A stretch of DNA of 64,000 nt from a bacterium. Lineage in GTDB: Bacteria > Patescibacteriota > Patescibacteriia > Patescibacteriales > UBA12465. This document shows positions 1-64,000 of this stretch, one piece after another. The translations under genes were made by a program, and so were the position numbers. The stretch's first letter is position 1. Every line of letters begins with the position of its first letter. The stretch lies in NCBI GenBank assembly GCA_035400585.1, contig DAOMZR010000001.1, positions 306,643 through 370,642 on the forward strand, in the 5' to 3' direction. Below the pieces are notes generated by a model that did not search any database, was not told the DNA's origin, and worked only from the letters and a program-made list of their open reading frames with translations.

Positions 1-147
1 CAAACCAGAAGTAGCATTGGCCTGAGGATCAACATCAATTAATAAAGTTTTTTTGCCAGCGTTGGCCAAATAAGCACCTAAATTAAGCGAAGTTGTAGTT
101 TTGCCAACGCCTCCCTTTTGATTAACTACTGAAATTATTTTTCCCAT
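1..147 (-). CDS. parA: ParA/Soj-type partitioning ATPase, N-terminal 49 codons (gene runs off left edge)
   Basis: Reverse translation from 147 gives [49 protein letters not shown]. This contains the deviant Walker A KGGVGKT typical of ParA/Soj/MinD. Confidence 0.85.
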
Positions 148-182
148 AAATTTTTACGTTACAGAAGTGATAAACTGAAACA

Positions 183-211
183 ATTATAACTAATAATTTT
201 ATTTTGAGCAA
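183..211 (-). promoter_or_regulatory. sigma70-like promoter for parA
   Basis: Minus strand TTGCTC (211..206), 17-nt spacer, TATAAT (188..183), about 35 nt upstream of the ATG at 147. Confidence 0.45.
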
Positions 212-213
212 AT

Positions 214-240
214 AAAAAAACCCCACCAAAAAAGGTGAGG
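214..240 (-). terminator. rho-independent terminator of 251..814
   Basis: Minus strand CCTCACC-TTTTTT-GGTGGGG followed by a T7 run, immediately after the stop codon. Confidence 0.6.
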
Positions 241-250
241 TAAATAAAAA

Positions 251-814
251 TTATTTTTTGAGCAAAAAAGCATGCTCTTTAGCCATTATTATTTCTTCTT
301 CTGCCAAAACTCCCAGGACAGTGCAAACACCTTCTTGACCGCCAATAAATGGATAATAAATTTTCCCACCAAAAGACAAACTGGTACCCAGGGAAACAAT
401 AGTGGTTGATTGCGAAATCTTGGAATGCAAAGCTCCGAAAATCAATAAGTCCATAAAATCACCAAATTGTACGTTTCTTAAAGAAGCCTCTCTTCTTACC
501 AAATCAAGATTTATTGGATTAAGAAGATTACACTCCTTCTTGCAATCACCGCCAGCTAGAAGCCAAGAAATTTTAGATGGCATAGCAATGTTTCTTCCCC
601 AATCTTTGATAGCTAAAAATTTTTTAATTTCATCAAAAACCAGATCATAGCCCGCCCAAGATATGAGTTTTTCAGTTAAATGATTCCCATCAAACTCATA
701 AAAACCAAAAGGAATCTCAACGGAATTTTTAGCAGTAGCAATCATTTGGTATGGCCAACCTACTTTACTCGGTTGGACTTTTTTTATGTTTAACTTATGT
801 TTATCTAAATTCAA
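251..814 (-). CDS. hypothetical cytoplasmic protein (187 aa)
   Basis: Long ORF bounded by a promoter-like element and a terminator. The start at 814 is TTG; the first ATG is codon 24 (745). No motif I recognise. Confidence 0.6.
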   Translation of the reverse strand: MNLDKHKLNIKKVQPSKVGWPYQMIATAKNSVEIPFGFYEFDGNHLTEKLISWAGYDLVFDEIKKFLAIKDWGRNIAMPSKISWLLAGGDCKKECNLLNPINLDLVRREASLRNVQFGDFMDLLIFGALHSKISQSTTIVSLGTSLSFGGKIYYPFIGGQEGVCTVLGVLAEEEIIMAKEHAFLLKK

Positions 815-869
815 ATTGTTTTAAGAACTAACATTATATAAGCATTTTTTTAATAAAAAGTCAATACTT

Positions 870-898
870 TTGACAAGCAAATTAAAATCATTTATAAT
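870..898 (+). promoter_or_regulatory. consensus promoter for tRNA-Leu
   Basis: TTGACA (870..875), 17 nt, TATAAT (893..898), 14 nt before the tRNA 5' end. It is back-to-back with a minus-strand TTGACT (865..860) facing 251..814. Confidence 0.6.
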
Positions 899-911
899 TC
901 TTTTATTAAAA

Positions 912-993
912 GCCGATGTGGTGAAACTGGCAAACACGCACGACTCAAAATCGTGTGCCGCAAGGCTTGTGGGTTCAATTCCCACCATCGGCA
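912..993 (+). tRNA. tRNA-Leu (anticodon CAA)
   Basis: 82-nt cloverleaf. Acceptor GCCGATG/CATCGGC, D stem GTG/CAC, anticodon stem CACGA/TCGTG with loop CTCAAAA. Long class II variable arm, T arm GTGGG-TTCAATT-CCCAC, discriminator A. CCA is not encoded. Confidence 0.93.
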
Positions 994-1000
994 CAGAAAA

Positions 1001-1027
1001 AAAGACGGCTAATAATCGTCTTTTTTT
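1001..1027 (+). terminator. rho-independent terminator after tRNA-Leu
   Basis: AAAGACG-loop-CGTCTTT followed by a T run. Confidence 0.65.
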
Positions 1028-1074
1028 GTAAAGAGAACTTTTAAAATAAAATAATAAAAATAGGAGAGCAAAAA

Positions 1075-2145
1075 ATGAAAAGTTTTAAACACTTGGCTTT
1101 TCGACCAGAAAATTCTTGTGGTCGAAAGTATAACGAAGACGGATCAGATGAACCAGCTTTACTTGGAAAAAATGATCCATTCTGGAATGACTATCATAAA
1201 ATAGTTCATTCTAAAAGTTTTAGAAGATTATCAGACAAAACACAAGTTTTTCCAATATCCGCTAATCCTCTAGTAAGAAACCGATTAATTCACAGTATTG
1301 AGGTTTCTTCTCTATCTGAAATAATGGCTGAAATGTTAGAACTTAATTCTTCTTTAAGCTCAGCCATAGGCATTGGTCATGATCTTGGTCATTCACCGTT
1401 TGGTCATTTAGGCGAAAGAATAATTGAGAGATTAAGTGGCCAAAAATTTCGTCATGAACTTTTTGGAGTAATTATAGCAGAAAAGATAGAAAGATCTGGG
1501 CTTGGCTTAAATTTAAGCTGGGAAACTCTAAAAGGAATAACCAAACATTCCAGAGGACCAAATGGGTTAACCATAGATCAAAATCTTCCCCTAGAGTTCA
1601 ACGTGGTAATGTTAGCTGACAAAATTGCCTATTTATTTTCAGATATAAATGATTGTTTAAGAACTGGATTTTTGAAAGAAAAAAATTTGCCAGACTATTA
1701 TCGAAAATTAGGAGAAAATCAAAGACAAAGGGTCAGTAATTGCTTAAAGGCTATTCAAAAAGAAAGCCTGGAATATGGAATGATAAGATTCCAGGAGACA
1801 TCAGAGGCTATACTTTTTGAAAAAATGAGGAAATGGATGTATGAAAACGTTTATTTTGTTCTAAATAATCAAATTGAAAGAAGAAAAATGGAAATCTCCA
1901 TGGAAAAAACTTGGACAAAAATAATAAAATTTTGTGAACCAAGACCCGAACTTAGTCCCGTTTTCATAATTGCCATTATGACCGATAGTGAAATTATTCA
2001 GGTTGCCTCCGACAAAGAAAAACTTGATAAATACAATTTGGGTTTTTCCGAAATCATTCCCTATTGTCAAAAACATTCTTATCAAGAAGAAGATATTCTG
2101 GAGCAATTAGATATAAGAAAATTTATTTATCAGGAAAAAAACTAA
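1075..2145 (+). CDS. dGTP triphosphohydrolase-like HD-domain protein (356 aa)
   Basis: DYHKIVHSKSFRRLSDKTQVF...RLIHSIEVSSL...IGHDLGHSPFGHLGE matches the dGTPase/HD family signature. AGGAGA Shine-Dalgarno 7 nt upstream. Confidence 0.85.
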   Translation: MKSFKHLAFRPENSCGRKYNEDGSDEPALLGKNDPFWNDYHKIVHSKSFRRLSDKTQVFPISANPLVRNRLIHSIEVSSLSEIMAEMLELNSSLSSAIGIGHDLGHSPFGHLGERIIERLSGQKFRHELFGVIIAEKIERSGLGLNLSWETLKGITKHSRGPNGLTIDQNLPLEFNVVMLADKIAYLFSDINDCLRTGFLKEKNLPDYYRKLGENQRQRVSNCLKAIQKESLEYGMIRFQETSEAILFEKMRKWMYENVYFVLNNQIERRKMEISMEKTWTKIIKFCEPRPELSPVFIIAIMTDSEIIQVASDKEKLDKYNLGFSEIIPYCQKHSYQEEDILEQLDIRKFIYQEKN

Positions 2146-2152
2146 CAGAACC

Positions 2153-2181
2153 AAAAAAGGTGGAACAATCCACCTTTTTTT
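2153..2181. terminator. bidirectional terminator between convergent genes
   Basis: AAAAAAGGTGGA-ACAA-TCCACCTTTTTTT, with A/T runs on both sides. Confidence 0.6.
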
Positions 2182-2183
2182 AT

Positions 2184-3167
2184 TTAAAGTTTATTATAAA
2201 TTCTCAATCGCTCTTTATACATAACAAAATACTTCCCATAATTAACATCATTATTTTTAATTGATTTAATAAAGGATTCTAAGGACCACAAGACGCCACT
2301 AAAAACTATTAACTTGAAACCAAAATTAAATTCTTCTGAAAATATTTTTTTATCAAAATTAGTTTTTATTTTTTTAAAATACAAAGACAAAAATTCATCT
2401 ATAAATTTTTTAGAAAAACTACCACTATAAAAAAGGGTATTAGCTAAAGAAAAACCCAAATCATGAGTAAATTTAGCATTATCCCAATCAATAAAAAATA
2501 AATTATTTTTATTTATAATTATATTAGCTCCGGCCACATCCCCATGATCAAAAAAAAGATCAGCCTTCTTATATTTTTTGGTTTTATAAAAATTTTGCAA
2601 AAAAGAAAAGTTGTCGTCAATCCAACAAATTAAATTTGAAAAATCAATTTGATTATTAGTTAAAACTTTTTTATTTTTTTGTATAAATTTTATTCTCTCT
2701 TTTTTTAGCAAAGACAATCTATCAATCGGATTTTCTAAAATATTTAAACTCAATTTATTTTTCTTCTGCAAATTATTAAATTTGTTGAAGTTTAGTTTCT
2801 TTAAACCTATAATTTTTTCAATAAAATTGGATAACTGATTTTGATTTAAATCACGAATAGAAACTTCCTTTCCGGATATATAGGTTGATAATAAAAATGA
2901 ATTTTTTTTATCAAAAAAAACAGCTTTTTCAGAAAAATTAAAACCTCCATCTTCAACAAATTTTAAAACAAGGTAGGCCTTTTCCAATCTATTTTTGGAA
3001 TTTGATTTTTTAAGTGGCAAACGAAGTACATATTTATAATTATTATCAACAATCAAAAAAGACTGATAATTGTTACCACTTGAAAGCTCGGAAATTACAG
3101 GATTTTTTATAATTCCTCTTTGGATTAAGATTTTTAAGGCCTTAGAGTAAGTCATAGAAGCTAACAA
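2184..3167 (-). CDS. APH/choline-kinase-family phosphotransferase (327 aa)
   Basis: Catalytic loop FFDHGDVAGANIII and FFIDWDNAKF (HGDxxxxN / IDWD) of the aminoglycoside/choline kinase fold. Substrate unknown. Confidence 0.7.
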   Translation of the reverse strand: MLASMTYSKALKILIQRGIIKNPVISELSSGNNYQSFLIVDNNYKYVLRLPLKKSNSKNRLEKAYLVLKFVEDGGFNFSEKAVFFDKKNSFLLSTYISGKEVSIRDLNQNQLSNFIEKIIGLKKLNFNKFNNLQKKNKLSLNILENPIDRLSLLKKERIKFIQKNKKVLTNNQIDFSNLICWIDDNFSFLQNFYKTKKYKKADLFFDHGDVAGANIIINKNNLFFIDWDNAKFTHDLGFSLANTLFYSGSFSKKFIDEFLSLYFKKIKTNFDKKIFSEEFNFGFKLIVFSGVLWSLESFIKSIKNNDVNYGKYFVMYKERLRIYNKL

Positions 3168-4288
3168 ATTATTCCACCACCCAAAACCTGAGAACCATTA
3201 TAGAAAACAGCGCTTTGGCCAAAAGTTATTGCTCTTTGTTTTCTTAAAAATTTTACTTTTAAAAGTTTTTTCTTGGTTAATGGCTCAACTACACAGGAAA
3301 CAGCCTTATGTCTATAGCGAATAACTACCTTTGTTTTTAGGGGAAATTTTAAATTTTTTTTATTTGTCCAGTAAAAATTTTTAACCAGCATTTCTTTGCC
3401 ATATAAAATTGGGTCATCAAAGTTTTTAACGACATATAAATATTTCTTTTGATAATCAAATGAAGCCGCATAATAAGGACCAGTTCCACCAATATCAATT
3501 CCCCTCCTCTGACCAATAGTATAAAGTGGTAAACCTTGGTGTTCGCCAATAATTTTATTTTCTGGCCAAAGAATAATTTTCCCCGGCTTTAATTTTAGAT
3601 ATTTTTTTAGAAAATCATTATGTCTTTTTCCGGAAATAAAGCAAATTTCCTGACTTTCGTTTTTAGAGGCAACAGGCAAACCAGACTTGGAAGCAATTTG
3701 TCTTACTTTTGGTTTTTTTAAGTTTCCTAAAGGAAATAATAAATTTTTTAATTGTTTTTGTTCCAAAGTATAAAGGAAATAAGACTGATCTTTGTTTTTA
3801 TCAACCCCTTTAAACAAATAAAAACCATCGGGACATTTCTTAATTTTAACATAATGGCCAGTGGCTAAATAATTAAAACCCAGAGATTTGGCATATTCCA
3901 AGAGCCCTCCAATTTTTATTTTTTTATTACAAACAACACAGGGATTGGGAGTGTTCCCTATCTGATATTCATTCAAAAAATTATCAACCACTTCTTTTTT
4001 AAATTTACTAGAAAAATTAAAAGTATAAAAAGGTATTCCTAGCGAAAGGCAAACTTTTTTAGCATCAAGCTGAGCCTCAAGAGAACAACATTTATTTTCT
4101 GAATTTTGTTCTCCTGGTTCCTTCCAAAAGTTTAAAAAAATACCGCTGACATCATAACCATCGTCAATTAAAAGTTTAGCTGCCACAGCCGAGTCAACAC
4201 CACCAGAAATAGCAACTAAAACCTTTTCTTTTATTTTATCTTTTGTTTTGTTATTTGTCTTATTTTTTTTTATCATAAACTTTTTCAA
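3161..4288 (-). CDS. mnmA: tRNA 2-thiouridylase MnmA
   Basis: PP-loop VLVAISGGVDSAVAA, NTPNPCVVCNKKIK, QSYFLY and GQRRGI motifs; typical length. Confidence 0.9.
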   Translation of the reverse strand: MKKFMIKKNKTNNKTKDKIKEKVLVAISGGVDSAVAAKLLIDDGYDVSGIFLNFWKEPGEQNSENKCCSLEAQLDAKKVCLSLGIPFYTFNFSSKFKKEVVDNFLNEYQIGNTPNPCVVCNKKIKIGGLLEYAKSLGFNYLATGHYVKIKKCPDGFYLFKGVDKNKDQSYFLYTLEQKQLKNLLFPLGNLKKPKVRQIASKSGLPVASKNESQEICFISGKRHNDFLKKYLKLKPGKIILWPENKIIGEHQGLPLYTIGQRRGIDIGGTGPYYAASFDYQKKYLYVVKNFDDPILYGKEMLVKNFYWTNKKNLKFPLKTKVVIRYRHKAVSCVVEPLTKKKLLKVKFLRKQRAITFGQSAVFYNGSQVLGGGIIC

Positions 4289-5393
4289 ATATTTTTTGAT
4301 ACTCAGTAGCAGTTTTTTCCCAAGAAAAAAAAGAAATCCTCTTTTTTGATTTTTCTTTTAGTCTAATTCTTAATAGATCATCAGACAACACCATTTTCAT
4401 AGCTTCAAATAAGTTTTCTGGTTTGTCTGGATTAACAAACAAGGCCGAATCTGACAAAACCTCAGGCAAGCTAGAAGTATTACTAGAAATAACTGGAACA
4501 GAAAAATACATGGCTTCAAGTGGCGGAAAACCAAATCCTTCATAAAAAGAAGGGTAAACAAAAACTTGAGCGTTGGAATAAAATAACGGCTTTTCATTTT
4601 CCGAAATATAACCAATAAATCTAATATCATCTTTATATTTAGATCTTTGCCACTCTTTTTTTATCGCAGCTGTTTTCCATCCCCAAGAACCAACTAAAAT
4701 CAATAGAAGGTCAAAACCAGCCCCCCTTAACAAATTATATGCTTTTATCAGGCCAACAATATTCTTTCTGGGCTCAATTGTGCCTAAGTATAAGACATAA
4801 GGCTTGTTAATATTATATTTCAAAGAAAGAGTATCAACAGAAAAATTATTATCTACAGAAAAATTTAATGGAAGCCCAGGATAAACGACTTCTATTTTTT
4901 CATTTTCAACACCCAAAAGTTCAATCAAATCATTCTTGGTGTTGTTAGAAACTGCTATTATTTTATCAAAATCATTAATTTTCTTTTTGATATTAACAGC
5001 TTTGTGCCAAAAATTCTTTCTATCACTAAAAAACTCGGGATAACGAATAAAGGATAGATCGTGAATTGTAATTACTTTTTTAACATTACTAGAAATAGAG
5101 GCAAAATTTATATGAGGCAAGTAAACCAAATCAGACCCGCCAAGAATTTTATCAATTTTTGGCCAAGAAAAATTTTTTTGTAGTAAATAATTAAATAATT
5201 TGTTTGGATAAAAAGTTTGTACAGTATTTTCCTTGCATAATTCTATATTTTTTTTTCGAAAAGAATTACAAAAAAAACGATAAGTGTTTAACTTATCCTT
5301 TTTCAACAAACTATCAAGCAGGTTAAAAGTGAACATGGAAACCCCACTGTAATAGTTATCCATTAAAACTCTGATATCTACCCCTATTTTCAT
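4260..5393 (-). CDS. glycosyltransferase family 4 (GT-B)
   Basis: C-terminal FVYPSFYEGFGFPPLEAMYFSVPVISSN (E-x7-E motif). Confidence 0.85.
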   Translation of the reverse strand: MKIGVDIRVLMDNYYSGVSMFTFNLLDSLLKKDKLNTYRFFCNSFRKKNIELCKENTVQTFYPNKLFNYLLQKNFSWPKIDKILGGSDLVYLPHINFASISSNVKKVITIHDLSFIRYPEFFSDRKNFWHKAVNIKKKINDFDKIIAVSNNTKNDLIELLGVENEKIEVVYPGLPLNFSVDNNFSVDTLSLKYNINKPYVLYLGTIEPRKNIVGLIKAYNLLRGAGFDLLLILVGSWGWKTAAIKKEWQRSKYKDDIRFIGYISENEKPLFYSNAQVFVYPSFYEGFGFPPLEAMYFSVPVISSNTSSLPEVLSDSALFVNPDKPENLFEAMKMVLSDDLLRIRLKEKSKKRISFFSWEKTATEYQKIFEKVYDKKK

Positions 5394-5395
5394 TT

Positions 5396-6517
5396 TTATT
5401 TAAGATTATTGATATTATCTATAAATCTCTTAATATTATCTCTAAAATTATCCAAAGAAAACTTCTTGGCATGATTTCTTATAAATTGACTATTCCATCT
5501 ATTTTTATCTTTTTTATTTTCAGTATAAAATTTTTGTACACAATTTTTAAGAGATTCAACGGTTTGATGCTCAAAAAACATTCCAGTTTCACCATCAATA
5601 ATGGTTTCTATGGCCCCGCCCTTCTTGTAGGCTATAACTGGCCTACCAGAAGCCATTGCCTCTACCTTAGATATGCCAAAATCTTCTTCTTGAGGATGAA
5701 TAAAGGCTAAACACTTACTAAATAATTCGGCTTTGAGCTCATCATTAATTCTTCCTAAAAATTCAATATTTTTACAATTTTTAGCTATTTTCTTTAATCT
5801 CTTTAAATCAACGCCGTCTCCAAAAACTTTAAGTTTATATTCTGGCCCAAGTTGCTTGAAGCATTCTACGGCCAAATCCACCCTTTTATAAGGCGCTAAA
5901 CGACATCCAATTAAAAAATAGTCACCGACATCCTTACTTATAAAAAACTTATCAACTTCCACTGGAGGATATATCAATTCCGAGTCCCTTTTATAGTATT
6001 TTTTTATTCTTTCCTGAACTGTCTTAGAATTAGCTATAAAATAATCGACACGATCAGCCGCTAGTCTGTCCCAAATCCTTATTTTGCTTAAAATCATTGA
6101 GGCAATTTTTTTAAGAAATTTATTATATGGCAATTCATTAATATATTGATGGGTATCACTCCATAAATATCTGGTTGGTGTGTGACAATAACAGATATGC
6201 TTGGTGTGTGGTGTTGTAATAACTCCTTTAGCAAAAGAGCTAGTGTCGGATATAACCAAATCATATTCTCTTAAATCAAAAAACTCTACTGCTATGGGCA
6301 TAAAAGGCAAATACCATTGATAAAAGCGAACGCCTCCTGGCATTCTTTGAATAATTGAAGCATCCACTCTTCTATTTGGATATCTGTTCTCTACATTTTT
6401 TTTATCATAAAGAAGAGTATAGATGGGCGCTTCTTTAAACATTTCAGAAAAAACTTCTAACACTTTTTCAGCTCCTCCGTCTTGTGCTAAATGATCATGA
6501 ATTAAAGCTACTTTCAT
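5396..6517 (-). CDS. glycosyltransferase family 4 (GT-B)
   Basis: IHPQEEDFGISKVEAMASGRPVIAYKKGG (E-x7-E region). 2-nt gap to the preceding GT. Confidence 0.85.
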   Translation of the reverse strand: MKVALIHDHLAQDGGAEKVLEVFSEMFKEAPIYTLLYDKKNVENRYPNRRVDASIIQRMPGGVRFYQWYLPFMPIAVEFFDLREYDLVISDTSSFAKGVITTPHTKHICYCHTPTRYLWSDTHQYINELPYNKFLKKIASMILSKIRIWDRLAADRVDYFIANSKTVQERIKKYYKRDSELIYPPVEVDKFFISKDVGDYFLIGCRLAPYKRVDLAVECFKQLGPEYKLKVFGDGVDLKRLKKIAKNCKNIEFLGRINDELKAELFSKCLAFIHPQEEDFGISKVEAMASGRPVIAYKKGGAIETIIDGETGMFFEHQTVESLKNCVQKFYTENKKDKNRWNSQFIRNHAKKFSLDNFRDNIKRFIDNINNLK

Positions 6518-7332
6518 ATATTTAAATTAAAATTTCTTTGTCTTAAGGCTTCGTAAACAACAATGCCAGCACTAACCGAAACATTAAGAGAATCAACATT
6601 AGCTATCATTGGAATTCTAATATTTTCCACCTTTCTTTTTTGCCAATCATCACTTATACCAAAAGATTCTGTTCCAAAAACTATAGCCGAGGGCTTGGTA
6701 AAATCGACATCAAAATGACTTTTTTTACCTTTTAAGGTTGTAATAAAAACATTTAAATTATTTTTTTCTAACCAAGAAAAAGTTTCATTAACTGATGACA
6801 AAACTAGCGGCATAGAAAAAATAAATCCAGTACTAGAACGAATAACATTAGGGCTGTAAATATCTGTTTTTTGATCATTTAAAATTAGCAAATCAACACC
6901 AGCAACATAAGCAGTTCTGATTATGGCTCCCAAGTTTCCAGGTTTTTCAACCGATTCTAAAACTAAAATTAATGGATTTTTTTTGAGAACAACGTCTTCT
7001 AATTTTAAAAACTTTGATTTTAAAATAGCCAAACAACCATCAGGGTTTTTCTTGTAGGAAATTTTTTCAAAAACTTTAGCTGAAACATTATAATTTCTTT
7101 TAGATTTCTGAGATATTTCTAAAATAGCTTCTTCTTTTTTAATAAATTCTGGGCAATAGAAAAACTCCTCTATTTCCCAAGAAAGACGAATGGCTTCTTC
7201 AATTTCTCTTTGCCCATCAACAATGATAATACCAGCCTTTTGTCTGTCGCGACTATCTTTTATGAGCTTAGCGATGTCTTTTATTTTTTGATTGGCCGGA
7301 CTGGTTATTTCTAGTGAATCATTTTGGTTCAT
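6514..7332 (-). CDS. SpoU/TrmH-family RNA 2'-O-methyltransferase
   Basis: VEKPGNLGAIIRTA, IVFGTESFGIS, IPMIANVDSLNVSVSAGIVVYE: the three SPOUT motifs. 4-nt overlap with the upstream GT. Confidence 0.85.
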   Translation of the reverse strand: MNQNDSLEITSPANQKIKDIAKLIKDSRDRQKAGIIIVDGQREIEEAIRLSWEIEEFFYCPEFIKKEEAILEISQKSKRNYNVSAKVFEKISYKKNPDGCLAILKSKFLKLEDVVLKKNPLILVLESVEKPGNLGAIIRTAYVAGVDLLILNDQKTDIYSPNVIRSSTGFIFSMPLVLSSVNETFSWLEKNNLNVFITTLKGKKSHFDVDFTKPSAIVFGTESFGISDDWQKRKVENIRIPMIANVDSLNVSVSAGIVVYEALRQRNFNLNI

Positions 7333-7366
7333 AAAACAAAATAATATTTTTTAATTCGCGTTAAAT

Positions 7367-8806
7367 TTATTCTGCTTTTCTGTTTTTAATAACTGCTAGT
7401 GGCGTTCTAAACAAAATGGATAAGTCCAAAAGCAATGACCAGTTCTCTATATAATAGATATCTAATTTAACTTCTTCCTCAAAAAGCAAGTCACTACGTC
7501 CAGAAACTTGAGCTAAACCGGTTATTCCTGGCTTAACAGTTAGTGTTTTCTTGTGGTGTTGTTCATATTTAGCAACCTCTTCTGGTAAATGTGGTCTAGG
7601 CCCGACAATGCTCATCCTGCCAATTAAAACTAAAAACAATTCTGGCAGTTCATCAATACTCCATCTTCTTATAAACCTACCGACACGAGTGACGCGAGGA
7701 TCATCGGCAATTTTAATCATTGGTCCGTCTTTTCTTAAATTTTTATCTATTAATTCATTATAGCGCATACTATCCATTCCCGGTAGCATTGATCTAAACT
7801 TAAAATATTTAAACAATTGACCCCCTTGTCCAACCCTAAAAACAGGAGAACCATCATCTCTTTTGGAAAAGAAAATTGGACCGTGAGAATCTAGTTTGAT
7901 CATTAACATTGTTAAAAGAATAATCGGAGAAAATATTATTATTAAAATAAGCGAAATAATAATATCAAACAATCTCTTAACTATTCTCCCCCAACCATCA
8001 AGAGTTGTTTTCTTAACCTCAACAACCGGAACCCCAGCCATTTCTGAAACCTCTGTTCTTAAAACCTTAACCTCCAAAAGATCAGCTACATACCTGAAAA
8101 TAACATGATGTTCATTAGCAAAATCATACAATCTCAAAGTTTCGACCTTACTAAGATTAGGGTCACTTTGAATTATTTCATCAATTCTCTCTTTTTTAGA
8201 TTCATTTTCTTTATTAAATTCTTTAATAAACTCGGCCAATTCTTTAGAGGTATCTAGAGAAAAATCCCGAACCCTTTTAATCACCTTAAACCCAGAATAT
8301 TTATTGCTAAAAAAATCTTTAATCAAATTATCGCCAGTTTTGCTGGAACCAACTAAAATAATATTTTTTACACCAATACCATAAGCGTAAAGAATTTTCT
8401 GTAACCAATGAATTATTGTTCTGCCAACAGAAACATAAACAATAGCCAAAATCCAAGCACTCAAAACTATAAATCTAGAATCAAATAATTCTCTTTGAAA
8501 AAATATTAAAAGCATCACTAAAACAAAACCGGCCGAACAAGCTAAAAATGTTCTATAAATTTCTTGACTTAATCGGCCTCTGTTTTGAGAATACATGGCT
8601 GAAAAAGCAAAGATAATAATCCATAAAAAAGCTATAAATAAAACAATCTCAAAATAGCTAATAAATGGCAAATTAAAAATAACCGGGCGAATTTCGGTTG
8701 TAAATTTAGAAAATCTGATAAAATAAGCCGACACACCGGCCAGAACTAACAAAACAAAATCTAGAGGAACTAAAATAAAAGAAAAAAACAATTCAGATTT
8801 TTTCAT
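7367..8806 (-). CDS. polyprenyl-phosphate sugar phosphotransferase (WbaP/bacterial sugar transferase family)
   Basis: N-terminal multi-TM region, then KRLFDIIISLILIIIFSPI...FKFRSM...DELPELFLVLIGRMSIVGPRP. Confidence 0.85.
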   Translation of the reverse strand: MKKSELFFSFILVPLDFVLLVLAGVSAYFIRFSKFTTEIRPVIFNLPFISYFEIVLFIAFLWIIIFAFSAMYSQNRGRLSQEIYRTFLACSAGFVLVMLLIFFQRELFDSRFIVLSAWILAIVYVSVGRTIIHWLQKILYAYGIGVKNIILVGSSKTGDNLIKDFFSNKYSGFKVIKRVRDFSLDTSKELAEFIKEFNKENESKKERIDEIIQSDPNLSKVETLRLYDFANEHHVIFRYVADLLEVKVLRTEVSEMAGVPVVEVKKTTLDGWGRIVKRLFDIIISLILIIIFSPIILLTMLMIKLDSHGPIFFSKRDDGSPVFRVGQGGQLFKYFKFRSMLPGMDSMRYNELIDKNLRKDGPMIKIADDPRVTRVGRFIRRWSIDELPELFLVLIGRMSIVGPRPHLPEEVAKYEQHHKKTLTVKPGITGLAQVSGRSDLLFEEEVKLDIYYIENWSLLLDLSILFRTPLAVIKNRKAE

Positions 8807-8821
8807 AGTTTAAATTTGATT

Positions 8822-9190
8822 TAATTTAATTAAGTTTAAGAATAAGCCGGATTCTGTCGAGGATGATTATTTATCTAGATTTATTGTTGCCAATAAATTC
8901 TGGCGAGTTACTTTTTACGTATAAATACGCTTTACTCTTGCTCCTTGATAGGGTTTACCATGGCACTTCCGTCACCGGAAGGCAAATGTTGTGGCTAAAA
9001 CCTCAACAAACTTTTCACCTTTCACCGTCGAAACGGCTAGTATTGTCTCTGTGGCACTTTCCCTCGCCTTAAGGCGGGTGGGTGTTACCCACTATCATCA
9101 CGAATTTCTTTGAAATTCTAGGAGTCCGGACTTTCCTCTTTTTTTATTAAAAATAACAAAAAAAGCAATCATCTACTTTAACTTAATCAT
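8822..9190 (-). ncRNA. rnpB: RNase P RNA (bacterial type A-like)
   Basis: Minus strand contains GAGGAAAGTCCGGACTCC (P4 5' strand), AGGGAAAGTGCCACAGAGA, GGTGAAAGGTGAAAAG and ACAGAATCCGGCTTAT (P4 3' strand). P2 GATGATT/AATCATC and an AT-rich P3 hairpin are present. Ends are approximate (+/-10 nt). Confidence 0.88.
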
Positions 9191-9194
9191 ATAA

Positions 9195-9223
9195 ATAATA
9201 CCAAAAGAAAGGTCAAAAGTCAA
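9195..9223 (-). promoter_or_regulatory. promoter for rnpB
   Basis: Minus strand TTGACT (9223..9218), 17 nt, TATTAT (9200..9195). Confidence 0.5.
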
Positions 9224-9225
9224 TT

Positions 9226-9254
9226 TAAAAAAAGAACGCCCAATCGAGCGTTCT
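9226..9254 (-). terminator. terminator of 9271..9639
   Basis: Minus strand AGAACGC-TCGATTGG-GCGTTCT followed by T7. Confidence 0.6.
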
Positions 9255-9270
9255 GTAAAAAAACATAAAA

Positions 9271-9639
9271 TTAATCACGACATAAACGATATTCTTTCAG
9301 CGCCATAGCTTGAATTTGTTCAAAGCTAAGTCTGCTGTTTTCTGGATTAAGCATTATTATAGATTCTAACATGCTTAGCTCCATGTCAAAAAAATCTTCC
9401 TCTAAGCTTTCTCGGGACAAACCAAGTCTATAGGCCTCATAATCCAAATGGTCTTGATAGTCAAGCCAAGGATCACTATCTGAATACCTAAAATCAAGAA
9501 AACCTTCGGAAAACAAGCAATTGTTAAAAAGACTGCACCCTTCGCAAAAAGCGCAATCAACCTCTGAAAGATCGTTGACAATTTGCTTTTTAATGTCTCT
9601 GGCCTTAATTGGCCGGCTGAATGGCTGAAGATTGTTCAT
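9271..9639 (-). CDS. small acidic Cys-motif protein (122 aa), unknown function
   Basis: ATG start with its own consensus promoter and terminator. C29-x2-C32-x2-C35-x5-C41 cluster, then a D/E-rich region. No TM segment. Confidence 0.65.
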   Translation of the reverse strand: MNNLQPFSRPIKARDIKKQIVNDLSEVDCAFCEGCSLFNNCLFSEGFLDFRYSDSDPWLDYQDHLDYEAYRLGLSRESLEEDFFDMELSMLESIIMLNPENSRLSFEQIQAMALKEYRLCRD

Positions 9640-9686
9640 GTCATCTATTTTTTTATTGTTAATTTACGAAACTATATCTGTTGCTG

Positions 9687-9715
9687 ATTATATCATATTT
9701 AATGAATTTTGTCAA
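9687..9715 (-). promoter_or_regulatory. consensus promoter for 9271..9639
   Basis: Minus strand TTGACA (9715..9710), 17 nt, TATAAT (9692..9687) preceded by TGA (extended -10-like). Confidence 0.6.
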
Positions 9716-9742
9716 TAGAAATTTAGTGCTGTCGCCAAAAAT

Positions 9743-12700
9743 CTAGTTAAATAAAGGTTTTTTATCTAAATACATCTTTTCAATATCATAATTATCTAAA
9801 ATTCCCCACCATAGACTTAGCTCATCCAAATAGGAGTGATTACCCTGAGAAGAAATTATAATTTTATCAATATATTCATAATTCAACCAATTTTTGTTAA
9901 TTTTTTTCTTTAGAAAACCGTCAATATATAAATTTAATTCAAAACGATAATAATCATAAACCAAAACTAGGTGATGCCAATTACCATCATTCAATCCAAG
10001 ATTATTTATATTTTCATCAATTTGGCAAACTAAATCATTGAAGTAATAGAAAAAATCATTATTTAATTTAATACCAAATAATTTTTTTTCTTCAGATATA
10101 ATTTTTAAATCAAAAGGGCTTAAAATATTATTTAGCATATTTCTTTTTAACCAAAGAGATAAAGATAAATCTTGTTTCTCCTTAAAACCGACGACAGAGT
10201 TATTAATTGAAAAATCAGAACTAGACCCTATGTTTAAATAAAAATTATTATCTTCTTGTATTACAAAATTTTTATCAACTGTTAGTTTAGAATTTGTATT
10301 TTCTTTATTTAAATCACTAAAAATAATTTTATCATCTTCAATCTCTTGAAAAGGATTGTCATTAAAATTGAAATAAGAAAAATTTTCTGCTTGTTTGAAT
10401 TTTTTATTTTGACAATCAAAAGAATTAAACGGTAAATTTTTTTTATAAAAATTTAATAATTCTGATTGCTTCAGGGGTTTTTTAAATATAACAATTTCAT
10501 CAAAAATTGTTTCATTGCCAGTTGCCACCAAAGACAAACTATCAACTTCGGTTATAAAGCTTGAACCAATATTCTTTCTTAAGACTTCTACCCCATCACT
10601 ATATAACGACCAATAATCTGAAGATTTATTAATCACTAAGGCGAATTGATGCCAATCACTTCCAACTGGCCACTCAAGATCTTCCAGTCTTTGAGAAACG
10701 TTGGGCAAACCTTTAAACTCGGAATATGATCCGTAAAGTTGAATCTGAAAATAAGAATCATTGCTGGAATTTAAAAACCTAATAACTGGTCGAGAATTGG
10801 GGTGCAGTAATTTATATTTAAACAATAAAGTAAAATTATTGGAATCAAAAAGCTCGCTGATTTTAGTGTTTATATTACTTTGACCTTGTCGGTGGCTAAT
10901 TGAACAATAATTATTTTCTTTAACCCAAGAAACATTTAAACCTTCTATATTGTTTTTACCGGCAAAATCATAAGCTAAATCACCCTGACATTCATTAAAA
11001 TGCCATAGATTTATGATATTATCAGCAACTAAGGCCTCATCTAAACAATAATTATAAGAATAAATATTGCTTTGATTACTATTTTCCTCTCCATTATTGT
11101 TTTGATCCTGACCATTGTTTTGATCTAAGTTGCAATAATCTCCTTGAAGAATATTTAAGTCCAAAAGAACAAAATCAAAAAAATTATTTTTTGAGTTAAA
11201 ACCATTTCCTAAAGAAAAGTGTTCACAATCTTCGGCCATTAAAATTGCGCTTGAATCAGCTTGAGCTTTTCTAATTAAAATATGGTTATCTAAAATTTCT
11301 GGAGCAGGCAAAACTTTATAATAAGTTGCACTACCAAAACCAACTTTATCAATAATGTCTTCATCATTATCAGAAGAAACGACTCCCGTTGATAAATAAA
11401 TAGTATAGCCATTCCCATTGAAGGTGAACTCATTGCGAATGCTTATAGATTGAGCCTTGCCCAAAATTTCGGGTGAAGAGTTAGCTCTAGTTATTAAGTA
11501 TTTACCTCCGGCTGGAACAATTAATCCACCAGGATAATAAGCATCTGATAAGTTGCCAAATCGCAACATTAAAGATGGCACGGTTCCGGTTTTAGTTTTG
11601 TACAAACGATATCCTTTGTTTTCCAAATTAATATCAATTTCGTTAGGATTATAAAGCTCTATATAATCATTTTTATCAGTAGCATAAATTCTGCTAATTA
11701 AAATTGGCAGATAGTTTTCCGCTTGTTGATTATTTTGATTTTCGGATTGTTGTTCGTTATCTATTTCATCACTACTTGTATCGTTTTCCTTATTATCACT
11801 AACATCATTATTTATTTCATTGCTTATTTGGTTATTATTTTGACTATTTATACTTAAATCAATTAAGACAAAGTCAAATAAATTATTTCCACTATCGTAG
11901 GAATTATCTGAACTAAAATCAGAACCCCCTTCTTTCATACTAGATGGGGTCGACGTACTTTGAGCTTTACGTACTAATAAATTATTATCTAAAATTTCAA
12001 CCGCCGGGAATCTTTCAAAATATTTTGCCGAACCAAAACCAACTTTATCAATAATGTCTTCATCTTCGTTCCCAGAAACAACTCCGCCAGATAAATAAAT
12101 AGTATATCCGTTGCCAGTAAAAGAAAACTCACTTCTGTTTGCTATGGCATTGGCTTTTTTCTTTATTTCATCAGAGGCAGAACTTCTGGCTATTAGATAT
12201 TTTCCTTTAGCTGGAATTATTACTCCTTTCGGATAAATGCCATCACTTAGATTGCCAATTCTAATTATAATCGAAGGAGTGGCTGATGTTTTTGTTTTAT
12301 AAAGCCTGACACCAGACTCTTCCAAGTCTATAGAAACATCATTAGGATTATATATCTCTATATAGTCGTCGCTTAATGTACTATAGATTTTACTAATTGA
12401 TAAATTTTTCTTTAGAACATCAAAATTCTCAACATTATCAGTCTTGGCACTACTTGCAAAAACCTCTGATTCATCAAATTCCGAAACATTGTTATCGGGC
12501 AAAGAATTAGAAAATGAATTAGAATTTTTTTCTGTTTGATCATGAGAGGCAAAAATTTCATTATTAGACTTAAGAACATCACTTAAAGCATTAAAACTAG
12601 CCGAGGAATCATCAACGCTTATTAAACTTTTAACTTTACCGGATAAGACAGAATCTTCTTCTTTGTTGTTTAACTGTTTGTTAACCTCAATTTCCTTCGA

Positions 12701-13741
12701 ATTATCAATAAATTCATCGTTCTTTTTTAAAGATGATTCGGTTTCTAAATTAATATAGTCCTGCTCACTATTACTTTCCTCATTTAATAAGACATATTCA
12801 TTCTTATTTTTTCTAAAAACGGAAGCGACTTTGTCAAAAATCTTACTTATAGAAGATAAAGGATTGTTTATGAAGCTCCATTTAAAAATCATAGCAACTT
12901 CTGGGACTTTGCCTCTAATTTCTTTATCGGAAAAATCACTACTAAGATCAATGTCAACCTCAACATCTTCTAAATTATCTTGCCAAAATTGAGTTAAAGG
13001 AAAGAAAAAATATCTTTCACCATCATATTCATAGCCGGAATTAAAACCAATTAACTCTGGAAAAGGAATAATGGTTTTCTTGTTAGCTGAAATTTTAGAG
13101 AATTCATAATCCTTAGACAAGCAGTCTTTATTGTCTTTATTCTCTATACTATAATTATCAAAACCATCTGGCGTTATATTAATGCCATAAAAACGAGGAT
13201 CATATTCTAAAAAAGAAAGATTGTAAGGATTGGAAATATTAGCGCTCTCATATATTTTTTCAGTTAAACCAACACAAGTCCATTCCCCGTCAGAAGGTCC
13301 TTTTTGTTTTTTAAAATCAAAATCATAAGATAAATTTTGCTCAGCCAATGTTTTGGCTGTTTGCACTATTTTTAATCTTTGAATTTCGCTAATATTTTTT
13401 GGGATTTTAGCCCCAACCAACTCCTCACCATTTTTAGTATTAATAAAACGATTAGCCGGCACCTTAATCAAGCCATTGGGCATAGCTTCAACAATATAAT
13501 CCACACCGTTTTCCTTACCAACATAAATGGCTACATGTCCGGTATAAATATTTTTAATTATTCCATTTTTAGTCTCTATTAATTGACTTGTGTTATAACC
13601 ATATAAATTACCCCCACCAGAAGTTCTATAAAGCAAAGTGCCAACAGGCATGGCCTTAACTGAGTGAACAAAGAAAAAACCAAAAAACAAAACGCTAATA
13701 AATAGCGCTTGTCGGTTTTTATTTAAAAACCTAAAAATCAT
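9743..13741 (-). CDS. giant secreted/anchored surface protein (1332 aa): permuted NlpC/P60 (YiiX/C92-like) + 2 LTD-like repeats + 2 LamG-like domains
   Basis: N-terminal hydrophobic segment. GHVAIYVG...IVEAMPNG...EWTCVGLTEKIY places His before Cys. Two ~184-aa repeats (DDYIEIYNP...GYTIYL...IIDKVGFG). C-terminal WHQFALV / WHHLVLV...DELSLW lectin-like modules. Confidence 0.85.
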   Translation of the reverse strand: MIFRFLNKNRQALFISVLFFGFFFVHSVKAMPVGTLLYRTSGGGNLYGYNTSQLIETKNGIIKNIYTGHVAIYVGKENGVDYIVEAMPNGLIKVPANRFINTKNGEELVGAKIPKNISEIQRLKIVQTAKTLAEQNLSYDFDFKKQKGPSDGEWTCVGLTEKIYESANISNPYNLSFLEYDPRFYGINITPDGFDNYSIENKDNKDCLSKDYEFSKISANKKTIIPFPELIGFNSGYEYDGERYFFFPLTQFWQDNLEDVEVDIDLSSDFSDKEIRGKVPEVAMIFKWSFINNPLSSISKIFDKVASVFRKNKNEYVLLNEESNSEQDYINLETESSLKKNDEFIDNSKEIEVNKQLNNKEEDSVLSGKVKSLISVDDSSASFNALSDVLKSNNEIFASHDQTEKNSNSFSNSLPDNNVSEFDESEVFASSAKTDNVENFDVLKKNLSISKIYSTLSDDYIEIYNPNDVSIDLEESGVRLYKTKTSATPSIIIRIGNLSDGIYPKGVIIPAKGKYLIARSSASDEIKKKANAIANRSEFSFTGNGYTIYLSGGVVSGNEDEDIIDKVGFGSAKYFERFPAVEILDNNLLVRKAQSTSTPSSMKEGGSDFSSDNSYDSGNNLFDFVLIDLSINSQNNNQISNEINNDVSDNKENDTSSDEIDNEQQSENQNNQQAENYLPILISRIYATDKNDYIELYNPNEIDINLENKGYRLYKTKTGTVPSLMLRFGNLSDAYYPGGLIVPAGGKYLITRANSSPEILGKAQSISIRNEFTFNGNGYTIYLSTGVVSSDNDEDIIDKVGFGSATYYKVLPAPEILDNHILIRKAQADSSAILMAEDCEHFSLGNGFNSKNNFFDFVLLDLNILQGDYCNLDQNNGQDQNNNGEENSNQSNIYSYNYCLDEALVADNIINLWHFNECQGDLAYDFAGKNNIEGLNVSWVKENNYCSISHRQGQSNINTKISELFDSNNFTLLFKYKLLHPNSRPVIRFLNSSNDSYFQIQLYGSYSEFKGLPNVSQRLEDLEWPVGSDWHQFALVINKSSDYWSLYSDGVEVLRKNIGSSFITEVDSLSLVATGNETIFDEIVIFKKPLKQSELLNFYKKNLPFNSFDCQNKKFKQAENFSYFNFNDNPFQEIEDDKIIFSDLNKENTNSKLTVDKNFVIQEDNNFYLNIGSSSDFSINNSVVGFKEKQDLSLSLWLKRNMLNNILSPFDLKIISEEKKLFGIKLNNDFFYYFNDLVCQIDENINNLGLNDGNWHHLVLVYDYYRFELNLYIDGFLKKKINKNWLNYEYIDKIIISSQGNHSYLDELSLWWGILDNYDIEKMYLDKKPLFN
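11153..12403 (-). repeat. intragenic tandem duplication (two ~552-nt domain repeats, period 699 nt)
   Basis: aa 447-630 and 680-863 are colinear. An identical 32-nt run CCAAAACCAACTTTATCAATAATGTCTTCATC occurs at 11334..11365 and 12033..12064. Confidence 0.8.
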
Positions 13742-13792
13742 AACTCCAAAAAAATTAATTTATATTTAAATCATAGCTTTTAAAGGCTAATC

Positions 13793-14782
13793 CTAGTTTA
13801 AAGAATTGTAGTAATTTCCCCACTCTAACTTATCAATTTCTGGATAAACATATTCTTTTTCCGAATAAGAATTTAAAATATTAGCTATCAAAAATTTACT
13901 AAACTTATCACACTCTTCCTGCAAATACAATTTTTCCAAAAGTTTCAAAGAATCTTCCCCAGCATCCCCCAAAACAAAGTCCGATAAAGAGAATACGACC
14001 AGACTACGTAAATCATAACTGTTAAAATTTAAAAATGTTTCTTGCAAAAAATTAAAATATTTTAAATAAGAATTATCTTTAAGCAAAATTTTTTCTTTGT
14101 TATTGTTTATTTTTAAAATAATATTTTTAATTAAAGATCGATCGTTTGCTTGGCTTAAAAAATTTAAAACAAAATCCAAATCAACAGCATCTAACAAAAA
14201 TAGAAAAGACAATGATTCTTCGGCTTCTGACAAACTTAAATCAGCATTCAACAATTTATTTTTTATTTCTTCTAAATAATCAAGATAATCCAATCTATCT
14301 TTAAAGTTTAAAATCAGTCTCTGCTTGATTTGATGGGAACCAGATTGATTTTTAATAAATTCTTGTGCTTTATTTAAAAAATAATCCGAGTTACTAACAT
14401 CATTTTTTAAAATTATATCCAATACTTTCAATCTCCATCTCAAATTATCTTCTTCATTAAAAATGACGGAAAATAAACGATTCAAAGCCCCTTTGTTAGT
14501 TAAAGATTCAACTATGGCTTTTTCATAACCTAATTGCTCAAAATAACAAAAATCTCGACAATTTGGATTGTTATAAATAGAAACAGCCAAGCGATTGATC
14601 GCTAGATGAGCTTTTATTGGTTGTGGCCAAAATATCCACCAGGAACCATAAAAACTAAAAAACAAAAAAATAAAAACCAACAATAGCAAAGATAAAATAA
14701 AAAGCATTATTTTTCGCCTATTATTTATTTTATTCTTTATTTTCTCCAAAAGAATTGATATTTTTTTTAATACATTTTTCAT
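13793..14782 (-). CDS. membrane-anchored helical protein (329 aa), unknown function
   Basis: ATG start. One N-terminal TM (ILSLLLLVFIFLFFSF), the rest Leu/Asn-rich and helical. 51-nt gap with no terminator before the giant protein gene. Confidence 0.65.
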   Translation of the reverse strand: MKNVLKKISILLEKIKNKINNRRKIMLFILSLLLLVFIFLFFSFYGSWWIFWPQPIKAHLAINRLAVSIYNNPNCRDFCYFEQLGYEKAIVESLTNKGALNRLFSVIFNEEDNLRWRLKVLDIILKNDVSNSDYFLNKAQEFIKNQSGSHQIKQRLILNFKDRLDYLDYLEEIKNKLLNADLSLSEAEESLSFLFLLDAVDLDFVLNFLSQANDRSLIKNIILKINNNKEKILLKDNSYLKYFNFLQETFLNFNSYDLRSLVVFSLSDFVLGDAGEDSLKLLEKLYLQEECDKFSKFLIANILNSYSEKEYVYPEIDKLEWGNYYNSLN

Positions 14783-14807
14783 ATTTTAAAAGTTAATAAA
14801 AATCTTG

Positions 14808-14882
14808 GGCGCGATTATTAAGGTTCTTTTATTTCTAAAAAAGAAAAATCAATTTTAGTAATAAAAAATAAATAATCGCGCC
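14808..14882. repeat. 12-bp GC-rich perfect inverted repeat with 51-nt AT loop
   Basis: GGCGCGATTATT (14808..14819) and AATAATCGCGCC (14871..14882). Lies 25 nt upstream of the ATG at 14782. Confidence 0.5.
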
Positions 14883-14963
14883 AAATCGTTTTCTTTTATT
14901 ATTTAAACAATAAAAAAATATTACTTTAAAAACGAACAAGATTGTACTGGCCTAAAAATAACA

Positions 14964-15028
14964 AAAGAGTCGTAAAAACTCTTTAAAATAAAAATAAAAA
15001 ATAACTAAACAAAATGTTTAGTTATTTT
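14964..15028 (-). terminator. tandem terminator hairpins after 15058..15681
   Basis: AAAATAACTAAAC-5 nt-GTTTAGTTATTTT (14997..15028) and AAAGAGT-7 nt-ACTCTTT (14964..14984), both in T-rich context on the minus strand. Confidence 0.55.
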
Positions 15029-15057
15029 AGATTCAATCTATATTTGAAATTAAAAAG

Positions 15058-15681
15058 TTATTTTGTATTTTTTAAATCTTCCTTAATCATTTCAACTATC
15101 TCTGGAAACTCAGAAACTTTAAAATGTCCATTTTTACCATTTAAAATAATAATATTGGCTTTCTTTAATTTTTTCCTATATTTTTCGGCATGAGACACCG
15201 GTACAACTTCATCGTCTTGAGAAAAAAGAAGATTTACATTCCTTGAACAATTGTCCAATCTTGATAAATTGACTGGCAATTTAAAACCACCAACCAAATC
15301 CTCGCCTGGCAGAGAATTATCATAAGGCGGACAAACTAAATAAAGTGATAAAATTCTTTTAGGAAATTTATTTTCTGATAAATATTTAGCCAAAAATATT
15401 CCGCCCAGAGAGCCACCTATTAAAATTATATTATTTTTAAGATAAGGAAAATGTCTTTCAAAATGAATTTTCCAGTCCTCGTATTTGGCATTGTCAGCCA
15501 ATGGCATACGAGGCTTAATAATATCAAATTTATTTCCCAAACTATTTTTTAAAAATTCTCCATGCCATTTATTTTTTTCTTCAATAGAAATCTCACGGTT
15601 TTTTAAAAAATTTAAATAATCTTTTTTATTTTTAAAAGTTTCACCACCGTGGATATATAGTATTTGTAATTTATTTTTCAT
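15058..15681 (-). CDS. alpha/beta serine hydrolase (YdeN/RBBP9-like)
   Basis: Nucleophile elbow GGSLGG, later SQDDEVV and NGHF, consistent with a Ser-Asp-His triad. About 200 aa. Confidence 0.75.
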   Translation of the reverse strand: MKNKLQILYIHGGETFKNKKDYLNFLKNREISIEEKNKWHGEFLKNSLGNKFDIIKPRMPLADNAKYEDWKIHFERHFPYLKNNIILIGGSLGGIFLAKYLSENKFPKRILSLYLVCPPYDNSLPGEDLVGGFKLPVNLSRLDNCSRNVNLLFSQDDEVVPVSHAEKYRKKLKKANIIILNGKNGHFKVSEFPEIVEMIKEDLKNTK

Positions 15682-15706
15682 AATCTTTATATATTATATA
15701 TTTAAA

Positions 15707-16478
<772 letters not shown>

Positions 16479-16487
16479 ATCAAAAAA

Positions 16488-17072
16488 TTAATAATTAAAA
16501 TTTAAATTTGACTCAATTATATTTTTCACTCTCTCACAATCACTGTTTTCGCAAGAAGAAACTAGCAACAACCAATTATTATTAAACATTTTAGGATAAA
16601 CATCTGAATTATTGCCACAAAAACCAAAATCATTCTGAAAATCTTCTAAATTGGAATATTTCATTTTGTTTGGCATTACTATAACTTTATAACCAGAAGA
16701 CTCCTCTTCGTTATAGGTAAAATTATAAACTATTTTATTTGAACCTTCAAACTTGCTAATTAAATTTTCAAAATAAACAGAATTATAAACTTGTTTACAA
16801 GATGATTTTACGGACTTAAAATAATCCAAATCATAATCAAAAATCTCGTTAACTTTTGATATATTAATTGGCTCACCATCAGTGGTATAAAAAAGTGGAC
16901 CAGAGGCTGAATTTTCATCTCTCATTTCTTTTAATTGATTTACGCCGGCTATTCCCTTATGAAGGTCCGGAACTATAGAAGCTCTTTCTTTTTCCTCTCT
17001 ATTTTTATTCTCCCAAAAATAAAAAAAACCGATAACTAAAAATATGGATAATAAAATTAAAACTTTTTTCAT
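16488..17072 (-). CDS. secreted/anchored hypothetical protein (194 aa)
   Basis: N-terminal signal/anchor MKKVLILLSIFLVIGFF and several Cys residues. No recognisable domain. Confidence 0.6.
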   Translation of the reverse strand: MKKVLILLSIFLVIGFFYFWENKNREEKERASIVPDLHKGIAGVNQLKEMRDENSASGPLFYTTDGEPINISKVNEIFDYDLDYFKSVKSSCKQVYNSVYFENLISKFEGSNKIVYNFTYNEEESSGYKVIVMPNKMKYSNLEDFQNDFGFCGNNSDVYPKMFNNNWLLLVSSCENSDCERVKNIIESNLNFNY

Positions 17073-17120
17073 AGTTTTATGCTCATCAATAAATTCATTG
17101 ATTAATTTATTTATTTTTTT

Positions 17121-17939
17121 CTAAGCTTTTTCCTCTGGCTCTAAATTAAATAATTGTTTATAGTAACTGGTAAATAAATTACTTTTTTCTTCTAGACCAC
17201 TATCGCCTCCAATTGACCTCCATTGATCAACGGTAGTATATTTTTCATCAATTCTAAATTTTTCTTTAGGAAGCAATCTATTAACATTATTATCTGTGGA
17301 TAAAAGAACGGAAGATGCCAGACCTATATGACGTGAAGGACAGCCACCAACAACCCTAGAAACATCGGACTCATTAACATAAAAAGAATAAACCATTTTA
17401 TCTGCTGATAATTTTTCTAATAAATAAGCAAATCCCTTCTTAAAATCTATATTGTTTAAATCACTACCACCAGAAGGAAAAATTAAAAAAACACCACCGG
17501 CATTAATATGATCTACCACCTCCTTTAAAACTAACAATAATTCTTTTGTATTTTTACTAGCTGGTACAAAAAAATTGGAACCAACCATTTTCTGCAAATC
17601 GGAAACATATTCTTCGCGAATCATAATTTTAATATCACTTCTATTAATAACTCTCATAACTGCCGGGATGTCTATATATCCAGGATGATTTGATATTATA
17701 ACTCCTGCCTCGTTATTTAATTTTTCTCTAAAGTCATGTTTTTCTTGAGAATTTTCCAATGTATAATCCGGTTTAATATTCAACATATCAAAATACCTAT
17801 CGAGTCTTTTATGTACAGCGCTTATTCCTTCGGTTGAAATTTCTGATTCTAAATTACCAAAAATTTTTTCTTTTGATTTTTCATGAACCGCCCTTTTAAT
17901 TGTTTCAAAATTTTTCATATTTTTATAATTAAATTTCAC
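17121..17939 (-). CDS. PlsC-like (lysophospholipid) acyltransferase family protein
   Basis: H-x4-D motif in ISNHPGYIDIP and IFPSGG block, as in glycerolipid acyltransferases. Confidence 0.65.
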   Translation of the reverse strand: MKFNYKNMKNFETIKRAVHEKSKEKIFGNLESEISTEGISAVHKRLDRYFDMLNIKPDYTLENSQEKHDFREKLNNEAGVIISNHPGYIDIPAVMRVINRSDIKIMIREEYVSDLQKMVGSNFFVPASKNTKELLLVLKEVVDHINAGGVFLIFPSGGSDLNNIDFKKGFAYLLEKLSADKMVYSFYVNESDVSRVVGGCPSRHIGLASSVLLSTDNNVNRLLPKEKFRIDEKYTTVDQWRSIGGDSGLEEKSNLFTSYYKQLFNLEPEEKA

Positions 17940-18050
17940 CTTCGATTTCCCTGTCCAATCTCGCCAGAAAATCTTGATAATATTTTAGTCTTTCTTTTCC
18001 AAAAAAGCATAATTAATACCGTAAGCCAAATATAAGCACGTCGCAAAAAA

Positions 18051-18665
18051 TTAATCACAAAAATTGGGCTTTAGTATCTCATCTGGAAAATTGTATTCAA
18101 TTCTCATTTTTTCACAATCAATGCTTCCATTTCCGTCATATACAACCTCCCACATATTTCCAAATTTTACAGCTAAAAATAAGCCTCCGGCTGAAGACTT
18201 TGGACCAAATTTAACGCCTCCGGACACATGATTTTCGGTTTGTTTCGTAATACTAATAATCACCCCATCAACTGGTTTATTATATTTGTTTGCCAAAAAA
18301 TATTGAATTTCTTCTTCAACACTAACATAACATTTTTCTTCCCATATCCTTAAACACTCGTTTTTTGGCTCACACCAAGAATACCCAGCCGATCCGATAC
18401 AACCATGCTCATCTTTATCTCCACCGACAATTTGACCAATATCTTCGATAAAAGATTCTTCACCATGTCGACATTGACGCGGATAACTTTCCATAACCGG
18501 ATTTCCAGCTGCCACACATTCTTCAAAATTGCTTACATTAATTTGATTATTTATTTGTCTGTTTTCTTTTTTCTTGGGCATAGCAAGAAAAAAAACAACC
18601 AGCAAGGCAATAATCAACAACAAAATTACTACTAAATAATTTTTTGTTGTTAGTTTTTTGTTCAT
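18051..18665 (-). CDS. secreted/anchored 8-Cys hypothetical protein (204 aa)
   Basis: N-terminal TM, then a Cys-rich region (ECVAAGNPVMESYPRQCR...HGCIGSAGYSWCEPKNECLRIWEEKC). Confidence 0.6.
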   Translation of the reverse strand: MNKKLTTKNYLVVILLLIIALLVVFFLAMPKKKENRQINNQINVSNFEECVAAGNPVMESYPRQCRHGEESFIEDIGQIVGGDKDEHGCIGSAGYSWCEPKNECLRIWEEKCYVSVEEEIQYFLANKYNKPVDGVIISITKQTENHVSGGVKFGPKSSAGGLFLAVKFGNMWEVVYDGNGSIDCEKMRIEYNFPDEILKPNFCD

Positions 18666-18680
18666 AGTTTTTAAAACTAA

Positions 18681-19427
18681 TTATTTTTTAATAACACTTT
18701 TAATATTTAAAAATTTTTTTGTTTTTTTAATTTCCTCTTCAAAAAATTTTCCACCTTTCCAATAAACTTTATAGGCTTTTGCTTTTCTATTACTTGCTAT
18801 TATTCTATACTTACCATCCTCAATTTGAATAGCACAATCATTCTCTATAGCAATAGAAACGAGTGAACTATTTTTCATCATTCTTTTTAAATCTTTCTTT
18901 CTGTGAGGCTCTACATCATAATGAGGACAATGAAGAGCGTTTATAAATCCAAGACCAGAAACTTTAATTAATTTTTTACTAGCGCTAGTAAATTTTCTGG
19001 AATCAGAATTTCCATATTTAAACCAACAAATAGATCCAGCTGACAAACCACAAAAAACTATATTTTTTTCCAAAGCTTTTTGCATTATCTTATCTACACC
19101 CAACCTTCTCCAAATAGTCATCATTTTCAAAGTATTGCCACCGCCAACGTATATAATGTCGGAATTTAAAATTTTTTTCTCTATTTCTTTTTTGCCCAAA
19201 ATTTCTCTAGTTAAATACAAAACGTCAACCTTACAATTCAATTTTTCAAAATAGTTTTTAATTATTAAATAATACCCCTCCGAATCAGAACTAGCAGTTG
19301 GAATAAATAAAAATTTTGGTTTTTTCTTGCCAGAAAAATTAATAATTTCCTTGTCTATTTTAAGAGTAGATTTAAGTCTAACATCACCACCCCCAATAGC
19401 TACAATTTTTGCCATATTTTGAAACAA
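18681..19427 (-). CDS. peptidase S51 (dipeptidase E-like)
   Basis: IIYVGGGNT...FCGLSAGSICWF (nucleophile Ser context)...ALHCPHYD. Confidence 0.75.
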   Translation of the reverse strand: MFQNMAKIVAIGGGDVRLKSTLKIDKEIINFSGKKKPKFLFIPTASSDSEGYYLIIKNYFEKLNCKVDVLYLTREILGKKEIEKKILNSDIIYVGGGNTLKMMTIWRRLGVDKIMQKALEKNIVFCGLSAGSICWFKYGNSDSRKFTSASKKLIKVSGLGFINALHCPHYDVEPHRKKDLKRMMKNSSLVSIAIENDCAIQIEDGKYRIIASNRKAKAYKVYWKGGKFFEEEIKKTKKFLNIKSVIKK

Positions 19428-19481
19428 TAAATATTGACTATATTATACCTCATTTTTAATATAATAAAAATATCAATAAAA

Positions 19482-19509
19482 TTGCCTTTATTTTTATTCT
19501 TGCTATAAT
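19482..19509 (+). promoter_or_regulatory. promoter of the t6A operon (predicts a leaderless mRNA)
   Basis: TTGCCT (19482..19487), 16 nt, TATAAT (19504..19509). The ATG at 19517 is only 7 nt after the -10. Confidence 0.5.
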
Positions 19510-19516
19510 AAAAACA

Positions 19517-20617
19517 ATGGAAATTATCAAATACAACCCCAAAAATCACTCCGAAATAGTCAAAAAAGCTACTAAAATTCTAAAAAGTGGTGGTATTTTT
19601 GTTTTTCCAACTGAAACTTGCTACGGTTTAGGAGCTGACGCCACCAATAAAAAAGCTATTGAAAAACTATATAAATACAAAAGAAGGCGCGAGGGAAAAC
19701 CACTGTCTGTCGCCGTATCCGATTCCAAAATGGCACAAAAATATGTTGAGATTAATGAAATTGCCCAAAATCTATACGACAATTACCTTCCTGGACCAAT
19801 AACTGTGGTTTCCAAAAGTTTAGGAAAAGTAGTCAAAGAAGTTGAGTCAGAATACGGAACCCTAGGAATCAGAATTCCTGATCACAAACTAGTTTTAGAT
19901 ATTATCAAAGAATTTGGCAAACCTTTTACTGCCACCTCAGCTAATCCGTCATATTTGCCAAAACCATATAGTATAAAAAACTTGCTAAAAACTGCTCCCC
20001 AGAAAAACCAAGATTTGATTGATTTAATCATTGACGCCGGAGAGCTAGAACAAAGAGAGACTTCAACTGTAGTTGATACCACCATGAATAATCTTAATAT
20101 CATGCGTCAAGGTCAAATTGATTTTTCCAAACAAATATCTCATAAGAAGGCCGTACTTAAAGCTCAAACCACTAGTGCCCAAGAAATGCTTAATTTTGGT
20201 TCTATGAATATGCTAAAATATATTGATGAACCATTAGATAAACCATTGGTATTTTTCCTAATGGGCGAGCTTGGTGTTGGCAAAACTCAATTCTCCAAAG
20301 GATTAGCTAAAAAATTACAAATTAAAGAATTGGTTAAATCACCCAGCTTTACTATTTTAAATGAATACGACTACAAACTAGGAGAAAGAAAAGGAAAATT
20401 TGTCCACATTGACACTTGGCGCCTAGAAAACATCAAAGATCTAGAAAGCATTGGAATAGATAATTATCTAAAAACAAATAATATTATTTCTATTGAATGG
20501 GCTGATAAATTTTTTAATGATCTGAAAGAAAAAATAAAAGAATCTGGCGGCAAAATTATAAATATCTCTTTCAAATATTTAGACGAGGATTCACGAGAAA
20601 TTGAAACTTATGAGTAA
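19517..20617 (+). CDS. tsaC-tsaE: fusion protein: TsaC/Sua5 (YrdC domain) + TsaE (P-loop ATPase) of the t6A pathway
   Basis: aa 20-200: GGIFVFPTETCYGLGADA...KPLSVAVSD...STVVD (YrdC). aa 245-335: LMGELGVGKTQFSKGLA...VKSPSFTILNEY...HIDTWRL...IEWADKF (TsaE). Confidence 0.85.
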   Translation: MEIIKYNPKNHSEIVKKATKILKSGGIFVFPTETCYGLGADATNKKAIEKLYKYKRRREGKPLSVAVSDSKMAQKYVEINEIAQNLYDNYLPGPITVVSKSLGKVVKEVESEYGTLGIRIPDHKLVLDIIKEFGKPFTATSANPSYLPKPYSIKNLLKTAPQKNQDLIDLIIDAGELEQRETSTVVDTTMNNLNIMRQGQIDFSKQISHKKAVLKAQTTSAQEMLNFGSMNMLKYIDEPLDKPLVFFLMGELGVGKTQFSKGLAKKLQIKELVKSPSFTILNEYDYKLGERKGKFVHIDTWRLENIKDLESIGIDNYLKTNNIISIEWADKFFNDLKEKIKESGGKIINISFKYLDEDSREIETYE

Positions 20618-21758
20618 ACCAAAAAATAAAAAAGAAATAATTATTTTAGCAGTTGATACTAGCTGTGATGATACTTCAGTCGCTGTTTTAAAAAACAGGA
20701 TAGTTTTATCTAGTGTAGTTTCCTCTCAAGTAGAGCTTCACCAAAAATGGGGCGGGGTTGTGCCTGATATTGCCAGAAGGGCTCATAAAGAAAATATAGA
20801 AAAAGTATATTTAGAGGCCCTAAAAAGAGCTAAAATAGCGGAAAAGGAAATTGATTTTTTTGCAGTTACTTATGGTCCAGGATTGGCTATTGCCCTAGAA
20901 GTCGGAGTTGATTTTATAAAAAATTTAGCAATTTTAAACAAAAAACCACTCATTCCAATAAACCACATGGAAGGGCATTTGCTCTCTTCCCTGCTTTTAA
21001 ACAAAAACAATCAAGGAAAAATTAAAATAAATCAAGAAGACAAATTATTTCCAGCCCTAGGACTTTTAATTTCAGGAAATCACAGCGAAATTGTTTATGT
21101 TAAAAAAATAGGAGATTATAAAATACTAGGTGAAACATTGGACGATGCTGCTGGTGAAGCTTTTGACAAAGTGGCTAGAATGTTAAACTTAGGGTATCCC
21201 GGTGGACCAATTGTAAGCAGTCTAGCTGATAAAGCTAAAAGTGATTGGAATAACCCTCAAAAAGCTTGGAAAGAAAAAGGTGGTAAAAAACCAATATCAG
21301 AACTTGCTGGAACTTTTGGTCTGCCGATTCCAATGATGCGCTCTGGTGATTTTAACTTTAGTTTTTCTGGACTTAAAACTGCTTGTTTATATAAAACTCA
21401 AGAATTACGTCAAAAATACAAAAAAGATACCGATTGGTCGTATAACTTTGCTCGAGAATTTATTAATGCCATCTCCAGATCATTATCACATAAACTAATC
21501 AAAGCTATAGAAAAATATCTAGAGGTAAAATCAGTTTTTGTCGGTGGTGGAGTTAGTAATAATAAATATATAACCAGAGAAATTGGAAATATTGTCAGGA
21601 AATTGAAAAAAAATTATTTTGTACCAGATAAAAAATTTCGCAGTGATAACGCCGCTATGATCGGAATTGCTGCCTATTATAATATTTTGAATAAAAAAAA
21701 TCAGCTAAAAGCTGATAAAATATTAGAATTAGACCGAAAGCCGATGTTAAGATTATAA
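20601..21758 (+). CDS. tsaD: tRNA N6-adenosine threonylcarbamoyltransferase TsaD
   Basis: ILAVDTSCDDTSVAV, NHMEGHL, GLLISGNHSEI, DDAAGEAFDKVARML, FSFSGLKTA, VGGGVSNN. 17-nt overlap with the fusion gene. Confidence 0.9.
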   Translation: MKLMSKPKNKKEIIILAVDTSCDDTSVAVLKNRIVLSSVVSSQVELHQKWGGVVPDIARRAHKENIEKVYLEALKRAKIAEKEIDFFAVTYGPGLAIALEVGVDFIKNLAILNKKPLIPINHMEGHLLSSLLLNKNNQGKIKINQEDKLFPALGLLISGNHSEIVYVKKIGDYKILGETLDDAAGEAFDKVARMLNLGYPGGPIVSSLADKAKSDWNNPQKAWKEKGGKKPISELAGTFGLPIPMMRSGDFNFSFSGLKTACLYKTQELRQKYKKDTDWSYNFAREFINAISRSLSHKLIKAIEKYLEVKSVFVGGGVSNNKYITREIGNIVRKLKKNYFVPDKKFRSDNAAMIGIAAYYNILNKKNQLKADKILELDRKPMLRL

Positions 21759-21762
21759 AAAA

Positions 21763-22173
21763 TTATTTTTTAAATTTATTTCGAATTTTTAGAAGATTAT
21801 CACTCGATAATCTTCTATTTAAATCTTTTTGCATTTCTCCCAAATTCTTAATTGATTTTTCCCAATCACTTCCTTCCAATTTATGAGGGATTAAATGATA
21901 ATGGGCATGAGGAACTAAACGTCCAAAAGAGGCTGAATCCACAAACTCATAACCTAAGGATCTGAAATGATTAGCCACCTCAACCGCAAATTCATAAAAC
22001 TTGCCGACATTATCAATATCCCAAATAAATCTAAAATGTTTTTTAGGAATTATAATTGTGTGCCCTTCAGAGAATTGAGCAATATCTAAAAAGGCTAAAA
22101 AATCATCATTTTCATGAATTTTGTAGCAAGGAATTTCTCCTTTTACTATTTTGCAAAAAATACAATCATCCAT
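21763..22173 (-). CDS. HIT-family protein (second copy)
   Basis: CIFCKIV...GHTIIIPKKH...HAHYHLIPH. Confidence 0.85.
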   Translation of the reverse strand: MDDCIFCKIVKGEIPCYKIHENDDFLAFLDIAQFSEGHTIIIPKKHFRFIWDIDNVGKFYEFAVEVANHFRSLGYEFVDSASFGRLVPHAHYHLIPHKLEGSDWEKSIKNLGEMQKDLNRRLSSDNLLKIRNKFKK

Positions 22174-22194
22174 ATTTTAATTTTGAAAATTAGC

Positions 22195-23475
22195 TTAATT
22201 TAAATCAAAAACCTTTTCTTGTCCACTCTGCATGTCTTTGATTTTATAGATTTTTTTATCAAATTCCTCTTCTCCCAAAATTACAATTTTACCCAAACCT
22301 TTTTTGTTGGCATATTCCAGAGCCTTACCTATTTTTAATAAATTTAATCCTTGTTCAACTTTTTTATTTTCCGATCTTAATTTCTTGGCTAAAATAAAAT
22401 TTTCATCAGCTAGTTTTTCACTGAGCAGGGGTAAATAATAATTATCCTGATAAATATTAACCTGGGGCAAAATATTCCAAGATTCTAAAAATATTTTAAA
22501 AGTTTCGTCTCCAGGAGCAAAACCAATAGCTGGAAAACTAACAGACCCGAAAAGTTCAGCCAAACCATTATATCTTCCACCACCAAACATCGCCCGGTTA
22601 TTGTCCTTATGATTGTCAAAAATTTCAAAAATTAAACCATCATAATAATCAAAACCCCTGATAAGCGAAGGAGAAAATAATAAATATTCTTGATAACCCA
22701 AATCTGATAAATTCTTCATTATTTTTTTTATTTCTTCTATACTCCCTCTATTTTTTAATTCCGTTATCTTATCAACAAGATCATCTATAGATTCAGCATT
22801 TAAAAAATCATCGATTCTTTTAACATTATTTTCTGATAAACCAATCTCTTTCATGGATTTAACAAAATCTCCTTTGGACAATTTAGCATACTTATCCATT
22901 AGTCTGGTTAAAGCTATTTTCTTATTTTCTGGCAAATTCAATAAAGCAAATAAATCATCGATCAATTTTCGACTATTTATTTTTAAAACAAAAGATTTTT
23001 TCGGTGGATTAAAAGCCAGCATTAAATCTAAAGATAATTGTAAAATCTCTAAATCAGATAGAAAATTATTTTCTCCAAAAACATCGCAATTTAGTTGCCA
23101 AAACTCTCTATTTCTACCTCTTTGTGGCTTTTCATTGCGCACAAAATTGGCTATAGAAAATAATTTAAGTGGCTTAGGGCTGGATTGATAGATTTTAGAA
23201 ACCATTCTGGAAACGCTAGGTGTCATTTCTGGACGAATAGCCAAATCTCTGCCAGCTTGATCAGTAAAAACCATCAATTCTTTTATTCCAATATCTTCTC
23301 CGGATTTAGCTCGATAAATATCAGCATTTTCTAAAATTGGAGTAAGATACTCAGAAAAACCGTAAGACAAACAAACCTCTCTCCATTTAGAAAAAATATA
23401 ATTTCTAACAAAAAACTCACCTGGTAACCAATCTTTTGTTCCTTTAACTTCTTGATTTGATAATATTTTAGACAT
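22195..23475 (-). CDS. hisS: histidyl-tRNA synthetase
   Basis: GTKDWLP, LAIRPEMTPS, REFWQLNCDVFG, FGGGRYNGLAELFG..PAIGFAPG class II HisRS motifs. Confidence 0.88.
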   Translation of the reverse strand: MSKILSNQEVKGTKDWLPGEFFVRNYIFSKWREVCLSYGFSEYLTPILENADIYRAKSGEDIGIKELMVFTDQAGRDLAIRPEMTPSVSRMVSKIYQSSPKPLKLFSIANFVRNEKPQRGRNREFWQLNCDVFGENNFLSDLEILQLSLDLMLAFNPPKKSFVLKINSRKLIDDLFALLNLPENKKIALTRLMDKYAKLSKGDFVKSMKEIGLSENNVKRIDDFLNAESIDDLVDKITELKNRGSIEEIKKIMKNLSDLGYQEYLLFSPSLIRGFDYYDGLIFEIFDNHKDNNRAMFGGGRYNGLAELFGSVSFPAIGFAPGDETFKIFLESWNILPQVNIYQDNYYLPLLSEKLADENFILAKKLRSENKKVEQGLNLLKIGKALEYANKKGLGKIVILGEEEFDKKIYKIKDMQSGQEKVFDLN

Positions 23476-23479
23476 ATTT

Positions 23480-24205
23480 TTAAATCACCATTTTAGCTTG
23501 TAACTTGTTTTTAGCTAGTATTTGGGCTTCGAGTAAACTATCAAAAGTCCCAGCATCAACCCAGGCGCCATTAACCATGGCCACATCTAACTCCCCTTTT
23601 TCTAAATAAATTTTATTAACATCGGTGATTTCTAACTCTCCTCTAGGTGATGGTTTTAAATTTTTAGCTATATCGACTACTTTGTTATCATAAACATACA
23701 AACCAGTAACACAATAATTTGATTTCGGATTCTGCGGTTTTTCTTCAATCGATATTGCTTTTTTATTTTCGTCAAATTCAACAACTCCAAATCTTTCTGG
23801 GTCAGGAACTTCTTTGGCAAAAACCTTAGCTCCGCTTTTAAAATTTTTAATATCTTCACTAAAATCATCTTCAAAAATATTATCACCCAAAATCATACAA
23901 ACACTGTCTTCATCAATAAAATTTTGACCTATTAAAAAAGCTTGGGCCAAACCCTCCGGTTTATCCTGAATTTCATAGGTAAATTTTACTCCAAAATCCT
24001 TGCCACTACCAAGAAGATTTAAATAATGACCAGCTTGTTCTGGCGCTACAATAATTAAAATATCTTTAATTCCAGCTTTAATTAAAGTATTTAGTGGATA
24101 ATAAATCATTGGACGATTATAAACTGGTAATAATTGCTTAGAAGTAACTTTGGTACAAGGTCGAAGTCGAGTAGCGCTTCCACCAGATAAAACTATTCCT
24201 TTCAT
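23480..24205 (-). CDS. rmlA: glucose-1-phosphate thymidylyltransferase (short form)
   Basis: [38 protein letters not shown], plus cluster context. Confidence 0.85.
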
Positions 24206-24232
24206 AAAATAAATGTATTTTAAATTTAATAA

Positions 24233-25150
24233 TTATAAATTGTTTAAATATTCTTTTAAAGCCTCCCTCCAATCTCTTAATGCTGGCAACTTGGAATTGG
24301 CTAGAACAGAATATTTCGGCCTTTTTGCTGGCCGAGGAAAACTTTCAGCTGAAACTGGATTAATTTTAATTTTGATATTTTTTATTTTAAACAATTCCCT
24401 GGCAGCATCATACCAAATAGCTGGTCCGCTATTTCTAACATGGTAAATACCAAAATCATTTTTATTTTTTAAAATATTAATTGTTTGTAGAGCTAAATCA
24501 GGTGTATAGGTAAAACAACTTAACTCTTCATTAACAACGTTAATTTCGCTTCTATCTTTGGACAATTTAAGCATTAAATCAAAGAAACTATCTTTGGAGT
24601 CATTTGATTTGCCTTTGGGGCCAAATAATTTTGAAGTTCTAATTATATAATATTTTAATTTTTTATCTCCTAATTTTAGCAATTCTTCTTCCCCCCACAA
24701 CTTTGTTAGACCATATTTATTTACTGGGCAAGGATCATCATTTTCCCTAAAACCACCATTTTCTTTAAATTTCAAGAGGCAATCATCATTACAACCATCT
24801 TCATGGCAAACATCACCACCAAAAACATAATCCGTAGAATAATGAACCAAAATAGAATTGTTTTTAATAGCTGCTTTACCTAAAAACTTTAAGGCATCAG
24901 AATTTATTTTTTTAGCTATTTTAAATTCATCTTCAAATTCTTCACATTTATCAACAGCATTGTAGGCTGCCGTATTGATTATTACATCTGGTTTAATTTT
25001 TGATATTTTTAACATTATGTCATCGGAATCAAGCAAATCTAAATCATCTCTGCTAAAAGATATAATTTGAGCAGAATCTAAAAAATCAGAGTTTTTCACA
25101 AATTGCGTGCCTAAATTTCCATCAGCTCCTAAAATTAAAATCTTATTCAT
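24233..25150 (-). CDS. rmlD: dTDP-4-dehydrorhamnose reductase
   Basis: ILILGADGNLG Rossmann motif, STDYVFGG. I place the start at Met17 of the tracked ORF (25150), which removes the overlap with rmlB. Confidence 0.85.
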   Translation of the reverse strand: MNKILILGADGNLGTQFVKNSDFLDSAQIISFSRDDLDLLDSDDIMLKISKIKPDVIINTAAYNAVDKCEEFEDEFKIAKKINSDALKFLGKAAIKNNSILVHYSTDYVFGGDVCHEDGCNDDCLLKFKENGGFRENDDPCPVNKYGLTKLWGEEELLKLGDKKLKYYIIRTSKLFGPKGKSNDSKDSFFDLMLKLSKDRSEINVVNEELSCFTYTPDLALQTINILKNKNDFGIYHVRNSGPAIWYDAARELFKIKNIKIKINPVSAESFPRPAKRPKYSVLANSKLPALRDWREALKEYLNNL

Positions 25151-25164
25151 ATTAATATTATTAA

Positions 25165-26142
25165 CTAGGATCTGTTGTTTATTATTTTTTCCCACCAATC
25201 AGTATTGTTTTTATACCAATCAATCGTGTTTTTTAAACCATCTTCAAAGTTGATTTGTGGTTCCCAGTCGATATTTTTTTGAGCTTTAGAAAAATCAATT
25301 GCATAACGGAAATCATGACCCAATCTATCTTCAACAAATTCAATCATCTCCTCACCAAAACCAAGATTACTCAAAATTATTTTGGTAATATCAATATTTT
25401 TCATTTCATTACCACCACCCAAACAATATGTTTCTCCAATGTTTCCTTTTTTTACTATCATTTCAATTCCCCTGTTATGATCATCAACATGAATCCAATC
25501 TCTAATATTATTACCGCTTCCATAAACAGGAACTTTTTTTCCGCGAAGAAGATTGGTTATAAAAAGAGGGATTAGTTTTTCTGGAAATTGATATGGGCCA
25601 TAATTATTAGAACAATTAGAAATGGTCACTGGTAAATTATAAGTATGATAATAAGCCCTAACTAAATGATCAGCTGCAGCCTTAGAAGCACTATAAGGGG
25701 ATCTGGGATCATAAGGTGTATTTTCATTAAATCTTGGATCAGATAAAGATAAAGAACCAAAAACTTCATCAGTTGATATCTGGTGAAATCTGATATTTCC
25801 GTTTTTTCGAGCAGCCTCTAAAAGAACTCTAGTTCCGTCAATATTTGTTTTTACAAAATCAGCGCTACTCAATATTGACCTATCCACGTGACTTTCAGCT
25901 GCAAAATTAATTATCAAATCAACACCAACAGTTAAATCATTAACTAAATCGGTATTACAAATATCACCTTGAACAAATTTATAATTAGGATTGATGATCA
26001 CATCTGATAAACTGTCTAAATTACCAGCATAAGTTAACTTATCTAGATTAATAATGTGGTCATTTTCGTTGTTTTTGAGCCAATATCTAATAAAGTTTGA
26101 GCCTATAAAACCAGCTCCGCCAGTAACTAAAATTTTTGACAT
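25165..26142 (-). CDS. rmlB: dTDP-glucose 4,6-dehydratase
   Basis: ILVTGGAGFIGSNF, YSASKAAADHLV. Start placed at MSKILVTGG (26142) rather than the longer ORF (26178). Confidence 0.9.
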   Translation of the reverse strand: MSKILVTGGAGFIGSNFIRYWLKNNENDHIINLDKLTYAGNLDSLSDVIINPNYKFVQGDICNTDLVNDLTVGVDLIINFAAESHVDRSILSSADFVKTNIDGTRVLLEAARKNGNIRFHQISTDEVFGSLSLSDPRFNENTPYDPRSPYSASKAAADHLVRAYYHTYNLPVTISNCSNNYGPYQFPEKLIPLFITNLLRGKKVPVYGSGNNIRDWIHVDDHNRGIEMIVKKGNIGETYCLGGGNEMKNIDITKIILSNLGFGEEMIEFVEDRLGHDFRYAIDFSKAQKNIDWEPQINFEDGLKNTIDWYKNNTDWWEKIINNRS

Positions 26143-26243
26143 AAATGATAAAAATAATACTAAAAAACAGATAAACAATCTATAAACATTATATAATATT
26201 TCTTTTATTTTTAAAAGCTTATATTTATTGCCTATTTATTGCT

Positions 26244-26274
26244 GCAAAAAACCAAAAATCGGCTTAGCCGATTT
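26244..26274 (-). terminator. terminator between 26300..27760 and rmlB
   Basis: Minus strand AAATCGGC-TAA-GCCGATTT followed by TTGGTTTTTT. Confidence 0.55.
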
Positions 26275-26299
26275 AAAAACAAAATAATTTACTAATTTA

Positions 26300-27760
26300 T
26301 TAGAAAAATCTAGACATCATTTCTCTTCTAATCTCATTTGAGACACCTCTTTCAGCGCAAAAAGAGGAAAATTCTTTTTTTAAATGATTAAAATATTCAA
26401 ATTTAGCCAAACTACTGGAATCAAAAGCATCTAAAATTTGGCCGAATCTTTTCGAGAAACGATTAATGGCTAAATTAAAATTTTCATAAGTAAAAGGTTT
26501 TTGTAAAAAACCAAGCTTAATAATACCATCAAATTCATTAAAAGATGATAAATTATTTATTTCTGCCGGAAAAGATAGTTTGCCCCGACCAGAATTCAAA
26601 AAACTACGATTTAAATTAAACTTAAAATTGCTACAATCATGAAGGTCGGCACCAAAGTTTTTTAAATCCAATAAAGATTCTTCAAATTTTTTAACTATAC
26701 TTTTGTATTTTTCTCTATCACTTTCACCAAAATCTCTAGCAACTAAATCAACTTTGCTTTTAAAGGAATTAAATAATTCTAAAAATTCATTATGATAATC
26801 ATAGTCACCAATTTTATCACCTTCTCTTTTTAATTTAATTAAAGAGGATTCAAGGAGTTGCTTGGTTTGAATTATTTTCTCTTTTAATTTTTCTCTGGCT
26901 CTTTTTTTCTTATCATTAAAGAAAAATCCTGGCTCAGAAAAATCTGCAGACTCTTTCTCTAAAAAAACAATTGCATCTTCTAATTCTTTAATTGATAATA
27001 GTTTTTCGTCTTCAATCATTCTGTTAATTTCTTTGATAGCAATTTTGTGTTTTTCTGATTCAAAATGAACTTCACCTTTTTTGAAATCAATATCGTTCAT
27101 AATAATCCTATCTTTTCTTATGGTAATTTTATCGCCTTGACCAACATCAACACTTTTTTCTGAAAAAAATTTATTCAAAACAACTTTATTGTTATCTTTC
27201 ACAAGCCCCTCAAATCCTTTTTTTAGTTCCGTAGTATAATCAATAACCCTAACTTCTGGACTATTTTTTAACAAACAAGAAGAAGCCTCGGTCAAAAAGG
27301 ACAACTTAATGCTATCTTCAAAGTTCTTAGCTATCTTTTCTTTGTTGATTTTTAGATTTCGGGAGCGATTGCCTTTTAAATCATCGCCCACAATAAGCGA
27401 TATATTTATTTTATCTTCCAATAAATTGTCACTCTCTAATAAATGTAAAAACTCGTCTTTTAAAACTTTAAACGTCTCATCAATTCCATTTTCTTGAGCC
27501 AAAGAAAAAACATCAGAATTGATAAAAATTTCTTCCGGATTTCTTTTATGTTGCCCTGGTTTAATATTTTCTAAATCCCTTCTAATACCTAAAACAATTT
27601 TTTTTCTCTGTTCTAAAAATTTAGGATCACCTTCATCAAAAAACTCCAAAAGATCATCTTCTTCTTTTGTTTCTGTTTTATTAATATTTTTTTCTAAAGA
27701 TTTTTTTGGTTTATTCTCTCTTCTATAATAATCAAGTTCGTTGATTTGTCCTAAATTCAT
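26300..27760 (-). CDS. hypothetical soluble protein (486 aa), Lys/Glu-rich, helical
   Basis: ATG start. 5-nt gap after rmlC with a terminator behind it. No TM segment and no motif I recognise. Confidence 0.65.
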   Translation of the reverse strand: MNLGQINELDYYRRENKPKKSLEKNINKTETKEEDDLLEFFDEGDPKFLEQRKKIVLGIRRDLENIKPGQHKRNPEEIFINSDVFSLAQENGIDETFKVLKDEFLHLLESDNLLEDKINISLIVGDDLKGNRSRNLKINKEKIAKNFEDSIKLSFLTEASSCLLKNSPEVRVIDYTTELKKGFEGLVKDNNKVVLNKFFSEKSVDVGQGDKITIRKDRIIMNDIDFKKGEVHFESEKHKIAIKEINRMIEDEKLLSIKELEDAIVFLEKESADFSEPGFFFNDKKKRAREKLKEKIIQTKQLLESSLIKLKREGDKIGDYDYHNEFLELFNSFKSKVDLVARDFGESDREKYKSIVKKFEESLLDLKNFGADLHDCSNFKFNLNRSFLNSGRGKLSFPAEINNLSSFNEFDGIIKLGFLQKPFTYENFNLAINRFSKRFGQILDAFDSSSLAKFEYFNHLKKEFSSFCAERGVSNEIRREMMSRFF

Positions 27761-27765
27761 ATTAA

Positions 27766-28218
27766 TTAATTTATTTTATAAGGAGAATTAGAATCTTCCT
27801 CCCAACGAATTTCGTCAACCTCTTCTTTTTTACCTTCACCTCTATAAAGTTTATCTGGTAGATTTATACTATAAGCTTCTTTTTCTCCAATGCATTTATA
27901 CCCATGTACAACTCCAGGTGGAACAATAACCATTGTTGGATTGTTTTCACCAACTTCAATTTTTAAATGCTCGCCATTAGTTTCGCTTTCAGCTCTTCTG
28001 TCCCAAAGATAAAGTTCAAAATTACCAGGGCCAACAAAAACAAAACAATCACTTTGAAAAACATGCTCATGTGGTCCACGAATAATTCCGGGCTTAGTAA
28101 CACTAATATAGGCCATTTGTGGTTTATATTCAGTTTCATCTAATCTGTAAACCTCACTTAACCAACCACGATGATCCTCATATTTGTTTAATTTCTTGAT
28201 AATAAGATCTTTAATCAT
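27766..28218 (-). CDS. rmlC: dTDP-4-dehydrorhamnose 3,5-epimerase-like cupin (short, 150 aa)
   Basis: DHRGWLSEVYR...RGPHEH...VPPGVVHGY cupin core as in RmlC; adjacent to the rml cluster. Confidence 0.75.
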   Translation of the reverse strand: MIKDLIIKKLNKYEDHRGWLSEVYRLDETEYKPQMAYISVTKPGIIRGPHEHVFQSDCFVFVGPGNFELYLWDRRAESETNGEHLKIEVGENNPTMVIVPPGVVHGYKCIGEKEAYSINLPDKLYRGEGKKEEVDEIRWEEDSNSPYKIN

Positions 28219-28296
28219 ATCATTTTTATTATTTAAAATATATCTATATTATAACAAATAGAATTAAAATTTCAATTTTAAAGGCACCAGCCCTTC

Positions 28297-28325
28297 TTGC
28301 TTTATTTTTAAGCTTATGATAATAT
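28297..28325 (+). promoter_or_regulatory. promoter for rpmE
   Basis: TTGCTT (28297..28302), 17 nt, TAATAT (28320..28325) preceded by TGA. Confidence 0.45.
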
Positions 28326-28411
28326 AATCTCAGCCAATCAGATGGCTTGTTTTATGTGTTTATAATTTTAAAGGAAAATCGTCAAAATTAGCGAAAAACC
28401 TTGATAATAAT

Positions 28412-28684
28412 ATGAAAAAAAGTATTCATCCTAAATATAATAAGGAGGTAAAAGTAAGTTGCGCTTGTGGTAACTCGTTTATTACTGGATCAACTGAAAA
28501 TGAAATAAAAACAGAGCTTTGTTCAGCTTGCCATCCTTTTTATACTGGAAAACAAAAATTAGTTGATACAGCTAATAGAGTTGGTAAATTCCAAGCTAAA
28601 TTAGGAAAAAAAGATGATAATCGTCTAGGAAAAACAGCCAAAAGAGCTGCTAAGGCCAAAAAGCAATCAGAGAAAAGTAAATAA
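28412..28684 (+). CDS. rpmE: ribosomal protein L31 (Zn-binding type A)
   Basis: MKKSIHPKY...VSCACG...[13 protein letters not shown]. Confidence 0.92.
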
Positions 28685-28705
28685 GCAAATTTAGATAAAA
28701 AAGAT

Positions 28706-28735
28706 AAAAGCTCTAATTAAGGAGCTTTTATTTTA
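28706..28735 (+). terminator. hairpin after rpmE (terminator/attenuator directly before prfA)
   Basis: AAAAGCTC-TAATTAAG-GAGCTTTT followed by ATTTTAT. It ends 6 nt before the prfA ATG. Confidence 0.5.
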
Positions 28736-28740
28736 TCAAT

Positions 28741-29790
28741 ATGAAAGATTTTAGCGATATAAAAACTAAATTTAAAGAGTTGGAGGAAAAATTAATTAAC
28801 CCTGAGATAATTTCAGATACAGCCCAATTGACCAAAATCTCCAAAGAACATGCGAACTTAAAAAAATCGCATGATTTGATTTTGAAACTAGAAAAGTTAG
28901 AGGAAAATATTAAAGGCAATAAGGAAGTAATTGATTCCGAAAACGATCCGGAACTAAAAAAGATGGCCAGTGAAGAATTGCAACAACTAGAAACAGAAAA
29001 AAGCGAATTAGAAGAAAAATTAAATGAAGAATTGTTTCCCGCCGATCCTAATGATAAAAAAAATGTTATCGTCGAAGTTAGAGCTGGTGCTGGCGGAGAT
29101 GAAGGAGCTTTATTTACAGCCGAACTTTTCAGGATGTATCTTAAATTTGCCGAAAAAATGGGATGGAAAAGCGAATTGCTAAGTTCTAGCCCTATTGGAA
29201 TCGGTGGATATAAAGAAATTATTTTTTCAGTAAACGGAGCTGGTGCTTATGGTAATTTAAAATTCGAAGCCGGAACTCATCGCGTTCAAAGAGTTCCAGA
29301 AACAGAAAAACAAGGAAGAGTGCACACCTCAACTTCAACTGTTATAGTCCTGCCTGAAGCTGAAGAAATTGATATAAAAATTGACCCCAATGACTTAAGA
29401 ATAGACACCTTTTGTTCTTCTGGTCCAGGTGGTCAAAGCGTTAATACTACTTACTCTGCTATCAGAATAACCCACATTCCTAGTGGTATGGTTGTTAGTT
29501 GCCAAGATGAAAAATCACAACATCAAAACAAAGAAAAGGCTATGCAAATTTTACGCTCCAGATTACTAGCCAAAGCCGAAGAAGAAAAAGCTCTCAAAGA
29601 ATCGGCCGAGAGAAAAACTCAAATTGGCAAAGGAGATAGAAGTGACAAGATCAGAACTTACAACTTCCCTCAAAGCAGAGTCACCGATCATCGAGTAAAT
29701 ATTTCCTGGCATAATATTGATGAAATTATGGACGGAGAAATAGAGGAAATAATTAAAGAATTGAAAAAATTTCAGAAACAGCAACTTTAA
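28741..29790 (+). CDS. prfA: peptide chain release factor 1
   Basis: RVQRVPETE (PxT tripeptide of RF1) and [11 protein letters not shown] (GGQ). Confidence 0.93.
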
Positions 29791-29795
29791 AAAAA

Positions 29796-30689
29796 ATGAC
29801 CATCAAAGAAAAAACAATAGAAATCCAGAAAAAATTACTTAGAAACGGAATAGAAAAACACAACCTAGAAAGCGAAATGATAATGAGCTTAGCCTTAAAT
29901 AAGGATAGGCTTTTTTTGATTACTAACAGTTATAAAAAAATAAAAGAAAAAGAAAATAAAAAAATTAACAGAATAGTTAGTCAGAGATTAGAATTATACC
30001 CTCTAGCTTATATAAGTGGTAAAAGGAATTTTTATGATTTAGAATTTAATGTAAACAAAAATACTTTAATTCCCCGCCCCGAAAGCGAATTAATAATAGA
30101 AGAAATTGTAAAAAAGGAAAGGCAAAGTAAAAACAACAAAACATTTATTGATATTGGGACCGGAAGTGGTTGCTTAATAATTAGTTTAGCTAAAATTTTA
30201 TCAAAAAATAAAAAAAATCATTTCTACGGATTAGACATCTGTTCTAAAGCTTTAAAGGTTGCTCAGAAAAATGCTCAAAAACATAACTTGAACAAAAAAA
30301 TATTTTTTTATAAAAGTAATTTGTTGGAAAAAAATATAAAAATAAATAATAGAAATAATTTTTTAGACAACAAACATTTAATAATAATTGCTAATCTTCC
30401 CTACTTAACCAAAGAAGAAATAAGTAATTCCCCTACTATTAAATTTGAACCGAAAAAAGCTTTATATGGCGGATTAGACGGTCTAGATTTTTATCGAAAA
30501 ATGCTAGAACAAATCAAAAAATTAAAAGAAAACAATAAAATAAAAGCCGAAATTTATATGGAAATCAGTCCTTGGCAAAAGAATATTTTAATCAAAGACA
30601 TTAAACAGATCTTAAAGAAAGTAACGATAAAAATAACAACAATTAAAGATTTGAACAAAAAAAATAGAATTATAGTTTTAGAAATTTAA
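29796..30689 (+). CDS. prmC: release-factor glutamine N5-methyltransferase PrmC/HemK
   Basis: FIDIGTGSGCL SAM motif and IIANLPYL (NPPY variant). Directly follows prfA. Confidence 0.85.
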   Translation: MTIKEKTIEIQKKLLRNGIEKHNLESEMIMSLALNKDRLFLITNSYKKIKEKENKKINRIVSQRLELYPLAYISGKRNFYDLEFNVNKNTLIPRPESELIIEEIVKKERQSKNNKTFIDIGTGSGCLIISLAKILSKNKKNHFYGLDICSKALKVAQKNAQKHNLNKKIFFYKSNLLEKNIKINNRNNFLDNKHLIIIANLPYLTKEEISNSPTIKFEPKKALYGGLDGLDFYRKMLEQIKKLKENNKIKAEIYMEISPWQKNILIKDIKQILKKVTIKITTIKDLNKKNRIIVLEI

Positions 30690-30700
30690 AACTGACAAAT

Positions 30701-30737
30701 AAAAAAAGAGACGACTAGTCTCTTTTGTTTTTTTGAT
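30701..30737. terminator. bidirectional terminator between convergent genes
   Basis: AAAGAGAC-GACTA-GTCTCTTT flanked by an A run and a T run. Confidence 0.6.
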
Positions 30738-30743
30738 AAAAAA

Positions 30744-31556
30744 CTAGGAACCACAAGACATCCCCTTGCAAGAAGAATGAATTGGTTCACTTAAACAAAT
30801 ATTAACATCTGCAACATTAGGTATTGGTTTTTCTGGAAAAACCAATAAGTCAATTACTTTGCTCAAAAGTTTGGGTTCGGTTATTTTCTGCTCGGCATAC
30901 TTATTGACAATTTTCCCCACCACCTTCAAACTCTCAGAATTGATACTTTTGAATTTCTTAATAATATAGGACTCCAGATCAATTAACTCATTTTCCTTCT
31001 CGGGGCTAGAGTAATTATAAAGAATTTCAAATATCTTTATTTTGTCGCGGTCTTCAAAGGGTCCATCCAAAATTAAAGATAAAGTCATTGGAATTTTAAC
31101 TACAGCATTTTTATATTTACCATCAATGGTAGTTTTAAATACTAATTCTTTTTCAAAATACGAACGATCATTACTAAAGGCACGAACAATAAAAACCTTT
31201 CCTTTATTCCAAATTGGCTCGTTTAAAATAGTTGGTTTATTTTGCTTGTCAACAAAGATCAAGAACCAAGGATTGCGATAATTATCGTTATAATAATTCG
31301 GCCTTGTTATATATTTATGTATTATTAGGTAATTTAACAAAATCAAAAACAAAACAAAACCAAAAGAAATAAAAAAATTACACCAATTAAGAATAGAAAG
31401 AGTTTTGGGACTGAGACCGCTAATAAAACCATTGTTAAAATCAATTAACATCAAAACGAACATAAGAATAAACCAAATCGACAGAAATGGAATCAATAAA
31501 AGACCAGTTGGATGCTTAGCCATAAATAAAAAGTAGGACTGAAACGGTTTTTTCAT
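30744..31556 (-). CDS. membrane protein (270 aa) with soluble C-terminal domain and Cys-rich tail
   Basis: Three N-terminal TM segments and a ~170-aa C-terminal domain. It ends ...PIHSSCKGMSCGS. Confidence 0.6.
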   Translation of the reverse strand: MKKPFQSYFLFMAKHPTGLLLIPFLSIWFILMFVLMLIDFNNGFISGLSPKTLSILNWCNFFISFGFVLFLILLNYLIIHKYITRPNYYNDNYRNPWFLIFVDKQNKPTILNEPIWNKGKVFIVRAFSNDRSYFEKELVFKTTIDGKYKNAVVKIPMTLSLILDGPFEDRDKIKIFEILYNYSSPEKENELIDLESYIIKKFKSINSESLKVVGKIVNKYAEQKITEPKLLSKVIDLLVFPEKPIPNVADVNICLSEPIHSSCKGMSCGS

Positions 31557-31605
31557 GATTTCTAAGTTTTAAAAGTGATTATTAAATTTCAAAGGACATC
31601 GCGAA

Positions 31606-31634
31606 ATTATATAATAAAGAAAGACAAAAGTCAA
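31606..31634 (-). promoter_or_regulatory. consensus promoter for 30744..31556
   Basis: Minus strand TTGACT (31634..31629), 17 nt, TATAAT (31611..31606). Confidence 0.55.
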
Positions 31635-32768
31635 TTAATATTTCACTTCTGTATTTTCGTCAATAAAATGTATCCAAGTTTGACCAACATTAAGAATTAC
31701 CTCTTTTCCATTATTTTCTCCGTTATCATAAAAATACCTCGTTCTATTATCATCTTTATCTTTCTCCCAATAAGCCTCCTTGCAAATTCCATCCAAACAA
31801 ACAATGGCCTTGCCGCCACTAACAAGATCAATTTTTAACCTTAAAGCCGAATCTAAAACCTCTGTTTCTACAAATTGAAAAATTAAATTTTCGGCCTTAA
31901 TCTGATTACCACCGTCATCAACTTGTTTTTTACCAGCCAAACTTCTTAAATAAACATTTTGATTAATATCATAAGACCAATCAACTTCATATTGTTTTTG
32001 ACCATTGCTAATCTTTATATCCAAGCTAGCAAAAAATAAATCTAAATCTTTAATTATTTCTTTATCCTTAAATTTCCATTGTTTAAAATTTGATTTATCA
32101 TAATTTCTTTCTAGCAAATATTCTTTAAGGCGATCCAAATTTAATAAAACATTATGTGGGGCTAAATAATTACTATTTCTTCTAAAATAATATTCATTAT
32201 AAAATTCATTTAAACTTAACAATTTTTCTTTAGAAATTTTAGCCAATGCCTCCGGACTGCCTCCGCAATGAATTAACATTGCTCCATATTCCTGAGCAAT
32301 ATCCAAAAAATAAGGACGAGCACTGCGAATTGGACCAATATCCAAATCATTTTTGTCGTCAACAACAAAAAAAGCCAAATAACGATTAATACCACCTTCG
32401 GCTGGAATATCATAAACCAATTCGGCTGACGATAAACTAAAGGCTGGGCGAGCATCTGGATGATTATCAATAACACTTGCAATTAAAAAAGAATTGGTTT
32501 TATTATTATCTTCAATCAATTTGCCATCAATTAAACGACGCTGACAATTTTCACAAGCCATGTCTTGATTATTTTCGACCACATTTTCATAAATTTTATT
32601 TTCATTGACAACTTGCTTCTCCCTAAAAACAAAAACAAAAGACAAAAACAAAGCTAAAACAACAAGAATTCCAATTAAAATATAAAAAAGTCTGGATGAC
32701 TTTTGTTTTGATTTTTCTTTGATTTTTAAATTGTTTTCTTCAATTTTTCTTTTAATAAATTTTATCAT
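31635..32768 (-). CDS. DUF3048-family (YerB-like) anchored protein
   Basis: N-terminal TM, then SVIDNHPDARPAFSLSSAELVYDIPAEGGINRYLAFF...GPIRSARPYF, typical of DUF3048. Confidence 0.8.
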   Translation of the reverse strand: MIKFIKRKIEENNLKIKEKSKQKSSRLFYILIGILVVLALFLSFVFVFREKQVVNENKIYENVVENNQDMACENCQRRLIDGKLIEDNNKTNSFLIASVIDNHPDARPAFSLSSAELVYDIPAEGGINRYLAFFVVDDKNDLDIGPIRSARPYFLDIAQEYGAMLIHCGGSPEALAKISKEKLLSLNEFYNEYYFRRNSNYLAPHNVLLNLDRLKEYLLERNYDKSNFKQWKFKDKEIIKDLDLFFASLDIKISNGQKQYEVDWSYDINQNVYLRSLAGKKQVDDGGNQIKAENLIFQFVETEVLDSALRLKIDLVSGGKAIVCLDGICKEAYWEKDKDDNRTRYFYDNGENNGKEVILNVGQTWIHFIDENTEVKY

Positions 32769-32781
32769 AATTCATAATTAC

Positions 32782-33996
32782 TTAAAGTGATTTAATTTCT
32801 CTCAATGTTTCTTCGGCGCATTTTCTCCAGGAAAAATTTTTTGAACGGGCGAAACCATTGCTTACCATTTTTTTAGTCATCTCTTCATCTTTAATAACCA
32901 GTTCCATTTTAGAGCATAAATCATTTTCATCTCTGGGGTTGAAAAATAAGGGAGAATCACCACCAACCTCTCTCAAAACATCAATATCGGAAGCAATAAC
33001 GGGAACACCACAAGCCATGGCTTGTAAGATTGGGATTCCAAAACCCTCATAAAGTGAAGGAAAAACAAAGGCTTTGGCTCCACTAAAAATATAGGGCATA
33101 TCTTTTTCATCAATCCAGCCCAACATTACAATATCATTAAATAAATCATATTCCGAAATCATATATTTAATTTCATCGTAACCGAAACCAATATTACCCA
33201 CTAAAATTAATTTTTCCTCTGAATTTTTGTTTTTTTCTTTATAAAGACTAAAAGCCTTAATTAATAAAGAAATATTTTTTTTCTTTTCTATACGGCCGAC
33301 ATATAAAAAATAGGGGTTATTTAGTCCATAAGAGAATAAAACATTCTTAATCTCTTCCTGATTATCAATTTTTTTATACAAAGAATCAATAAATCCATTA
33401 TAAACAACGGAAATTTTGTCTTCTTTTATTTTGTAGTGAGATAAAATTTCTTTTTTAGTGAAATTAGAAACTGAAATTATTTTTTTTACCCTCTTTAAAG
33501 CAAATTTAGTCGACCAATTAAGATAATCTGATGATTTTAATCTACATTTTCCTCTGGTAAAAATACTAATTAAAATCCTAACAATTTTTTTGATTAAGCC
33601 AGAATTAAAATCAACTACGTCCTTATTATAAAGACATTCATCTCTAACAAAAGCAATGTCATGAATAGTAGTAATGCTTTTTCTAGGGAAAAATAATGGC
33701 ATAACATGGGCTGGCACAAACAAAACATCTGGACGAGAAATTATCATTTCTAAACTAAGCCTGCCCAGTGTCCAAAAAAATTTAAAAGGCCATTTCAAAA
33801 CCTTAACTTTAACATGTTTATTTTTTTCTAAATTCAAGTCTTTTAAAAAGTTTTCTGAGAATGGTTTATCAGTGTATAAAATATATTTATTTTCCTTGTC
33901 AATTTCAATCAAATTGTTAATCAAATAATAAGAATACCACTCAGTACCGGTCTTAAAATCTCTATTAGCTCTTGAGGCATCTATTCCTATTTTCAT
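32782..33996 (-). CDS. glycosyltransferase family 4 (GT-B)
   Basis: FVFPSLYEGFGIPILQAMACGVPVIASD. Confidence 0.85.
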   Translation of the reverse strand: MKIGIDASRANRDFKTGTEWYSYYLINNLIEIDKENKYILYTDKPFSENFLKDLNLEKNKHVKVKVLKWPFKFFWTLGRLSLEMIISRPDVLFVPAHVMPLFFPRKSITTIHDIAFVRDECLYNKDVVDFNSGLIKKIVRILISIFTRGKCRLKSSDYLNWSTKFALKRVKKIISVSNFTKKEILSHYKIKEDKISVVYNGFIDSLYKKIDNQEEIKNVLFSYGLNNPYFLYVGRIEKKKNISLLIKAFSLYKEKNKNSEEKLILVGNIGFGYDEIKYMISEYDLFNDIVMLGWIDEKDMPYIFSGAKAFVFPSLYEGFGIPILQAMACGVPVIASDIDVLREVGGDSPLFFNPRDENDLCSKMELVIKDEEMTKKMVSNGFARSKNFSWRKCAEETLREIKSL

Positions 33997-34004
33997 ATTT
34001 TTTT

Positions 34005-34035
34005 ATAAAAACAACAAACCTCGCTCGCGCGAGGA
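34005..34035 (-). terminator. terminator of the second mreB
   Basis: Minus strand CCTCGC-GCGA-GCGAGG followed by TTTGTTGTTTTT. Confidence 0.6.
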
Positions 34036-34045
34036 TGTAAAAAAT

Positions 34046-35059
34046 CTATTTAGTTGCTAGAATGCTTCTCTTGTAAGAATCCAAATTATCTAGAGCAATT
34101 CCAGTTCCTTTGGCTACGCATAGCATCGGATCATCAGCTACATAAGCTGAAACTCCCAAGGCTCTGGAAAAAAGTTGGTCAATATTTCTGAGCAAAGAAG
34201 TTCCTCCAGTTAAAACAATTCCTTTATCAATTATATCAGCCACCAACTCTGGTGGAGTTTGTTGTAATATTTTTTTAGCAGTATTCAAAATTGTTTCCAT
34301 TTCTCCTGAAATAGCAGCGGTTACATCATTGCTATTGACTTCCATTGTTCTAGGTAGTCCGCTAACGCCATCGCGACCATTAATTTCCATGATCAACTTA
34401 CTATCGTCGTCTAGAAACAAAGCTGAACCAACTTTCATTTTCATTTCTTCGGCCGTTCTCTCTCCTATAACCAAATTATATTTTTTTCTAATATATTCTA
34501 AGATTGCCAAGTCTAATTTATTTCCGCCAACTCTAACTGAAGTTGAAGAAACAACACCACCTAGAGATATAACTGCCATTTCCGATGTTCCACCACCGAT
34601 ATCAACCACCATGTGACCAGTGGCCGAACTAATAGGAATATTAGCTCCAATAGCAGCTGCTACTGGCTCTTTGATAATATAAGCGGCCTTAGCTCCAGCG
34701 GCAATGGTTGCCTCAATTACTGCTCTTCTTTCAGTGGAAGATATTCCAGCTGGAACAGCAACCATAACTTCTGGACGAAATATTCTAACCTTTCCCAATG
34801 TTTTATTAATAAAGTAGCGAATCATTGCTTCGGTTGTTCGATAGTCAGCTATAACTCCGTCTTTTAAAGGTTTTAAAGCAACAATAGTGTCGGGTGTTCT
34901 GCCCAACATATCCTTAGCATCATTTCCAACAGCCAATATTTTATTGTCGTCGATAGAAACAGCCACCACGCTAGGTTCATTAATAACTACGCCTCTTTTT
35001 GGTAAATAAACCAAGGTATAAGTAGTTCCTAAATCAATTCCGATTCTTTTGGCTAACAT
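34046..35059 (-). CDS. mreB: actin-like rod-shape protein MreB (paralog 2, monocistronic)
   Basis: IGIDLGTTYTLVY, VVDIGGGTSEMAVISLGG, GIVLTGGTSLL. Has its own promoter and terminator. Confidence 0.9.
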   Translation of the reverse strand: MLAKRIGIDLGTTYTLVYLPKRGVVINEPSVVAVSIDDNKILAVGNDAKDMLGRTPDTIVALKPLKDGVIADYRTTEAMIRYFINKTLGKVRIFRPEVMVAVPAGISSTERRAVIEATIAAGAKAAYIIKEPVAAAIGANIPISSATGHMVVDIGGGTSEMAVISLGGVVSSTSVRVGGNKLDLAILEYIRKKYNLVIGERTAEEMKMKVGSALFLDDDSKLIMEINGRDGVSGLPRTMEVNSNDVTAAISGEMETILNTAKKILQQTPPELVADIIDKGIVLTGGTSLLRNIDQLFSRALGVSAYVADDPMLCVAKGTGIALDNLDSYKRSILATK

Positions 35060-35086
35060 AAGATTATAAGCTTTAAATATAGGTAT

Positions 35087-35115
35087 ATATTAACCCTGTT
35101 TGAGTTTTTAGTCAA
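35087..35115 (-). promoter_or_regulatory. promoter for mreB paralog 2
   Basis: Minus strand TTGACT (35115..35110), 17 nt, TAATAT (35092..35087). Confidence 0.55.
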
Positions 35116-35130
35116 TAGAATTTAACAATT

Positions 35131-36387
35131 TTACTCCTTCCTCAAAGCCTCAACTGGATTAAGTTTGCCGGCTTTTCTGGCTGGAAAAATACCAAAAATA
35201 ACACCAAAAAATATAGCAAAAAGTATTGAAACTACAAAAGATTTAAGAGGTACAACAAATTTCCATTCCAAGCCTAGATAATTAGCCACCAAACAAACTA
35301 AAAAAGAAAAAGCGATGCCCAAAATCATACCACCAACTGCACCAATAAGTGTTATTAAAACCGATTCTACCAAAAATTGAGTCATTATATCTTTAAATCT
35401 AGCACCGACCGCTTTTCGAAGACCAATTTCAGGAGTTCTTTCAGAAACAATAACGTACATGACGTTTAATATGCCAACACCGCCAACCACCAAAGAAACA
35501 GCCACTATCAGTAATAAAAGTATGGTTATGCCATTAGTTATTGTTTTGGTCATGTCCATCATTTCGTTCATGGTAGTAACTTTGAAATCATCTCTGTCAG
35601 GATTAGATATTCCATGATTTTCTCTCAAAACATCTCTCATTATATCAGCTGTTTCTTCAGCCAATTCCTGGTCTTTAATTTGATGAACCATGTACATATA
35701 ATAATCAATGCCCATTATTTTTTTCTGTAAAGTTTTAACCGGTAAAACTACCATGGTATCGAAATCCATTCCAAAAGTAGCTCCCCTTTCTTTAAGCACT
35801 CCTATTACTTCGTACCTGCTCCTTTTAATAGTTACCATTTTACCCACTGGATCTTCATCTTTAAAAATATCTTCAGCTACTTTACTTCCCAAAACAACAA
35901 CCTGAGATAAAGAATTGTCATTTTCATCGCTAAAAAAATAACCCTTATCAACTTCAGTTTTATCAATGTCTATATAACTAGAACTAACACCAAACAAAAA
36001 AACTTTTTTAGTTTCATTAAGATAGGAAATGGTTTCTTGACCCAAAATAGCTCCGTAGCCATCAGCAACATTTGAAATCTTTTTTATATCTTCCAAATCT
36101 TCTTCCTTCATTGTAGTAACTTGAGTTCCACCAACAATAGCTTCAGCACTTTCTCGTTCAGCCTCCATTCCCTTTTTATCGTTAGGAACTCTAACTTCGG
36201 TTTGAATAATGTTTGTTCCAAAAGCTTCAATTTGACCAATAATTAAACTTCTAATTCCTTCTCCAGTGGAAAAAACAATCATAATACTGGCAATACCAAT
36301 TAGCATTCCCAAAACAGTCAGGCCAGTCCTCATTTTGTTTTTGGCCATTAACTTTAACGATAATTTTACACTTTCTACTATTTTCAT
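35131..36387 (-). CDS. ABC transporter permease, MacB/FtsX type (permease B)
   Basis: TM1, a ~250-aa extracytoplasmic domain, then three C-terminal TMs with ERTPEIGLRKAVGA (FtsX-domain motif). Confidence 0.88.
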   Translation of the reverse strand: MKIVESVKLSLKLMAKNKMRTGLTVLGMLIGIASIMIVFSTGEGIRSLIIGQIEAFGTNIIQTEVRVPNDKKGMEAERESAEAIVGGTQVTTMKEEDLEDIKKISNVADGYGAILGQETISYLNETKKVFLFGVSSSYIDIDKTEVDKGYFFSDENDNSLSQVVVLGSKVAEDIFKDEDPVGKMVTIKRSRYEVIGVLKERGATFGMDFDTMVVLPVKTLQKKIMGIDYYMYMVHQIKDQELAEETADIMRDVLRENHGISNPDRDDFKVTTMNEMMDMTKTITNGITILLLLIVAVSLVVGGVGILNVMYVIVSERTPEIGLRKAVGARFKDIMTQFLVESVLITLIGAVGGMILGIAFSFLVCLVANYLGLEWKFVVPLKSFVVSILFAIFFGVIFGIFPARKAGKLNPVEALRKE

Positions 36388-36407
36388 AAATAATATTTCA
36401 CAATAAT

Positions 36408-37664
36408 TTATTCGTAACTTAAAGCTTCTACCGGTTCTAGTTTACTAGCCTTTTTGGCTGGATATAAGCCAAAAATAAGTCCAACTAAAGCTGAAACTGA
36501 CACAGCCAAGAAAATAGAAAACAAGCTTACTTTAAAAACCCAATCATAATTTAAATAAGTAACAACCACAAAAATTAACCAAGAAAAAATAATTCCTAAA
36601 ACTATTCCGATAATTCCTCCAATCAATGTTAAAAAGATAGATTCCAATAAAAATTGCATTACAATATTTTTATTAGAAGCGCCAATTGCTTTTCTAAGGC
36701 CAATTTCCCTGGTTCTTTCATTAACACTAATAAGCATAATGTTCATAATACCAATACCACCAACAATAAGAGAAATACCGGCCATCATAGCTAAAAAATA
36801 ACGCAAAGCATCAGTAATTGTTCTAACCAAGTCTATTAATTCCGAAGCGGTTCTAACCGTAAAATCATCACTTTCACCCGTTTGATCTTTTATATTATGG
36901 CTATCTCTAAGAAGGACTTCTATTTCAGAAACAGCTTTTTCGATTTCAACTGATTCATCAACTTTGATAGCAATATTATTAAAATAATTTATACCCAATA
37001 TATTTTTTTGCATCGTTTTAACCGGTAAAAAAATATTATTATCAACATTTTGAAAAAAAACCTGACCTCTTTTATCTAAGATTCCGATTACTTCAAAAAT
37101 ATTATTTTTAATTTTTATCTTTTGTCCAATAGCATTATTTTCACCAAACAATTCATCTTTAGCAGAGTAACCAAGAACAGCTACTTTGGCCAAATTATTG
37201 TTTTCTTCTTCCGTAAAAAAACGACCATCAATCAATTCGGTATCACTCATATCAAAATAAGATTTATTAACACCATCAACGCTAGCACTATAAGAATTAC
37301 CATTCCAGGAAGTTGTAACTGAACCACTAACTTCAGCCGTTAAATGAGAGATGCCAATAGTCTCTCTGTTGGATTCTAACATTTTCAAATCTCTATCATC
37401 CAAAGAAGTAACGACTATTCCCAAAACTGATGTTGGCGGACCATTATCATCCGATTTTCCTGGCGTAATTGAAATCAAATTAGTTCCGATTCCCTCTATC
37501 TGACCCAAAACTAAACTTTGAGCACCAGCTCCAACAGCAATAATAACAATAACCGAGGCCACACCAATAATAATGCCCAACATAGTTAAAAAACTACGGG
37601 CTTTATTGCTTAGTAAGGATCGAAGAGAGGTTTTAAATATTTGTTTGATTGACAGAAAAACCAT
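36408..37664 (-). CDS. ABC transporter permease, MacB/FtsX type (permease A)
   Basis: Same architecture with ERTREIGLRKAIGA. Paralogous to 35131..36387. Confidence 0.88.
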   Translation of the reverse strand: MVFLSIKQIFKTSLRSLLSNKARSFLTMLGIIIGVASVIVIIAVGAGAQSLVLGQIEGIGTNLISITPGKSDDNGPPTSVLGIVVTSLDDRDLKMLESNRETIGISHLTAEVSGSVTTSWNGNSYSASVDGVNKSYFDMSDTELIDGRFFTEEENNNLAKVAVLGYSAKDELFGENNAIGQKIKIKNNIFEVIGILDKRGQVFFQNVDNNIFLPVKTMQKNILGINYFNNIAIKVDESVEIEKAVSEIEVLLRDSHNIKDQTGESDDFTVRTASELIDLVRTITDALRYFLAMMAGISLIVGGIGIMNIMLISVNERTREIGLRKAIGASNKNIVMQFLLESIFLTLIGGIIGIVLGIIFSWLIFVVVTYLNYDWVFKVSLFSIFLAVSVSALVGLIFGLYPAKKASKLEPVEALSYE

Positions 37665-37671
37665 AAAAATA

Positions 37672-37691
37672 AATTCCTTAAAAAAGGAATT
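37672..37691 (-). promoter_or_regulatory. intra-operon hairpin between ATPase and permease genes
   Basis: AATTCCTT-4 nt-AAGGAATT, followed on the minus strand by TATTTTTAT. Confidence 0.35.
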
Positions 37692-37713
37692 AAATTATAA
37701 ATACAGAAAAAAA

Positions 37714-38439
37714 CTATTTAACTAAAATTCCGTTTTCAATAAAACGACGATTAGCTACTGGCTCATCGCTAATTATAATTCCGTCTTTGATTTTTATAAT
37801 TCTTTTAGCATGTTCAGCCGTGGCTGTTTCATGGGTTACCAAAATTATGGTGTTTCCAGCATCATTTAATTTTTGCAAAATCTCCATAACTTGAGCGCCA
37901 GATTTTGAATCTAGGTTACCAGTTGGTTCGTCAGCAAAAATAACCGATGGACTATTGACCAAAGCTCTAGCGATAGCCACTCTTTGTTTTTCTCCTCCCG
38001 ATATTTGATTAGTATAATAATTCAATCTATGCCCCAAACCAACACTTTCTAAAACTTTAGATGCTCTTTCTTTCATATTTCTTTTGTTATCAGAGTAGGT
38101 TAAAGGTAAAATCACATTTTCTAAAACAGTAGTTTTGGGCAACAAATTAAAAGCCTGAAAAACAAAACCAATTTTATCATTACGAAAGCTGGCTAATTGA
38201 TCATCATTTAAAGAAGAAACATCGCGACCCTCAAGTTTGTAAACGCCAGAAGTGGAACGATCAAGCAAACCAAGAATGTGCATTAAAGTCGACTTGCCAG
38301 AACCAGATGGGCCCATTATTGAAACAAATTCACCAAAATCAATATTAAAGGAAATGCCATGCAAAACTTTAGTAACTAAATCACCACTAGAATACTGCTT
38401 TTTAAGATTTTCAATTTCGATTAACATATTATTTTCCAT
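37714..38439 (-). CDS. ABC transporter ATP-binding protein (MacB/LolD family)
   Basis: [40 protein letters not shown]. Confidence 0.92.
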
Positions 38440-40345
38440 TTTTAACTGAAGTAACTATTTTGTCTCCTTCTTTTAATTCATCTGAAGATATCTCAACCAT
38501 AGCTTGATCACCACTCATGCCAATTTCAATAGCGACTTCTTTAATCTTTTTACCACCGTTTAAAACTCTAACTATGCTAGAACCATCCTCTTTATTTATT
38601 ATAGATCTAAAAGGAACAGCAAAAACATTTTCTTTTTTATTACTAATAATAGTAACATTGGCTGTCATTCCTGGCTTAATTTTATAATTATCATCATTAA
38701 CATTATTATCTGAAAAAATTATTTTGGTTTTATAATAAATAACATCAGATATAGAAGTAGATGCTGGTTCAATAAAATAAACACTTCCGTAAACTTTATA
38801 ATCATTTCCAAAAGCATCAAAAGTTATTTCAGCCTGATTATCAATTTTTACTTTAGATATATCTGATTCAGAAATAAATAATTCAATCTCAAAATCATTT
38901 TCTGTTAAAAGCACTAAAAATGGTTTGGAAGCATTTACTTGTTCTCCAGCTTCATAATTAATTTTTACCACCTTACCCTTTATTGGAGCTTTTAATAAAT
39001 TTTCTTCGATTTGTTTATCAATTGATCCTAAAGTCGAATTGGCTTGATCAACCTGAGCTTGAACTAGTTTTAAATCTTCACTTCTGGCTAGAGATTTTAA
39101 TTTGCTTAATTGTAGTTTATAAACGTCATAAGATTTGGCCGAAGAATCGAGTTTTGATTTTGCTAGTAAAATTTGCTGTTCACTATTAACTTTTAGCAGG
39201 GACAAACTATTTTCAGCTGAAGTAATGGCATCAGAAAGTGCCACTTCTGATTTTAAAACAGCGTCTTGAGCGCTGGCCATACTTGTTTCATAACTTAAAA
39301 TAGCTGTGCTCAAAGAAGAAATTGATCCCAAATTAGAGCTAATAGCTGAATTAACATAAGTTATATGAGAACTAACTGAGGTTTTAAAACTATCCAGCGA
39401 TGTTTGGGGAAAATCAGCCGAAATAATTGTATTTTCTAAAGCGTTAAAACAATTACTCAAACTTTTGAAAACCTGCCCCAAAAATAAAGCTAAATCATCA
39501 GAAGTTTTACTAGCAATATCCTTATTTTTATTAGCTTTTAAAAATAATATTTCCTGTTCTAAAGTGCTAATTTTTGAAACTGCAGAAGTATATTCTTTTT
39601 CAGTTTCGTCTTTATAATAAGAATTTTTAACACTAAAAACATTTTCAATATTTTCATCATCAACTATTCTTTTAACGGCATCTAAGGCAGAACGACCAAC
39701 CGACAAATTGTAGTCCAAAGAATTAATTAGAGAATTATAAGCATTATCTATATTTTGTTGACCAGTTCTTTGAGTATTACTTAGATTTGTTTTCGCTGAC
39801 TCAACTGCTTGTTTAATTGATAAAGGAACAACGCTATTTGGAGCTTTTAAATCAGACAAAGTTTTTTCGGCTTGAAGAATATTTTCAGCTACAATTTTTT
39901 TGGTTTGCTCCAAATCCTTCTCAGCTGATTCATAAGCATTCTTAGCTTGAGAAACCTGAGCTTCTAAAATTTTTATTTCATCATAAGAAGCTCCTTTAAC
40001 TAACTTTTCTTTATTAGCTTCAGCAATTTTCAAAGCAGCCAAAACCTCTTCTTTTTTTATTAATAAAGAAGAATAGTCTAGTTCGGCCAAAACTTGTCCC
40101 TCCTCAACTTGATCACCAACTGAGATTTTAATATTATTCAATCGACCAGATTGAAGAAAGTTCAAATCTATTTCTTTGTTGGCCTTAACAGCTCCAACCT
40201 CGCTAACTGTTTGGGTTAAATCTGTTTTTTTAAGCTCGGTTGTTATATATTCAATTTTATCTTTTTTAGAAAAAGACAAAATAATAACAATCACAACAAT
40301 CACGACACCCAAAATTATAAATATCTTTTTTTTACTAATTTTCAT
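38429..40345 (-). CDS. HlyD/MacA-like periplasmic adaptor with very long helical insert (638 aa)
   Basis: N-terminal TM. Split lipoyl-like halves (ISVGDQVEEGQVLAELD and LKAPIKGKVVKINYEAGEQV) are separated by ~360 aa of heptad-like sequence, followed by a C-terminal beta-barrel/MP region. 11-nt overlap with the ATPase gene. Confidence 0.8.
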   Translation of the reverse strand: MKISKKKIFIILGVVIVVIVIILSFSKKDKIEYITTELKKTDLTQTVSEVGAVKANKEIDLNFLQSGRLNNIKISVGDQVEEGQVLAELDYSSLLIKKEEVLAALKIAEANKEKLVKGASYDEIKILEAQVSQAKNAYESAEKDLEQTKKIVAENILQAEKTLSDLKAPNSVVPLSIKQAVESAKTNLSNTQRTGQQNIDNAYNSLINSLDYNLSVGRSALDAVKRIVDDENIENVFSVKNSYYKDETEKEYTSAVSKISTLEQEILFLKANKNKDIASKTSDDLALFLGQVFKSLSNCFNALENTIISADFPQTSLDSFKTSVSSHITYVNSAISSNLGSISSLSTAILSYETSMASAQDAVLKSEVALSDAITSAENSLSLLKVNSEQQILLAKSKLDSSAKSYDVYKLQLSKLKSLARSEDLKLVQAQVDQANSTLGSIDKQIEENLLKAPIKGKVVKINYEAGEQVNASKPFLVLLTENDFEIELFISESDISKVKIDNQAEITFDAFGNDYKVYGSVYFIEPASTSISDVIYYKTKIIFSDNNVNDDNYKIKPGMTANVTIISNKKENVFAVPFRSIINKEDGSSIVRVLNGGKKIKEVAIEIGMSGDQAMVEISSDELKEGDKIVTSVKNGK

Positions 40346-40368
40346 ATATTTTTTATTTTTTAAAAAAA

Positions 40369-40818
40369 TTAATCCATCACTAGCAAATCCTCGGCCTCTT
40401 CCTCTTCCTTTTCATCGTCAGAAGACAAAGATTCTCTCTCCATAATTCTCATAACTTTAGAAGAAAAAGTATAAACATCAAACTCACCTTTCATAAAATA
40501 ATAATTAGCGCCCAAGCCAACGCTTCTTGATCGACCATCAGCCTCGCTTAAGTCAGTAAATATAAAAATTTCGGCATCACTAATTGAAGAATCTGATTTT
40601 ATTCTTTTAATTAAATCTTGCCCATCAATTTCTGGCAAAACCATGTCCAAAATAACCGAATCCGGTTTAAATTTTCTAATTTTGGAGATTAACTCTTCAG
40701 TATCTTCTCGAGAATCACTAATCTCCACCTCAAAATCGTTAGATGTAAAAATATCTCTCAACCCATAAAGTATGTTTAAATCATCTTCAATAACAAATAT
40801 TTTGTTTAAATCTCTCAT
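40369..40818 (-). CDS. single-domain response regulator (CheY-like receiver) with acidic tail
   Basis: VIEDD, VILDMVLPEIDG (phospho-acceptor Asp context), IFTD, MKGEF. It ends DDEKEEEEAEDLLVMD. No output domain. Confidence 0.85.
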   Translation of the reverse strand: MRDLNKIFVIEDDLNILYGLRDIFTSNDFEVEISDSREDTEELISKIRKFKPDSVILDMVLPEIDGQDLIKRIKSDSSISDAEIFIFTDLSEADGRSRSVGLGANYYFMKGEFDVYTFSSKVMRIMERESLSSDDEKEEEEAEDLLVMD

Positions 40819-40833
40819 ATTTTTTAATTTAAA

Positions 40834-41823
40834 TTAATTTTTATTTAATAAATCCTTAATATTAATAAGACCGTTTTGGGCTCCATAAACAGAAACTAAG
40901 GAAGATGCATTTTTATTAGCTATCTCCAAAGATTTTTTGTAATCTCCACTAAACAAAACTAATCCGGCTGAAAAAGTAGAATTAAAAGCATCGCCAACAC
41001 CAGTGGTATCTAAACGTTTTTTCCTGGTTTTAACCAACTGATGATAAAAATTATCGCCATCAAAAAAATAAGCCCCTTTTAAACCATTAGTTATTAAAAC
41101 TTTTTTTGGTCCGTGCTCTTTAATTATTTTTAATAAATTCCTAATGTTATTAAGATAAGAATTCTTAGATCTTTTAAACTGTTCAGTATTTTTAACCAAC
41201 TCCAAAGCTTCATCTTTGTTTAACATTAAAACCTCAGTCTTATTTAAAAAATTTGATATTTTATTTAAACCACAGGAAATTTCTCTTAATCCAGGATTCC
41301 AATAAACTTTTTTATTTAAAGAAAAAACTTTTTTAAGAACCTGATACCAATCATCTGATAGGGATGTTATATAAAAATTATTTCCTTTTTTCATTTTTTC
41401 AACAGTTTCTCTTTTTAAAACTAATTCGTCGTTTGATCCTCGATAGGCAAAAATAATTCTATCTTTTCCGTTATTTAATATAAAAGAAAAACCAGAATCA
41501 TTTTTTTTATCAATTGAAACCAAAGAAATATTAACTTTTTTTTCTTTTAAGTTGTTCAAAATTCTCTTGCCTCTGTTGCCATCGCCAATATTGGCAACAA
41601 TAGCCGTTTTAAAGCCTAAATTAGCAAAATTAACAGCTGAGTTAGAGGCACCACCGCCAAAAAAAGATAGAGATTTCTCAACTTTAACCTTAGCACCTTG
41701 TTCAAAGGCCAAAAGCTCCTGTTTTAACAGATCTGACTTGTTTTTCAATAAAACACCTTCGTTAGTATAAAAAACAACATCTTCTGTGGCTCCACCAATT
41801 GTAATAAAGTCTATTTTATTCAT
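40834..41823 (-). CDS. PfkB-family carbohydrate kinase
   Basis: ITIGGATEDV, GGGASNSAV, DTTGVGDAFNSTF. Start placed at MNKIDF (41823), because the longer ORF to 41892 would overlap mreD. Confidence 0.85.
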   Translation of the reverse strand: MNKIDFITIGGATEDVVFYTNEGVLLKNKSDLLKQELLAFEQGAKVKVEKSLSFFGGGASNSAVNFANLGFKTAIVANIGDGNRGKRILNNLKEKKVNISLVSIDKKNDSGFSFILNNGKDRIIFAYRGSNDELVLKRETVEKMKKGNNFYITSLSDDWYQVLKKVFSLNKKVYWNPGLREISCGLNKISNFLNKTEVLMLNKDEALELVKNTEQFKRSKNSYLNNIRNLLKIIKEHGPKKVLITNGLKGAYFFDGDNFYHQLVKTRKKRLDTTGVGDAFNSTFSAGLVLFSGDYKKSLEIANKNASSLVSVYGAQNGLINIKDLLNKN

Positions 41824-41851
41824 AAATGCATTGCAATTATAGCATAAAAAC

Positions 41852-42379
41852 CTATTTTGACCAAACGATCTTTTTATTTCTATCATCATCAATTCCTAAA
41901 AAATAAAAAGAAAAAACAATAGCCAAAGAAATAAACAACAACTCTTTTAGAAAGTTAACTAAAAAAATAAAATTTATCCATTTAAACTCATTATCCCCCC
42001 AAAAATGAATATAAACAAAAAAACTAGAGAATAGATAATAAAAAATAGAAAAAAACAAACCCAAGGCTAAAAAAGAATATATTGATTTGTTAGTAAAAAG
42101 ATTTAGTAAAAGAAAATTAACAATAAAAATAGTAATAATAATTGAAACAGAGTAAACTCCAAAAAAATAGAAAGAAAATAAATCAAGTAAAAAACCAGAA
42201 AATAATCCAACAATTAAGGATGTTTTTAGATCATAAAAGATAAAGACATATATTAAATACAATAAAACAAAATTAATACCAGAAAAAAAACCAGTTAAAC
42301 TATTAGCAAAAGAAAGCTGAATGATAAAAAAAACGGCAGCTAACAACAACAATTTAAAAAATTTAAAAAAATCCGTCAT
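41852..42379 (-). CDS. mreD: MreD-like polytopic membrane protein
   Basis: Five hydrophobic segments, ~175 aa, immediately after mreC. Assigned mainly by position. Confidence 0.6.
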   Translation of the reverse strand: MTDFFKFFKLLLLAAVFFIIQLSFANSLTGFFSGINFVLLYLIYVFIFYDLKTSLIVGLFSGFLLDLFSFYFFGVYSVSIIITIFIVNFLLLNLFTNKSIYSFLALGLFFSIFYYLFSSFFVYIHFWGDNEFKWINFIFLVNFLKELLFISLAIVFSFYFLGIDDDRNKKIVWSK

Positions 42380-42382
42380 AAA

Positions 42383-43183
42383 TTATTCAGGAATTATTAC
42401 TGCTATTCTGCTCAAATTTTTAGAGGTGAAAAATGGCTCAACAATAATCTCTTGCCAAATATCATTTTCTTTTTTTTCAACATTAACCACCTCTCCTAAA
42501 TACAAGCCCTTGGGAATATCTTTTTCTAAACCAGAGCTAAAAACTATGTTGCCAGTATCGATAACTTCGTTCTGGGCAATAAAATTAACTCTTATTGATA
42601 GACCTAAATTACCTTCAGCTAATCCCGAACTCTTGTCGTTATTATTAAGAGAAACCGCTAAACGACAAAAACTATTATTAGCTAAACAAATTTTGGAATA
42701 ATTTTCTTCAACTTCTAAAACTTTTCCTATTAAAACTCCAGAATCACTCACAACCGCCAAGCCAGGATAAAGACCCTGACGACTTCCGCGGTTAATAATT
42801 AAATTTTGGTTTATACTCGAAAAATTTAACAAGTTATCATTCCAAACTATATCAGCTAATAAATAGTTATATTTAGTTGTTTCAAAAAAATTAAAAAAAT
42901 TTCTGAATTGTTCATTTTCAATTTTTAAAGAATTTAATAAAGATGAATCGGCTTTTTCTTCAGCTAATTGAAATTCTAAATTTTCTATTTTTTTTAATAA
43001 ATCGTCTCTGCTTTCTTTTTTTATAATTTCATTAGTTTCTTTTCTGATTTTAAATGTAAAAAAATTAACAACCGAACCCAAGAATCTATTTGCTGGATTT
43101 AACCAACCAAAAATATTTAAAAAAATAAGCAGTCCAAGAACTGCTAGGATTATTTTATAAATCTTTTTATTCTGCTTGATCAT
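42383..43183 (-). CDS. mreC: rod shape-determining protein MreC
   Basis: N-terminal TM, coiled coil, then GLYPGLAVVSDSGVLIGKVLEV...IVFSSGLEKDIPKGLYLGEV. Follows mreB. Confidence 0.8.
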   Translation of the reverse strand: MIKQNKKIYKIILAVLGLLIFLNIFGWLNPANRFLGSVVNFFTFKIRKETNEIIKKESRDDLLKKIENLEFQLAEEKADSSLLNSLKIENEQFRNFFNFFETTKYNYLLADIVWNDNLLNFSSINQNLIINRGSRQGLYPGLAVVSDSGVLIGKVLEVEENYSKICLANNSFCRLAVSLNNNDKSSGLAEGNLGLSIRVNFIAQNEVIDTGNIVFSSGLEKDIPKGLYLGEVVNVEKKENDIWQEIIVEPFFTSKNLSRIAVIIPE

Positions 43184-43186
43184 AAA

Positions 43187-44236
43187 CTAAAAAATAGAAC
43201 TGACTTTTTTAAGCAAATCTTCTCGAGAAAACAAGGTACCAGCTCCTCTAACCATAGCTGTTAATGGATCATCAACTACCATTACTGGAATTTTTGTTGC
43301 CTTAGCAATTAAAGCATCTAATCTATAAAGCAATGCCCCTCCGCCACTCAAATAAAGGCCATGTTCATAAATATCAGCCACCAATTCTGGCGGAGTTTCT
43401 TCTAAAGTTAATTTAATATTTTCAATTATTTTAATAATTGTTTTTTTAATAGCTTCTCTAACTTGAGCATCAGAAATAACTATGGCAGTTGGTAAACCAG
43501 TAGTTAAATCTCTGCCTCTAATTTCCATTTCCCTTTCTTCGTTAAAAGGTATTACTGAGGCTAAACTAATTTTTATTCTCTCAGCTAATTGTTCGCCAAT
43601 TAAAACATTGAAATTGTCTCTAACATAATCAATGATATTATTATCCAATTCATTGCCAGCAAAACGAAGGGATTTCCAAGAAACTACCCCGGCCAAAGAA
43701 ATAACAGAAATATCGGTTGTACCACCGCCAATATCAACTACCATATTAGCTCGAGGACTATCAACTGGTAATCCAGCCCCCAAAGCAGCGGCCATAACCT
43801 CTTCAATTAAATAAACTTTTCGAGCACCTGCTGATTTAGCAGCATCTTCTACGGCCTTTTTTTCTACTTCAGTAATATCTAAAGGAATTCCAATAATTAC
43901 TCTGGGTCGAGGCATAAAAGAAAAATTATCGCCATGAACTTTGTTGATAAAGTGCTTTAACATTTTTTCGGTTATTTCAAAATCAGAGATAACTCCGTCA
44001 ACTAAGGGCTTAATAACCTGGATATGGGCTGGAGTTTTTCCTAACATTTTTTTAGCGTCATGACCGATTTCCAAAATTTCGGTTGTCTTGTTATTAATAG
44101 CCACAACACTTGGTTCATTAATTATCAAGCCTTTATTATTAACAAAAACTAAGGTATTTTTAGTACCCAAATCAATGGCTATATCATAGCCCAAGCGACC
44201 GAATCCTTTGAATTTTCCAAATATTTTAGATAGCAT
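43187..44236 (-). CDS. mreB: MreB (paralog 1, heads mreBCD)
   Basis: IAIDLGTKNTLVF, VVDIGGGTTDISVISLAG, GLYLSGGGALL. Confidence 0.9.
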   Translation of the reverse strand: MLSKIFGKFKGFGRLGYDIAIDLGTKNTLVFVNNKGLIINEPSVVAINNKTTEILEIGHDAKKMLGKTPAHIQVIKPLVDGVISDFEITEKMLKHFINKVHGDNFSFMPRPRVIIGIPLDITEVEKKAVEDAAKSAGARKVYLIEEVMAAALGAGLPVDSPRANMVVDIGGGTTDISVISLAGVVSWKSLRFAGNELDNNIIDYVRDNFNVLIGEQLAERIKISLASVIPFNEEREMEIRGRDLTTGLPTAIVISDAQVREAIKKTIIKIIENIKLTLEETPPELVADIYEHGLYLSGGGALLYRLDALIAKATKIPVMVVDDPLTAMVRGAGTLFSREDLLKKVSSIF

Positions 44237-45488
44237 ATTCTTTTAAAAATTTTAATAAATCACTTCTCTTAATCATCTCCGAATTATTTTTTGATCTTTC
44301 TTTAAATTCAACTTGATCTAAATCAATATTTTTTTGACTAATAATTAAACGATAAGGACAGCCAATTAAATCAGCGTCGTTTAATTTTTCTCCTAAACTG
44401 GAATCTTCACGATCGTCATATAAAACCTCAAAGCCAGCAGATGTTAATTCTTTATAAATTTTTTCGGCCTCTTCATTTTGTTTGAAAGATATCAAGTGAA
44501 CATTAAAAGGAGCAATTGCTTTTGGCCAAATCATACCTTTTTCGTCATTATAAACTTCAACGATCGTTCCCAAAATTCTGCTAGGTCCAATACCATAACA
44601 ACCCATGATAATGTCTTGGGTTTTACCATCCTTGTCTAAATAATTGAAATTAAATGGTTTAGAAAATTTAGTTCCTAGTTTGAAAATATTACCAACCTCA
44701 ACTGCCTTTTTTTCTTCCAATTCCCTAGAACCACATTCCGGACAATCTGTTTGCTCTTCTATTATTTCTCTATTAACAGCTACTTTACATTTTTTACAAA
44801 CATAAATTAAATCTTCGCCAGCATCAGTTATAGTTTGAAATTCGTGAGAATATTTAGAGAAAGCACCACCAGAAGCATAAGTAACGTGAGTAATTTCGCC
44901 TAAACCAAGTCTAGAGTATATTTTAAAATAAGCCTCTTTTACTTTTTCATAATAAGTATCTAGATCTTCTTGAGAAATATGAAAAGAATATAAGTCTTTC
45001 ATTAAAAATTCTCTACCCCTAATAAGCCCAGCTTTAGCTCTTTTTTCATTTCTAAATTTAGTCTGAATTTGATAAACAGCAAAAGGTAAGTTTTTATAAG
45101 AAGTGCAAAATCTTTGAGCCAGCGGTGTAACAATTTCTTCATGAGTCGCTCCTAGTGCGTATTCCTTCTCGTCTGAACCAGTTAATTTAAACAAAGCATC
45201 GAAATTAGACCAACGATCAGTCGCCTCCCAAACATTTTTAGGAGTCAGGGCTGGCATTAAAACCTCTTGTCCACCGACAGCATTTATTTCCTCTCTAATA
45301 ATATTATTTATTTTGTTTAAAACTCTTAGTCCCAAAGGTAAAAAAGTATAAATTCCGGCACCAACTTTATCAATAAAACCAGCCCTGATAAGTGTTTGAG
45401 CATTAAAAGATGTTTCATCCTTTGGAATTGTTTTACTAGTTTTTGTAAACAAAAATGATTGTTTCATAATAAAATATAGGTTTTTCAA
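44226..45488 (-). CDS. proS: prolyl-tRNA synthetase, bacterial type lacking the INS editing domain
   Basis: QTLIRAGFI..GAGIYTFLPLGLRV, REFLMKDLYSF (motif 2), SHEFQ, VEVGNIFKLGTKFS. A CKKC...CPEC knuckle sits where INS is normally inserted. An alternative start is Met8 (45467). Confidence 0.88.
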   Translation of the reverse strand: MKNLYFIMKQSFLFTKTSKTIPKDETSFNAQTLIRAGFIDKVGAGIYTFLPLGLRVLNKINNIIREEINAVGGQEVLMPALTPKNVWEATDRWSNFDALFKLTGSDEKEYALGATHEEIVTPLAQRFCTSYKNLPFAVYQIQTKFRNEKRAKAGLIRGREFLMKDLYSFHISQEDLDTYYEKVKEAYFKIYSRLGLGEITHVTYASGGAFSKYSHEFQTITDAGEDLIYVCKKCKVAVNREIIEEQTDCPECGSRELEEKKAVEVGNIFKLGTKFSKPFNFNYLDKDGKTQDIIMGCYGIGPSRILGTIVEVYNDEKGMIWPKAIAPFNVHLISFKQNEEAEKIYKELTSAGFEVLYDDREDSSLGEKLNDADLIGCPYRLIISQKNIDLDQVEFKERSKNNSEMIKRSDLLKFLKEYAI

Positions 45489-45590
45489 TAAATTTTGGTG
45501 CTTTATAACACGTTAAAACACAAAAAAGCCAATTTTTTTGGTTATTATAATAATAACTTAAAAAGGGGGCTTTGTAAATAGGAAATTATA

Positions 45591-45627
45591 AAAAAAATAG
45601 CCTCGGATTGATTGTGTAATCCGAGGC
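45591..45627 (-). terminator. terminator of 45659..46300
   Basis: Minus strand GCCTCGGATT-8 nt-AATCCGAGGC followed by T8. Confidence 0.7.
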
Positions 45628-45658
45628 AAAAATTAAAGGTCAAACAAAAGACAAAATT

Positions 45659-46300
45659 TTAAGAGCCAGAAATTTGGGGAGCAACAAAAGCAAAACCGAG
45701 ACCACTACCCCAAAAATAATCAGAATTACCATAAAAATTATCCAACCAACAACCACTATTTTCCTGACTAGTAAGTAATCGCTTATGAACACTTTCATCC
45801 CCATCAATTAAGGAAACAATATAATACAACCCCATATCTTTAAGATCTTGATCGGAGAATTTTTCCTTAATAAGGCAGGCTGTTTCAATGTCTATTTTTT
45901 CAAGATTATACCTTGCGGCAAAAGCTTTGACATTTTCTTCAACAAAACCATTATCTCTACTAGATAAATTTACAAGATTAAGCTTTTTCCAGTCCATTCT
46001 TTTTAAAACAACAATTTCCTTCCTTATGCCAGAACTCTTTTTAAACTCCTTAGAATAAATTACATCCTTGATGAAATTACCTAAAAAATATCCCTTGCTC
46101 TCTAAACGCTCAATCCACTCCTCACTAGTTGCTCCATCACTGGTAACCGAAAAATAAATAATTCCATCCTCTTCTCGCCAATTTCTTCCAAACCTAATAA
46201 ATGAAGTTTCACCTCGAAGAAGGCGAAGAGCGCCTTCCATGCCACCAAGTTTGTTAACAATTGCTTCAATTTGTCCTAAATTTAATTCTCCGTATTTCAT
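45659..46300 (-). CDS. hypothetical cytoplasmic protein (213 aa)
   Basis: ATG start, consensus promoter, long leader and strong terminator. No TM segment. Ends ...WGSGLGFAFVAPQISGS. I think I have seen this family in uncultivated bacteria but cannot name it. Confidence 0.65.
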   Translation of the reverse strand: MKYGELNLGQIEAIVNKLGGMEGALRLLRGETSFIRFGRNWREEDGIIYFSVTSDGATSEEWIERLESKGYFLGNFIKDVIYSKEFKKSSGIRKEIVVLKRMDWKKLNLVNLSSRDNGFVEENVKAFAARYNLEKIDIETACLIKEKFSDQDLKDMGLYYIVSLIDGDESVHKRLLTSQENSGCWLDNFYGNSDYFWGSGLGFAFVAPQISGS

Positions 46301-46367
46301 GATAAATAAGTATTTACAGACTGTTTGCCTGTGTTTCTGCTGTCCGCAGTAGGAACTGCAACCATTG

Positions 46368-46426
46368 TAGTTACAGCTAAAAAGTAATTATTTTAAATAT
46401 TTTTAACTATCTTTTAGCTGTAACTA
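46368..46426. repeat. 15-16 bp inverted repeat (leader hairpin)
   Basis: TAGTTACAGCTAAAA(AG) at 46368..46384 pairs with CTTTTAGCTGTAACTA at 46411..46426. The loop is 26 nt and AT-only. Confidence 0.6.
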
Positions 46427-46459
46427 AATTTTCCAGATTTTCAAGGTACTAGTTACATT

Positions 46460-46488
46460 ATTATATCATATTTTAATTATTTTGTCAA
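46460..46488 (-). promoter_or_regulatory. consensus promoter for 45659..46300
   Basis: Minus strand TTGACA (46488..46483), 17 nt, TATAAT (46465..46460) preceded by TGA. About 150 nt upstream of the ATG. Confidence 0.6.
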
Positions 46489-46605
46489 TAGATTTAAAAA
46501 ATGCTCATACCAAAATAAATCTACTAATTTCACCTATAAACATTATTTATTATAAATTTATATACCACATGTTATAATAAATAAATCATATTTAATAATT
46601 TATTT

Positions 46606-47001
46606 ATGGAGAAAAAAATTAAAATGATAATTGAATGGACTAAAACAAAAATAAAAATAAATTTAAAAACTTCAGATAATGTTTATTTTTATATTAAAGA
46701 AATTTGGTGGACAAACATTGGTTCGAATATTGGGTTTGAACAAGATGGAAAAGGAAAAAATTTTTCCAGACCAATTTTAATAATTAAAAAGTTTAATAAA
46801 AATATGCTTTGGGCAATCCCTCTAACCAGTAAACACAAAGAAGGTAGCTATTTCTACAATTTATATCATCAAAACAACAATTATACTTTAATATTGCCTC
46901 AATTAAAATTAATTAGTAGCAAAAGATTAATAAGAAAAATAACAAAAATACCTCAAAATGACTTTACAAAAATAAAAAGTGAAATAAAAAAATTTCTATA
47001 A
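46606..47001 (+). CDS. PemK/MazF-fold toxin-like protein (131 aa), no adjacent antitoxin
   Basis: Colinear with MazF/EndoA: EIWWTNIGSNIGFEQDGKGKNFSRPILII, WAIPLTSK, TLILPQLKLISSKRLIRKITKI. Has a ~30-aa N-terminal extension. Confidence 0.7.
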   Translation: MEKKIKMIIEWTKTKIKINLKTSDNVYFYIKEIWWTNIGSNIGFEQDGKGKNFSRPILIIKKFNKNMLWAIPLTSKHKEGSYFYNLYHQNNNYTLILPQLKLISSKRLIRKITKIPQNDFTKIKSEIKKFL

Positions 47002-47006
47002 AAAAC

Positions 47007-47033
47007 GACCTTCGTTTTACAAAAACGAAGGTC
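47007..47033. terminator. terminator hairpin between convergent MazF-like gene and ruvA
   Basis: GACCTTCGTTT-5 nt-AAACGAAGGTC. The T run lies on the minus strand, so it mainly serves ruvA. Confidence 0.55.
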
Positions 47034-47103
47034 TCGGAGTTAGTACTTATATGCTAACCAATTATAAAAGTAGTATAACAAATTTTTTTAAAAAAAGCAA
47101 TAG

Positions 47104-47676
47104 CTATTTAGACATCTTTTTCAACGCCTCTTTGATTCTAGAACTAACATCAGAGATACTGGGATCAACCTGATTTAAGGCTTCTCTGGCCTCTGAAAGC
47201 GAATAACCTAAGGCTAGTAAGGCATCAATATCATCGCCACCAAATGAAATACCGCTATCTAAATTATAAGATCCATTTTTAAACAATTTATCTTTAAGTT
47301 CCAAAACAAGTCTCTCGGCTGTTTTTTTGCCAATACCAGAGACTTTAACTAGTAAAGCCGGGTCACCTTTAATAATTGATTCTTTAACATCTGAAATACT
47401 GGCGATCGATAAAATATTCATAGCTGATTTTGGACCAACACCGGAAACAGATAACAGCATTTCGTAAAAATCTAATTCTTCTAAAGTTCTAAAACCATAT
47501 AAATCAGAGGCGTCTTCTCGAACAACATGATAAATATAAATTTCGACTTCGTTGTCTTTCTTTAAAATATCATAAAAACTGGAACCAACATAAACTTTAT
47601 AACCAATATTGTCCACCAACAAAATAACGCCGTTTGTTAATTTGTCTAAAATTTTTCCCTTTAGATAGCTAATCAT
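47104..47676 (-). CDS. ruvA: Holliday junction DNA helicase subunit RuvA
   Basis: MISYLKGKI...VGYKVYV...LLSVSGVGPKSAMNILS...VSGIGKKTAERLVLELKDK. Confidence 0.9.
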   Translation of the reverse strand: MISYLKGKILDKLTNGVILLVDNIGYKVYVGSSFYDILKKDNEVEIYIYHVVREDASDLYGFRTLEELDFYEMLLSVSGVGPKSAMNILSIASISDVKESIIKGDPALLVKVSGIGKKTAERLVLELKDKLFKNGSYNLDSGISFGGDDIDALLALGYSLSEAREALNQVDPSISDVSSRIKEALKKMSK

Positions 47677-47681
47677 ATTTT

Positions 47682-48917
47682 TTATTTAATTTTTCTTCTA
47701 AGCACTGCTAACTCTGGTATATTAGATTTGCTTTTTATTTCTAAAATAATTTCCTGACCGCCACCGCCACCATGTGCTTCTAAAATTTCTTGTTTAGTTT
47801 TATAGTCCAACATCTTATCAACCTTAAAGTTAATAATTTCGTAATCAGGCAAAATTATTTCTACTAAATCACCCTGATTAATAGTATTGTGTACTTTTAT
47901 TTTCAAAACAAAAATATCTTTTTTCTTTTCACTGAAAACAACCTGGCCACAAAATTCCCAATCAGATGAAAAATGAGAATTATCAACATTTTGATCGGCT
48001 TTTTTACCTAATAGAAAGCCCTTAGTATAGCCACGATGGGTCATTTTGTTAAGCAATTCATTATGCAAAAAACCAATTTTCTTTTTATCTTTAATTGCTC
48101 TTTTATAAATAGCAATAACATTAGCCAAATAATAAACACTTTTGGCCCTACCCTCTATTTTAAAACTACCGACACCAGCTTTAATTAAATCATGAAGATG
48201 TTCTATTAAACACAAATCTTTAGAATTTAATAAGTAGGAACCGTGCTTTTCTTCAACCAATTCCAAAACTTCATCATGACCCTTGGCTTTGATAAAAACA
48301 TCATATTCCCAACGACAAGGTTGAACACAATCTCCTAGATTAGCACTACGATTTAAAAAATCTTTAGACAAAAAACAACGACCAGAGTAAGACATACACA
48401 TTGCTCCATGAACAAAATATTCCAATTCTATTTTAGGACAATTTTTACGAATCTCTTTTATTTCTTGAAGCGTTGTTTCCCTACCCAAAATTATTCTCTT
48501 TACACCTTGTTTTTGCCAAAACTTAACAGCTTCATAATTAGTACAGTTAGCTTGGGTAGATAAATGCAGATCTATTTTGGGACAATATTTTTTTAACAAA
48601 GATAAAATTCCAGGATCAGAAAAGATTAAAGCATCTGGCTTTATTTGATTTATCTTTTTTAAATATGGGATTATTTTTTTTAAATGATGATTGTGAGCAA
48701 AAATATTAACAGTTACATAAACACGAACTTTTTTGTTATGAGCATAATCAACAGCTTCTTTTATTTTTTTTAAATCAAAATCATTGATCCTAACTCTTAA
48801 AGAAAAGTCAGGAATACCTAAATAAATTGCATCGGCTCCATAAAAAATAGCTGTTTTCATTTTTTCTAAGTTACCAGCTGGAGCCAATAATTCTATTTTT
48901 TTGTTATTTTTCGTCAT
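47682..48917 (-). CDS. peptidase U32 family protein
   Basis: ELLAPAGNLEKMKTAIFYGADAIYLG, GRETTLQEI, ELEYFVHGAMCMSYSGRC. Confidence 0.85.
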   Translation of the reverse strand: MTKNNKKIELLAPAGNLEKMKTAIFYGADAIYLGIPDFSLRVRINDFDLKKIKEAVDYAHNKKVRVYVTVNIFAHNHHLKKIIPYLKKINQIKPDALIFSDPGILSLLKKYCPKIDLHLSTQANCTNYEAVKFWQKQGVKRIILGRETTLQEIKEIRKNCPKIELEYFVHGAMCMSYSGRCFLSKDFLNRSANLGDCVQPCRWEYDVFIKAKGHDEVLELVEEKHGSYLLNSKDLCLIEHLHDLIKAGVGSFKIEGRAKSVYYLANVIAIYKRAIKDKKKIGFLHNELLNKMTHRGYTKGFLLGKKADQNVDNSHFSSDWEFCGQVVFSEKKKDIFVLKIKVHNTINQGDLVEIILPDYEIINFKVDKMLDYKTKQEILEAHGGGGGQEIILEIKSKSNIPELAVLRRKIK

Positions 48918-48984
48918 AACTTTATTATATCATATTTTATCTATATTTCCAGGCAGATAAAAAAACACAAATTATTTCAAAATA

Positions 48985-49013
48985 TTGAAAAAAATCAATA
49001 TTATTTGTATAAT
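48985..49013 (+). promoter_or_regulatory. promoter for 49026..49298
   Basis: TTGAAA (48985..48990), 17 nt, TATAAT (49008..49013). The ATG is 13 nt after the -10. Confidence 0.55.
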
Positions 49014-49025
49014 CTTTAAAACGAT

Positions 49026-49298
49026 ATGTACGGAGATAAAAAAACAACTAAAATAAATCAAGAATTATCTTCTAAAAAAGAAAGAGAGATTTTTTTATCT
49101 GTTTCAGAATCGGCTAAACTAATTGGAGTTGATAGTAAAACTATTCGTAGAGCTATTAAATCCAAAAAAATAAAATACAAAATTAATAATAATCGCTACG
49201 CCATAAAATTCCCCTCCCTGATTAACTTTGCTCGAAGTTCAATCAAGTTAAGAAATAAATTTTACAGCCAAGGAATAGGAAAATATATCAAAGATTAA
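49026..49298 (+). CDS. small helix-turn-helix DNA-binding protein (excisionase/MerR-type HTH)
   Basis: LSVSESAKLIGVDSKTIRRAIKSKKIKY resembles the HTH_17/excisionase-type motif. Basic, 90 aa. Confidence 0.6.
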   Translation: MYGDKKTTKINQELSSKKEREIFLSVSESAKLIGVDSKTIRRAIKSKKIKYKINNNRYAIKFPSLINFARSSIKLRNKFYSQGIGKYIKD

Positions 49299-49322
49299 CA
49301 TAGGTCCATTACTACAATTATT

Positions 49323-49351
49323 AAAAAGAGCCCAGAAAAGGGCTCTTTTTT
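49323..49351. terminator. bidirectional terminator (HTH gene / hup)
   Basis: AAAAAGAGCCC-AGAAAA-GGGCTCTTTTT. Confidence 0.65.
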
Positions 49352-49375
49352 ATTTCCGAACTAATTCTTCAAAAA

Positions 49376-49648
49376 TTATAAGATAGCATCTTTAGCAGCT
49401 TTAGCTACTTTAAATTTAACAACTTTTTTAGCTGGGATTTGAATTTGTTCACCAGTGGCAGGATTTCTACCGATTCTAGCCTTGCGATCAATTTTTACTA
49501 ATTTACCGAATCCAGGTAAAACAAATTGACCGTCTTTTTTAGCTGTTTTGTAAGCCATGTCTGTTAACTTGTCCATCAAGTTAACAACATCTTTTTTGCT
49601 TAAGCCTGTTTGCTCGGCTAAAGTTGTCATTAATTGAGCTTTTGTCAT
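49376..49648 (-). CDS. hup: DNA-binding protein HU
   Basis: MTKAQLMTTLAEQTGLSKKDV...GFGKLVKIDRKARIGRNPATGEQIQIPAKKVVKFK. Confidence 0.92.
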   Translation of the reverse strand: MTKAQLMTTLAEQTGLSKKDVVNLMDKLTDMAYKTAKKDGQFVLPGFGKLVKIDRKARIGRNPATGEQIQIPAKKVVKFKVAKAAKDAIL

Positions 49649-49655
49649 AATTTTT

Positions 49656-49692
49656 AATTAGTTTTTTAAATAAAATTATTTAAAAACTAATT
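49656..49692. promoter_or_regulatory. AT-only palindrome abutting the hup start codon
   Basis: AATTAGTTTTTTAAATAA / TTATTTAAAAACTAATT with one bulge, starting 8 nt from the ATG at 49648. Confidence 0.4.
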
Positions 49693-49874
49693 GTTAAAAT
49701 TAATTATAAAATTAATTATTTTAATAACTAATCGATGAAGAATTAATTATTACACTTATATTATAGCATTTTTAAAAAATATAGCAATATTTGCCATAAA
49801 ATCAGCCCTCTTGCTTTTTTTCTACTTTTATTATAATATATTTTGAAACCGTATATTAACAAAAAATCCCGAAA

Positions 49875-50483
49875 ATGTCAGTACATAGTGAAATTGAAAA
49901 AATGGAGTTTATCACTAGAAATAGACTTGAAAATTTTTGGAAAGTAAGCAGTAAAAATAAGGAGATTCACTTCCTTCCTGCTGAATTTTCAGGAAACGGT
50001 GCAAACCAATTTGTGATTTATTTAAATGGATTATCTGTTCAAGAACAAATAAAAAAAACGAATGGCCTTATAAACTATCCATTCGAAAGTCAAGAACGAA
50101 CATTTGGAATTAGAAAAAATAGATTTTGGACAAATTCTGAAGAGAAAATCCTTAAAAAAATCGCAAATGAAAAAGGTCGCCCTGGTTATTATTTGGTAGA
50201 AATAATTGAAAATTTTACAGATGATAATCTACCAAAAAATTGGAGACCGGCCTCTGTTAATGAAACCACAGAAATACTTCAAAGTATTTTCTATGTATCT
50301 GGCTTAAGATATTTAGAAGACAGAATGCATATAGCATCAGAGGAAAACAAAACAGTATTAGCTGTCGGAGATTTCAAGCCAGGGCAAGGTCTCGAAATAT
50401 GGCGGGGCCACAAGGAAATATTCAAAAAGTACAAAAAACAAGGAGCAATTCTTGTTTACCAAGTAAACGAAAAGCGCTTATAA
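49875..50483 (+). CDS. hypothetical cytoplasmic protein (202 aa)
   Basis: ATG start, upstream TTGCTT...TATAAT element and a terminator. No TM segment and no recognisable motif. Confidence 0.6.
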   Translation: MSVHSEIEKMEFITRNRLENFWKVSSKNKEIHFLPAEFSGNGANQFVIYLNGLSVQEQIKKTNGLINYPFESQERTFGIRKNRFWTNSEEKILKKIANEKGRPGYYLVEIIENFTDDNLPKNWRPASVNETTEILQSIFYVSGLRYLEDRMHIASEENKTVLAVGDFKPGQGLEIWRGHKEIFKKYKKQGAILVYQVNEKRL

Positions 50484-50500
50484 TAGCGCTTTTATTTTTT
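50471..50500 (+). terminator. terminator of 49875..50483
   Basis: AAAGCGCT-TATAAT-AGCGCTTT followed by TATTTTTT. The hairpin includes the stop codon. Confidence 0.6.
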
Positions 50501-50517
50501 ATAAATACACAAAAACA

Positions 50518-51573
50518 TTAGATCTGCTCCTTGCTCTGTTTGCGTTCTATTTCATAGATATGCAACACTGTTGTAGCCAAAGCAATAATTAGTGGTCCAA
50601 TTACAACTCCCCAAAAACCAAAAACCAAAATACCGCCCATAATAGAAAAAATTATAAATATTGGGTTAACTTCGGAGCGACCCTTAATTATATAAGCCCT
50701 AATAAGCTCGTCAACGTTACTGACGACGAGCCAGCACCAAGCAATTATAAAAATAGCCTGCCAAATATTACCGGTAATCATTAAATAAATAGCAACTGGA
50801 ATATAAAAAATTGATGATCCAATATAAGGAATTAATGACAAAAAAGCCATTATAATAAAAACAAACAAAAACGGCCAACCAATTATCAAAAAACCAAGAG
50901 CACCAATTAGCCCTTGAGCAAAAGCAGTGACAAAAATAGAAACTAGCGTTACATAACTAACTCTTTTAAACTTTTTAATTATTTCAAAATCATATTTATC
51001 TGGTAGAGGTGACCAATCAACCATTTTTTTAATCATTTTATCTCCATCAGCGAAAAAGAAAAACATAGTCAATAAAATAGCGACCAAAGAAAAAGCAAAA
51101 CTGGTAGTGCCCTTAATTAAAATTGTCGCCCCACTCATCAACCAATCACTAATATTTTTTGTGAAATCAATGATTATTTTTTTAATTTCCTCTTCATTTA
51201 TTGTCGGGATATTTAATTTTTTTAAAAAATCGTTTTGCAAAATTTCCGATTGATTCATAATGTTGGTAAAAGTTTCAAAGGCTAGCGGAGCTTTTTTACC
51301 AGCATAAATTATTAAATTAGTAGCAGGAATAATGACTAAAAGTAAAAGCAAAAAACACATTAAAAAAGAAGCTAAATATTTTTTACCGAAAAAAATTTTT
51401 CTTAACCAATCATAAGCCTTATAAAAAACAGAGGATAAAACAGCGGCTATAATTATTTCAACAAAAAAAGGCTTAAACAAGATAAAAACCAAAATCAAAG
51501 AGATTATAATTAAAACTATAAGAAAAAAATAATGATTATCCTTGTTGATTTTAAAATTCGTAGGCTTGTCCAT
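50518..51573 (-). CDS. AI-2E family (PerM-like) transporter
   Basis: Seven to eight TM segments with the typical ...GLIGALGFLIIGWPF...IPYIGS... region. Confidence 0.85.
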   Translation of the reverse strand: MDKPTNFKINKDNHYFFLIVLIIISLILVFILFKPFFVEIIIAAVLSSVFYKAYDWLRKIFFGKKYLASFLMCFLLLLLVIIPATNLIIYAGKKAPLAFETFTNIMNQSEILQNDFLKKLNIPTINEEEIKKIIIDFTKNISDWLMSGATILIKGTTSFAFSLVAILLTMFFFFADGDKMIKKMVDWSPLPDKYDFEIIKKFKRVSYVTLVSIFVTAFAQGLIGALGFLIIGWPFLFVFIIMAFLSLIPYIGSSIFYIPVAIYLMITGNIWQAIFIIAWCWLVVSNVDELIRAYIIKGRSEVNPIFIIFSIMGGILVFGFWGVVIGPLIIALATTVLHIYEIERKQSKEQI

Positions 51574-52915
51574 ACTCAGGTATTATAAAATTAGTTTTTA
51601 TTTTTTTAGAAGCATCGTCTCTAAATTTAACATTAGATTCTTCCTCGCCATGAACAACAAAAACATGTTGTGGTTTTGGATTTTTTATTCTTTTAAGCCA
51701 GGATAAAAGAGCGCCATGATCAGCGTGAGCTGAATAAGAATTTATTGTAGATACTTTGGCCCTGACTGGAACAGTTGCATTATCGATTACAACAGTCTTA
51801 TGCCCAGTCATTAATTTTCTTCCCAAAGAACCCTTGACTTGATAGGCCACTAATAAAACATGGCTGTTAGGATCATCTAAATTAAATTTTAAATGATACT
51901 GAATACGTCCACCCATACACATACCGCCACCGGCTAAAACAACTTTCGGTGGTCGTAAATTATTGATGGTTTTTGATTGTTGTGAACTTAAAGTAAATTC
52001 TAAACCAGGGAAATCAAATAAATCATCGCCTGAAACTATTAATTCGGTAGATTCTTTGTCGTATAAATATTCATAATTCTTATAAATTTCAGTGGCTTTA
52101 ATTGCCAAAGGGCTGTCTAAAAACATGGGCACATAAGGAATTTTTTTATTTTCGACTAAGCTATTTAATTCATAAAGTATTTCTTGCACTTTTTCCAAGG
52201 CAAAAATTGGAATCATTAAAGTTCCTTTGTTTTTAATACATTCAATTACTGCTTTTCTTATTTGTTTTATCCCCTCCTCTCTTGATTCGTGCTCTTGTCC
52301 GGCATAAGTTGACTCTATAAAAACCAAATCGGCTCCAGCAACAAAATCAAGATCTCTAATAATTCTAGCCGGAGAATTTCCCAAGTCACCAGAAAAAACT
52401 AATTTTTTTTCTTTTTTATTTTCTTTAATCCAAACTTCAAAAAAACTAGAACCTAAAACATGACCAGAATTACCAAGTTTTATTTTTACATCACCAGCAA
52501 TTACAATTTCTTCATTATAAGGCAACTCTTTAAAAAGTTTAGAAACAAAAAAAACATCATCTTCGGAATAAAACGGTTCCATCCCATGACTTAGAGCTTC
52601 TGAAGAAATTATTTTAGCAGAGTCTGTAAGCATTAAAACAGTTAAATCTCTGGTGGCGGCTGTACAATAAATTTTTCCTCGAAAACCATCTTTAAAAAGT
52701 TTTGGGAGTCGGCCACAATGATCAATGTGAGCATGAGTAAGCAAAACAAAGTCAATTTCTGAGGCCTTAAAATCAAATTCGTCAAAGTTGCGACTTGAAA
52801 CGAAATCCTCCCCTTGAAACATTCCACAATCAACTAAAAATTTAGTTTTTTTAGTTTCTACTAGCGTGCAAGAACCAGTCACTTCTCGACAAGCTCCGTG
52901 AAAAGATATTTTCAT
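51551..52915 (-). CDS. MBL-fold beta-CASP RNA-metabolising nuclease
   Basis: LLTHAHIDHCGRLP (HxHxDH), FIESTYAG, SAHAD, VVHGE motifs of beta-CASP enzymes. Confidence 0.85.
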   Translation of the reverse strand: MKISFHGACREVTGSCTLVETKKTKFLVDCGMFQGEDFVSSRNFDEFDFKASEIDFVLLTHAHIDHCGRLPKLFKDGFRGKIYCTAATRDLTVLMLTDSAKIISSEALSHGMEPFYSEDDVFFVSKLFKELPYNEEIVIAGDVKIKLGNSGHVLGSSFFEVWIKENKKEKKLVFSGDLGNSPARIIRDLDFVAGADLVFIESTYAGQEHESREEGIKQIRKAVIECIKNKGTLMIPIFALEKVQEILYELNSLVENKKIPYVPMFLDSPLAIKATEIYKNYEYLYDKESTELIVSGDDLFDFPGLEFTLSSQQSKTINNLRPPKVVLAGGGMCMGGRIQYHLKFNLDDPNSHVLLVAYQVKGSLGRKLMTGHKTVVIDNATVPVRAKVSTINSYSAHADHGALLSWLKRIKNPKPQHVFVVHGEEESNVKFRDDASKKIKTNFIIPEYGQAYEF

Positions 52916-52969
52916 AAAAAAATAATATTATTTATCTATAAATAATATAACATAAATCCTTAAAAAAGA

Positions 52970-52992
52970 AAAAAACCTTTTAAAAAGGTTTT
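52970..52992. terminator. palindromic terminator after dCMP deaminase gene
   Basis: AAAAACCTTTT/AAAAGGTTTTT palindrome. Confidence 0.5.
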
Positions 52993-53000
52993 TACTATTT

Positions 53001-53582
53001 TTAGCCACAACAAGAACCAGAACAGCCCGAACAGGAATGGTCCTTCTCTTTTTTGTCTTTAATTAAAGCACTGGAATAAACCTCTTTATCATCTATTAAA
53101 TCATTTTCGGCCCAATCCTTAACCCATTCATCAATTTTATATATTTTAATCGATCCATCGGCTCTGCCAAGAACCATTTCGTTAAGTCCGGCATTAATTA
53201 TCATCTTTTTGCAAATAAAACAGGGATAAGCGTCCATCGGCAAAAAATCAGAATTGCCATCAAATTTTTCCGAATAAAGATAGATTGTCCCCCCCAGCAA
53301 ACTAACCCCGGCCCGAGCTGAATTAATAATAGCATTTTGTTCGGCATGAACACTGCGACACATCTCATATCTTTGTCCAGAAGGAATTCCCATTTGAGTT
53401 CTCAAACAATTTCCTCGCTCCAAACAATCCTTGGTTTTTCGAGGAGCTCCATTATAACCAGTAGAAATAATTTGATCGTCTCTAACTATAATTGAACCGT
53501 GTCTAGCCCTAAAACAAGTGGCCCGACGAGAAACTTCCTTGGTTATATTCATGTAATATTCCAATTTTGAAATTCTGCTCAT
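53001..53582 (-). CDS. dCMP deaminase (ComEB-like) with Cys-rich C-terminal tail
   Basis: HAEQNAI and YPCFICKKMI zinc motifs. It ends ...KDHSCSGCSGSCCG. Confidence 0.88.
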   Translation of the reverse strand: MSRISKLEYYMNITKEVSRRATCFRARHGSIIVRDDQIISTGYNGAPRKTKDCLERGNCLRTQMGIPSGQRYEMCRSVHAEQNAIINSARAGVSLLGGTIYLYSEKFDGNSDFLPMDAYPCFICKKMIINAGLNEMVLGRADGSIKIYKIDEWVKDWAENDLIDDKEVYSSALIKDKKEKDHSCSGCSGSCCG

Positions 53583-53738
53583 ATTTTTAAATTAATTAAT
53601 TCACTATCATTTATTATAAATAATAGCAATAAAAAGATTTAATAACAACCGTTGACAAGAAACTATTAAAATTACAATATTTTCTTTTGGGCAAAAATAT
53701 GGTATAATTAAAATAATAAAGAAAATAAATCAAAAAAT

Positions 53739-54146
53739 ATGGAAAACAAACAAAAAAAGTATGGGTTGTTGGTACTGAGTATAGTTGTTTTTCTCTTGTT
53801 TATTTTATCAATCTATCTTTATTTTAAAGGAAACGAAATTCAAGAAAAAAACGTTCAACAAGCTAATCAAGAACAAAAATCCGAGGACACTAATATGATA
53901 AAAAACGAATTAACCAGTGAAGAACAACAAACTGTTTTAAAATATTTAGAAGAAAATATTTCTGACATATCAACTGAAAAAGAAGTCTTGGGCGGTAAAT
54001 TTTATATTACCTCTCTTGATTTCTTGGATGGAAATAATGCCGTCATAGAATATGAAGATGGTCATATAGCCCTAAAAGCAGAAATTAATTTTCAATACAT
54101 AGACGAAAACAATATTACAATCAATAAATTTGAAATTATAGAATAG
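53739..54146 (+). CDS. anchored hypothetical protein (135 aa)
   Basis: One N-terminal TM and a small beta-rich C-terminal domain. TGGTATAAT extended -10 upstream. Confidence 0.55.
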   Translation: MENKQKKYGLLVLSIVVFLLFILSIYLYFKGNEIQEKNVQQANQEQKSEDTNMIKNELTSEEQQTVLKYLEENISDISTEKEVLGGKFYITSLDFLDGNNAVIEYEDGHIALKAEINFQYIDENNITINKFEIIE

Positions 54147-54157
54147 AAAATACCAAT

Positions 54158-54192
54158 AAAAAAAACAGCCAAAATTTTCTGGCTGTTTTTTT
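54158..54192. terminator. bidirectional terminator
   Basis: A run-CAGCCA-8 nt-TGGCTG-T run. Confidence 0.65.
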
Positions 54193-54199
54193 GTTTTAT

Positions 54200-55078
54200 C
54201 TAATTTAATTTATTATCTACAACAGAAGCAAAATCACGGTTATATATTTCCAAAAAATTTCTTAAAATCAGCTGACTATTATCATAAAGACAATGTTCTG
54301 GTTCAATTTTTCTAAGAAAAGGAACGACAACATCAACAATTACTGGTGCATATTTGTTAATTAATTTTTTCTTCTTGGCGCCATTAGTTAATAAATGATT
54401 TTTCGAAATATTGTTCAAAAGATCAGCGCATTTAATAACACCCAAACCCTGATCATTGTGTTCTAGTAAGTCGGAGAAATATTCTCTATACATCTTATTT
54501 TTTATTTTTTGTCTTTTTTCAGGAGTAACATCAAAATTCAAAGAATCTATTAAATCATCAAAGTCTGGCTTAGATAATCTTCTAATTCTTTCAGCAATTA
54601 AGGAGTTAAAATTATCTTTAATTTCTAAATAAGCTATTTCTCTAATTTCATCAGAAAATTTACCAACAAAACTTCTAAGATTCAAAATATTAAAAACAGA
54701 ATTGGAAAAAAAATTGTTTTTTTCTAAATAATTAGCAAAAAGTCTTTCTGACTGATCTTCCATAGCATCGTGCAACAAGGCAGTAATTACTAAATCAACT
54801 TTATTTAATTTAAATTTTTCAATTATAATAGTTGCTACCTCCAAAGGATGTTCAATATAAGGTTGTCCATCTGGTTGTACTTGATCTTCGTGAACTTCCT
54901 TGGCGATCAATAAAGCTTTATTAATCTCCAAAATATCTTTTTTAGAAAAATTACTATCAACCAATTCCAAAAAATCTTTCTCAAATTTATTTTCTTCATT
55001 TTTTTCTAACTCTTTATCAGGCTCAAATGAATAATCTTTTTCTGATAAAACGTTAGGCATTGATTCTTTGAAACTCAT
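54200..55078 (-). CDS. stand-alone RelA/SpoT-type HD hydrolase domain protein
   Basis: HPLEVATIIIEKF...VITALLHDAMEDQ, as in (p)ppGpp hydrolase domains. No synthetase domain. Confidence 0.7.
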   Translation of the reverse strand: MSFKESMPNVLSEKDYSFEPDKELEKNEENKFEKDFLELVDSNFSKKDILEINKALLIAKEVHEDQVQPDGQPYIEHPLEVATIIIEKFKLNKVDLVITALLHDAMEDQSERLFANYLEKNNFFSNSVFNILNLRSFVGKFSDEIREIAYLEIKDNFNSLIAERIRRLSKPDFDDLIDSLNFDVTPEKRQKIKNKMYREYFSDLLEHNDQGLGVIKCADLLNNISKNHLLTNGAKKKKLINKYAPVIVDVVVPFLRKIEPEHCLYDNSQLILRNFLEIYNRDFASVVDNKLN

Positions 55079-55087
55079 ATTAAAAAA

Positions 55088-56482
55088 TTAAAAATCAGCA
55101 TTTTTAGGGGTACGAGGAAAAGGTATCACATCTCTAATATTAGCCATCCCAGAAAAATACATAATAGCCCTTTCAAATCCTAAACCAAAACCAGCATGTT
55201 TGACTGATCCATATTTTCTTAAATCTAAATACCACCAATAATCTTCAGTTTTTAAGCCCATTTCTTTAATTCTTTTTTCAAGCAACTCATATCTTTCTTC
55301 CCTTTGACTGCCACCAATAATTTCTCCAATTCCAGGAACTAATAAATCCATAGCGGCTACTGTTTTTCCATCATCATTTTGTCTCATATAAAAAGCTTTG
55401 ATATCTTTAGGATAATCAGTAATAAACACTGGCTTTTGATAAATTTTTTCACTTATATATCTTTCGTGCTCGGTTTGTAAATCAATTCCCCATTCGACTG
55501 GAAAATTAAATTTCTCACCGCTCTTCTCAAGCAAATCAATAGCTTCAGTATAAGTTATTTTAGCAAAATCAGAATTTAAAACATTGTTTAATCTCTCAAG
55601 TAAAGAAGTGTCTATAAATTTATTAAAGAATTCCATTTCCTCTGGTATTTCTCGCAAAACATAAGATATTAAATATTTAATCATCTTTTCAGCTAAAACC
55701 ATATCTTCATTGATATCGGCAAAAGCCATTTCTGGTTCAATCATCCAAAACTCGCTAGCATGGCGAGTGGTATTAGAGTTTTCAGCTCTAAAAGTTGGAC
55801 CAAAAGTATAAACTTTATTTAAACCAAAAATCATATTCTCAGCTTCTAATTGACCACTAACAGTTAAACCAGTTTTCTTTCCAAAAAAATCATTATTATA
55901 ATCAACCTCGCCTTTATCATTTTTAGGAATATTTTTTTCTAAATTAAGAGTGGTGACTGCAAACATTTCACCGGCCCCCTCACAATCACTACTAGATATT
56001 ATTGGAGTATGAACATAAGAAAAACCCTCTTCTTTAAAAAAACTATGAATAGCATAACTCAAAACAGATCTTAAACGAAAAACAGCCGAAAAGGTATTGC
56101 TACGTCCACGAAGATGAGCTATTTCTCGCAAGAATTCAAAGCTATGTTTCTTTTTTTGTAAAGGGTAATCGTTTGGTGCTAAATTTAAAATATTAATTGA
56201 TTCGGCTTTAAGCTCAAATGGTTGACCAGCCGCTGGAGATTCAACCAAAACACCGCAGACATCCAAAGACGAACCGACACTTAGTTTTTCTATTTCAGAA
56301 AAATTAGCCAAAGAACTATCAAAAACAATTTGCAGTCCCTTGAAAAAAGAACCATCATTAACTTCTATAAAACCAAAATCTTTGGAAGTTCTAACGGTCC
56401 GAACCCAAGCACCAATTTTAATATTTTGATTCAAGTATTTATCACTTTGACGATAAAGATCTTTAATAACAGTGTAAGACAT
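55088..56482 (-). CDS. asnS: asparaginyl-tRNA synthetase
   Basis: [24 protein letters not shown] fold, [30 protein letters not shown]-terminus [10 protein letters not shown]. Confidence 0.9.
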
Positions 56483-56523
56483 ATAAAATAATAAAAATAA
56501 ATAATACTTATAATATATAATAT

Positions 56524-57828
56524 TTACTCATTTTTAGCAATGAATTTATAAGAATCGCTTGATATATTTAAACTGATTCCTAAAATAAAAAACAAAAATA
56601 AAAGTCCAAAAGGCAAGCTCCACAACCAATGATCAAAAATCATAAAAATCAACAGACCGGAAAATAAGCTTAAATTTATAAAATAGTTTTCTCCAGCCAA
56701 TGACTTTTTGAATAGATAAAGAAAAAACCAAACAAAAAATATAAAACCCCACAAACCAATTTCAGAGAATACTAGCAAAAAAGTATTATGAACTGGCTGA
56801 GCTTCATAAGTTTTTAAATTTGGATTTGCATCTAATAAAGTTTGATGATAAGCACCCAAGCCAGAACCAAACCATAAATGATCACCGATTATTTCCCTAG
56901 AATAATTTATTTGTCCAACTCTTTCATTTATCGATTTTTCTTCCAATCTAGAATCTAAATTAAAACGAGAAAAAATAAAAGAATTCAAAATAAACAAAAA
57001 AACGACAATAAACAAAACAGAATAAGATAAAAATGGAATAAATTTTTGAAAAATTCCTTTATCTTTTTTTATTATTAAAGAAAAAAAGATAATCAAAAAA
57101 GAAATTGAAAAAGCTAGCCAGGCACTGCGAGAAAAAGAAGTTAATAGTGATAATAGAAGTATAAAATAAATAAAATAAATGGATATTTTTTGCCAAAAAT
57201 TAAAATTATATTTAATTAATAAAAAAACAACCGAAATTAGAGCAAAAAAAACAACCGCTCCTAAAATATTGGGATGATCAAGAAGACCATAAGAACGAAG
57301 AAATCGTCCTTCATTTAATTCTATAACTGATGTACCTAAAACAGAGGGGTCGTGCAAAGAACCTCCTAAATATTTATTAGAAAAATCAGTTTGTAAAAAA
57401 AACTGAGCAACAGCCACGCTAGAATGCAAAAAAACACCTAATATGAAAAAAAGTAGTATTTTTCTCAAATTAATATTAAAGTTAAGCAAAACAAAAAACA
57501 AAGAAACAGAAAATAAAAAAAGCAAATATTTAAACAAGGAAACAGATAAGATTGGAGAAACAAAAATCGATACAAAAATAAATAAATCCAAGCCAATAAT
57601 AATTAAATAATGCTTAGGGATCTCAAAATCTTTGGTATTTTTATTTTTTTGATAAAAATAAATAAAGAACAAAAAAGACAGAAATAGAACAATAACATAA
57701 TTTAAGTAAATCGCTACTTCGTTATAATTTTGTTCGGCTGAAAAAATAATATATTTAGTTTGAAAAGGCAACAAAAAAACAAAGAAATATAATGAATATT
57801 CAATTAATTTTTCCAGTTTTGTGTCCAT
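56524..57828 (-). CDS. O-antigen ligase/Wzy_C-family polytopic membrane protein
   Basis: More than 10 TM segments. [11 protein letters not shown] motif and a periplasmic loop before the last TMs. Confidence 0.75.
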
Positions 57829-57829
57829 A

Positions 57830-58729
57830 TTATTTTAAATATTTAGACAAATTATTCTTATAATGGGATATAAAATTAGGTCTTTTATCCTCTCTAAATA
57901 ATTTTATAATATTATCAGTCAAAACGACACCACCACAATTACAACTTTGACATTTTAATTCTTTTGGCATTATTTTTAATTGCAAGATTTTACTTAAATC
58001 CTCTAGATAATTTAATAAAAAATTATTGTTATCTCTTTTATTGTTAAAAAATTTATTCTCAGAAATTAGAATATTCGGCAAATATTTTTTTAACCATAAA
58101 TTATTATTCAGAATATTTTTTAAAATATTATCCTTGTCTAAAATAATTTCTAATCCTAAAATCCAATAAATAAAATAAAAATCATCCTGATTATACATAT
58201 ATTTTTCTAGGTTTAAATTTTCCTCACTTAAATAAAAACTAAGACAAATTTTATCTTTTTTATTTTCCTGACTGGGACGAATATTCATAATTTTAGCCAG
58301 ACCAGCACAAAAAAAACGAGTTAGCCAAATCCTGTTTTTAGAACTAACAACTAATAAATCAATATCACCTTCGTTGCTTAAATTATGATCACAGATAATA
58401 TTAGAAACAGCCACAGCTCTAACAAATGGTAAAAATTTAATAAATTTAATAAATTTTTTGGCTATTTTTATTTTTCTTTTAAAATAATTGTATTTTTTAA
58501 AGCGATTTTCAACTATTTTGTCTCGACCTAATAAAAAATAAAAACCATTTTTCATGCTAATTATGTCGACTGAACTTTCCAGGACATCCAAAATTTGTGG
58601 AAGAGTAGCTTTAATGCTTAAATATTTATAAATTTCAAACAAAGTTAAGGGCTGATTAAACAAATCAAAAAAGACCAAAACCTCAATTATGGCTGTTTTT
58701 AGTTCTTTGGCTTCAATTTGCTTGTCCAT
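57830..58729 (-). CDS. hypothetical protein with nucleotidyltransferase-like motif (299 aa)
   Basis: AVSNIICDHNLSNEGDIDLLVVS resembles the pol-beta NTase GS-x(9-13)-DxD strand pair. 1-nt gap to the ligase-like gene. Confidence 0.5.
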   Translation of the reverse strand: MDKQIEAKELKTAIIEVLVFFDLFNQPLTLFEIYKYLSIKATLPQILDVLESSVDIISMKNGFYFLLGRDKIVENRFKKYNYFKRKIKIAKKFIKFIKFLPFVRAVAVSNIICDHNLSNEGDIDLLVVSSKNRIWLTRFFCAGLAKIMNIRPSQENKKDKICLSFYLSEENLNLEKYMYNQDDFYFIYWILGLEIILDKDNILKNILNNNLWLKKYLPNILISENKFFNNKRDNNNFLLNYLEDLSKILQLKIMPKELKCQSCNCGGVVLTDNIIKLFREDKRPNFISHYKNNLSKYLK

Positions 58730-58780
58730 AACAATATTTTATATTAAAAAAGGACAAAATTCAATCTTTATTCAAATTTA

Positions 58781-58804
58781 AAACCCGCTAGTTTAAGCGG
58801 GTTT
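58781..58804 (-). terminator. terminator hairpin after rmuC
   Basis: AAACCCGCT-6 nt-AGCGGGTTT. The T-rich tract on the minus strand is weak. Confidence 0.5.
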
Positions 58805-58822
58805 TGTAATAAATATTATCTT

Positions 58823-59908
58823 CTAAATCTTGGGTTTTTCTATTTCTAAAACATCCACTTTGCTTTCTCCGTCGGTAATTCGAGCAACATCTTTATCTAT
58901 CTTTTTAAACTCCTTATAGGCTTGATTGTATTGATTTACTGAGGTTGACATACTAGATCCTAGTTTTTTCATAAAATCTTCATAAGAAAGCAAGTGTCTG
59001 CTCAAGCTTTCAACATTCTTTTTTATACTTTTAGCGCCTTCTTCGATTTGCATAGCCCGAAGACCTTGTAAAATTGTCTGTAAATAAGCAGCGAAGGTTG
59101 TTGGAGAAACTATAATTACTCTTTTTTCGTTATAAGCATAATCAATCAAACTTCTAGTATTTACCTTAACAGCACCGACTTCATTTATTAATAAGTCATA
59201 ATAAATAGCCTCAGCCGGAATAAACATCAAAGCAAAATTCATTGTTCCCTCTTTGGTTTTTATATATTTCGATGTTTCATCAATTCTTTTTTTAAGATCA
59301 TTTTTAAAATCTTTTTCTAGCAATAATTTTTTGTCAGAATCATTTTCACTTAAAATACGATTATAGTTATCTAAAGAAAATTTGGCATCAACCGGTATTA
59401 GTCCTTCCTTAGTCATAATAACAGCATCAACTATTTCCCCATCTTTAAATTGATATTGAAGCTTATAAGCTGTTGGCGGCAAAATATTTTCCAAAACCAA
59501 TTTTAAACCAGCTTCTCCCAAATTGCCTCTCTTTTTCTGATTAGTCAAAACTTTTTCCAAATTATTAAGCTGTTCAGAAAAACTAATTACCTGTTTATTG
59601 GTTTCATCAAGTTTGGTTAGCTTTTCGGTGATATCAGATATTAATTTAGCCGACTGACCGGTTATTCCTTGTATAATTTGAGTTGATTTGTGTAGACTTT
59701 CTTGACTAACCCGATTAGTCTCACTTAGTTTTCGGTCTAATTCTTGCCTCAAAGATTCGTTTTGTCGCCCCAATTCGCTCATTTTTTCAGTTAAAACTAA
59801 TAATTTATCATTATTACCACCAGAAAAATTTTTAAAAAATAAATAAATTAAAAAACCAATCGCCAAAACTAAAATTAGTAATAAAAAAATAATAACTGAA
59901 TCTGACAT
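58823..59908 (-). CDS. rmuC: DNA recombination protein RmuC
   Basis: N-terminal TM, coiled coil, and a C-terminal nuclease-like region (VDAKFSLDNY...FALMFIPAEAIYYDL...IVSPTTF). Confidence 0.85.
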   Translation of the reverse strand: MSDSVIIFLLLILVLAIGFLIYLFFKNFSGGNNDKLLVLTEKMSELGRQNESLRQELDRKLSETNRVSQESLHKSTQIIQGITGQSAKLISDITEKLTKLDETNKQVISFSEQLNNLEKVLTNQKKRGNLGEAGLKLVLENILPPTAYKLQYQFKDGEIVDAVIMTKEGLIPVDAKFSLDNYNRILSENDSDKKLLLEKDFKNDLKKRIDETSKYIKTKEGTMNFALMFIPAEAIYYDLLINEVGAVKVNTRSLIDYAYNEKRVIIVSPTTFAAYLQTILQGLRAMQIEEGAKSIKKNVESLSRHLLSYEDFMKKLGSSMSTSVNQYNQAYKEFKKIDKDVARITDGESKVDVLEIEKPKI

Positions 59909-60013
59909 ATTATAAAGATTATTAATTATAATAATATTTTAGCAGAAACAGAAAAATAAAACAAAAAAGCGCGCTAAATGCACGCTTTAATGAACTTTAA
60001 GCAAAACAATAGA

Positions 60014-62539
60014 TTAAATAAAGGTAACGCTAGCAACCTTATCTCCTTCATCCTTAAAACGCATAATTCTAACCCCTTGAGTGTCGCGACCAAGTTCGTT
60101 AACCGATTCAAATGGCAACCTAATAACCTGCCCTTTTTCTGAAATAATAATTAAATCCTTGCCAGTCATTGATTCTTTGTTCAATAAAAAGGCATTGCTT
60201 ATTTTTCCAGTCTTATCTGTAACTTTAGCAGTTCTAATACCACTACCACCACGTCCTTGAACCTTATACAAACCTAAGTCAGTTCTTTTACCATAACCTT
60301 TATCCATGATAGTTACTATTTGATAATTTCTTTTAACACCTTTATCTGTTTTAATAATGCCCATTCCGACAACAATATCACCACCTTTTAATTTTATTCC
60401 TCTAACACCACTAGCATTTCTTCCCATATCGCGAACCTCTTCTTCTTTAAAACGAATAGCCTGTCCTTTGGCAGTAATTAAACTGATATGGTCAGAGCCA
60501 GAAGTTGGCTTGCACCAAATCAAACGATCATTGTTTTTAATCTTAATAGCTATTAGACCACTGCGACGAACATTGGAGAAGGAATCAATTTTGACCTTTT
60601 TAACCAATCCCTGTTCAGTGGCAAAAAACAAATAACTATATTCAGCAATTTTATCCAAAGGCAAAACAGAAGTTATTTTCTCTCCGTTCATTAATTGCAA
60701 AAAATTAACAATTGGGGTTCCTTTGGCTGTTCTGGAAGCTTGAGGAATTTCATGGGCTTTTAACTGAAACACCCTACCTTTAGTAGTAAAGAAAAGAATG
60801 TCATTATGAGTTTGAGTTATAAACATAAATTCAACCGAATCCTCCTCTTTGGTTGTTAAACCAATAACACCCTTTCCTCCCCTGGCTTGAACTTTAAAAG
60901 TGTCTGGTTCTAATCTTTTTATATAACCATCAACGGTCATCATCACCATAGTGTCTTCATTGGGAATTAAATCTTCAACATTGAAATTTTTAACTCCATG
61001 GGAAACAACCTGAGTTCTTCTTTCATCACCAAATTTATCAGTTAATTCTTTGATTTCATCTTTTATTATTCCTCTGATTTTAGTTTTAGAACTTAAAATT
61101 GCTTCCAATTCTTTAATTAATTTTAATTTTTCTTTAAGTTCATTTTCTATTTTTAGTTTTTCTAAGTTGGCTAAACTTTGCAATTTCATTTCCAAAATAG
61201 CAATCGCCTGTCTTTCTGATAATTTAAACTGTTTAATCAAATTAACCTTAGCCTCTTCTCGATCTTTGGAAGATTTAATAGTCTTAATAATTGCATCAAT
61301 GTTATTTAAAGCAATCATTAATCCTTCTAAGATATGGGCTCTATCTTTGGCTTTGTTTAATTCAAACTCAGTTCGACGTCTAACAACTGACTCTCTGTGC
61401 TTTATATATTCTTCTAAAACCATTTTCAAGGTTAAAACTTTAGGTTGTATTCCATCAACCAGGGCCAAAATATTAACGTGAAAAGTGCTTTGCAAGGCTG
61501 TATTTTTATAAAGACTATTTAAAATCTTTTTAGGATAAGAATCTCTCTTCAAATCAACTACAATTCTAACTCCATCTTTGTCAGATTCATCTCTCAACCC
61601 CTTAACTCCTTCTAATTTTTTATCTTTAACTAGTTCGGCTATTTTTTCAACTAAAGAAGCTTTATTAACTTGATAAGGAAGTTCGGAAATAATAATTTGG
61701 AAAGAACCGTTTTTGTCCTCTTTAACATCGGCTTTTCCTCTCATGACTATTCCTCCTTTGCCAGTAGCATAAGCATTTAAAATGTCACGTTTATCATAAA
61801 TAATTCCACCCGTTGGAAAATCTGGTCCTTTAACAAATTCCATCAAGTCTTCAACTGTAGCTTCTGGATTGTCTATCAAATGATTAACAGCTGAAACCAG
61901 TTCTTTTAAATTGTGCGGAGGAATATTAGTTGACATACCAACGGCAATTCCCATTCCACCATTCAATAGAAGGTTTGGTAATTTAGCTGGTAAAAATTGT
62001 GGCTCTTTTTGTGAACCATCATAGTTTGGTAAAAAATCAACGGTGTCTTTATCGATGTCCAATAATAATTCTTCTGAAATAGCCGAGAGTTTAGCTTCAG
62101 TATAACGCATGGCAGCGGCGCTATCTCCATCCATTGAACCAAAGTTACCTTGACCACGAACCAAAGGATAACGCATTGAAAAATCTTGAGCCATTCTAAC
62201 CATTGAATCATAAACAGCCGAATCTCCATGAGGGTGATATTTACCTAAAACTTCACCAACCACCGTAGCTGATTTCCTAAATTTAGCTGATGATTTAAGG
62301 CCAATATCCCACATAGCATATAAAATGCGTCTATGAACTGGCTTCAAACCGTCACGAACATCTGGTAGAGCGCGAGAAACTATAACACTCATTGCATAAT
62401 CCAAATAAGAACTACTCATTTCCTGACTAATAGACTGGCTGGCAACTAAGCCGTATTTAGTTTGACGACGACCATCATTATTTGATTCAGAAAAATTTTT
62501 ATCTGTATCTTTTTCTTTGTTCTTATCTTTCTTATCCAT
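60014..62539 (-). CDS. gyrA: DNA gyrase subunit A
   Basis: [37 protein letters not shown] (active-site Tyr), and C-terminal beta-pinwheel repeats. Confidence 0.95.
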
Positions 62540-62572
62540 AAATATAATTAATATAAATTAAAAACACACAAA

Positions 62573-63028
62573 CTATTCTTCCAATTTTTTTTCTAACTCC
62601 TCTATTCTCTTTTTAAGATTTTCAACTGTTTCATCACTTTTCTCTAAATCACTTTTTTCAACATTCTGTTCAGCGGTACTACTAGCATTTTTTTGTTCTT
62701 CTATTTTATCATTTATTGCTTCTTCTACTTTTTTAAAACTAGCGGCCTGTACAGAATCGTCGACTCGGCTCTCTTCCATTTTTTTATCAATTAGGACAGA
62801 GAATTCGTTCAAAGTTTTATTCATATCAGTTTGAACGTCATCTTTCATTTTAGCAAAATCAAATTGCTCATCAGTTATTGGTTCTTTTTCAACTGAAAAA
62901 ATGTTTTTAAAATCCAATGTCCAGACAACAAAAACAAGCAACGTAGAAATAACAACAAAAATCATTAACCAAAATCTTTTATCTTTAGCTTTAATAACAC
63001 TTTTTATTCTTTCTATTTTTTCTTTCAT
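62573..63028 (-). CDS. anchored coiled-coil hypothetical protein (151 aa)
   Basis: One TM (LMIFVVISTLLVFVVW) followed by an acidic helical tail. Confidence 0.55.
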   Translation of the reverse strand: MKEKIERIKSVIKAKDKRFWLMIFVVISTLLVFVVWTLDFKNIFSVEKEPITDEQFDFAKMKDDVQTDMNKTLNEFSVLIDKKMEESRVDDSVQAASFKKVEEAINDKIEEQKNASSTAEQNVEKSDLEKSDETVENLKKRIEELEKKLEE

Positions 63029-63062
63029 AAAAAACAGAAGGTAAGAATTTTATTATATAAAT

Positions 63063-63674
63063 TTATTCTTTATATCCATCCAAATTAACATCGTATAAAA
63101 CTTGTTCGGCTATTAAACGATAAGAAACCATTTCCTCTTCCTTAAACCAAAGAGAAATTTCTCTCAAAGCCTCTTCAGGAAGATCTGAGCAATGAATTAA
63201 ATTTCTGACAGCTCTCTCGTCAAGGTTGGATAATTCATAAGAATCAAGGGTAAAATCACCTCTGATAGTTCCAACGTCTGAAGTTGTTGGTTCGGTTCCA
63301 CCAACAATCTTCTTAACAATAGCGACTGCTTGATTTCCCTCAAAAATCATCGGAACTATTGGACCACAAGTCATAAATTTAACTAGCGCACCGATTATAT
63401 CTCGGCCATATTCAATAGCTTCTTTTTCTATTGGCAAACCAGCTTTTTGACGATTTTCAACAACAACTTGTCCTTTTTTTAAAAACCATTCTTCGTTCTT
63501 ATTATAATGCTTCCAGCATTGTTCTTCAGTAGCCATTATCATTTTAAGAGCCACCATTTTCAAACCAGTCCTTTCAATTCTTTTAATTGTTTCACCTATC
63601 AAACCTCTTTGAACTGCGTCTGGTTTCAAAATTACAAAAGTCTTTTGTTTTTTTGGATTTTCACTCATAGTCAT
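63063..63674 (-). CDS. ndk: nucleoside diphosphate kinase (long form, 203 aa)
   Basis: TFVILKPDAVQRGLIGETIKRIE...GTIRGDF...NLIHCSD (catalytic His context). Carries an internal ~45-aa insertion. Confidence 0.88.
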   Translation of the reverse strand: MTMSENPKKQKTFVILKPDAVQRGLIGETIKRIERTGLKMVALKMIMATEEQCWKHYNKNEEWFLKKGQVVVENRQKAGLPIEKEAIEYGRDIIGALVKFMTCGPIVPMIFEGNQAVAIVKKIVGGTEPTTSDVGTIRGDFTLDSYELSNLDERAVRNLIHCSDLPEEALREISLWFKEEEMVSYRLIAEQVLYDVNLDGYKE

Positions 63675-63692
63675 AAATTTAATTATTTTAAA

Positions 63693-64000
63693 TTATTTAA
63701 TATTATTAAAAACTACCAACCTCATATCTTCACTTGGCAAGTCTTTTTTATTTATTTTTAATTTTTCTTCATAGTTTGGTTCTATGCCAATTTCTTTTAT
63801 AAATTTATCAAGACCTTCAATATCTATTTTTAAATTGCTAGTCTTGTAATGCATAGGAATAACTATTCTTGGCTCAATTTGAGAAATAACTTCAACTGCT
63901 TTTTTAGCATCAAGAGTATATTTGCCACCAACCGGAACAAATAAAATATCAACACCACCGATTTTTTCTAATTGTTTGTTGTCTAAAGTTTCACCCAAAT
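63693..64000 (-). CDS. MBL-fold metal-dependent hydrolase, C-terminal part (gene runs off right edge)
   Basis: ...VDILFVPVGGKYTLDAKKAVEVISQIEPRIVIPMHY, as in UPF0173/YtkL-like hydrolases. The frame is open to the window end. Confidence 0.7.
   Translation of the reverse strand, partial: LGETLDNKQLEKIGGVDILFVPVGGKYTLDAKKAVEVISQIEPRIVIPMHYKTSNLKIDIEGLDKFIKEIGIEPNYEEKLKINKKDLPSEDMRLVVFNNIK

Follow-up and report, generated by a model that had tools for sequence, protein, structure and literature searches.

A conserved two-gene locus of Patescibacteria encoding a predicted secreted YiiX-like cysteine enzyme and a membrane-protein partner

The locus described here lies in a window of 64 kb, by which we mean the whole stretch of DNA that was analysed. 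A first-pass annotation had placed three open reading frames in this part of it (9271..9639, 9743..13741 and 13793..14782), had their positions and strands right in each case, and had grouped them as one surface module. Two of them, with the elements that precede them, make up the unit considered first, whose features are as follows.

14955..14982, minus strand: promoter-like region of the operon (conserved box and hairpin; promoter role inferred)
14803..14888, minus strand: leader hairpin RNA of 86 nt, in three tiers (covariation and fold z-score)
13793..14782, minus strand: partner gene, for a 329-aa single-pass membrane protein (synteny, AF2, hydropathy)
9743..13741, minus strand: whole coding sequence, including the stop codon, of a 1332-aa multidomain protein, predicted to be secreted (open reading frame list and Pfam)
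13652..13741, minus strand: signal peptide, aa 1-30, with a predicted SPase I site between VKA and MP (hydrophobicity and homologue pattern)
12803..13651, minus strand: catalytic head, aa 31-313, 283 aa (Pfam C92, AF2, Foldseek, invariant tetrad)
13229..13558, minus strand: YaeF/YiiX-type permuted NlpC/P60 core within the head, aa 62-171 (Pfam Peptidase_C92)
13535..13537, 13487..13489, 13325..13327 and 13274..13276, minus strand: catalytic codons for H69, E85, Y139 and C156, respectively
12398..12802, minus strand: linker 1, aa 314-448, of low complexity (S 18%, N 15%, E 13%; by composition, not alignable across the family)
11849..12397, minus strand: LTD repeat 1, aa 449-631, Pfam match aa 445-552 (repeat alignment and Pfam)
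11150..11698, minus strand: LTD repeat 2, aa 682-864, Pfam match aa 677-801 (repeat alignment and Pfam)
10460..10882, minus strand: LamG/concanavalin-like module 1, aa 954-1094 (Laminin_G_3)
9815..10219, minus strand: LamG/concanavalin-like module 2, aa 1175-1309 (Laminin_G_3)

In the 1332-aa protein, Pfam recognises Peptidase_C92, LTD and Laminin_G_3, each with a whole-protein score above its curated cut-off, and these matches bear out the domain order proposed earlier, namely a catalytic head followed by two LTD and two LamG modules. More than 240 homologues were found, and all those with names belong to Patescibacteria, names that point to a Patescibacteria-type bacterium as the source of the window too; the best 120 nearly all share the identical Pfam set at a length of ~1100-1570 aa. 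The family, which already carries the NCBI label "YiiX/YebB-like cysteine hydrolase", is uncharacterised but widespread. The earlier description of the N-terminus as a hydrophobic anchor or signal appears to stand as to the signal and not as to the anchor. By hydropathy, the protein has a single hydrophobic segment (aa 11-33), and the predicted cleavage site has Ala at -1 in 77/77 homologues, C, A, V, S or T at -3, and Met at +1. Judged by this pattern, the protein looks to be exported through a cleavable Sec-type signal with a canonical Ala-x-Ala-like site.

The head had been read as a permuted enzyme with its histidine (H69) ahead of its cysteine (C156). Both residues are where the earlier annotation put them, and profile, fold and tetrad each fit a permuted head like that of YiiX. 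Peptidase_C92 matches aa 62-171 with an E value of 3.3e-7 (31 bits against a cut-off of 27), and 14 of 16 diverse heads of the family pass the same model. The AF2 model of aa 31-313 has a pLDDT of 92.6 and a pTM of 0.87, with pLDDT falling past aa 313, where linker 1 starts. A Foldseek search of the PDB returned as its sole significant match the permuted enzyme YiiX (2if6; E 5.8e-5, probability 1.0), with modest global scores (TM 0.33 by query length, 0.58 by target length) and a sequence identity of ~16%. A profile of the head also reached 2if6 (E 1e-3), and aligned H69, E85, Y139 and C156 to YiiX H49, E64, Y115 and C128. All four residues are invariant in 111/111 homologues, and the head is the most conserved region of the protein (median identity 55.5%). 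We conclude that the head belongs to the YaeF/YiiX type of circularly permuted NlpC/P60 cysteine enzymes, as a divergent member whose tetrad is intact. It shares the His-before-Cys permutation with E. coli YiiX (2if6), Bacillus cereus BcPPNE (3kw0) and the family PF05708 (Peptidase_C92) as a whole. However, YiiX and BcPPNE are stand-alone proteins of ~200 aa, whereas the head is the N-terminal module of a ~1300-aa LTD/LamG protein, with a conserved extension of ~140 aa to its core and a co-conserved membrane partner. The extension is specific to the family and has no structural counterpart; substrate specificity could therefore differ. Heads so extended form a narrow subfamily, with 132 clusters in a set of 1.84 billion representative proteins, and nearly always stand at the N-terminus of proteins of 1000-2500 aa.

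Beyond the head, the protein has two Ig-like LTD domains, two jelly-roll LamG modules and disordered linkers. Linkers rich in N, Q and D had been reported and were seen, with S and E also abundant (linker 2, for example, is 28% N and 14% Q). The two LTD-like repeats, said to be of ~184 aa, are 60% identical to each other in an alignment of 183 aa (E 4e-80). LTD has two matching stretches in the whole protein, which scores 57.3 bits (E 2.3e-15; cut-off 34.3); scored singly, repeat 1 falls just below the cut-off (31.0 bits) and repeat 2 above it (34.8 bits). Laminin_G_3 likewise has two matching stretches, for a whole-protein score of 45.7 bits (E 1e-11; cut-off 27.6); of these, module 2 passes singly (31.6 bits) and module 1 does not (22.1 bits). 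The LamG modules align weakly with each other (24% over 79 aa, E 3e-4), the median identity of module 1 within the family is 28%, and the family profile of module 2 has a weak hit to 5hon, an extracellular arabinanase, in its jelly-roll (E 7e-4). In bacteria, LTDs are typically found together with membrane-associated hydrolases and oligosaccharide-binding domains, and a role in guiding proteins to membrane-associated structures has been proposed for them (PMC6085458).

The gene ahead of the big gene had been described as encoding a membrane-anchored helical protein, 51 nt away and with no terminator between them. All of this was borne out: the gap in the window is 51 nt, and a search of it for a terminator-like site found none. 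Moreover, a family HMM places a homologue of the partner directly upstream of the big gene in 24/24 loci, on the same strand and at a spacing of 4-165 nt. Hydropathy and charge bias give an N-in/C-out topology, with a K/R-rich cytoplasmic N-terminus and one transmembrane helix at about aa 21-52. The extracytoplasmic domain is modelled as all-alpha with HEAT/ARM-like repeats (AF2 pLDDT 86.8), and C75 and C79 (C75-x3-C79), W321 and Y324 are invariant. Foldseek returned generic alpha-solenoids only (E>=0.02), and searches of Pfam, NCBIfam and PHROG gave no match.

The operon start lies past the terminator hairpin of the upstream gene, which was spotted by eye and is conserved. Here a T-run comes after a small hairpin, AGAGT...ACTCT (14982..14966), and then a TG (14963..14962), one nucleotide, and the hexamer TATTTT (14960..14955), an order that we interpret as an extended -10. 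Across 13 aligned loci the core TATnnT does not vary, distant loci have a TGnTATAGT-type motif at the matching place, and the hairpin arms covary (AGAGCC/GGCTCT, AGAATC/GATTCT, AGAGTC/GACTCT). From this arrangement we infer that 14955..14982 acts as the operon promoter. The leader hairpin between it and the partner gene consists of a GGCGCGAUUAU...AUAAUCGCGCC clamp, an AU-rich middle stem and a variable apical stem, and has a fold z-score of -6.6. Of the cells in its 32 pairs, 83% form pairs, compared with ~48% once partners are slid, and 17 pairs change on both sides; the observed values were reached by 0/500 shuffles. A search with its covariance model gave a single hit in each locus, and nowhere but upstream of the partner gene; with filters off the hairpin is unique within the window. 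A comparison with Rfam gave no family match. This conserved structured leader and the conserved neighbourhood described below were both absent from the earlier annotation.

Downstream of the big gene the window contains the following.

8827..9185, minus strand: RNase P RNA, class A (Rfam, 201 bits)
7367..8806, minus strand: Bac_transf phosphoglycosyl transferase (Pfam)
6514..7332, minus strand: SpoU methylase, found between the Bac_transf and GT4 genes in the window's close clade only
5396..6517, minus strand: GT4 (Pfam)
4260..5393, minus strand: GT4 (Pfam)
4260..8806, minus strand: the glycan-assembly neighbours as a group (Pfam and synteny)

The remaining open reading frame, 9271..9639, encodes the small acidic Cys-motif protein reported earlier (122 aa, pI 4.4, with CxxCxxCx5C). 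Of the module claimed, the big gene and its partner keep together in all loci compared, and this third gene recurs in only one. It is served by a 12/12 sigma-70 promoter and a terminator of its own, and occupies a variable slot: distant loci have nothing there, and L002 has a RelB/YafQ pair. We therefore rejected a three-gene module in favour of two genes; the 122-aa frame is an unrelated accessory insertion outside the unit.

The conserved block runs Wzy_C/TPR, partner, big protein, RNase P RNA, Bac_transf, GT4, GT4. The Wzy_C/TPR gene is upstream in 15 loci, which is most relatives, and Bac_transf-GT4-GT4 is downstream in 17 of the 19 loci with downstream sequence. RNase P RNA directly follows the big gene in 9/11 further loci tested and is absent from L005 and L008; it is a housekeeping neighbour and no functional part of the two-gene unit, and because the block includes it, plain collinearity may account for some of the synteny. 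The glycan genes bound the block on both sides, also in L026, where the genes beyond it are unrelated. This raises the possibility that the big protein is mainly structural, a surface glycoprotein or adhesin linked to the glycan locus, its head being accessory, for example for self-processing or self-lipidation. As a glycoprotein, it would be a substrate of O-glycosylation on its S-rich linkers, with Bac_transf as initiator, the two GT4 enzymes, and Wzy_C/TPR as oligosaccharyl-transferase or ligase; as an adhesin, it would be a lectin-like layer protein docking on the polymer made by the flanking genes. Long S/N-rich linkers and two lectin-type modules fit, and there is a parallel in the S-layer glycosylation clusters of Geobacillus and Paenibacillus, where the Bac_transf initiator WsaP and the Wzy_C-type transferase WsaB are encoded beside the S-layer gene. 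However, the block is broken by rnpB and has no flippase, no Wzy_C gene was found in the 64 kb of the window, whose clade goes without it here, and L005 and L008 retain the pair without the downstream glycan genes. The conservation of the head and its perfect tetrad argue for an essential enzymatic role and not decoration. We consider this explanation unlikely.

The reading that we prefer, and to which we give an even chance, is that the two-gene operon (13793..14782 and 9743..13741, minus strand) encodes a surface enzyme complex of a large clade of Patescibacteria, which would be secreted, retained at the surface, and act on a fatty-acyl bond, by analogy with characterised relatives. After export and signal cleavage the big protein, of 148 kDa, would have no anchor of its own, and could be held by the membrane-anchored solenoid partner, by binding of envelope glycan through LTD/LamG, or in both ways. 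With H69 and E85 activating it, C156 would attack a fatty-acyl ester or amide to give an acyl-thioester, as modelled on LRAT, HRASLS, Tox-Act1, LnsA and YiiX, and the acyl group would then either be released by water, in a phospholipase A or N-acyl amidase reaction, or be handed to an acceptor, in an acyltransferase reaction. The fast-evolving LamG modules would provide target specificity, the target being perhaps a host cell, or else the cell's own envelope, whose glycan the flanking Wzy_C, Bac_transf and GT4 genes would build. The pair could bear on the handling of lipids or surface sugars in Patescibacteria.

The earlier annotation had left the head as wall- or lipid-acting, which can be narrowed by analogy. 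Given the acyl chemistry of these enzymes, a lipid or lipidated molecule is the more likely substrate than peptidoglycan, although the relatives behind the analogy share <20% identity with the head. Fatty-acyl linkages are the substrates of characterised permuted NlpC/P60 enzymes (PMC3142127, PMC12994826, PMC7387801): YiiX, whose catalytic residues have been assigned their roles, holds a fatty acid in its hydrophobic S1 pocket (PMC3142127), and Tox-Act1 has phospholipase activity towards PG and PE (PMC12994826). The alternative is a cell-wall hydrolase, in which the head would be a peptidoglycan or peptide amidase like the NlpC/P60 autolysins, serving the cell's own growth and division or a breach of the host wall, with LTD/LamG binding to the wall. 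The NlpC/P60 superfamily consists mostly of peptidoglycan peptidases, Pfam terms C92 "amidase", BcPPNE was crystallised with bound lysine (PMC3142127), secretion with carbohydrate-type binding modules suits wall enzymes, and lytic enzymes have been proposed in the attack of Patescibacteria on their hosts (PMC11665869). Nevertheless, the head has a permuted catalytic order and matches YiiX, not Pfam NLPC_P60; structural work on permuted enzymes describes a narrow, hydrophobic S1 site ill-suited to peptide (PMC3142127), and the permuted members with activity measured in the studies cited all act on acyl lipids (PMC12994826, PMC7387801). Pfam finds no SH3b, LysM or PG_binding domain in the 1332-aa protein. 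A wall hydrolase thus appears quite improbable.

Acyl chemistry might also serve the remodelling of the cell's own molecules, the head and partner moving phospholipid acyl chains to lipoproteins, glycolipids or the lipid-linked glycan, in the manner of Staphylococcus aureus LnsA/LnsB. The partner is strictly co-conserved with the big gene, and the neighbouring genes would make a polyprenyl-linked glycan. LnsB belongs to a CPBP-like, polytopic family, unlike the single-pass, HEAT-like partner, and we know of no LTD, LamG or other binding domain in LnsA. LnsA is a secreted, signal-peptide-bearing, YiiX-like permuted enzyme that strictly requires its membrane partner for lipoprotein N-acylation (PMC7387801). 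It has only 189 aa, against ~1000 aa of LTD and LamG modules in the big protein, and CPBP-like LnsB contrasts with an alpha-solenoid that matches no family (PMC7387801); lnsA and lnsB are not adjacent, whereas partner and big gene lie in one operon. The fastest-evolving part of the big protein falls in the LTD/LamG modules, which suggests a variable external ligand. We doubt strongly that self remodelling is the function.

The surface complex that we favour shares its permuted core with the T6SS effectors Tox-Act1/TseH and with eukaryotic LRAT/HRASLS, for which phospholipase A or acyltransferase activity through a Cys acyl-intermediate has been measured (PMC12994826). These enzymes, however, belong to other clades of the superfamily and are T6SS-delivered, or cytosolic and membrane-bound, in contrast to a Sec-secreted multidomain protein, and no immunity-gene context was seen at this locus. 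In overall build, Shewanella ExeM and Vibrio Xds also unite signal peptide, LTD and hydrolase in one exported protein (PMC6085458). Their catalytic domains are nucleases of EEP and OB folds, whereas the one here would be, by analogy, of the cysteine acyl-enzyme type, and they have a single LTD where the present protein has a tandem pair followed by two LamG modules.

Three ORFs lie on the minus strand exactly where the first-pass annotation had placed them, in a window of ~30% G+C in which nearly all genes are encoded on that strand:

13793..14782, minus strand, membrane-anchored helical protein of 329 aa (the partner)
9743..13741, minus strand, multidomain protein of 1332 aa (the big protein)
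9271..9639, minus strand, small acidic Cys-motif protein of 122 aa

When the whole 1332-aa protein was compared with Pfam, its N-terminal head matched Peptidase_C92, the YaeF/YiiX permuted papain-like family, at aa 62-171 (31 bits versus a cut-off of 27), and two further profiles each matched two stretches: the lamin tail domain (LTD, PF00932; 57.3 bits versus a cut-off of 34.3) and Laminin_G_3 (LamG, PF13385; 45.7 bits versus a cut-off of 27.6). Scored singly, the second LTD copy reaches 34.8 bits, above the cut-off, and the first 31.0, just below it; the repeats, including this sub-cut-off copy, share 60% identity over 183 aa (E 4e-80). LamG modules 1 and 2 resemble each other only distantly (24% identity over 79 aa) and, scored singly, reach 22.1 bits (below the cut-off) and 31.6 bits (above it); they are assigned to the LamG/concanavalin A-like group by profile and are predicted to bind carbohydrate. 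The linkers show a strong S/N/Q/D/E bias, as had been described for N, Q and D. With the ORFs, the three Pfam domain calls, the LTD and LamG repeats and the biased linkers all found, the architecture originally read from the DNA was confirmed. Single-sequence searches of PDB sequences with the head, LTD and LamG regions gave no significant match, a full-length profile gave one weak jelly-roll match only (5hon), and NCBIfam holds no family for the big protein, the partner or the 122-aa protein.

Conservation falls from the head (55%) through the LTDs (48%) to the LamG modules (29%), a gradient that suggests a constant chemistry combined with a variable outer ligand. Among L001-L026, the homologous loci from relatives used for synteny and alignments, the big gene is in two ORFs, through a frameshift or in-frame stop, in L008 (1377-5332), L017 (9512-13842) and L023 (7992-11664); the splits may stem from phase variation or faulty assembly, or may mark pseudogenes. 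L017 carries an additional 692-aa paralogous fragment upstream.

The head is the best-conserved part of the big protein: an alignment of 111 homologues places ~40 invariant positions in aa 31-300, among them H69, E85, Y139 and C156. Scored alone, the head reaches 34.2 bits against Peptidase_C92 (PF05708; gathering score 27), and 14 of 16 diverse heads of the family match the same profile. An AlphaFold2 model based on the 111-homologue alignment gave a compact domain at aa 33-313 (pLDDT 92.6, pTM 0.87) with a papain-like alpha/beta fold of the kind superposable on YiiX or BcPPNE. Its sole significant Foldseek match in the PDB was the E. coli enzyme YiiX (2if6; E 5.8e-5, probability 1.0), the runner-up being at E 0.6, and the suggestion of a permuted papain fold was thus upheld. 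At the sequence level, too, a profile of the head alone retrieves 2if6 (E 1e-3). The His-before-Cys order proposed earlier holds as well: H69, E85, Y139 and C156 are in register with the YiiX catalytic tetrad of H49, E64, Y115 and C128 described by Xu et al. (PMC3142127; numbers are those of the 2if6 chain plus 16). The sequence and fold alignments lend indirect support to a predicted closeness of H69 and C156 in space and to a predicted hydrophobic S1 pocket. Because fold, profile and tetrad agree, we conclude that the head is a true, though atypical, member of the YaeF/YiiX branch. It is atypical in a conserved extension of ~140 aa (aa 170-313) that has no structural counterpart. When 1.84 billion representative proteins were searched exhaustively with phmmer, only 132 clusters with this head were recovered, nearly all of which carry it as residues 27-300 of proteins of 1000-2500 aa. 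A canonical NlpC/P60 peptidoglycan peptidase of the P60-like or AcmB-like type, in which Cys precedes His, was ruled out, since His precedes Cys here and no Pfam match to NLPC_P60 was found in the big protein at E<=1.

The sole hydrophobic segment of the big protein spans aa 11-33. In all 77 homologues that have an MP.GT motif, the residue preceding it is Ala, and position -3 of the cleavage site is C, A, V, S or T. By this pattern we predict a standard signal-peptidase I site, which in the window would be cut between VKA and MP. Since such a site is predicted, and neither an anchor at the C-terminus nor an LPXTG motif nor a conserved lipobox was found in the protein, the mature form (148 kDa, acidic, pI 4.6) is predicted to be exported, and any retention at the surface would be non-covalent.

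The partner has nine Lys/Arg in its first 25 residues, followed by one TM helix, so that an N-in/C-out topology is expected, and then by an all-helical repeat domain modelled as an all-alpha solenoid (pLDDT 86.8). Foldseek related the model to generic HEAT/ARM solenoids (AP-2, Integrator, importins) at E 0.02-0.2, with high probability and low TM, and the protein matched nothing in Pfam (repeat families included), NCBIfam or PHROGs. The proposed link with the upstream gene proved to be universal: when conservation was scored with a family HMM built locally from the fetched loci, a partner homologue (E 1e-26 to 1e-125) stood immediately upstream of the big gene in all 24 loci whose upstream sequence was available. 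The two genes share a strand in every case and are separated by 4-165 nt. The local HMM was needed for this count, as a word-indexed homologue search, even with a profile, retrieved 11 relatives only. Across 25 members, strict invariance is confined to C75 and C79 (CxxxC), W321 and Y324. That the two genes are so closely and universally paired is the strongest sign that they form a functional unit. Public annotations start the partner at different codons (304, 322 or 329 aa); we favor the 329-aa start because the K-rich N-terminus is kept in homologues.

The pair is followed downstream by RNase P RNA, a Bac_transf phosphoglycosyl transferase and two GT4 glycosyltransferases:

8827..9185, minus strand, class A RNase P RNA (rnpB), 201 bits

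Of the 19 loci with downstream sequence, 17 keep the Bac_transf-GT4-GT4 set in synteny. Among 11 further loci tested, nine have RNase P RNA at this place, whereas it is absent in L005 and L008. Upstream of the partner, 15 loci have a protein of ~750 aa with Wzy_C (the O-antigen ligase/polymerase family) and TPR domains (L011 4522-6783, L026 6533-8803 and 13 others); by tblastn, this gene is absent from the 64-kb window. A 36% identity relative on an 822-kb contig (L026) shows the same gene order in its precomputed annotation, with unrelated genes beyond either end of the block. Given Wzy_C/TPR on one side, Bac_transf-GT4-GT4 on the other and unrelated genes outside, the pair sits inside a surface-glycan assembly locus; not all members of the block need be functionally related, since rnpB lies among them. 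The big protein might in this setting be mainly a structural glycoprotein, glycosylated by the products of the adjacent genes, a reading that has these transferases on its side and the invariant tetrad to account for, and that we regard as unlikely.

With a surface-protein operon on one side and glycan genes on the other, rnpB has an unusually stable position. ORF lists contain spurious ORFs called across it (e.g., 8863..9072, plus strand). A second, divergent Bac_transf gene occurs on the opposite strand in L005, L006, L009, L017 and L018. Two possible lipid-handling genes lie near the operon, neither of them conserved with it:

15058..15681, minus strand, cytoplasmic alpha/beta Ser_hydrolase, immediately upstream; syntenic in L001-L003 only
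17121..17939, minus strand, PlsC-type acyltransferase, 3.4 kb upstream

The 122-aa ORF had been counted as the third gene of a surface module, and this part of the proposal did not survive: the ORF recurs in L001 only (43% identity). The gene is present on many near-identical contigs. It has signals of its own:

9715..9687, minus strand, promoter TTGACA-17-TGnTATAAT, a perfect 12/12 sigma-70 consensus with extended -10
9254..9233, minus strand, strong terminator

It is therefore a self-contained transcription unit and not part of the pair. Its acidic product has a CxxCxxCx5C motif and no TM segment, and no family match was found in NCBIfam or PHROGs. In distant loci, RNase P RNA begins 60-130 nt past the big gene, which leaves no room for an ORF, and in L002 (12087-12650) a RelB antitoxin/YafQ toxin pair occupies the slot instead. 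The slot separating the big gene from rnpB thus accepts different cargo in different loci.

The 275 nt upstream of the partner gene are 91% identical between the window and L001-L003, whereas the partner proteins themselves share just 57-62%. Two elements stand out here:

14955..14982, minus strand, TGnTAT(A/T)nT box, preceded by a small covarying hairpin and a T-run
14803..14888, minus strand, three-tier hairpin of 86 nt in the 5' leader of the operon

The promoter-like box is at the same position in all loci examined (e.g., L026 8960-8995) and is much better conserved than the coding sequence downstream; it may serve as a promoter combined with an operator or with an overlapping terminator. 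The leader hairpin is limited to the subclade of the window (L002 6851-6936, L018 6801-6888, L017 8359-8444 and others) and is absent from the distant L011, L013-L016 and L020-L026. All 13 leader sequences, folded singly, give a common shape. In their alignment 83% of cells pair, versus ~48% with the partners slid, and 17 pairs are altered on both sides; none of 500 shuffles reached the observed values. One blemish is a clamp pair changed on both sides to a non-pair (C-A) in L002 and L003. A covariance model finds a single copy per locus at constant position, unique in the window with filters off; with default filters it missed four of its own training sequences, and absence in loci was therefore judged by alignments as well. 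A dispersed repeat or terminator was ruled out, given the single copy of the hairpin in each locus, its far higher score on the coding strand and the lack of a second copy in the window. Rfam gave nothing at gathering scores, just noise-level miRNA models (E 0.07-1). Among other candidate roles, the hairpin may act in attenuation, bind a protein or be cut by RNase III.

What the operon does can be approached through its relatives. The S1 pocket of YiiX is narrow, hydrophobic and occupied by a fatty acid, and the authors of that work proposed N-acyl amidase activity (PMC3142127); LRAT and HRASLS have acyltransferase or phospholipase A activity, and Tox-Act1 cleaves PG and PE (PMC12994826). With LnsA (PMC7387801) included, every permuted NlpC/P60 enzyme for which these papers give an activity or ligand works on fatty-acyl groups. 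In bacteria, LTDs typically occur alongside oligosaccharide-binding domains and membrane-associated hydrolases, and targeting of proteins to membranes is a role proposed for them (PMC6085458). Based on these relatives and on the company that LTDs keep in bacteria, we favor, with roughly an even chance of being right, an exported acyl-hydrolase or acyl-transferase. The solenoid partner, the LTD/LamG domains of the big protein or the two together would keep this protein at the surface, and an acyl-thioester would form on C156; the target may be the organism's own envelope, as the glycan locus might hint, or a neighboring cell. A wall hydrolase, which would make this a routine finding, would likewise suit a predicted exported cysteine enzyme of the broad NlpC/P60 group, but the fatty-acyl chemistry of the permuted relatives points elsewhere, and we think it improbable. 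LnsA, which is secreted and N-acylates lipoproteins together with a membrane partner (PMC7387801), invites comparison with a predicted exported enzyme paired with a membrane protein. However, the partner described here is not a polytopic CPBP-family protein, having one TM helix, an all-alpha solenoid model and no Pfam or NCBIfam family, and LnsAB-like self-remodelling seems to us quite unlikely.

Within the favored acyl-enzyme reading there is a further, more speculative version, to which we give a low probability: that the operon is a lipid-harvesting device for bacteria unable to make lipids. A surface-tethered phospholipase A or acyltransferase would dock on a neighboring or host cell via its variable LamG lectin modules, and strip or transfer fatty-acyl chains and generate lysolipids, which would supply membrane lipid to the non-synthesising organism; the conserved leader RNA might act as regulator. 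Patescibacteria, a large share of bacterial diversity, cannot synthesise lipids, and a 2024 review flagged the source of their lipids as a gap (PMC11665869). The family, with a conserved predicted-exported enzyme, lectin-type modules and a constant membrane partner, would be a concrete, clonable candidate for lipid acquisition. If the target is instead the organism's own envelope, the acyl-enzyme would be tied to the Wzy_C, Bac_transf and GT4 glycan pathway. The envelope chemistry of these organisms is almost unknown, and the locus also adds a new structured leader RNA.

Neither the individual domains nor the class of chemistry is new. Our literature search found no paper on the big-protein family in Patescibacteria, and nowhere in the literature searched did we find a description of the subfamily of extended heads, of such a head joined to LTDs and LamG modules in tandem pairs, of the obligate solenoid partner, of the setting in a glycan locus or of the leader RNA. 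The NCBI pipeline names the big protein 'YiiX/YebB-like N1pC/P60 family cysteine hydrolase' and its relatives 'LamG-like jellyroll' or 'lamin tail domain-containing' proteins; homologues with organism names belong to Patescibacteria or Falkowbacteria. The records of L001, L003-L010, L012, L014, L016 and L018-L021 are titled 'uncultured Gammaproteobacteria bacterium' despite a typical Patescibacteria locus, and these titles of MAG records are probably placeholder or wrong labels.
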